A model generated the notes under the pieces. The model searched no databases and was not told the DNA's origin. It saw nothing but the letters and a program-made list of their open reading frames with translations. A DNA stretch of 63,874 bases, the filler included, from Reclinomonas americana ATCC 50394 (taxonomy: Eukaryota): the NCBI GenBank assembly GCA_048213135.1. It is 12 parts of 12 records of this genome, joined end to end, with 100 filler letters (N's around TTAATTAATTAA, not from the genome) between each part and the next. Parts side by side here need not be neighbours in the genome. Positions count along the whole stretch, not along the records: positions 35,308 to 38,482 come from AFZH01018802.1; 11 more parts are not named here. One strand, written 5' to 3'. Shown one piece after another: positions 1 to 63,874 of this stretch (the first letter of the stretch is position 1; the number at the start of each line of letters is the position of its first letter). Made by a program: the position numbers and the translations under genes.

Positions 1-222
1 GAAGGAGGAAGAGGGAGAGGAAGAGGGGGATGAAGTGGAGAAAGAGAAAAGGAGAAGAAGAGGAAGCAGAAGAAGAGGAAGTGGAAAAAGAAGAAAGAAG
101 AGGAGGAGGAAGGGGAAGAGGAAGGGGAGGAGGAGGAAGGAGGGCAAGAAGGAGGAGAGAAGAAGAGCAGCAACAACAATAACAACAATAGCAGCAGTAG
201 CAATCAAAGTGGAGAGACGCAC

Positions 223-2614
223 CGAGACCAGTTCCAAACGACGCCGTTTGCGAGGAATGCTCCATGCAAATGACGGCCGTGTGAGCCACCAGCAGAGTGA
301 TGATCGTCGGGCGGTAATACAGCGACGAGAACAAGGCAGCGCAGAGGCGTGAAAACCGCTCGGTGCGCGACAGACGCACAATCAACACAGTCGGTTTCTG
401 TGGAAGCGACTTTTGCGGCTCGCTTGGTGTGGATGCAGATGTGACTGTTGGTGCCTTTGCCGCCGCAGTGGCGGTCGGCGACGGTCCCGGCAGTGCGGGC
501 ACTGCGGCTGACTCGGTCTTACGCTCGCCGCCGCGTGTCGATCTGTGCGTCGAGGCCACGCTCACCGCATCGTCGTTCCACTCGTTGCCGTCGCCGAAAT
601 CGCCTCTTGACCAGTGCCGCGTCGGCGCACCGAATCTGGCAATGCTGCTGCGTCGGTAGTCTTGGACTGCGCGCAGAGAGAGTGAGCTTGGCATCAGAAC
701 TCTTCAGAATTCAGGAAAGACGTACCCATGAGGTTGAGCGAGCGCATGCTGCTGTTGCGATCGAGGTCGCCCTCATCGCGAGCACGCCGAGGGAATCGGA
801 AGCTCGCTAACCGCACACCAACTTCCTCGCCACCGTCACCGTGAACGGTGAGCTGTGGTGGAGCTGGCGACACGGCTCGAGAGCCAGGAGCCGACAAGGC
901 GGCGGCGAGAGGAGCAGCACCACCGCCGACGCCAACACCTGCATCGGCACCAACTGCGCGACGAAGGACAGAAAAGGTAAGGCAATCGTATTTTGAAAGT
1001 ACACAATGAGTTTCGACGGCGCAACTGTCGTCACTCGTGGGCGACAGGAGACGAGAGCCACTTCCTCGCCTTGTCAAACCGAGTGGCGAATCCTCCTCCG
1101 CCGCCACCACATCGTCATGAGGTACATGTGCGGGAGGCATGGAGACGGAGTCGTTCAGGGAGAGTTGCCGTCGCGAAGTGCGTGAGCGTGATGGTGATGG
1201 TCTGCAGGAAAAGGTAAGAAAAAGGTGAAGAGAGAGGCGAAGAGAGGAGGGAAAGCATGGAGAGGCGAAGAGTGGAGAGGAAGATGAGAAGGGGGACGAG
1301 AGGGTGATGGAGGAGAGGGAAGAGAGAAAGAGAGAGGGTGAAGAGAAGGGAGAAGAGGAGAGGTGAGGGGAGAGTTACAAGCGGAGGAGAGAAAGGTGTT
1401 GAAGAAGGAGCTGAAAAGGGAAGGGAATGGGGAGGAGAAGGTGATGAGGAGAAGTTGATCGTGGCAAGAAATACGGGATGGTGGGGTGGCAGATAACACA
1501 AAAGAATGAGAGAAGTAAAGCGCGGCATGAAAGATAAGACAGCCCGAAATGACTGCGAGACAAACGAAGGAACAAGAAACAAAGGAGACAAAGAAAGGAT
1601 TAAATGGAAAGGGGTCTGTCTTCGAGCGCAACTGGGCCACTTCAGCAGGGGCGGACGCAGTCACCGACAACGGTGCCGGTGCGGCCGCGGTCTTGGCAGC
1701 CGTCTCTGCTGCTGCTGCGGCTGCTGCTGCTGCTGAACCGGCCTTCTCCGCAGCTGCCGCTGCCGCGGCCATGGCAAACACATTGGCGCCGGGTGGAGCA
1801 GTGCTGAGAAGCGACGGGAGACGACGTTTGCGATTCGTGGCCCTGTTGAGCGAATCATGAGCACACTTGGACGCAGAGAGGCGCACGTGCAGAGGACGCA
1901 ACTCGGCCGGGATCATCGATGCGACACGCTGCAGCTCGTTCTCCGACGAGTTGTTGTGTGAGCTGTTCTCCTGTCGACGCCGGGAACTCGACGAGCTGCG
2001 ACACGCGAGTGAGATGGAGACGACGAAAAAGAGTTTGCCCGATAATCAAGAGCGCAACTCATTGTCGGCTGAGGGTGGATTCGAGTCGGTGCGGCGGTGC
2101 TTGTTCAGTCGGCGCACAGCCTGCAGAGCGACCAGCGGCATGCTCTGTCGTCGACGTGACGCAATGGAGGACCTGAAAGCCAGGAGTGAGGTTGACAGGA
2201 CAATCGACCACAAGAATAATGATGCAGCGCAACAGCTGGGCGGGTGACAGATTGGCGACCGGCTGGTGGGCGATGATGCGAGCAGCTGGCGGTGGCGCCA
2301 AGAGTGCACCACCAGCTTCTGAACCAGGAAATGGAGACGCGGCGCGCGACGACGGCGACGGAGTGAGAGGACTGTGAGGACTGCCACTCGCCCACGTTGG
2401 CGACTGCAAATGCATCGCGGAAGGCGACGGAGTCGGAGAACGATCCAGTGAAGGGAGCGTCAGATGCAAACGCCGGCCCACAGGTGACGGTGGCTGCGAT
2501 TGCGATTGTGGTCTTGCTTGCACTTCGGGAGACGGCACTGGCGTCAGCAGCGGGGATTGCGGCGGCGAGTGAGGAAGAGACAGTTCGGGAGCCACAGTCG
2601 TTGCGGCTGCTAAT

Positions 2615-2645
<31 letters not shown>

Positions 2646-5600
2646 CGTGCTGCAGCAGCTTCTCCTCCTGCTCTTGCTGCCACTGCTGCTCCTCGCGCTC
2701 GCGTTGAATGGCGGTCTTGCGAAAGTTCTCCGCAATCACTGTCGCAGCAAGTGAGTCTTCATAAATGGAGCGCTGACAGGGAATGCCGTCACCACCAACC
2801 AGCGACAAAAATGTTCAGCACCGTAAAGGCACCAAACACTACGACAGCCACAAAGAACAGCGTCGCCACCTCGCCCGTCGAGTCTACGTGGTGCGACTTG
2901 ACCGCCACCCAGTCCTCCTGGCTGATGACTTGAAACACGGTGAGAAAGGCATTGCCTGGCAAGAGAGAGAGGTGAGCGAGGGGAACGGGGGCAAGGATGA
3001 GTAAAGACATGAACACACAGACCAATCGTGTCAAAATTGATAAAGCGCGGTGGTCTTGGATCCAGGTTGTGTCGGCACACCAGAGGTGCTGGGCAGGCGA
3101 GTGCGCCGCAGTAGAGGATGGGGTCGGAGAGCACGAAATTTGGCGAGTCGACGAGAGAGTCGCGGTTCTGCGGGCACACGTGAGAGAAGAGTGAGGAGAA
3201 GGGAGAATGGGGAAGGGAGAACGGAAGGGGGAAGGGAAAATGGGAAGAGGAGGAAGAGGGGAAGGAAAAGGGGAAAGAAGACGGGGAAGGAACAGGGGAA
3301 GGGAAAAGGGGAAGAAGAGGAAGAGGGGAATGGAACAGAGGGAAGGGGAAGGACAAGGGGAAGGAGAACGGTGAAGGAAGACGGGGAAGGAACAGGGGAG
3401 AGAAGGAAGAGGCGAGGCTCCGGCTTCTACGCCCTGCAAAGTCTGTCAATAAAATCTCGCAAGCGCACATTATTCCTGCCGTGTCTCTCTCTTTCTTTCT
3501 TTTTTACTTTCTTTCTTTCTCTCTTTTCTTTAATTCGTTGATTCTTTGCTCCCCTTCTTTCTCTCCGTCGTTGTGTCTTTCTTTCTTTCTTTCCTTCATT
3601 CTTTCTTTCTTTCTCACACTTTCTCTCTCGCTCATTCTCTCTCTGTCTCTCTTTCTTTCTTTATTCTTCTTTCATTCTTTCTTCTTTTCTTTCTTCCTTT
3701 CTCTCCGACATTCTTTCTCTCTCTCTTTCCCATATCCTTCCCTCTCTTCCGTCACACACGCACCATCGTTGGATCAAACGTGTCGGCCGTCTCGCCCGGT
3801 AATAGTGGGATCACGCATTGCGAGTCCAGATCGCCTACACCCTTATTCAGCACAGCGCCGCACACAGCAACCCGCTCCATCCACAAGAAACGCACCAGAA
3901 AACAACCGCAAGCCCATAATGCAAAACAAGAGTGCCACCAGCACCAACGCCCACGCCACATCCGCCAACAAGAAGAAACTTCTCGTCAACGACTGCAGCA
4001 GCTGCGCCTGCGACTCCACAAATGCCAGCAGCCGTAATGGCCGCAACGCACGTACCGTCCGGAACGCCGGCGCCACAAACCCTCCCGCAAAACCACCCCA
4101 CGACACCACTACAATGCACAGCTCGTACAGGTGCCATCGACTTTGCCGCATGCACGAACGCGCCCCACTTGCCACAGATCGGATCAGAAGCTCCACACTG
4201 CGAGCACCAGTCAGCACTGTGCGTGTGCGTGCCATTCCGCTCTGTTCACTGATTTGTTTCACTCTCTCCTATCCTTTCCGCCTTCCCCTCTTCTATCTCT
4301 CGCTCTCACAGTGTGTATTCCTCTTACGCTCTGTTCACTTTCGTCCTCCTACTCTTCTGCACACCACGTTTCCTGTCCCTCTCCTCTTTGTTCTTTCCTT
4401 TCCGCCTTCCCATCTTCTCTTCTCACTCTTGAATCGCACAACTCTCGCTCTCTCAGTGTTCCAGTTCAGTCTCTGCTTGCTTCCCTTCACGCTTCCTGTC
4501 CCTCTCCTCCCCTCATTGTTCTTTGCTTACCGCCTTCCCCTCTAGGCTTCCCATTCTTGTGTCTCACATCTCTCTCTCCTTCGGTGCGTGCTTCTCTTCC
4601 GCCCTCGTGACTTTCTTGCTATCATATTGCCTGACTTGCTCCTCTTCACGCTCCTCCCTTCCCCTCTTGTTTTCTCATAACGCACATCTCTCGCTCTCTC
4701 AATGCGCATCGCTTGTTCACTGCCTTGCTCTCTGCCTCGCTCCCTGTCCTCACTCTTCTTCCACTCTTCTTTCCCCTCTTGTTTTCTCCGTCTCCTTCAG
4801 TGCGTGTTTCTCTTCCGCACTGTTTCACTTTCTTGCTCTCTGCCTCGCTCCTGGGCAAGGGAGAGTGGAAGAAGAAAGAGGACTCTTGTTTTCTCCGTCT
4901 CCTTCAGTGCGTGTTTCTCTTCCGCACTTTCTTGCTCTCTGCCTCACTCCCTGTCCTCTTTCTTCTTCCACTCTCCCTTGCCCTCTTGTTTCCTCCGTCT
5001 CCTTCAGTGCGTGTTCCTCTTCCGCCGTTGAGTTTCTTGCTCTCTGCATCGCTCCCTGTCCTCATCCCCCTTCCATCTTTCTCACATCTCTCTCTTTCTC
5101 CTTCACGCAACGCAACGTGAAAAACACCGTGAGCAAGATATCGAGGGCAAAGACGAATCGTGCAATGAACGAGCTGTTCTGCTGCAAGTCCAGTCGCGAG
5201 GCCGCAGCCAGAGAGACCACACTGAGAATGAGGAACGCAGCAACGACTCTGTTGAAGCCGACTGTACGCGAGAGACAACAACAGAAAGAGAAACAGAGAG
5301 AGTTAAGGAGAAAGAGGAGGTGAAATACTTGTTTTGTGTTTTGAGTGAGAGTGTGAGTGAGTGAAGGATATGAGTATCGACCGGCACCGGCTTGTTCTGT
5401 GTGGACGAACTGGGCGCAGAAGCGGCGCAGAGGATGCGAGGGCGCAAACAGGAAAAATGAGCGATCTGTGAAAAGGAGAGAAGGGAGTGAGTGAGTGAGT
5501 GAGAGAGAGGGCAGAGAAGGGAGAGGGAGAGAGAGTGTGAGAGAGGGAGAGGGCAGAGAAGGGAAGGGAAGAGCAACGACATGAGAGAGAGCGAGGGAGA

Positions 5601-5998
5601 GTGAGTGAATCTGTGAATATTTCATTGAGAGTGAGTGAGAGAGTGAGAGTGTGTGAGTGAGTGAGTGTGTGTGAGAGAGAGGGAGGAAAGAGAGTGAAAG
5701 AGTGAGTGACGGAGTGAGTGAAAGAGTGAGTGACTCTCAGTGAAAGAGTGAGAAAGTGAGTGAGAAATGAGGGAAACAGAGTCACAGTGTGAGTGGGAGT
5801 GAGCTCTGTGTGTGAGTGTGTAAAGTGAGAAAAGGAGTGAGTGAATGAGTGAAAGAGTGAGAAAGTGAGAAAGTGAGTGAAAGAGTGAAAAAAGTGAATG
5901 AGAGAGTAAAAAGAGTGTGTGAGTGTGAGAGTCAGTGTGTGAGAGTGTGAGTCTTCTCCACCTGCTGGTTCCTCATGATTGGTGTCCGCAGTGCTCAT
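223..5998 (-). CDS. Voltage-gated Ca2+/Na+ channel alpha subunit, multi-domain type; 5' part only (domain I, I-II linker, start of domain II), multi-exon, continues left of the window
   Basis: Spliced exons give S1 (FNRVVAAFLILSVVSLAA), S2 (LDILLTVFFT|VELLIR), S3 (WHLYELCIVVVSW), S4 (FRTVRALRPLRLL), S5 (VAWALVLVALLFCIMGLRLFSG), a Cys-rich turret (CGALACPAPLVC..FINFDTIG), pore (NAFLTVFQVISQEDW) and S6 (LFFVAVVVFGAFTVLNIFVA|VIAENF). The exon at ~223-665 ends RLCAALFSSLYYRPTIITLLVAHTAVICMEHSSQ, typical of domain II S1. The start at 5998 (MSTADT) is tentative. Confidence 0.88.
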
Positions 5999-6377
5999 TT
6001 CTCACTCTCTCTCTCTCTCTCTTTCTTTCCTTCTCTCCCTGTTGCGCACACACACGCACACGCACGCGCACACACACACGTTGCTTACGTGAGTGTGTGT
6101 GGAGTGGTGTGTGCGTTTGTTGCGTGTGTGAGTTGTGCAGTGTCTTTTGTCCGTGACAAATGCGGAAAGTAGTGACGGAGTGGGCTAATCATCGCCTCCG
6201 AGTGAAAAAGGTGTTCTTTGAGGGAGAGCAAGAGGAGCACTGTTTCGTTGCTGAGGTGCACGCAGAGAGCGATCGCTGCGAAAATGGGACCCGCATGCGG
6301 CAGCTGGCGAAAGCGGACGACCATGCTGTTTTCGTATTGTCAAAAGAGGATATCGAATTCATTGTACACAGGAGGCT

Positions 6378-8841
6378 TTACACTGCCTCCTCGGCTTCGG
6401 TGGTGGTCTCGCGGAACCGGTAGCCGAAGCTCTTGGCGGCCGGCTTGTGTATCGTGTGGTGCATGTGCAGATTCTGCATGGTCAGTTGCGGTGGGGCCTC
6501 GCGATCGACCGCTGGTGTGTCGTCGCACACGTCGACCTCCACCTGCGCGGGCGACGACACCGGCAGCGAGTCGGCCGACTCGCCCACAGTGGCCACCACT
6601 TGCATCGATGTGGTCACCACCGGCAGCATCGCGGACGACACCTCGCCGTCCGTCGGCAGTGCCATCTCCGAGGGCACCACCGACGGCAGCCGATCCGACG
6701 AGAAGCGAGGCAGGCGGTCCGAGGCGAAGCGTGCCAGTGAGCGCGAGTGATCGGCGCCCGCCAGCCAGCGTCCCATGTGATGCAGACCGGAGCGCCACGT
6801 CTTCTGAATGCGTTTCGGATCGCGGGCGCGCGTGTCGGTCGGTGACACGCGACAGGCGCGCACGTACAGACCCGATTCACTCGGTTGCCCGAAGCGATTG
6901 GCCGTGCCGGTGTACACACTGTGCAAACAAAGAGCGGAGTGTGAGACAACAGCCAGCAAAACCCCCCTTTCCTTTCCCAAATCGACGCAACATATTACGC
7001 GCACCACCACCCAGCTTGAATCGCGTCGGCAACTTAACGTGCCCACACAGGCACGCACTCATTCCGCACGCAGTAGACTCGTCGAGGTAATCCGTGTCGG
7101 CATCCACCGACGCCACATGCACCGCCACCCGCACGCCCTGCGCAAACATGCGACGCCCGAGCTCCAGCGTAAACTGCGCCAGCTGCAAGTGCGAATTGTC
7201 GGCCACGTAGGCCGCCTCCAAGCCATGCGCGGGAATCGCCCTCCGGTGCGCAGCATCCGATATACCGACCACCACTCGCGTGTCAATCTCCTGCTCCGGG
7301 TGCGCCTCGGCCGTCTCGCGTAACCGCGACTGCATCAGCACGCAAAAGAAGGCCGGTGCCACAAACTGCGACTGCCATGTGGCGTCCAGTCCGTCGTCGG
7401 TGGGTCGCGTGGACAAAGGAGCAGGAGGTGGTGGTGTGACCACGAGCAGGTTCAGAGGGAGCTGCATGTCGCGAAACTGGCGATAGCATTCGCGGACAGT
7501 GTCGAGGCGGGAGAAGTCGACGACGAGGAAGCCGCCTGCGTTGGTGGCTGTGTGGGAGGGGAGGGGTGGGTGAGGGGAGGTAAAGGAGGAGGGGGAAGGG
7601 GAGGAGGAGGAGGAGGAAAAGGGGGAAGGAAGCAGGGGAAGGAGGAGGAGGAGGGGAAGCAGGGGAAGGGAGGGGAGGGAGGGGAAGGGAAGGACAGGAA
7701 GGAGGAGAAGGGGGAAGGAGAAAGGGGAATGAGAAGGGGGAAGGGAGGGGAAGGAGGAGGAGGAGGAGGAGGAGGAGGAGGAGGAGGAGGAGGAGGAGGA
7801 GGAGGAGGAGGAGGAGAAAGGGGAAGGAGAAAAACAAAAAGAGAGCGAGCTGGTGAAGGAGGAGGCAGGAGTAATAGGAGTAAGTAATAGGAGGAGAAGG
7901 AGAAGACCAACGGAGGACAAGGAAGGAGGAGGGGAAGGGGAAAGAAGGAAAGTGTAAAGTAGTGCAAGGAAAATCAGGAGGAAAAGATGAAAAGAAACAG
8001 GAGGCGGATGAGAAAGAGCAGTAGGAAGAGAAGAACAAGAACAGCACTTGCAGGAAGGAAAAGACAGAGGAAGCAGAAGGAGGAGAGAGTGATCGATCGA
8101 GTGCCTTTTCTGTCTGTGTCAGTTGGACGACACATTAGAGTGGCGGTTGTGCAGTGTTTCACCCCTCTCTCTCTCTTGATCAGCTTCTCATCACAGACAT
8201 CGAGCGTGTAAGCGCGTCTCTCAGTGTGCGTGTGTGTGCAAGAGTGCTGTCGAAGAGAGAGAAGGACAGAGTTGTCCCAAATTTCACACGCGCCACCTCT
8301 GCTCTTTTCTCTGTCGTGCGCGTGTGTGTGAAAGCAAGCCAGGTGTGACTCACTGTGGCCACCATAAGCAAGTGTGTGTGTGAGAGAGAGACAAGGAGAA
8401 AGTACGATCCGGACGTTGTCCTGAATTCCAAGTCACTCACGATCACTGTGCTGCTGCTGCTGCTGCTGTGCCTGGGCGTGTGTCTCTCTCTCCACATGCA
8501 CACAGGCGATACAAACGCACACGTACACGCCTGTTGTTGTCTACACACGTGCCACACAAGGAGATCCACGATCTCGTTTGTCCCGAAAGTCTCCCTCCCC
8601 TTCTCCCGCACTCGTCTCTCTTCCCCCCCCGCCACTCACATCGCCGCAACACATCCTCAGCACTCGCTCTCCTCCGCTCCTCATCCACCACCCACACGTG
8701 CATGCCCAAATCCAACAACTCGCGCACCACGGCCAACCCCACACCCTTCTCATCGCCTCCTCCCCACACCATTGCCACTCGACCAGCCGGATTCACCGGC
8801 GTGGTGTCGTACATGAGCGAACGCGATGATTGACCGCCCAT
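6378..8841 (-). CDS. Short-chain dehydrogenase/reductase-fold protein (retinol-dehydrogenase/WWOX-like), catalytic motifs degenerate, multi-exon
   Basis: GRVAMVWGGGDEKGVGLAVVRELLDLGMHVWVV (Rossmann start); VVDFSRLDTVRECYRQF..LNLLV; TDDGLDATWQSQFVAPAF; RVVVGISDAAH; SHLQLAQFTLELGRR; GLYVRAC..RIQKTW. Starts MGGQSS; stop at 6378. Confidence 0.8.
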
Positions 8842-8952
8842 TTCTCGCTCTCTCTCACTCAACACACTCGATATTTCTTTATGTAGACCAAATCGGTCGC
8901 TACGTAAAACCGAAAACGTCGATTTTTCACGCGTTGCACGAGAGAAGGCGAG
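8842..8952. promoter_or_regulatory. Putative compact bidirectional promoter
   Basis: 111-bp gap, free of long microsatellites and more AT-rich than the flanks, between divergent ATGs at 8841(-) and 8953(+). Confidence 0.4.
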
Positions 8953-10582
8953 ATGGGGTGCAAGTCATCGTCCGCAGCCGCGGTGGCAGCGTCGCGGCAG
9001 GACAGTGCACAAGGACCCGCACTCACTGACCTACACTCCAGTTGCGCTCCTCACGCACACACACACAGAGTCTCCCTTGCACACTGACTCACTCTTTGTG
9101 TGTGGGTGTGCACAGTTGCGCCCGCATCCGGTGCGCACACACAACATCGACACAAGCAGACACGTGGCACTGCAGCAGCAGCAGTAAGAGTTACTGCTGC
9201 AGCAGTCGACGCCAAGGATCCTTCCAGTTGAGTGCGACGCATCCAATTTTGTCGTTTTTCCACCACCTCAATCATTGTGTCGCTGAATATGCACTGTGCT
9301 TGAGCAGCCGCAGTGATGGCCATGGTCGCCGACGCGGTGCTGCATGACTTGAATGTGCGACCACGCAAGGGCGCGAAACCTGCCGCCAAACAACAGGCAG
9401 CGACAAAGCACTTGACAGTGGTGCCGGCCGCGAGCAACAGCGCGACGGCGTCGTTGGCGACGGGCTCGAGCAGTGCCACGGCCTCGGAGGCGGAGGACGA
9501 GGGACACGGTCGCCGTCGCCGCGCCCCGATTCAGACGATTGATGACGACGTGCTGGGTGATATCGATGAGGACGATGAGGACGAGGAGGATGAAAGGCCG
9601 CGGCGGAATAATGTGCGCGGGTCGGGCAGTGGAGGACGCAGGAGGACTCGACGACGCTCGATCCCGTTGAAGAAGAAGCCGGTGGTGCAGCAGCAACGAG
9701 AGCAACAACAACAGCAACAGCAACAGAAGCGCGTGTCGGGAACTGTGCCGAGTCGTTCGCCGAGCCCGCACGCTCGTCATCACCACCAGCAGCAGCCGCA
9801 GCAGCAGCAGCGTCCTGCACAGCCGCAGCCTCCCACGGCGCCACCGGCGGCCACGAGTGCCCCGCGGCGGCATCATGCGGCCTCTGACTCGATGGAAGAG
9901 CTGATGGCCGACATTGAAGCGGAGCTCGTTCGTTTCTCGATGCTGCCGCTGAATGCGGAGGAGTCGCGCTTGATGAGGCAGCGGTCCCAGCAGTACCGCA
10001 TGCAGGGTCTCATCCCCGCCGACCACTCTGTGACCAAGCGAGCGGCGGCGGCGGCGGCGGCGGCGGCAGCAGCAGCGGCGGCAACGCCTGCACCGGCACA
10101 GGCAGCTGCTGCTTCGCGACGCAACTCCAACATGACGGAGACGCCGGCGGTGGCGACCAACAATGGCACACTTGCCGCCCGGCCGCCCCTCCAACAGCAC
10201 CCAACGCCCACCTCGCTGCTGTTGAACGACATTGAGTCGGAGCTGGCTGGCGGGTCGCACTTGCCCACTCGTGGACGGACGCAACTGGCGTGCCGGTGAT
10301 TGGAATGAGATTGAGATCGAAGGGATAGAGGTGGATATAGAGGGGGAATGAGAGAGGGCGGTGCGATGAAAAAACAATAGAATGAAATACGAAAATGCAA
10401 TGATAAAGGGGAGAAGGATGTGGTACAGAGCACAAGAAACCCTACAGCCCTCAAGACTGGTGTTTGCGTTGATGTTTTGGAGACGGTTGAACTTGGTCAT
10501 CAAGACAGCAGTTGCTTGTTTGTTAGTGAATGAATTTGTTGATGTTGTTAGCAACTGTGATCGTGAATTCACGGTCAAATGA
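8953..10582 (+). CDS. Low-complexity, largely disordered hypothetical protein with N-terminal MGCKSS acylation motif; 3' end uncertain
   Basis: Exons 8953-9040, 9116-9226 and 9314 onward splice in frame (phase 1) into the 328-aa ORF 9313..10299, which has polyQ, polyA and acidic tracts. Confidence 0.65.
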
Positions 10583-10841
10583 ATTCGGACACACATTTGC
10601 AATTCATAGACTCCTTCCGCCACCATCAACCTCACCGCCTGTGCAATTAAAATGGCATGCTCACCAACAGACAGCTTGTTATGCACCTGTATCTCAAGCA
10701 CGTACAACAACTCCGATATCGCGAGAAATGGGTTTTCGCGAATTAGTGTTTTTCGAAATTCGCGCACCCCGACCACCATCGTGACTGCATCGGAGTGCGT
10801 GCAGTCTCCTCTCTCTCTCTCTCACACACACACATGCGCAC

Positions 10842-11175
10842 ATGAGAGGCACCTCACTACTCTTCCTCGTGGCTCTCTGCTGCCTCCTCGCCACCACCAC
10901 TGCCTCCGCAACATGCTCACACATCACCTCTCCCTCATGGGTTCTCGCCGGCCACTCGCTCGCCTTCTCATGTCACCTCTCCACTGCACCACTCACTGTC
11001 CACGCCACACGAGATGCTGCATGCTCCTCGCGTGAAGCGCATGTGCGTGTGGAGAAGAGTGGTGATGACAGCAGCAGCACTCTGCTTGCTGTGGTGGTGA
11101 CAGTGGAGGCGCAGTGTGTGCCTGGTGTGGTGTACTTATGTGGTGGGAAGGGTGCAGCAGTGGCAGTGATCACTG
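10842..11175 (+). CDS. First exon of a secreted/surface protein (signal peptide); rest lost in the gap
   Basis: MRGTSLLFLVALCCLLATTTASA signal peptide followed by a Cys-containing beta-rich segment; GTGAGT donor at 11176. Confidence 0.55.
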
Positions 11176-11366
11176 GTGAGTGTGTGCTGGAACGGAGAGA
11201 GAGCGGGGGAATTGTTCGCGCGCAAAGAGTGTGTGTGTGAGATAGAGAGAGAGAGAGAGTGAGAGAGAGTGAGACAGAGAGAGAGAACGAGTGTAGTGTG
11301 TGTATGTGTGAGAGAGTGCTGTGAGTGTGTTGCTGCCTGTTTTTTCTTGTTTTTGTCACTGATATT

Positions 11367-11466
11367 NNNNNNNNNNNNNNNNNNNNNNNNNNNNNNNNNN
11401 NNNNNNNNNNTTAATTAATTAANNNNNNNNNNNNNNNNNNNNNNNNNNNNNNNNNNNNNNNNNNNN
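11367..11466. other. Assembly spacer N44-TTAATTAATTAA-N44. Identical spacers start at 20348, 23554, 27677, 35208, 38483, 43105, 50746, 57509, 61183 and 62713
   Basis: Eleven identical 100-bp blocks carrying a six-frame stop linker, mostly flanked by microsatellites. Confidence 0.98.
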
Positions 11467-11864
11467 TGCTACAGAGAGAGGGGGATAGGTTGTGAGGGAG
11501 AGAGACAAGACAGAGGGAGAACAGGAAGCGATTGTGTGGCATGGAGAGGGAGTGGTAAGGAAGGAAGGAGAAGGTAGGGGGAAGGGGGATGGAGTGGGAA
11601 AGAGGAGAGTGAAGGGGAGAGGGAGGGGGAAAGAGAATGGGAGAGAATACTAGTGGGACAAAAGAGAGGGGGATAGGTTGTGAGGGAGAGAGACGAGGCA
11701 GGGAGAACGGAGTGGGAGAGAGTGGGACTGAGAGAGGGGGAGAAAGGACGAGGAGAGAGGGACAGGGAGAGGGGGAGGGCTTGTGAAGGGAAAGTGGTAG
11801 AACTGAAGATCGAGAGTGGGAGAGGGAGACATTGACGGGGAGAGAGAGACAGTGAGATAGAGAT

Positions 11865-11901
<37 letters not shown>

Positions 11902-12129
11902 TTTGGTGTCGTCCTTCGCTGATGTGTGGTGTCGCCGATAGACGGAGAAGTAGTGGAAGCGCAACGGAGGGGAGACATATGTGCGTCATTCAGTGGTCTT
12001 CATTTCGAAGCGCACTGTACGTTGCGGTGAATGAGAAAGAGCAGCGAGACGCAGGATTGATTGAGACGTATGTGTTTATCAAAGCACAGTGTCTGCTTGT
12101 TTACCTTGCGCTGCGAGCATATTCATTGA

Positions 12130-15087
12130 AGACAACCCGTTAACCACTTATCTCTCGGCCCTGCACCATTACTCATATGACGACCCCTGTCCAGGTATCG
12201 TGTGCTCGCTGTACATCAACGCATTACTGGCTCGTCAGGCGGACGGTTCGCAGGTTACCCAATCACTCCGAGGTGTGTGTGGTTCAGTTTAATAGCCAGA
12301 AGTGGATTTATTTGTTTCTCACTCGAGTATTTTTCTGATGCAGATGTTGCGAGCCGGCTTCCTTTCTATCATATTATGTCCTCGCCCCTCACATTGGTGT
12401 ACAGCTCTGGATCGGCGTCATCACTGGCCTCATGCTGCTCCCCATAATGTTTGTGCTGGCCTTGCCATTTAGCCGGACACCGCGCTGTTTCGATTGCATT
12501 TGCTGGGGAAGTGTTTACATGCTCCTATCTCACTGTTGATGCTGCAGTCACCGAGGACGATACGTGGCTGGAGAAGGGCGAGCGGAGGCGTGTGCGCGAT
12601 GAGATTGCGAGGCTTGGTCTAGTTATTGCGCCGGAGTCGCCAGCGAAGCGTGTGGAGTCGAGCGATGGGCAGTGTGCGTCGCCAGTAGGTGAGTTATCGA
12701 GGGAAAGGGCGAGAAAAGGAAGGGGAAGGGAGAGGGAGAGGGAGAGAGAAGGGGATGGAGTGGGAGGCGAGAGAGAGAGAAAGGGATGGAGAGGGAGAGA
12801 TAAGGGTGAGAGTGAGTGAGTATGTCAGTGAATGATTGTGAGTGATTGGAACGGGACAGAGAAAAGAGAGGGAAAGTGAGCGAGTCAGTGGTGGAGTAAG
12901 TGTTGAGTGACGCTGTGATGCGACTGAAGGTGGTAGCAATAATGATTGCAGGCAATCTTCCCTCCGCGTTCTTCTATGCTTTGTCTCTGTGCGATCGTCT
13001 TTCTGCTGCAACTCAGTCGCGCGATTCCTTTGTGCGCCATGTCAGTGAATGATTGTGAGTGATTGGAACGGGGCAGAGAAAAAGAGAGGGAAAGTGAGCG
13101 AGTCAGTGGTGGAGTAAGTGTTGAGTGACGCTGTGACGCGACTGAAGGTGGTCGCAATAATGATTACAGACAATCTTCCTTCCGCGTTCTTTCTATGCTT
13201 CGTCTCTGTGCGACCGTCTTTCTGCTGCAACTCAGTCGCGCGATTCCTTTGTGCGCCATGTCAGTGAATGATTGTGAGTGAGTGGGAACGGAACTGAGAA
13301 AAAGAGATGGTAAGTGAAATAATGATTGCAGGCAATCTTCCCTCCGCGTTCTTCTATGCTTCGTCTCTGTGCAACCGTCTTTCTGCTGCAGCTCAGTCGC
13401 GCGATTCCTTTGTGCGCCATTTGCCAGCGTGATAGCTCGTTTCCTCATGCATGCTTTGCTTCTGTTGATAGGCACATCGAGCCCCTCGTCGGCCTGGCTG
13501 CTGGGGCCAGCGACTCCGGAATCACAGTCGCCGATGTCACCGGTATGTTGATGATCTCCGCTGCACTCTTGCGTTGATGTTGGGCTCACCTGGTTATCCG
13601 CCCAGGCCCGGCGAGCGAGACCAACGACAATTGATTTCGACAGAGTGGTTCGCGATGACGAAGTCCTTGCAGTGCGACCTGGTGGCGATGCGTCGGTCGG
13701 CGCGGAGCCTGTGTTGGAGGTGCGTATCACTTGTGTGGTTTCAGACTATCCCAATCCCCCTCGTGTGCTCACGCAATGGAGCAGGACGTGCTGCGATCGG
13801 CTGCCTTTTCTGGTACTGTGCTGCCGTCGACTTTGAGGCTCAGAGCCGGCGTGTATCCGGCCCTGCGAGTGTCTGTCGGCGAGCTGCGGACGCGCACTGG
13901 GGTGCTCAATATCACTGCCGAGGCGGGAGTCACGGTGGTGAGTGCGAGCGCATATCTGTTATGTACGACGTGCACACCTGACGCGTTGTTGAGCAGATTA
14001 TCCGCGGACTCAATGATGTCGGATTTGATCCGGTGGGTGGTAAATGTGCGGCGATGATTTGTCTGTCTCTGCATGCTGAATCGTTGTGGCTGTAGCTGGA
14101 GCCGACTGCCGATGCCAGCGACATCGGCGAAGCGAGTATCAGGAAAGGGCCGGCGGCGGTTGTGGTGCGTGTGGGTGTTTGTGTTGTCACTTTGCACTGT
14201 GATTGCAAGCTCACCAGCGACCGTGCTCCAGGAAATGAGACCACTGCCACCCGCCACTGATACATTCACCATGGTATGTGGCTGCGAGCTGTTCTGTTGT
14301 TCTCCTGACCCATTCACTTGGCGCTTGTTGCAGCGTCACCTGGAGCGCCGCATATTCTTCCTCGATCGGCTGCACAAGGCCGTTAGCCGGAAGCCGACCG
14401 CCAGTGCCGATGGAGCGGGTCTGCTAGGTGAGCGGGTGCAGCACTGCCATGTCCATTGCGTGTGTACACCACTCACAGATCTGCGCAGCTGCGCCTGCGG
14501 GTGGTCATGTGCCGCCATTCGCCGTGTCGATGTTGGATCTGAGTTGCGTTCTTTTCACTCCACACTCTCATGCATTGTCGCCACTCTCAACTTTGGCGGG
14601 TGCAACACAGATGATGACGCAAGTGGGAGCTTGCCGTCACACACGGTGGTCGACAATGGTGGTGTTGGTGGTGAGTAATCACTGCAGCATCCTGCACAGC
14701 ACTCCTTTTTTCCCACAAAATTTGTGCGGTGCAGATGACGACAACGGACTGCCTGTACACACCATCAATCTGCGCGGTGTGCAACTGGGCGGCAGTGAGG
14801 CGCTTGTGGTGGACTCGGCGGCGAGCGGCTCCGTGCTGCGCATCAATGTGCCGACGCAGTTGGAACAAAAGGCGGTGGCGCAGATGATGAAGCGATGGGC
14901 GGGTGTGAGAGTTGGTGTGATTGGGGAAGACGATGACACCGACGACGTTGATGGTGGTGTTCATGAGAAGGGGGAGATGGAGGAGGAGGGTGAGGTGCAG
15001 GTGAAGATGCCGCGTGGTTGCTGCGGGCGAGTGTTGAAGAGCTTCTTTGAGAAGAGGCTGCCGTATCAGTTGCGTGACGAAGAGTGA
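12130..15087 (+). CDS. Hypothetical multi-exon protein; exon structure only partly resolved
   Basis: A series of short GT-AG-bounded, coding-like segments (e.g. DVLRSAAFSGTVLPSTLRLRAG, RHLERRIFFLDRLHKAV) ending in a terminal exon ..LKSFFEKRLPYQLRDEE* at 15087. Confidence 0.45.
12823..13420 (+). repeat. Three tandem copies of a ~218-bp unit (third copy internally deleted)
   Basis: GTCAGTGAATGATTGTGAGTGA...GCGATTCCTTTGTGCGCCAT recurs starting at ~12824, 13041 and 13260. Confidence 0.9.
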
Positions 15088-17364
15088 AAGGGGGGAAAGA
15101 GTGGGAAGGGGGAGGGAGAGGGGGAGGTAGGGAAAAGGAGAGGGGAGGGGAAAGGGGGAAGGGAGGGGAAAAGAGAGAGAGAGCAAGATAGAAAGAAACC
15201 GAGAGCGACAGAGAGAGAGAGAGAGAGAAAGAAAGAAAGAAAGAAGGAGAGAAATAGAGAACGATACATGGAGATGGATGAGGTATGGCCGATATGGATA
15301 GGTGCAGTGAACATGATTGAAAGTGCAAGGATAGTATGCGAACTGTGGGAGAGAAAAACCAACTAAGTGCTGCGCTTCTTTGAGAAGAGGCTGCCGTAAA
15401 AGTTTCGTGACGAAGAGGGAAAGGGGGGAGACTGGGAAAGGGGAGGGAGGGGGTGGGCAAGGGAGAGGGGAGGGGGGAAGGCGGGAAGAGAGAAAGGAAG
15501 AAAGAAGGAGAAAAGAGAGAGAAAGAAGGAGAGTGTGAGAGAAAGAAAGAAAGAAAGAAGAAATAAGGAAGGAATGAATGAGATAGAGTGAGACGGAGGC
15601 AAGAGAGAACGATACATGGATGAGGTAAGGCCGATATGGATAGGTACAGTGAACATGATTGAAAGTAAGGGAGAAGGGTGCCTCGAGGAAGAGGAGTGGC
15701 AAGAAGAAGAACTAGAGGCTGTGGTTTGAGACAAGTATACGAGGCCACGTAGCTGACATGTCCGCGCCGCAGATTGGTGTACTTTGGATTTGCAGTGTGC
15801 TGGCTCGTGGGACTGCTGCTCACGTACCTCACGCTGATTGTTGCGTGCTCCTGTGAGACGTCTGTAGATTAGAGAGATTGCGCTCACTGCTGTGAGCGAC
15901 ACACAGACAATTGCCAAGCTGTTGGAGGACGAGGCCGACAGCGAGGTGTTCAATGCCACGGTCATCTCTGTGGGTCAGGATGTTTTGTTGAATGAGCCGC
16001 TGAAGGTACTTTCGTCGTGTGTGAGCACTGGTGCGCGTGAGTGCTTGTGTGCATAACTGTGGAAACGCAGATCATACTGGCCACCTTGTTTACGTGCCTC
16101 GGGTTCGAGTGTGGCTGCTGGGGCGATATGGCGCGCACGTGTGCGTCCATTTGTTGAAAAAAGTAGTTCAATAGTCGATGTATAGTGATGTGTTAATGAT
16201 AATGGACAGGAGGGGAAGAGGGGACAGGAGGGGAGAGGAGGGGAGAGGGAATTGGGAAGAGAGGTGGTGGCACTGGGAGGCGATAGACGGCGGCCGTTGA
16301 AGACGCCTCGACAGTGAGATCGCCGTCAGCCGCCTCCTGCGCCACTAGCTGGGCTATGTGATGGTAGACAACAATTGCGGTGATTGCCAACTTGAAACAG
16401 TCTCCTTTGCTGATCCAAGCAGCAGCACAGCTGTCTGGAAGGTGCGTAACCAATTCGGCTCTGCTGCAGCTGCAGTTGCAAACCGCTCGGCTCGTCTCTC
16501 ACTTGATCACCTGCAACTGGCAGGACTGCCTCCGCACCACTCGTTATCGGCAGCTGCAGGAACTCGATCGCTGCGCGAGTTCGAATTAGAAATGCAATCG
16601 CTGCTTCTGGAACTGTTCTCGTGTGACGATATGAATCGTAAAGGTTGCATGGGGGAAGTGGCAAAAGGACGGCAAAAGCAGCCGATTGCGAGGAAATGAA
16701 TGCACGTGAAGCTCGACTTCTTCTCGCTTTTTTTGTGATGCCTCAGTTTCTGGTGCTCGCTCAAGATGCTGATCATCATGATCATGCAGTGAATTGCTGG
16801 GCCTCTCTGATATCGACTTCATGCGGTCCCACACATTGTTATGACCAGTTTTGCTGACCACTCAAACGACATGGAGACCTCGGTCAGTCGCCTACCCACA
16901 TGAGCCCCACACGCAGCGTGTGACTCTTGACTGACTCTCCCCCTCTCTCTCTCTCCATCTCTCTCACCTCACAGATGCCCATTATTGAGCCGATTTGCGT
17001 GATTGCCACGCCGATTGCACAGCCGATTGCACAGCCGATCGTGTCGCGCTTCGGCACCCAGATGGAGCCGGAGGTGAGTGAGGAAAGCACCAAGGAAAGA
17101 GAGAGGAGAAAAGCGAAGACAGACTGATTGATTAGTAACTTGCCACTCTCTTCTTCTGCTTCTTGTTGAGTGTTTGAGAGTGTGTAGGCGAGTGTGTGTG
17201 TGTGTGTTTGTGAATGGCAGAGAGGGAGAGAGAGAGAGAGAGACAGGATGTTTGTGAGTGCGAGAAGAGTTTTGTATTGTTGTGTGTGTCTCTCTCTTCT
17301 CATCCGTTTAGTGTCTCACTCTTGTTGCACATGCTACGTGTTATGTGTGCGCTTGTGCAGAGGA

Positions 17365-17395
<31 letters not shown>

Positions 17396-20300
17396 TGACG
17401 CAAAAAGGTGTCTGGTTTCATTTGTTGGCTTGTTTTGCATGTGTGTGTGCATGTGTGTATGTGTGTGAGAGAGAGTGTGTGCGTGTGTGTGCGTGAGTGT
17501 GTGGCGTGTGTGTGAGAGAGAGGAAGAGTGCGAGAGTGTTTTGTCTGCTTTTGTCTGCTTGTGGGCCATGTCACGCACTCTCTCTCTCTCTCTCTTGTTC
17601 ATGATGCTCTTGTCGACAAGCGTTGTATAGAAAGGAACGCGCAGACAGAAGCTGAGCAGCGAGAGAGCGCAAAGGCAGACAGACAAAGAGAAAGATCACG
17701 CGCGCGCTATCACCTTTTGTTGCTGCTGACTCTCACGCATGGCACACACAGAGCGGCAGCGTTGGCGACCTTGCTGGCTGGGGCTACTAAAGCCAGTGCA
17801 TCTTGCACGATGATGATCCGCTGCCACTGGAGAACAGTGAGCGAAAAGTGGGGGGAAGAGAGCGGAAATGTCTGTAAAACGTGGCGCGCGACATTATCAT
17901 CATCATTGTTGTTATCAAGAAGAGAACACGAGACGCGCTGTTTGCTTGTGTTGGTGTGACTTGTGTGTGTGTGTGGCAAGAGAAGGCGCCACAAAAGCAT
18001 TCGTGTTCGAATTTGTGGGGTATCTTTTTTCTTAACAATCAAAACATCGTCATGGAGTGCGAGTCTGCTTGCGCAATCATCTCTGCGGTGAGTGTGTGTG
18101 TGTGTGTGAGAGAGAGAGGCACGCAGTTGCAAAGTGACGATCTCTCTCTCGTGCATTACTCTCTGTGTCTGCTCCTTCTCTCATTCATGTTCTCCCTCAT
18201 TCTCTGTCCATGTCTTCTTCTTCTTCTTCTCTCTCACCTCCTCCTCATCCTCCTCCTTCTTCTTCTCCTCCTCCTCCTCCTCCTCCTCCTCTGCTTTTCC
18301 CTTTCCCCTTTCACCCTCCTCCTTCTTCCTTCTTATTATACTTCTTTTTCTCCTCCACCTCCTTCTCCTCCTCCTCCTCCTCCTCCACCCGCTCCTCCGC
18401 CGTTTCCCTCTTCCCCCTTCTCCTTTTCTCACCACTTTCTTGCTCACAGGCATCAACTGGTCCGGCCGTCGCCGCCCGCGCCCCCGCGTCCGTGTTCTCG
18501 TTCGAGCAGATGCCCACTGGAGCCGATGTTGTTGCGTTTTATGCCTCTGTATCTCACTCACTCACTCACCTGCTCATACCCCCTGGCCAGATTGACATCG
18601 GCAGCTGGGCCTTCTGAGGCGCCTCCAGCAACGCACACATCCTTGTGTGTGGCAAGCTGTGCCGCGGGTTCTTTTTGGTTGTTTTTTTGGTTGAGGAGCA
18701 ATGCACTTCCCCCCTTGTTGATCCCCGTCCGTCTTTCGTACTTCAAGGTAAGGGCGGTTCATTGTGACAGAGACCTCTCTTTTTTGCACGAACACCGAGA
18801 GCAGTGGAGAAAGGGCTCGGTGACGAGCAACAGGAGGCCGGCGGCAACACAGCACCAACACACGCCAGGTCGCGGCATGAGAAAAGCAACGCATGCAGGG
18901 ATCGGAGGAAGTGTGGGGCGAGTCGCTGAGATTGGGGAGGAGCTGAGAAAGCAAAGAAAAAGAGATGGTGGTCAAGGCATCCAGCACATCGATAAGCGGG
19001 TGATGAGCAGGTCGGGCGCAAACAAGCCCTTCCAGTTCACCAGCGCGCTCCCGACGTTGTGGCAAGCCAACACAACCCACACATAAGAAGAAGAAAAGAT
19101 TGGCCGTGAAGCACGCAACATGAAGATAAGCCGAATGACACCATGTGGTTTTGACGTGCAGCACTCAACAAAACCCATGAAAAAGAAGAAAAGTGATTGG
19201 CCGCGCAGCATGCAGCAGATCGATAAGCGGTAGATGAGCACTTCGGGCACAATGCCCTTCATGGTCATCCATGCGCTCCCGACATGCAGCACTCAACCCG
19301 ACCATACAAAAAGAAGAAGAAAAGAATGGACAGCGGATCGATAAGCGGGTTCACTCACGCGCTCTCGACGTGTAGCAAGTCAGCACAGCCAGCCCTTGAG
19401 AACGGGCATTGAGAAAAAGGAAGTCTGCATGCAGCACATCGACAACGAGAAGACGACGCGAATCAGGCACCATAAGAAGCCCAACTGGCCACCGACGCAT
19501 TGTCCATGTAAAGCAGTCAGCACAAGCAGAAAAGGAGTCAGCCGTGCAGCTACGAGCGCGCGCACGATGACAGCGAGAAGACGACGCGAGTCGATCAGCG
19601 ATCACGACTGGCCACCGACGCGCGGTCAACGTGGAGCGGTCGCCACAACCAACTCGGGAGGAAACGGGGAAAAAATAAAAGGAAAAACAAGAAAGATACA
19701 GAGTAGAGGAAAAAACACACAACGCCAGTGCGGCAACGCGGGGTTGTGTCTGATGCCTCAGACGACCGACGCGGGCAACAATGTCCGTCGACGATCAAGT
19801 GAGGCGCTCAGCACGCCCAGTCGCCCATGAGGTTCACGTCCTTCTGCTCAACGCGCAAAAAACAACAGCATGGTCAGGGGGAAAAAGAAGTGCAGTGGAG
19901 GAGGGAGGAGGCGCAGACTCACCACGGTGCAGGTAAGGTACCACGGGACCGTGGTCGAGTCCGCTGTATCAGGCACCGGGGTGATGCACACTGGGTTGCT
20001 GGAGGGGAGCTGTGAGAAGAGGAAGGGGGTGAGGTGAGATGAGACTAAAAATTGACTCTTTCGAATACCGACAGCGAGAGAAGAGAAGAATGCGAGAGGC
20101 GAGAGGGGAGAAAGAGTGAGTGCGTGGAAAAGAGAGAAGTGCGAGTGTGAAAAAGCAGAGTGCGAACTAAATGAGGCAAGAATGGTCTAGAGGAGAGAGA
20201 TGAGAGGGAACACAGCAAGGGACAAGAGAAGGAGAGAGAAAGAGAGAGCGAACGAAGAGAGACAAGAATGATCCTTGTAAGAGATAGTCAGGGAGAAAGC

Positions 20301-20809
20301 GGAACGACACAGCAAGGGAGAGGGGAGAGAAGGGGGAGAAGAGAGACNNNNNNNNNNNNNNNNNNNNNNNNNNNNNNNNNNNNNNNNNNNNTTAATTAAT
20401 TAANNNNNNNNNNNNNNNNNNNNNNNNNNNNNNNNNNNNNNNNNNNNAGAGAGAGAGAGAGAGAGAGAGAAAATGCGGAAGAAGAGAGGCACGATTGATC
20501 ACGTGCAAGAAAAGAGAAAGACGCAGAAATGAAGGAGATAAGACAAAGAAGGAGAGGAGCTAAGAGGGGGAGAAGGGGGAGATGAGAAGTTGTGTGTGCG
20601 TGAGAAGAGAAGAAGCGAGCACGGAAGAAGACAAGCAAGTTTGATCCCTTGTAAGAAACAGAGAGACAGATAGAAGAAGGTCGACAACAGAGGAGTGGAG
20701 CAAGAGGAGGGAGAATGAGAGAGACGAGAGGTTGTGAGAGAGAGTGTGAGAGAGAGAGAAGCAGTGAGAGCGGAAGGGAATTGCGAGGCAATTGTATCCC
20801 TTGTTCGAG

Positions 20810-20869
<60 letters not shown>

Positions 20870-22749
20870 ACGAGGTACGACACAGCAAAGGAGTGGAGCA
20901 AGAGGAGGGAGAATGCGGGAGACGAGAGGTTGTGAGTGAGATAGAGAGAGAGAGCGAAAGAAGACAGGCACGTTTGATCCCTTGCACGAGAAGAGAGAGG
21001 GAGGGAGAGAGAGAGGAGGGGGGAGAAAGGGGGAGGAGGGGTGTTTGATGAGGAGAGAGTACGTGAGGAAAGGTGAGAGAGACCTAAAGAAAGTCTCTCT
21101 CTTTCGTCCCCCACATTCCGTCTTCTCTTCTCCTCTCCTTCTCCCTTTCTCTCTCTCCTTCTCCCTTTCTCTCTCTCTCTCTCCTTCACTCTGCCTCTCT
21201 CTCTCTGTGCGAGTGTGCGCGCGTGCGTCTAGTTGCTTGCGTCACTTGACTGACGATAAAGAAGAGAAGAGACAGACAAGAACACACACACACACGCCAG
21301 AGAGGCGCATAAGGAGCGTCTATTATGAGCTACACAATCAGGCGAGTGTGTGAGTGCGTGTGCAAAAGAGTGTGTGTGTGTGAGAGAGATAAGAGACTTC
21401 TTTGAGATTTGTGATCACTCTTCTCACTCTCCACGCGCGCTCAATTGCACATGCGACACACGCATGAGAGTGTGTACATAGTGTGTGTGTGTGTGTACAG
21501 TGACACACAGGTGGCGAGTGAGTGACACTCCACACGTGTGACTGCGCGACTCTCTCTCACTCTCTCTCTCTCTGTCTGTCTCCGGTGTGCCTTCTTCATT
21601 GCAGTGCTCGCTTGATGGTATTAATAGTACGCAACTACGTCCATGAGAGGTGGTGGTGGAGGGAAGGATTGAGGCTAGCTCTGGCGCCCAACGATGAGTC
21701 AAAGTAGAATCAAGGTTGGCGGATTTCAATTGGCAAGTGTCAGGGTTGCCGTGAACGTGGACCACTCACGCTGGCCATGGTGTGGTGCTGGGGTACAGCA
21801 GCATATTGCTTCAGAGAATCAGGAGGCGTGAACGTGCATACAGCCACACTTGAGTCGGAACTCGATCACAATACATGCCCGCAGCGCTAGCGCTAGCGCA
21901 ACGCAGCTCACGCGCTTGCGCAGCCGTTCTCTGCCTTCGCAACGGGAGGACGGGTGGGGCGGGTGGACCTCAGATCGGAGGGGCCTGGTGCCGGTGGCAG
22001 TAACTGCGGATTCGAATTCGTCATGTTCTTGTCATATATATACTAGTACTACGTAGTGTACTACGGCGCCGACCAAATACTGGAACACCGCATGCGGTTG
22101 CGTGGATCCGGAGGGGGGGGGGGGTCGTGATCGTCGAGCCGCTGTGTTGCTGGGAGGCAAACTGTGGGGGGAGGGTGGTTGCTTTCCTGTCGCTGGCGTG
22201 TGTCCAGAAAGCATGCATTGATTGTCCAAGTCGTGTCGTGTTTGTGAATAATCCAGTCGGAGTCGCTGTCCGCCAAACCTGTCGTCCCCACAATAATCAA
22301 TAATTTGTCGCGGAGACGACACCACCTCCTGCATCTGTCTTTCTCTCAGTCGCAAAACAGACGCGTGCGGCAGCAGTGTTCGTGCGTGCCACCGAACAAT
22401 CACCAGCCGGTTGTATCCAGCACTTCTTGCATTTCAGTGTGCACTCTGCGTGCCAGTGTGTTTTTCCGATCGGCTCCCTTGCGTGGAAATGTCGCCCCGC
22501 CGTGCACCTTTCGCCGCCCTTGCCGTCGCGCTCTTGTGCTTTGCACTCGCGGTGCTGCATGCAGGTACAGTGTGAAGGCTATCCCACCAGACAGTGGTGC
22601 AGAATAGAAGTATGCAGATCTAGAAATTGTATCCAAATCATGATCATATGTAGCTATAGGCATGCAGTCGCCGCTGCGCAGCGCACGTATACACACGCAT
22701 CTCAGGGAGACGTTCTTCTGTGGTTCTGACTGTACGTGTACGTGCAGAT

Positions 22750-32645
<9,896 letters not shown>

Positions 32646-32868
32646 GTCGACATTCACTTCGACATGCGCGAATGAAGAAGTGTTTTTATTTTGTTGTTGT
32701 TGGTTTTTCGCTGTGCGAACGTGGTGTGCCGAACAACGGCAGTGAGAGAACTGCTGGTGAGCCTCGATCCACATGAATGGTGACCATTTGTAATACGAGT
32801 ATCTGCGCTTCGTTCGACATATCGCTGCGAGTCGAGTGCAAGTGGCAGGACATCACTCAAATCCTCCC

Positions 32869-34100
32869 ATGGCGTGTCTGCGCGCATGCTGGCGCTTGTG
32901 GCAATCCGTCGAGCGGAAACTCTTCTCTGCTTTCGTCGCCGCCATCTACTCTGCCTACACGCTCTGCATTCTTCTGTACTCGGCACTCTCGGCAGTGGCG
33001 GACAGCAACGATTTCAACGCCGCCTCATGCAAGGTTTCTTCACCCACACACTCACATACTCACGACCCTCTCTGTCTCTGGGCATCGCTCACTGTCGATC
33101 GCCAGGATCCCTTCTGTGAGACTGACCACGGCAAGTTCGGCGACTTGTGGTGCGTACACAGTTCAGATGATGATCGACATTGATTTCACGCCAGCATTCA
33201 TCCGACCGTGCCCCTCTCCTGCAGCTGTGGCTACACGGCGCTCTCCGATCCTTCAGGCTTCAGCGTCGTGTTCTTTGTGATCTACATTGTCGCCTTCACC
33301 GACATTGCCTTGCGCCTCATTGTCATGTTCTTTATCTTTGTCTGCTGGTGCGATGGTGCAATGTACCAGCGGGCGCTCTTCTTGACGCGCCACCCGTGGT
33401 ACCTGGTGAGTGGACGACTACATGTGAGACCAGTCCGTGTGCGTTCTCTCATCGCCGTACACTGTGCCGTGCATGCAGATCACCTCGGCTGTGTTGCACG
33501 CCGCCATCATGGCATACTCGGCGGCCTTCTTGCACTACATCCACCAAGGCGAAAATGCCACGTACTTTATCGTCAATAGCTACGCCACTGTGTGGGCGAG
33601 CAACGACCAGTGCCTCAGTGCCTTCCAGACGGCGACTGGCTGTGCTGTTGCCTACCGGTACTGGAACAACAAAGTCGTTGCGTGCGACGATCACTCTCTC
33701 TCTTTCTCTTTCTCTCCCTCTCTCCCCTGTGAGACATGCAGTGACCTCTTTGTCGTGCGCCGCTCAGTTGGTGCTGACCAAGTACGTCGGCCTCGTGACG
33801 GTTCTCTGGAACCTTTTCATGCTGGTGATAGAGCTGTGGGATATCCTGGAGCGCTGCGCATTCAAGCGCGATCATTCCTACCCGGTGTTCTGCAGTTGTT
33901 GGCCGCACGAGCACGGCGACACCGACAACCTCGTCATGTACATTCCTGTCAAGGGCGGTGTGCTGGATGTGGTAATCATTCCCGATCCGCGGGTGCGGGA
34001 TGAGCAGGAACTCGGAGAGCGGCCTCCACAGCCGGTGCAGCAGGAGGCGCCGCGGCCTCCGCAGCCGGTGCAGCAGGAGGCGCCGCGACCGAGGATTTAA
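32869..34100 (+). CDS. Four-TM membrane protein with Cys-containing loops and a Pro/Gln-repeat C-terminal tail (5 exons)
   Basis: Hydrophobic helices LFSAFVAAIYSAYTLCILLYSAL, FSVVFFVIYIVAFTDIALRLIVMFFIFV, ITSAVLHAAIMAYSAAFLHYI and YVGLVTVLWNLFMLVIELW. The tail has RPPQPVQQEAP twice. Confidence 0.75.
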
Positions 34101-35344
34101 TGAATGGTAATTGTTAACTGGCAGAAGGGCAAGGGAGAGGGAGGGGGAGAAGGGGGAGAAGGAGAAGGAGATGGAGGAGGAAGGGATGAGAAAAAGGAGG
34201 GAGGAGGCGAGGAATGAGAGAGAAGGAGAAGGAGAGTGGGCGAAACAAGGAGGTGGGAGAGAAGAGAAATGGTTGGACGGAGTGGGGGAGAAGAGATCGA
34301 GTCTCCAATCGTGAGAAGCGATATGGGAGGAGGACGAGAGGTCGAGGGAGTTGGAGTGAATTGGGGAGAGATCGAGGCAAGGATCGTGAGAGAGGACGGA
34401 GAAGAGGGGGAAAGAGAAGGGAACAGAGGAGAGAGAGACGCATTATGGAGTGAGAGGAAAGGTTGGACGAAGTCAGGGAGAGATCGAAGCACGGATTGTA
34501 GAAAGGAGGAAGACCTGGGAAAGAGAACGGAGAGATGAATGGCTTTGGAGTGAGAGGGTAGGGACAAGAGGAAATGGTTGGCCGAAGTGAGTGAGGAGAG
34601 ATCCAGACAAGGATCGTGAAAGACATGATCATGAAGATCAATGGAGAAAGAGAAGGGAGAGATGACGGGCTCTGGAGTGAGCTCGAGAGGATGGGGGCAA
34701 GATGGAGGAGAAAGGAAAGAGGAGGCGAGGACAAAGCGAACTACGGATATTACGAGACAGCGGGTGAGCGCATGCGGTAAATATTCAGGGAGACGAGGGA
34801 GAGGAGAATGAGAGGTGGGAGGGTTGATCGAAAAGAGAGAAGCGAGGAGAAACGAGGCACTGCATGGAGAACACCCAGCCACACCCTTGTCGACGGTCAC
34901 TCGACTGCACCTCTGCTCCGGATCCTTGTCTCTATTCCTGCTTGGAATTCGGCATGACATCCACTTGTCACGAGCCGTGGTTCTGTTGCAGAAACGCAAT
35001 AGAAGGTCAGCTCTTCGCACACTCCCCCTTTGCCATCAGTCTCTCTCTCAGCTCTCTGACGCACACAAGCGCATACCCCCCCTCCAGCAACACAGCTGCA
35101 AGATGAACCATCTTGCTGGTTCCAGAACTGAGACATCACGCACGCAGAACGAGAAAAGTCGAGATGGCTGCTGATGTATCTCCCTCCCTCTCTCCCTCTC
35201 TCTCTCTNNNNNNNNNNNNNNNNNNNNNNNNNNNNNNNNNNNNNNNNNNNNTTAATTAATTAANNNNNNNNNNNNNNNNNNNNNNNNNNNNNNNNNNNNN
35301 NNNNNNNTCTTTGCTCTTACTCACCCGCCCGCCAAACCTACCAG

Positions 35345-36864
35345 TCATTTCGCGGCCGCTCGCCACCCGGCGCCACCTCGTGCACGAACTTTGTGCAGAG
35401 TCCGATTGGTTGGATTGCACCTGTATTCTTTGGGTTGACGGCCATTGAGCACCTCATGTATGCCACCTGGTTGCGGGAGGAGTACCGTCACGGCTTGGTG
35501 CGCTTCCAGAACAAGTACCGCTGGTTGTTCTACGCCGTGTCCGCCGGCATGATGAGCATTCTGGTCATGCAGATCGCGGCAGAGGTGCAGTGTAGAGGAA
35601 ACGGTCTTTTTTCCTGCCTTGCATTCGTTCACTCATTGCGACGCAGTTGAGCATCGGAGGCGCCATTCTCAGCCTGGTGCTCACGGCCGGTGTGATGCTG
35701 GACGGGTTGGTGTTTGAGCAGCAGAATGCGGCGGCCATGGCCTACAGCGCCACCATGCCGGAGCTGATTGGCAGCAACGATGCGCGCACGCAGGTCAACT
35801 GGTGGGCCGTGCACAGTGCCTGGCTCAAGACCGTCGGCTACTGGACGGTGGTGTGGTGGTCGGCCATTAGCAATGGACCGGAGATTCCCAAGTTTGTGTG
35901 GGCGCTCATCTCGGTTACGTTTTTGTCGTGGTCGTCGTTTGGTGAGTGCGGAGGGGATGAAGGGGAAAGGGAGGAAAGGGGGGAAGGGGAAGGGGGAATG
36001 GGAGGAAGAGGAGAGGAGAGGAGAGGAGAGGAGAGGAGAGGAGAGGAGAGGAGAGGAGAGGAGAGGAGAGGAGAGGAGAGGAGAGGGAGGAGAGGAGAGG
36101 GTGAGGAAGAGGGTGAGGAAGAGGGTGAGGAAGAGGAAGAGGGAGAGGAAGAGGGGAGAGAGGAGAGGAAGAGGAAGAGGAGAGGAGAGGAGAGGAGAGG
36201 AGAGGAGAGGAGAGGAGAGGAGAGGAGAGGAGAGGGGAGAGAGAGGAGAGAGGGAGGAGAGGAGAGGGAAGGAGCAGGAGAGGGAAGGAGCAGGAGAGGA
36301 GAGGAGAGGGGAGGAGAGGAGAGGGGGGAGAGGAGCAAGAGCAAGAACAGGAGAGGAGAGAGGAGGGGAGGGGAGAGGAGAGGAGAAGAGAAGAGGGAGA
36401 AGAGGAGAGGAGAGGAGAGGGGGGAGAGGGAGAGAAGGAGAAGAAGAAGAAGAAGAAGAAGAAGTGGAGGAGGAGGAGAAGGGGAAGGAAGACGAAGGAG
36501 GAGGAGGAGAGAGTGAGTGAGGAGAAACAGGAGAATAAGACAGAAGAGATGAGAAGGGAAGGGAAGCGAAAGGGAGACAAGAGTCATGGGAAGGAGAGCA
36601 GAGACAAGAAGGGAAGAGAAGAGAAGAAGAACGCACCTCGTTCATCGCTCATCTCATTCCCCCTCCTTCTCCTCTCTCCCTTCCCTCCACTCCCTCTCCC
36701 TCTTCCCTCCTCCAGGCTTTGTTCCCATCGGCACCCACCTGCGCCGCCGCCTCGGCGCCAAGGCATACCTCGAGGGCGAAATGACCTACATCATTCTCAG
36801 CTTCGTCGCCAAGACGCTGCTCGGGTGGATCTATCTCGGCGCCTCCAACAATGGAGGGAACTGA
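35345..36864 (+). CDS. Heliorhodopsin (TM2-TM7 present; TM1 not found, probably in the gap); exons 35345-35584, 35647-35941, 36716-36864
   Basis: PIGWIAPVFFGLTAIEH (TM2), Y...QNKYRWLFYAVSAGMM (TM3), GLVFEQ (TM4), IPKFVWALI..SSFG (TM6) and YLEGEMTYIILSFVAKTLLGWIYLG (TM7, SxxxK with the retinal Lys at 36811-36813). Intron phases (0, 1) join in frame. Confidence 0.93.
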
Positions 36865-37820
36865 TTCAGAGAGAGATAGAGAGGGAGTATAAATGCATGA
36901 AGGGAAGGATATGTGACAACTTGCAAAGGAGTCCGAGGTCAGCGTAAAGTGAGAACAACAACAGTCTGCAGAGCCTGCTGCGCAAGAATGGATGTTTTGG
37001 ATATGGTTGGACTTGGACATCAAGACATCTGCTGCTTGGAACGCGATTTTGTTTTGTGAAACATTGAACACTTCGAGTGTCCTCAGCACCCACAGGACCC
37101 GCCATTGTCCACATACCCGAACCATGGAGGTGCGGCAGTCTCCCTCCTTCTCCCCTTTCATCTCTCTATGCCTCACAGCTGTCACGCACTCACACTCTCC
37201 CTGCTCGTCATCAATGTGTAATGTTTGTCTACTTTTGTTAAGGTTACACAGACTACCCCTCTAACCGCTCTCACTGCGCCCATTGACCCCGTGCCGATTG
37301 CCATTGCGCCCGTCGAGCAGCCCTTGTACACTGTGATTGCCGTGTCGGTGCGCGCGCTCCCCCCATCTTCTTTGCCATGTCGGCCACATATTGACTCACT
37401 CTCTTTCTCTCTGTGTGTGCGTAGCGCCCGGTGGACTCGCTCCAGTTCTGGCTCTGAAGAGAGACACAGAAGAGAGTGCACACCTCGTACGACGTGTGTA
37501 CGCCGTCGTCACAATAAGCAAATGAAATTGTGTGAATGACACAAAAAGTCGCGCTCGAGGCAGCTCATGATACAGTCGACGCGCATGCTCTACGACGCGT
37601 GGCACGCACAGATGCGATGGGGAGAGCGTGAGATGGCCATCACAAGATGACCACTGCAAAAAACACAGAGCGACTTCTCACCGTCTCTCTGCACTGTGCG
37701 CTGTCACCCTCTGCATTCTAATGAACACACAACACAGCGACACTGAGGACCTCGATTGGATTTCCGGGACAGACAAATCCGTTGCGTCGATCGTTGGATT
37801 TTGTGTGCGTCGTGCGAGAG

Positions 37821-40800
37821 ATGTCGGATGAGTACTCTGACGAGGCGTCGGAGTCGCCGTTGCCGCAGCCGATGAGTCTGCGAAGGCGAAGGGACTATGA
37901 TGATGAGGAGGACGATGATGATTATCTGAGGGAAGAGGAGGAGGAGGAGGAGGAGGAGCGAGAGAGGGAGAGGGAGGAAGGAAGTGTGCGTCGGGAGCAC
38001 GTGGATGAGTTGGCGAGGAGGTCGCAAGGTTTGTGGGGGGAGGAGGAGAGGAAGGGGAGGAGAAGGGGATCAAAAAAAAAACACTTTGAGTTAACGAGCA
38101 AAACACACTCCCCCTTCGCTATCAAATGTCTCACCGCTCTCTCTCCTTCCACTGCAAGTGCCTCTCCGCTCACACTGGCTTCGTGAACTCTGTCTCTTTA
38201 CACCACAGGACGCTTCTCTTCCCCTTCTCTTCACCCTTCTTCTTCCCCCTTCCTCTTCCCTTCGTCTTCCCTTCGTCTTCCCCCTTCGTCTTCCCCTTCC
38301 GTCTTCCCCTTCGTCTTCCCCCTTCGTCTTCCCCTTCCGTCTTCCCCTTCGTCTTCCCCCTTCTCCTTTCCCCTTCGTCTTCCCCTTCTCCTTCCCCCTT
38401 CTCCTTCCCCCTTCTCTCCCCTTCGTCTTCCCCCTTCTCTTCCCCCTTCTCTTCCCCCTTCCTCTTCTCCCTTCCTCTTCTCNNNNNNNNNNNNNNNNNN
38501 NNNNNNNNNNNNNNNNNNNNNNNNNNTTAATTAATTAANNNNNNNNNNNNNNNNNNNNNNNNNNNNNNNNNNNNNNNNNNNNTATTCCTTCCCCCCTTTT
38601 CCTTCTCCCCTTTTCCTTCCCCCCTTCCTCTCCCCCCTTCCTCTTCCCCTTCCTCTTCCCCCTTCCTCTTCCCCCTTCCTCTTCCCCCTTCCTCTTCCCC
38701 CTTGCTCTTCCCCCTCTTCTCTTCCCCCTTCTCCCTTTCCCTCTCCACCTCCTTGCCTTCACTCCTCTCACTTTCCCTTGCCTTCTTCTCCCCTCTCCAC
38801 GCAGAGCTGCTTCTCTTGCGACCCGTGCTGGAGGAACGAGGCCTTCTGGCCCACGTGGAAGAGGAACTGGCGGCCTGCTCACGTGAGTAAGCATTGTCTT
38901 TGAAAGAGGCAAGTGGCGACTTGCGACTGATCGCTCGTACGCAGAGCTCGGTCACGCCGTGGCACAGTCGTGGATAAACTCAAACATAGAGGTGCGATGG
39001 CGTCACAGTTTTTGCAGCTAACCAAAGCTCACTGTCATCTCTCGTGTGGCGCAGGTGGAACGCCTGACACAGGAACTCACTCAGTTCAAGTCGCTGCTGT
39101 TGGAGGCGCAATCTGTACTTCATGGAGCTCGGGAGAACCTGGAACACACGAACGTGGAGTTGCAGCTGGAGAGGCAGAAACACAAGGAATTGCGTGAGGT
39201 ACGTTCCGTCACTCGCATTGGAGAGGGGGGGAGTGAGACGGTAGTGAGTATTTGTAATCTCTGCCTGTGTCAACACATGCGTCTCTCTCACTCTCACCGT
39301 GGCGACATCTTCTGTGATTGGAGAAGAAGATTTAGACTTGTCTTCGTGACTTTCTTCTGCCCATCACACATGACTACCTCTCACCGTCTCTGTAGCGAGA
39401 TTAATGAGTGATCTGAGAGGAAGAGGAAGTCTCCGTGATTTTCGTCCATCGTTCCCTCTTTCTCTCTCTCTCTCGCTTCTTCGAGGCGATTGGCGAGGAG
39501 CATATGTTCTGCGACCCTCTCTACCCTTCTATTATTGTCTCAGTCGCCTCAAGGACTGTCTCCCTCTCCCGCGAGATAAATGAGTGATTTGAGAGGACGA
39601 GTGTTCAATGATTTTCTGTCGCCAATCTGTCTGTATTACACGACTCTGGCTGTTGCGCCTCCACCTTCCTCCTTTACCCACTGGCTCCACAGAAGTATTC
39701 CTCATTTCTCTTATTCACCACCCATCATTCTGCTCTCCTCGCTGACTTGCTACCATGTCAAATCTCGTGTATTGTTCTCAGTTTCGCTCCTTCTCCTTCC
39801 TTTTATCTTTCTGTGCTATGCACACTTTGCTCATTCGTCTGCTATTTGACTTCTCCCTTCTCTCCTTCTCTCCCTTCTCCCCCTTCTCCCCCTTCTGCCC
39901 TTCTCCCCCTGTTCCCTTCGCCCCTCTCTTCCCTTCTCCCCCTTCCCCTTCCTCCCTCGCACTCTTTCTGAGTGGTTGGACAGGAATAGGGAGGGTGCAG
40001 CAAGTCTTCCTCACATTCTATCTGTTTCACCGCATGTCTCTGTCTTACTCTCACCTTGCCGATGCTGTTTAACTTGAGCGAGTCTTTGCAATTCCTTCTA
40101 CCTGTCTCTCTTTCCTGCCTTCTTTGTCCTCTTTGTGTCATTCTCCACAGCTTCTTCTCACCCCCTCCATTTCCCTTTGCCAATGCAGTCCTCCATGAGA
40201 CGCGAGATGCAACACAACCGCATGGCCACCGAACTCGAGGACCTGCAAAAAAACTACGAAGAGGCAGTGGGCACGAGGAGGCGGCTCGAAAGTCGACTCG
40301 TGGGCCTGGAGCGCGACAACAAGGAAACGTCGTCGGCATTCACCAAGGTCCTCTCCCCTTTCCTTGTTGATCATCACCTGCTCTCCTTGTCTCTCACCTG
40401 CGCGCGCACTCACAGGCAATCTGGGAGCGCGACACACTTCAGAAACAAGTGACCGCACTGCAGTTGCAACTGCGACAGGCGCAGTTGCAGGCCGAGTCCG
40501 CATTGGATCGTAAGAACAGTTCTGTTTGCGACACTGTGGCGGCACGCATACTCGTCGATCTTCTCGTGCTGATTCGTGTTCTCATGCAGAGACGATTGAC
40601 CAGCTGAAAGAGAATCTGGAGGAGGCTTCATCGCCAACGGCGGCCACACCGCGTTCGATGGGTGCGAATGCGCGCATTGTGCTGGACGAGAACGTGCGAC
40701 TGCATCGCAAGGTGAGGCAATGATTTGTGGATTCGCACAAGCAACGAGTGCTCATTCCTCATTGACTCCCCTTCGCCCACTAGGTGCAAGATCTGGAGGC

Positions 40801-43103
40801 CGAAAACAAGCGCCTGACTGAGACTGTGGTGGCCCTGGAGGCGGAGCTCGACCGTGCGCAAGATGAAGAAGAGGCACTGAAGGCTCGGCTCGAAGATCTC
40901 AAGCAGTCCTACTCACTGACGCCGCGTGGGGTGCGTTATCAATGATGTCAGCTGGTGTGATGCAGCATCGCACTCATATTGTTTCACGCAGTTGCCAGCC
41001 CCATCCTGCTTGTCACTCTCGCCCGCCAATGGCAACAAGCCGCCACTGTCGCGGTGCGTTTGTAGAGTAAGAGAGAGAGAGAGAGAAACAGAAGTCTCCA
41101 TTACTCACATATGTCTGTTGTCCTCCACAGTGCACGGTCGGCCACCCTCGTGAGCAGCTTGGTAATCGATCAGCGTCGTGAAAGCAAGATCCACGAAGGC
41201 GACATGGTGCGCTGTTCACAACTTCCTATCAGCCGGTTCTCAAATCGCTCACACTCTGTTTATGCAGGGCTCCATCTTCTCACCCACGGCATCCAGCACC
41301 GGCTGCTCCTCTATTGGTATCACCAATCCACAGACGCTGGCGGATGAGGTCTGCTTGACAAGTCTATTCCTTTTGCATCACCTGCTTGCTGACTCTGTGG
41401 AATGCAGCTGCGCGGTGCCAAGTTCCTCTCCGCACGCACCACACCGATCGGCTCCGATGTTATGAGTCAGCAGCGTGTGTCGCCCGTGCCACCGCTGGAC
41501 ATGGATCGGCTGCCGTCCTCTGGCGTAGCGTACAGCGCGTGCAGTCCGTCGTCCGCGCTGTTGTCGAGCAATGCTGACAATCCTGCACTGACGCCGACAA
41601 TCACGGTGGCGGAGGAGGAGGCAGGGGAAGAGAGGGAGGACGAGGAGGAAAATGATGACGAAAACAGTTTCGATCTGGACAGGAGTAGCGACACGTATGG
41701 GATTCTCGATTCGCCACCAGCCGATGATTCGTCGTATGCGGAGGTGGCGACTGCGGGAGGAAAGGTATGGAAGGTGGTGATGGAGGAGAAGGTGGAGAAG
41801 GTGGGGAAGGGAGAAGGAGGAGCAGAAGAGGGAGAAGGGCAGAAGGGCAAAAGGAGGAGAAGGAGGAGAAGGAGGAGAAGGAGAAGAAGGAGGAGAAGGA
41901 GGCGAAGGAGGCGAAGGAGGAGAAGGAGGAGAAGGAGGAGAAGGAGGAGAAGGAGGAGAAGGAGGAGAAGGAGGAGAAGGAGAAGAAGGAGGAGAAGGAG
42001 GAGAAGGAGGAGAAGGGGGAGAAGGGGAGAAGGGGAGAAGGAGCAGAAGCGAGAAGGAGAAAGAAAAGGGAGAAAGGGGGAGGGAGGGGAAGAGAAGAAG
42101 ACGGAAGGAGAAGGGTGGGCGAAGGGGAAGGGGGAGGAGGGGAAGGTGGAGAAGGGAGAAGTGTGAGGGAAAGGGAAAGAGGGAGACGGAGGGAGAAGAG
42201 AGACGGGAAGAAGAGAGAAGGGGAAGAGGGAGAGAGAAGGGGAGAAGGGAGAAGGGGAAGAAGGGAGAAGTAAGTCAAATAGCAGACAAATGAGCAAAGT
42301 GTGCAAAAAACTGAAAGAGAAAAAGAAGGAGAAGGAGCGAAACTGAGAACAATACACGAGATTTTACATGGTAGCAAGTCAGCGAGGAGAACAGAATGAT
42401 GGGTGGTGAATAAGAGAAATGAGGAATACTTCTAGTGGAGCCAGTAGTGGGTAAAGGAGGAATGTCGAGGCGCAACAGCCGGAGGATGTGTTAGAATATG
42501 AGTTGATCTGTTTATCGATATTCGTCTCTGTTAATCCCCTGCCACTCTCGTTTTCCTTTCTTGCACTGCGATGAAAGAGTCACACCCAGTCTTCTTTATG
42601 CGTTGTGTTCACTTCCGTCACATGTTTTATTGTTCAATTTGATTCCTGCCTCACCTATTGTGCAAACTTTCTGCTGGATCTCATTCCTCATTGCCCCTTG
42701 CATCCTCTTCTCTGTGCCGCTCACTCGCATCCCTTCCCCTCCTTGCCGCTCCTTTCCTCTCTTCTCCCCCTTGTCGTCCACTTTCTTCGTCCCTTTCCTT
42801 CTTGCCATTCTCACTCTCTCCCCTCCCTCTCTCCCCCCTCCCTCTCTCTCCCCTCCCTCCGTACCCCTTTCCTCTCCCACTTGCAGCCCCGCGCCGTGGA
42901 CGTCGACTACAACCTCCTCGCCGGCCTCAACCTGATGAGCCCGAAGGACGACCTCAAGAGCAGCACCAGTGGTCTGGGTGGCTTCCAGGCACACCACACC
43001 CACGTGCGCGTCATGCACGTCAGTGTGCCGCAACTGCCGCTGTTGGGAGTTGATGCTGCTGCAGATGGCGGCAATAACGATGGCAGTGCTGACGATCATG
43101 TTA
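37821..43103 (+). CDS. Long coiled-coil protein with an acidic N-terminus and a disordered C-terminal region; multi-exon, 3' end in the gap
   Basis: MSDEYSDEASE... start. Heptad-rich exons include VERLTQELTQFKSLLLEAQ, MATELEDLQKNYEEAV and VQDLEAENKRLTETVVALEAELDRAQ. Confidence 0.75.
39648..39860 (+). repeat. ~210-bp intronic repeat, copy A (inverted copy B at ~42268-42480)
   Basis: GGCTGTTGCGCC..AGAAGTATTCCTCATTTCTCTTATTCACCACCCATCATTCTG..GTCTGCTATTTGACTT is the reverse complement, with some substitutions, of 42268-42480. Confidence 0.85.
42268..42480 (-). repeat. ~210-bp intronic repeat, copy B (inverted relative to copy A)
   Basis: AAGTCAAATAGCAGAC..CAGAATGATGGGTGGTGAATAAGAGAAATGAGGAATACTTCT..GGCGCAACAGCC. 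Confidence 0.85.
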
Positions 43104-43591
43104 ANNNNNNNNNNNNNNNNNNNNNNNNNNNNNNNNNNNNNNNNNNNNTTAATTAATTAANNNNNNNNNNNNNNNNNNNNNNNNNNNNNNNNNNNNNNNN
43201 NNNNTCGGCCGGCATCCGGGACTGGACAGCTTGCTGCTGTCGAGTGCGGAGGACGAGCAAATAGGCAGTACGTTGTCGGTGGTGTTGCAGGTGGCCGGCG
43301 TCAATGATGGGATGCTGGCGCCGGGCAGGTCGTGAGGGGTAGTGAATGTGTGGACTGAATGAGGCGGGGGTGTGGGTGGGAGTAAGGGGCTGTCGGCCGT
43401 GACACACGAGTGCGTCGGCTGGTCGCTCTGGGTGGCGACAAAGGCAGGGATACGAACCTGAGCTCAGATTGTAGTTGTGAAGAAGTCTGGCAGTGTACGT
43501 GCTCCCTTCTGGCGCCAAGGCCACCTGCTCACAGCGCAACGTAGCGTCCGTGTCCTGCACGGAAAAATACTTTCGTTACACGCTGATCACC

Positions 43592-44677
43592 ATGTCTCTC
43601 GCTCCTTCTCGCCCTTCTCTCTTCCCTTTCAAGTGCCTCGCAGGGCACACTGCTGCGGTGATGTGTGTCGCCGTCACACCCGATGGTCGGCACATTATCA
43701 GCTCTGACACGTCTCTGCGTGTTTGGTCGCTGGCGAGTGGCGAGGAAGTGCGACGATTGGAGGGACACACAGAGATAGTGTACTCCGTTGCCGTCGCTCC
43801 TGACGGGAAGCACATCGTGAGCAGCAGTCGCGACTCGGTCATTGTGTGGTCGCTGGAGATGAGTGGAGAAGAAGTGCGACGATTGGAGGGACACGCTGGT
43901 TGGGCGTGGTCCGTTGCCTTCACCCCCGACGGTCAACACGTTGTAAGTGGAGGCAGTGATAACACTGTGCGAGTGTGGTCACTGGCAAGTGGAGAAGAGG
44001 TGCGACGCTTGGAGGGGCACACTGAATGGGTGAGATCAGTTGCCGTCACTCCCAACGGCCAGCATATTGTGAGTGGCAGCAGTGATCACACCGTGCGAGT
44101 GTGGTCACTTGTGACTGGCGAGGAGGTACGACGGCTGGAGCGACGCAACGCAGAGGTGCTGACGGTTGTTGTCACTCCCGACAGTGAGTACATTCTGAGT
44201 GGAGGAGGTGACGGAATTGTGCGAGTGTGGTCACTGGCGAGCGGCGAGGAGGTGAAAGGATACAACGAATGGGCGACATCACTCACCATCACCCCCGATG
44301 GGCGGCATGTTGTGAGTGCGAGTTGTGACGGCTTAGCGCGAGTGTCGTCACTGGCGAGTGGAGAAGAAGTGTGGCGGATGGAGGAGCACACCGGTGAGGT
44401 GTGGTGTGTGGCTGTCGCCGTCACTCCCGATGGTCAACACGTTGTGGCCGGCGGAGAGGACAAGGCCGTGCGCGTGTGGTCTACTTCGTGCGGCCTCGCG
44501 CGCTGCGAGGTTGACCTTGCGCGTTCTGCGATGGAGGCCGTGCAGGAGATGCAGAGGGTTGCCTTTGGTGAAGGTGACTCTCGGTGCCTGCCAGAGATGG
44601 TACTGCGCTGCTTCATTGTCGAGGAGGCCGAGGCCATCGTGTATCGCCGAAGAGTCGACCCTGAGTCGCATTTGTGA
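43592..44677 (+). CDS. Intronless WD40-repeat protein (7 repeats) with conserved C-terminal helical tail, array copy 1
   Basis: MSLAPSRPSLF start; repeats GHxxxVxSVAVTPDGxHxVSGxxDxTVRVWSLASGEEVRRLE; tail RCLPEMVLRCFIVEEAEAIVYRRRVDPESHL. Confidence 0.92.
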   Translation: MSLAPSRPSLFPFKCLAGHTAAVMCVAVTPDGRHIISSDTSLRVWSLASGEEVRRLEGHTEIVYSVAVAPDGKHIVSSSRDSVIVWSLEMSGEEVRRLEGHAGWAWSVAFTPDGQHVVSGGSDNTVRVWSLASGEEVRRLEGHTEWVRSVAVTPNGQHIVSGSSDHTVRVWSLVTGEEVRRLERRNAEVLTVVVTPDSEYILSGGGDGIVRVWSLASGEEVKGYNEWATSLTITPDGRHVVSASCDGLARVSSLASGEEVWRMEEHTGEVWCVAVAVTPDGQHVVAGGEDKAVRVWSTSCGLARCEVDLARSAMEAVQEMQRVAFGEGDSRCLPEMVLRCFIVEEAEAIVYRRRVDPESHL

Positions 44678-44845
44678 ATCTTTTCCCGTGGTGATTTGTC
44701 AAGTAAAATGCAGTTGTGATGGAGTTTTGCAGTGTGCATGTTTTCTTCTCACAGCTTGCGAGCTCGGTGTTTTGCGCAACGAAGACACGCCTGCTCACAG
44801 CGTCGACACAAGGCGTCCGCGTCCTGCAATAAGCATCTTTCCACC

Positions 44846-45940
44846 ATGTCTCTCGCTCCTTCTCGCCCTTCTCTCTTCCCTTTCCAATGCATTCGTGGGC
44901 ACCCCGCTACGGTGAAATCTGTCGCCGTCACTCCCGATGGCCGACACATCGTGAGTGGCAGTCACGATGAGACTGTGCGCATGTGGTCACTGGCAAGTGG
45001 CGAGGAAGTGCGACGCTTTGAGGGGCACGTGGGGATCGTGTACTCCGTTGCCATCTCTCCCGATGGTCAGCATGTCGTCAGTGGGAGTGCGGACAAGACT
45101 GTGCGTGTGTGGTCACTGGCAAGCGGAGAAGAGGTGCGACGATTGGAGGGACACGCTGGATGGGTGAGAACTGTCGCTGTCACTCCCGATGGCCAGTTTG
45201 TGGTGAGTGGAAGCAACGATCGCACCGTGCGCGTGTGGTCGCTTGAGAGCGGGCGAGAGGTGCGGCGCTTGGAGGGACACACTGATAGAATTAGATCAGT
45301 CGCCGTCACTCCCAATGGCAAGTTCATTGTGAGTGGCGGCAATGATTGCACTGTACGAGTGTGGTCTTCCGTGAATGGAGAGGAGGTGCGACGGTTTGCG
45401 GGCCTCACCGCCGAGGTGCTGACGGTTGTTGTTGCTCCCGACGGCCATCACGTTTTAAGCGGTGGCGTCGATGGAACAGTGCAATTATGGTCACTGGCGA
45501 GCGGCGAGGAGGTGCGGCGGCTGGGGGAATACGGCGAATGGGTGACAGCACTTGCCGTCACCCCCGACGAGCGGCACGTTGTGAGCGGCAGCGATGACAG
45601 AGCAATACGAGTGTGTTCACTGGCGAGCGGACAAGAAGTGGTACGGATGGAGGGGCACTCTGGCAGGGTTTGGTGTGTCAGTGTCACTCCTGACGGTCAA
45701 CATGTTGTCAGCGGCGGCGAAGACAAGACCGTGCAAGTGTGGTCCACTCCGTGCGGTCTCGCGCGAGAAGAGCTCCACGCAGCGCAAGCGGCGATGTTCG
45801 CTGTGCAGGAGATGGAGCAGCTGGCCTTTGATGAAGGTGACTCTCGGTGCCTTCCAGAGATAGTGCTGCGCTGCTTCATTGTCGAGGAGGCCGAGGCCAT
45901 CGTTTATCGGTACAGCGTGGACCCCGACATGCATTTATGA
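44846..45940 (+). CDS. Intronless WD40-repeat protein, array copy 2
   Basis: Same architecture as copy 1; ends VDPDMHL. Confidence 0.92.
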   Translation: MSLAPSRPSLFPFQCIRGHPATVKSVAVTPDGRHIVSGSHDETVRMWSLASGEEVRRFEGHVGIVYSVAISPDGQHVVSGSADKTVRVWSLASGEEVRRLEGHAGWVRTVAVTPDGQFVVSGSNDRTVRVWSLESGREVRRLEGHTDRIRSVAVTPNGKFIVSGGNDCTVRVWSSVNGEEVRRFAGLTAEVLTVVVAPDGHHVLSGGVDGTVQLWSLASGEEVRRLGEYGEWVTALAVTPDERHVVSGSDDRAIRVCSLASGQEVVRMEGHSGRVWCVSVTPDGQHVVSGGEDKTVQVWSTPCGLAREELHAAQAAMFAVQEMEQLAFDEGDSRCLPEIVLRCFIVEEAEAIVYRYSVDPDMHL

Positions 45941-46141
45941 TGTGAGTTTCCTGATTCTCTTCTTTGCGTTCTCCCTCGTGGATTGTCAAGTAAAAATTGC
46001 AGCTGTGATATTCTGGCCGCGTGTATGTTCTCTACTGGTAGCACGCTGAACACGTTTGCTCACAGCGTCGCATAGACTATGCGTCAGTGTCCTGCATGAA
46101 AAAGCGCACTTCTCGTTGCACGCACGCACACTCCGTTCACC

Positions 46142-63874: not shown

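What the first reader, a model, noticed from the sequence alone, without database searches (positions are those of the whole stretch)
35345..36864. Eukaryotic heliorhodopsin with an apparent counterion swap (TM3 Glu to Phe, TM2 Phe to Glu)
Seen in sequence: TM3 reads KYRWLFYAVS (TTC at 35528-35530), TM2 reads FFGLTAIEH (GAG at 35447-35449), and TM7 SFVAK keeps the retinal Lys. Established: heliorhodopsins have RWxEY in TM3, and that Glu (E107 in HeR-48C12) is the single Schiff-base counterion; TM2 is FLGLSALFH (S76, F79, H80). Aligned by eye against the recalled 48C12 sequence, the E107 position is Phe and the F79 position is Glu, a reciprocal exchange with the flanking motifs intact. Inference: the counterion has moved from TM3 to TM2, analogous to counterion displacement in animal opsins. 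Alternatively the pigment is UV-absorbing or anion-dependent. Either outcome would define an unusual heliorhodopsin subtype.
Basis: partly seen in the sequence, partly recalled or inferred. Interest (0 to 1): 0.85.

Follow-up and report, generated by a model that had tools for sequence, protein, structure and literature searches.

The report
Heliorhodopsin lacking its usual counterion
This is an intron-split eukaryotic light-sensor gene (a heliorhodopsin) in which the glutamate that normally balances the chromophore's charge is replaced by phenylalanine, while a new glutamate lines the same internal cavity from the neighbouring helix, a rare and untested arrangement.

Summary
Window 35345-36864 (+) holds three GT-AG exons of a heliorhodopsin (HeR). 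The gene is cut at its 5' end by a contig edge, so TM1 is missing. HMMER alignment to solved 48C12 puts Phe (TTC 35528-30) at Glu107 and Glu (GAG 35447-49) at Phe79. R104, W105, Y108, S111, H80, E230, S237 and K241 are all kept.

Two database proteins, 38-44% identical, carry the same pair: P0004 (E79/F107) and P0003 (E79/W107). With the window they form one well-supported group. Of 44 other HeR representatives, 41 have E107, 2 have D and 1 has V, and none has E79.

Calling it a reciprocal swap reflects the comparison with 48C12 alone. Position 79 varies across the family (D in 19, A in 14, F in 5).

Published structures show residue 79 lining the Schiff-base cavity at the site where acetate binds. 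A Glu there could act as a tethered surrogate counterion. No Glu-to-Schiff-base distance, spectrum or expression evidence could be obtained.

Verdict: a real, rare variant of a known family. The mechanism is plausible but unproven.

The parts
35208..35307 (.). Assembly linker (N44 + TTAATTAATTAA + N44) marking a contig boundary. The HeR-bearing piece runs 35308-38482, and the gene's 5' end (TM1) lies beyond it.
   Evidence: One search lists 11 such linkers in the window. One search shows the sequence.
35345..35584 (+). Exon 1 as present: end of the A-B loop, TM2 and TM3 (80 codons). It begins after a pyrimidine-rich tract ending in CAG and is followed by donor GT at 35585.
   Evidence: Pfam PF18761 E=4.1e-14, 52.9 bits. 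PDB alignment to 48C12 residues 48-123.
35447..35449 (+). GAG = Glu at the 48C12 Phe79 position, immediately before the conserved His80 (CAC 35450-52).
35528..35530 (+). TTC = Phe at the 48C12 Glu107 position, the canonical Schiff-base counterion. It is flanked by R104 (CGC 35519-21), W105 and Y108.
35585..35646 (+). Intron 1 (62 nt, GT...AG). Read without splicing, the frame hits a stop at 35648-50.
   Evidence: Profile positions continue 135 to 138 across the junction.
35647..35941 (+). Exon 2: TM4, TM5 and the start of TM6. It holds E149, W173, P192 and W at the F206 position, and ends in phase 1.
   Evidence: Profile without the window E=5.3e-11. Pfam only 12.9 bits, below the cut-off. No PDB hit on its own.
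35942..36715 (+). Intron 2 (774 nt, GTGAGT...CAG), mostly a (GAGGA)n microsatellite spanning 36002-36434.
36716..36864 (+). Exon 3: end of TM6 and TM7 with E230, S237 and the retinal Lys K241 (AAG 36811-13). Stop codon TGA at 36862-64.
   Evidence: Pfam PF18761 E=1.7e-07, 31.3 bits in the correct frame.

Best explanation
The locus encodes a genuine, probably functional retinal-binding heliorhodopsin. It belongs to a small, deeply diverged lineage with eukaryote-type gene structure. In this lineage the family's single Schiff-base counterion (Glu107, TM3, generic position 3.45) has become an aromatic residue (Phe or Trp). A Glu unique to the lineage sits at position 79 of TM2, one residue before His80.

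Shown here:
- the residue identities;
- their conservation in three sequences only 38-44% identical to each other;
- retention of every other near-invariant residue of the family.

Shown in print for 48C12: residue 79 lines the water-filled Schiff-base cavity at the spot where acetate binds next to Glu107. When Glu107 is neutralised, by low pH or by mutation, an anion in this cavity takes over as counterion.

Inferred: the Glu79 carboxylate acts as a built-in, tethered version of that surrogate anion. It would keep the Schiff base protonated, probably through one or more waters and Ser237. Together with His80 and His23 it would accept the proton after photoisomerisation. Because the charge sits further from the Schiff base, I expect a red-shifted visible pigment that does not depend on added anions. 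I also expect a sensory-type slow photocycle rather than ion pumping.
For: 1. Alignment to solved 48C12 places F at E107 and E at F79 in the window and in P0004.
2. E79 occurs in 3 of 3 sequences with an aromatic at 107, and in 0 of 44 other HeR representatives.
3. The three form one group: SH-aLRT 99, and 99.7 with columns 79 and 107 removed. Terminal branches are 0.71-1.56 substitutions per site, so the pair has been retained over long divergence.
4. Among positions conserved in at least 90% of the other 44, only 107 differs in all three. F72, H80, Y92, N101, R104, W105, M115 and E149 are kept by all three. Y108 is kept by the window and P0004 (F in P0003). E230, S237 and K241 are kept by the window and P0004; P0003 is unreliable past about residue 150.
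5. The AlphaFold2 model of P0004 has pLDDT 91.1 and pTM 0.87, with 7 helices and the A-B beta hairpin. Its 10 best Foldseek PDB matches are all HeR structures, E 1.5e-11 to 3.6e-10.
6. Literature passages read: the acetate methyl lies 4.3 A from Phe79 and 3.8 A from Val83, and the acetate H-bonds Glu107 (PMC10434121). F79/A81/A125 are listed among the cavity-forming residues (bioRxiv 2025.11.27.691015). The cavity holds two ion pairs, RSBH+/Glu and Arg/Glu, and Cl- or acetate in it serves as a surrogate counterion (PMC9385722 section 5).
7. By helical periodicity, residue 79 lies on the same TM2 face as F72, S76 and V83, all described as lining the Schiff-base region (Kovalev). This point is inference.
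8. Schizorhodopsins show that Phe at 3.45 is compatible with a working pigment when another carboxylate is the counterion (PMC13739731).
Against: - No coordinates were available, so the Glu79-to-Schiff-base distance is unmeasured. In 48C12 residue 79 contacts the acetate, which lies beyond Glu107 as seen from the Schiff base. A static replacement would probably leave the carboxylate several angstroms away; that estimate is mine, not a measurement.
- An acid at 79 is not special in itself: 19 of 44 other HeRs have Asp79 together with Glu107.
- One other representative, P0040, lost Glu107 (to Val) with Ala at 79 and Gly at 237. Loss can therefore occur without this compensation.
- The co-occurrence is one evolutionary event, not three independent ones.
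- In the viral V2HeR3, neutralising the counterion (E105Q) abolished visible absorption (PMC9448325).
- The window's gene lacks TM1, and P0003 is a fragment.
Confidence: 0.5

Rival explanations
1. The protein has no protein counterion and depends on anions. With Glu107 gone, a chloride or other small anion from solution sits in the Schiff-base cavity and balances the protonated Schiff base, as in the 48C12 E107A/Q and TaHeR E108A mutants. Glu79 would then be protonated, or would serve another role such as pairing with His80/His23.
For: PMC9385722 section 5 concludes that most HeRs will accept exogenous anions as surrogate counterions when the primary counterion is neutral. P0040 shows natural loss of Glu107 without an acid at 79.
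Against: A deprotonated Glu79 in the same cavity would repel an anion. The strict pairing of E79 with loss of E107 (3 of 3 against 0 of 44) is left unexplained. A bulky Phe or Trp fills the space that the anion occupies next to the Schiff base in E107A.
Confidence: 0.2
2. The pigment has an unprotonated Schiff base. Without a nearby counterion the Schiff-base pKa falls, and the dark state absorbs in the UV or violet. It might be bistable, with Glu79 tuning the pKa only from a distance.
For: V2HeR3 E105Q lost visible absorption (PMC9448325). Neither canonical counterion position carries a carboxylate: 3.45 is Phe and 7.46 is Ser.
Against: 48C12 and TaHeR counterion mutants stay protonated once any anion is available in the cavity, and Glu79 supplies one permanently. 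E230, R104, H80 and S237 are all kept.
Confidence: 0.15
3. The opsin is degenerate or has been repurposed. The lineage no longer works as a photoreceptor, being a relic, a retinal-free membrane protein or a pseudogene in this genome, and the 79/107 changes are tolerated rather than selected.
For: The gene is incomplete in the window. All three members are singletons in very large databases. Several retinal-pocket positions differ from most HeRs: W at 206, T at 216, V at 141.
Against: All exons are open with canonical splice sites. K241, S237, E230, R104, W105, H80, N101, Y92 and E149 are retained in sequences that are otherwise only 38-44% identical, which is not expected without selection. 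The P0004 model is confident.
Confidence: 0.1
4. The two unusual codons, or the gene model itself, come from sequencing error, misassembly or wrong splicing.
For: The contig is short (3.2 kb) and ends inside the gene. Reads could not be inspected.
Against: Changing Glu to Phe needs three base changes. Both residues lie in the middle of exon 1, far from any splice site. Two independent database proteins from other sources (ena, lgn) show the same pair.
Confidence: 0.02

Closest known systems
Canonical heliorhodopsins (48C12, TaHeR, and the Chromera velia HeR Cv06; Pfam PF18761)
   Same: Homologous over all parts present. The RWxxY TM3 frame, H80, Y92, N101, S111, E149, E230 and the SxxxK motif with the retinal Lys are kept. 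A close relative's model matches the HeR structures, including the A-B beta hairpin.
   Different: Glu107, present as E (41) or D (2) in 43 of 44 other representatives, is Phe. Position 79 is Glu, which no other representative has. Other differences include W at F206, T at Q216 and S at D127.
Counterion-neutralised HeR mutants and low-pH forms with a cavity anion (48C12 E107A/Q, TaHeR E108A, 6SU4 acetate, 7U55 chloride)
   Same: There is no charged residue at 107, and a negative charge placed in the Schiff-base cavity balances the protonated Schiff base. The acetate site is lined by residue 79.
   Different: Here the proposed anion is a covalently tethered Glu side chain fixed by evolution, not a diffusible ion. 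Position 107 holds a bulky aromatic rather than Ala, Gln or protonated Glu.
Schizorhodopsins (TM3 motif FSE, TM7 DxxxK)
   Same: Arg-Trp followed by Phe at generic position 3.45 and Ser at 3.49, that is, a natural Phe at the primary counterion position.
   Different: Schizorhodopsins keep Asp at 7.46 as counterion and Glu at 3.56. This protein has Ser at 7.46 and Leu at 3.56, the HeR His80 and the A-B hairpin. It matches only HeR chains in PDB sequence search, 6 of 6 hits.
Counterion displacement in animal opsins (Glu181 in the second extracellular loop versus Glu113 in TM3).
   Same: As a concept, the same chromophore charge is balanced from different structural elements in related pigments, with a more distant, water-linked carboxylate in one state of evolution.
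   Different: Unrelated protein family. In opsins both sites have been tested experimentally; here nothing has been measured.
P0040, another natural HeR representative without Glu107
   Same: Loss of the TM3 carboxylate (Val at 107) in an otherwise recognisable HeR.
   Different: Ala at 79 and Gly at 237. It sits in a different part of the tree, next to P0029, so it is an independent event with no TM2 acid.

Membership tests
Heliorhodopsin (Pfam PF18761) | Significant match to the family profile above the curated cut-off | tested here: met
   Exon 1 scores 52.9 bits and exon 3 scores 31.3 bits against a cut-off of 26.7. Exon 2 alone scores 12.9 bits, below the cut-off. A profile built without the window hits all three exons colinearly.
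Heliorhodopsin (Pfam PF18761) | Retinal-binding Lys in TM7 within SxxxK (S237, K241), i.e. Ser rather than Asp at the BR-D212 position | tested here: met
   The window's ...LSFVAK aligns to 48C12 236-241 and to TaHeR. The same holds in P0004.
Heliorhodopsin (Pfam PF18761) | Single Schiff-base counterion Glu in TM3 (RWxEY, E107). This is a conserved functional signature, not the basis of the homology definition. | tested here: not met
   Phe in the window and P0004, Trp in P0003. For this reason I file it as a variant of the family, not as a canonical member.
Heliorhodopsin (Pfam PF18761) | His pair lining the cavity (H23 in TM1, H80 in TM2) | tested here: inconclusive
   H80 is present. TM1 is missing from the window. 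P0004 has His at both positions, plus His at the N16 position.
Heliorhodopsin (Pfam PF18761) | Seven-helix fold with a long A-B beta hairpin, closest to solved HeR structures | tested here: met
   Tested on the relative P0004 only. pLDDT 91.1; strands 46-53 and 64-72. The top 10 Foldseek hits are all HeR, TM-score by target 0.78-0.86. The window's spliced protein could not be handed to the folding tool.
Heliorhodopsin (Pfam PF18761) | Inverted membrane topology (N-terminus cytoplasmic) | not testable with these tools
   No topology experiment or predictor was run, and the N-terminus is absent from the window.
Schizorhodopsin | FSE motif in TM3 with Asp at 7.46 (DxxxK) as counterion | tested here: not met
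   F and S are present, but 3.56 is Leu and 7.46 is Ser. There was no schizorhodopsin among the PDB sequence hits or among the listed Foldseek matches (ranks 1-50).

The most novel reading that the evidence does not exclude
This would be a natural heliorhodopsin lineage that has given up both canonical microbial-rhodopsin counterion positions (3.45 and 7.46). It would hold the Schiff-base proton with a TM2 glutamate (position 79, one before H2.58) reaching into the cavity anion site. That would make it the first natural case of counterion displacement to TM2 in this family. The likely outcome is a red-shifted or otherwise unusual pigment whose proton acceptor is fused to the His80/His23 relay.
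Probability: 0.4. Interest if true: 0.8.

Novelty: new variant of a known kind. Interest (0 to 1): 0.66.

Why it matters
In every heliorhodopsin studied so far, Glu107 is the only counterion. It is also the first stop of the Schiff-base proton, and how that proton is then handled inside the closed cavity is the central open question about how the family works.

A natural lineage that removes Glu107 and adds a carboxylate on the opposite cavity wall is a ready-made evolutionary experiment. It allows three tests:
- whether a cavity anion is enough to act as counterion;
- how far a counterion can be moved in this scaffold;
- what that does to colour and photocycle.

Distal counterions usually red-shift retinal pigments, which is of practical interest for optical tools. 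The claim can be tested directly, with one expression construct and two or three point mutants.

Tried and rejected
Lookups that were closed or returned nothing:
- Raw reads and RNA: the look-up of sequencing runs listed no run and no RNA holder. The codons and splice junctions remain unverified in reads.
- Own genome: not held, so no search for paralogues or for the missing TM1 exon outside the window.
- Cluster look-up of P0003 and P0004 and earlier findings were closed.

Searches for TM1 or paralogues inside the window:
- A HeR profile over all six frames found only the three exons. The next best hit had E=0.22.

Searches for more members of the lineage:
- Word-based protein search with exon 1, longer lengths: none.
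- The same tool with P0004: only P0004 itself.
- The same tool with the 5-row profile A2: only P0004 and P0003.
- Metagenome contigs with A3: 354 pattern matches, none confirmed.
- Metagenome contigs with P0004: one locus, L001, which on translation is a chance 18-residue match.
- Viral contigs with A3, P0004 and P0003: none.
- Prokaryotic genome contigs with A3: 73 pattern matches, none confirmed.
- All of these searches rely on shared words or exact patterns, so divergent members can be missed.
- The one exhaustive search (phmmer over 1.84 billion representatives) used only the 80-residue exon 1. It returned 47 hits, one of which (P0020) is a spurious repetitive protein that I dropped from all counts.

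Published surveys:
- Supplementary tables of PMC9601134 contain no RWFSL, RWWSL, RWFSM, RWFSI, RWFSV or RWFTL.
- RWQS, RWVS, RWAS and RWLS occur 0 times and RWDS 9 times. RWFS occurs 45 times; the two passages shown were schizorhodopsin rows, and I did not enumerate all 45.
- Searches for papers on HeRs lacking the counterion or on residue 79 turned up no description of this variant.
- Kovalev's SI figures S19 and S20, which list subfamily variations, could not be seen and may bear on novelty.

Slips and rejected readings:
- One search scanned exon 3 in the wrong frame. This was corrected.
- One search failed because the fragmentary alignment A2 had no conserved block. I remade it as A3.
- Schizorhodopsin membership was considered and rejected; see the membership test.
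- The V2HeR3-type proton-transporter hallmark (Glu at the 48C12 L202 position) is absent: the window and P0004 have Thr there, although both have Trp at 206 like V2HeR3.
Full report
**What is at the locus**

The window is a chain of short contigs joined by 100-nt linkers (N44, TTAATTAATTAA, N44). Eleven such linkers occur, and one ends at 35307. The finding lies on the piece 35308-38482.

On the + strand three open segments translate into colinear parts of a heliorhodopsin (HeR). The boundaries are canonical:
- CAG|TCA at 35344/35345;
- GAG|GTGCAG at 35584/35585;
- GCAG|TTG at 35646/35647;
- TTTG|GTGAGT at 35941/35942;
- CCAG|GC at 35715/35716.

Joined in a script, the exons give an open 227-residue product ending at TGA 36862-64. 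Intron 2 is mostly a (GAGGA)n microsatellite.

Support from profiles:
- A HeR profile built from database hits without the window matches the three exons at E=1.4e-28, 5.3e-11 and 2e-07. The profile positions are 53-135, 138-223 and up to 264. Nothing else in the six frames of the window matches; the next hit has E=0.22.
- Pfam PF18761 scores exon 1 at 52.9 bits and exon 3 at 31.3 bits against a cut-off of 26.7.
- Exon 2 alone scores 12.9 bits, below the cut-off, and finds no PDB chain on its own.

TM1 is missing because the contig ends 37 nt upstream of exon 1. The whole genome is not held, so I could not look for TM1 elsewhere. The introns are the direct evidence for a eukaryotic origin.

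**The observation**

phmmer against PDB chains aligns exon 1 to 48C12 (6su3_X) at E=3.5e-08. That chain's index matches published numbering, with H80 and E107 where the papers put them.
- The window's R-W-L-F-Y lies on R104-W105-V106-E107-Y108.
- The window's T-A-I-E-H lies on S76-A77-L78-F79-H80.
- Exon 3 aligns to 48C12 225-248 and TaHeR 222-251, giving E230, S237 and K241.

The codons are GAG 35447-49 and TTC 35528-30, both mid-exon. Glu and Phe codons differ at all three positions, so a base-call error is not credible. I could not check reads, because no run was listed.

**Is it a one-off?**

An exhaustive phmmer search of 1.84 billion cluster representatives with exon 1 gave 47 hits. One, P0020, is a spurious repetitive protein and was dropped.
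- The two best hits share the feature. P0004 (273 aa, full length) has ...V-E-H and R-W-I-F-Y. P0003 (157 aa, a fragment whose ends look like read-through) has ...L-E-H and R-W-W-W-F.
- In the remaining 44, position 107 is E 41, D 2 and V 1.
- In the same 44, position 79 is D 19, A 14, F 5, T 3 and V, Q, M 1 each. None has E.
- All 19 proteins with Asp79 have Glu107.

A maximum-likelihood tree of 36 rows was built from all hits of at least 200 aa, plus P0003 and the window. Eleven shorter hits and P0020 were left out. The tree puts the window, P0003 and P0004 on one side of a branch with SH-aLRT 99. With columns 79 and 107 removed the support is 99.7. Terminal branches are long (0.71-1.56), and pairwise identity is only 38-44%.

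So the pair is old and has been retained. It is, however, a single evolutionary event, not three independent ones.

The lineage looks rare:
- Word- or pattern-based searches of the 5.8-billion-cluster protein set found only P0004 and P0003.
- JGI metagenome contigs, viral contigs and one genome per prokaryotic species yielded no further member.
- P0004 and P0003 are each singletons.
- These methods can miss divergent relatives.

**What else distinguishes the group**

I scanned the alignment for positions conserved in the other 44.
- Position 107 is the only near-invariant position at which all three members differ.
- F72, H80, Y92, N101, R104, W105, S111, M115, G145 and E149 are kept. Y108 is kept except in P0003, which has F.
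- Where the sequences reach them, W173, P192, E230, S237 and K241 are also kept.
- Residues shared in the group but rare elsewhere are I68, P70, E79, S127 (mostly Asp elsewhere), V141, W177, S205, W206 (mostly Phe) and T216 (mostly Gln).
- Tyr at position 83 is shared too, but it also occurs in 11 of the other 44, mostly those with Ala79.
- P0004 has His at the N16 position as well as at H23.

This pattern is what selection on a working retinal protein would leave. Decay would not leave it.

An AlphaFold2 model of P0004 was built with a 49-row alignment. It is confident (pLDDT 91.1, pTM 0.87) and shows seven helices and the A-B beta hairpin. Its ten best Foldseek matches in the PDB are all HeR structures, E 1.5e-11 to 3.6e-10 and TM-score by target 0.78-0.86. 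Type-1 rhodopsins follow only at E of 5e-04 or weaker.

**Where residue 79 points**

The tools returned no coordinates, so I could not measure a distance. This is the main gap. Published work on 48C12 fills part of it.
- In the low-pH structure, the acetate bound in the inner cavity and H-bonded to Glu107 has its methyl group 4.3 A from Phe79 and 3.8 A from Val83 (PMC10434121; passage and the first of five parts of the text read).
- A 2025 preprint reporting the first eukaryotic HeR structure lists F79 (48C12), A81 (TaHeR) and A125 (Cv06) among the residues forming the hydrophilic cavity next to the Schiff base (passages read).
- By helical periodicity, 79 lies on the same face as F72, S76 and V83, which Kovalev et al. 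describe around the Schiff base (PMC7049168; passages and section 14 read).

**How it most likely works**

Besaw et al. describe the cavity as capped by two ion pairs, RSBH+/Glu and Arg/Glu, with neutral histidines (PMC9385722; section 5 read).
- When the counterion is neutralised, by low pH or in E107A/Q and E108A, chloride or acetate enters the cavity and acts as a surrogate counterion.
- The authors predict this behaviour for most HeRs.

In the present lineage the Arg104/Glu230 pair is intact and Glu107 is gone. The only new charge is a Glu whose side chain is, chemically, an acetate on a two-carbon tether, anchored at a residue that touches the acetate site.

The most economical reading is that Glu79 is a built-in surrogate counterion. 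Sitting next to His80 and His23, the proposed proton relay (PMC9726877, abstract), it would also be the proton acceptor.

The residue identities, their conservation and the cavity location are shown. The charge state, the distance and the function are inferred. I give this reading about 0.5.

Evidence against it:
- The carboxylate is probably further from the Schiff base than Glu107 was.
- Asp79 commonly coexists with Glu107.
- P0040 lost Glu107 (to Val) with Ala79 and Gly237, so uncompensated loss happens.
- E105Q in V2HeR3 abolished visible absorption (PMC9448325, passages).

The rivals are an anion-dependent pigment (0.2), a UV-absorbing unprotonated pigment (0.15), a degenerate opsin (0.1) and an artefact (0.02).

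**Comparison with what is known**

By homology this is a heliorhodopsin. By functional signature it is not canonical, because the Glu107 feature was tested and is not met. I therefore call it a new variant of a known kind.
- The motif by the usual three positions is F-S-L, against E-S-L in typical HeRs.
- Schizorhodopsins also carry Phe at 3.45 (motif FSE) but keep Asp at 7.46 (PMC13739731, passages). This protein has Ser there and matches only HeR chains, 6 of 6 PDB sequence hits.
- It has Trp at position 206, like the proton-transporting viral V2HeR3. It lacks that group's hallmark Glu at the L202 position, having Thr instead.

In print I found no natural HeR without the TM3 carboxylate.
- Kovalev et al. 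list Glu107 among residues highly conserved in all HeRs.
- The 2026 numbering paper states that HeRs retain the 3.45 counterion.
- The supplementary tables of the Bulzu et al. survey contain none of the motif strings expected for this group.
- Literature searches found no description.
- Kovalev's SI figures on subfamily variation were not visible to me.

The analogy to counterion displacement in animal opsins is recalled, not checked.

**Verdict**

The 'reciprocal swap' wording overstates what is seen, because position 79 is variable across the family. It remains untested.

The interest lies in a simple, decisive experiment on a family whose mechanism is still open.

Noticed in passing
window 11367-11466, 20348-20447, 23554-23653, 27677-27776, 35208-35307, 38483-38582, 43105-43204, 50746-50845, 57509-57608, 61183-61282, 62713-62812: Eleven identical 100-nt linkers (N44 + TTAATTAATTAA + N44) divide the window into 12 pieces. 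Neighbouring pieces need not be physically adjacent in the genome, so gene context across a linker means nothing.
   Followed up: partly
window 43481-49757 (+): Five consecutive long open frames (375-406 aa each) on one contig piece. Each is packed with 5-7 WD40 repeats (PF00400, E 1.8e-65 to 2.6e-77). This is either a tandem array of WD40 beta-propeller genes or one giant multi-propeller gene.
   Followed up: no
window 36002-36434 and 38213-38480: Long purine-rich and pyrimidine-rich microsatellites: (GAGGA)n of about 84 copies inside intron 2 of the HeR gene, and a 13-nt CTTCGTCTTCCCC repeat of about 22 copies at the end of the same contig piece. Similar GA/CT-rich low-complexity sequence fills open frames on neighbouring pieces (for example 34100-34800), which suggests the pieces come from one genome.
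   Followed up: partly
protein P0040 (312 aa): A second, unrelated HeR representative without the TM3 carboxylate. It has Val at 107, Ala at 79 and Gly instead of Ser237, with the Lys retained. It sits next to P0029 in the tree, and P0029 appears to lack the retinal Lys. This may be another uncharacterised counterion-less HeR group.
   Followed up: partly
19 of 44 HeR representatives (e.g. P0006-P0010): Asp at position 79, directly before His80, is the commonest residue at that cavity-lining site and always co-occurs with Glu107. I found no discussion of this extra cavity carboxylate in the papers searched.
   Followed up: partly
15 long ORFs of 294-517 aa elsewhere in the window (listed): Apart from the five WD40 frames, none of the 15 other long stop-to-stop frames scanned has a Pfam match at E<=0.001. 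Many are low-complexity translations of GA/CT-rich repeats.
   Followed up: no
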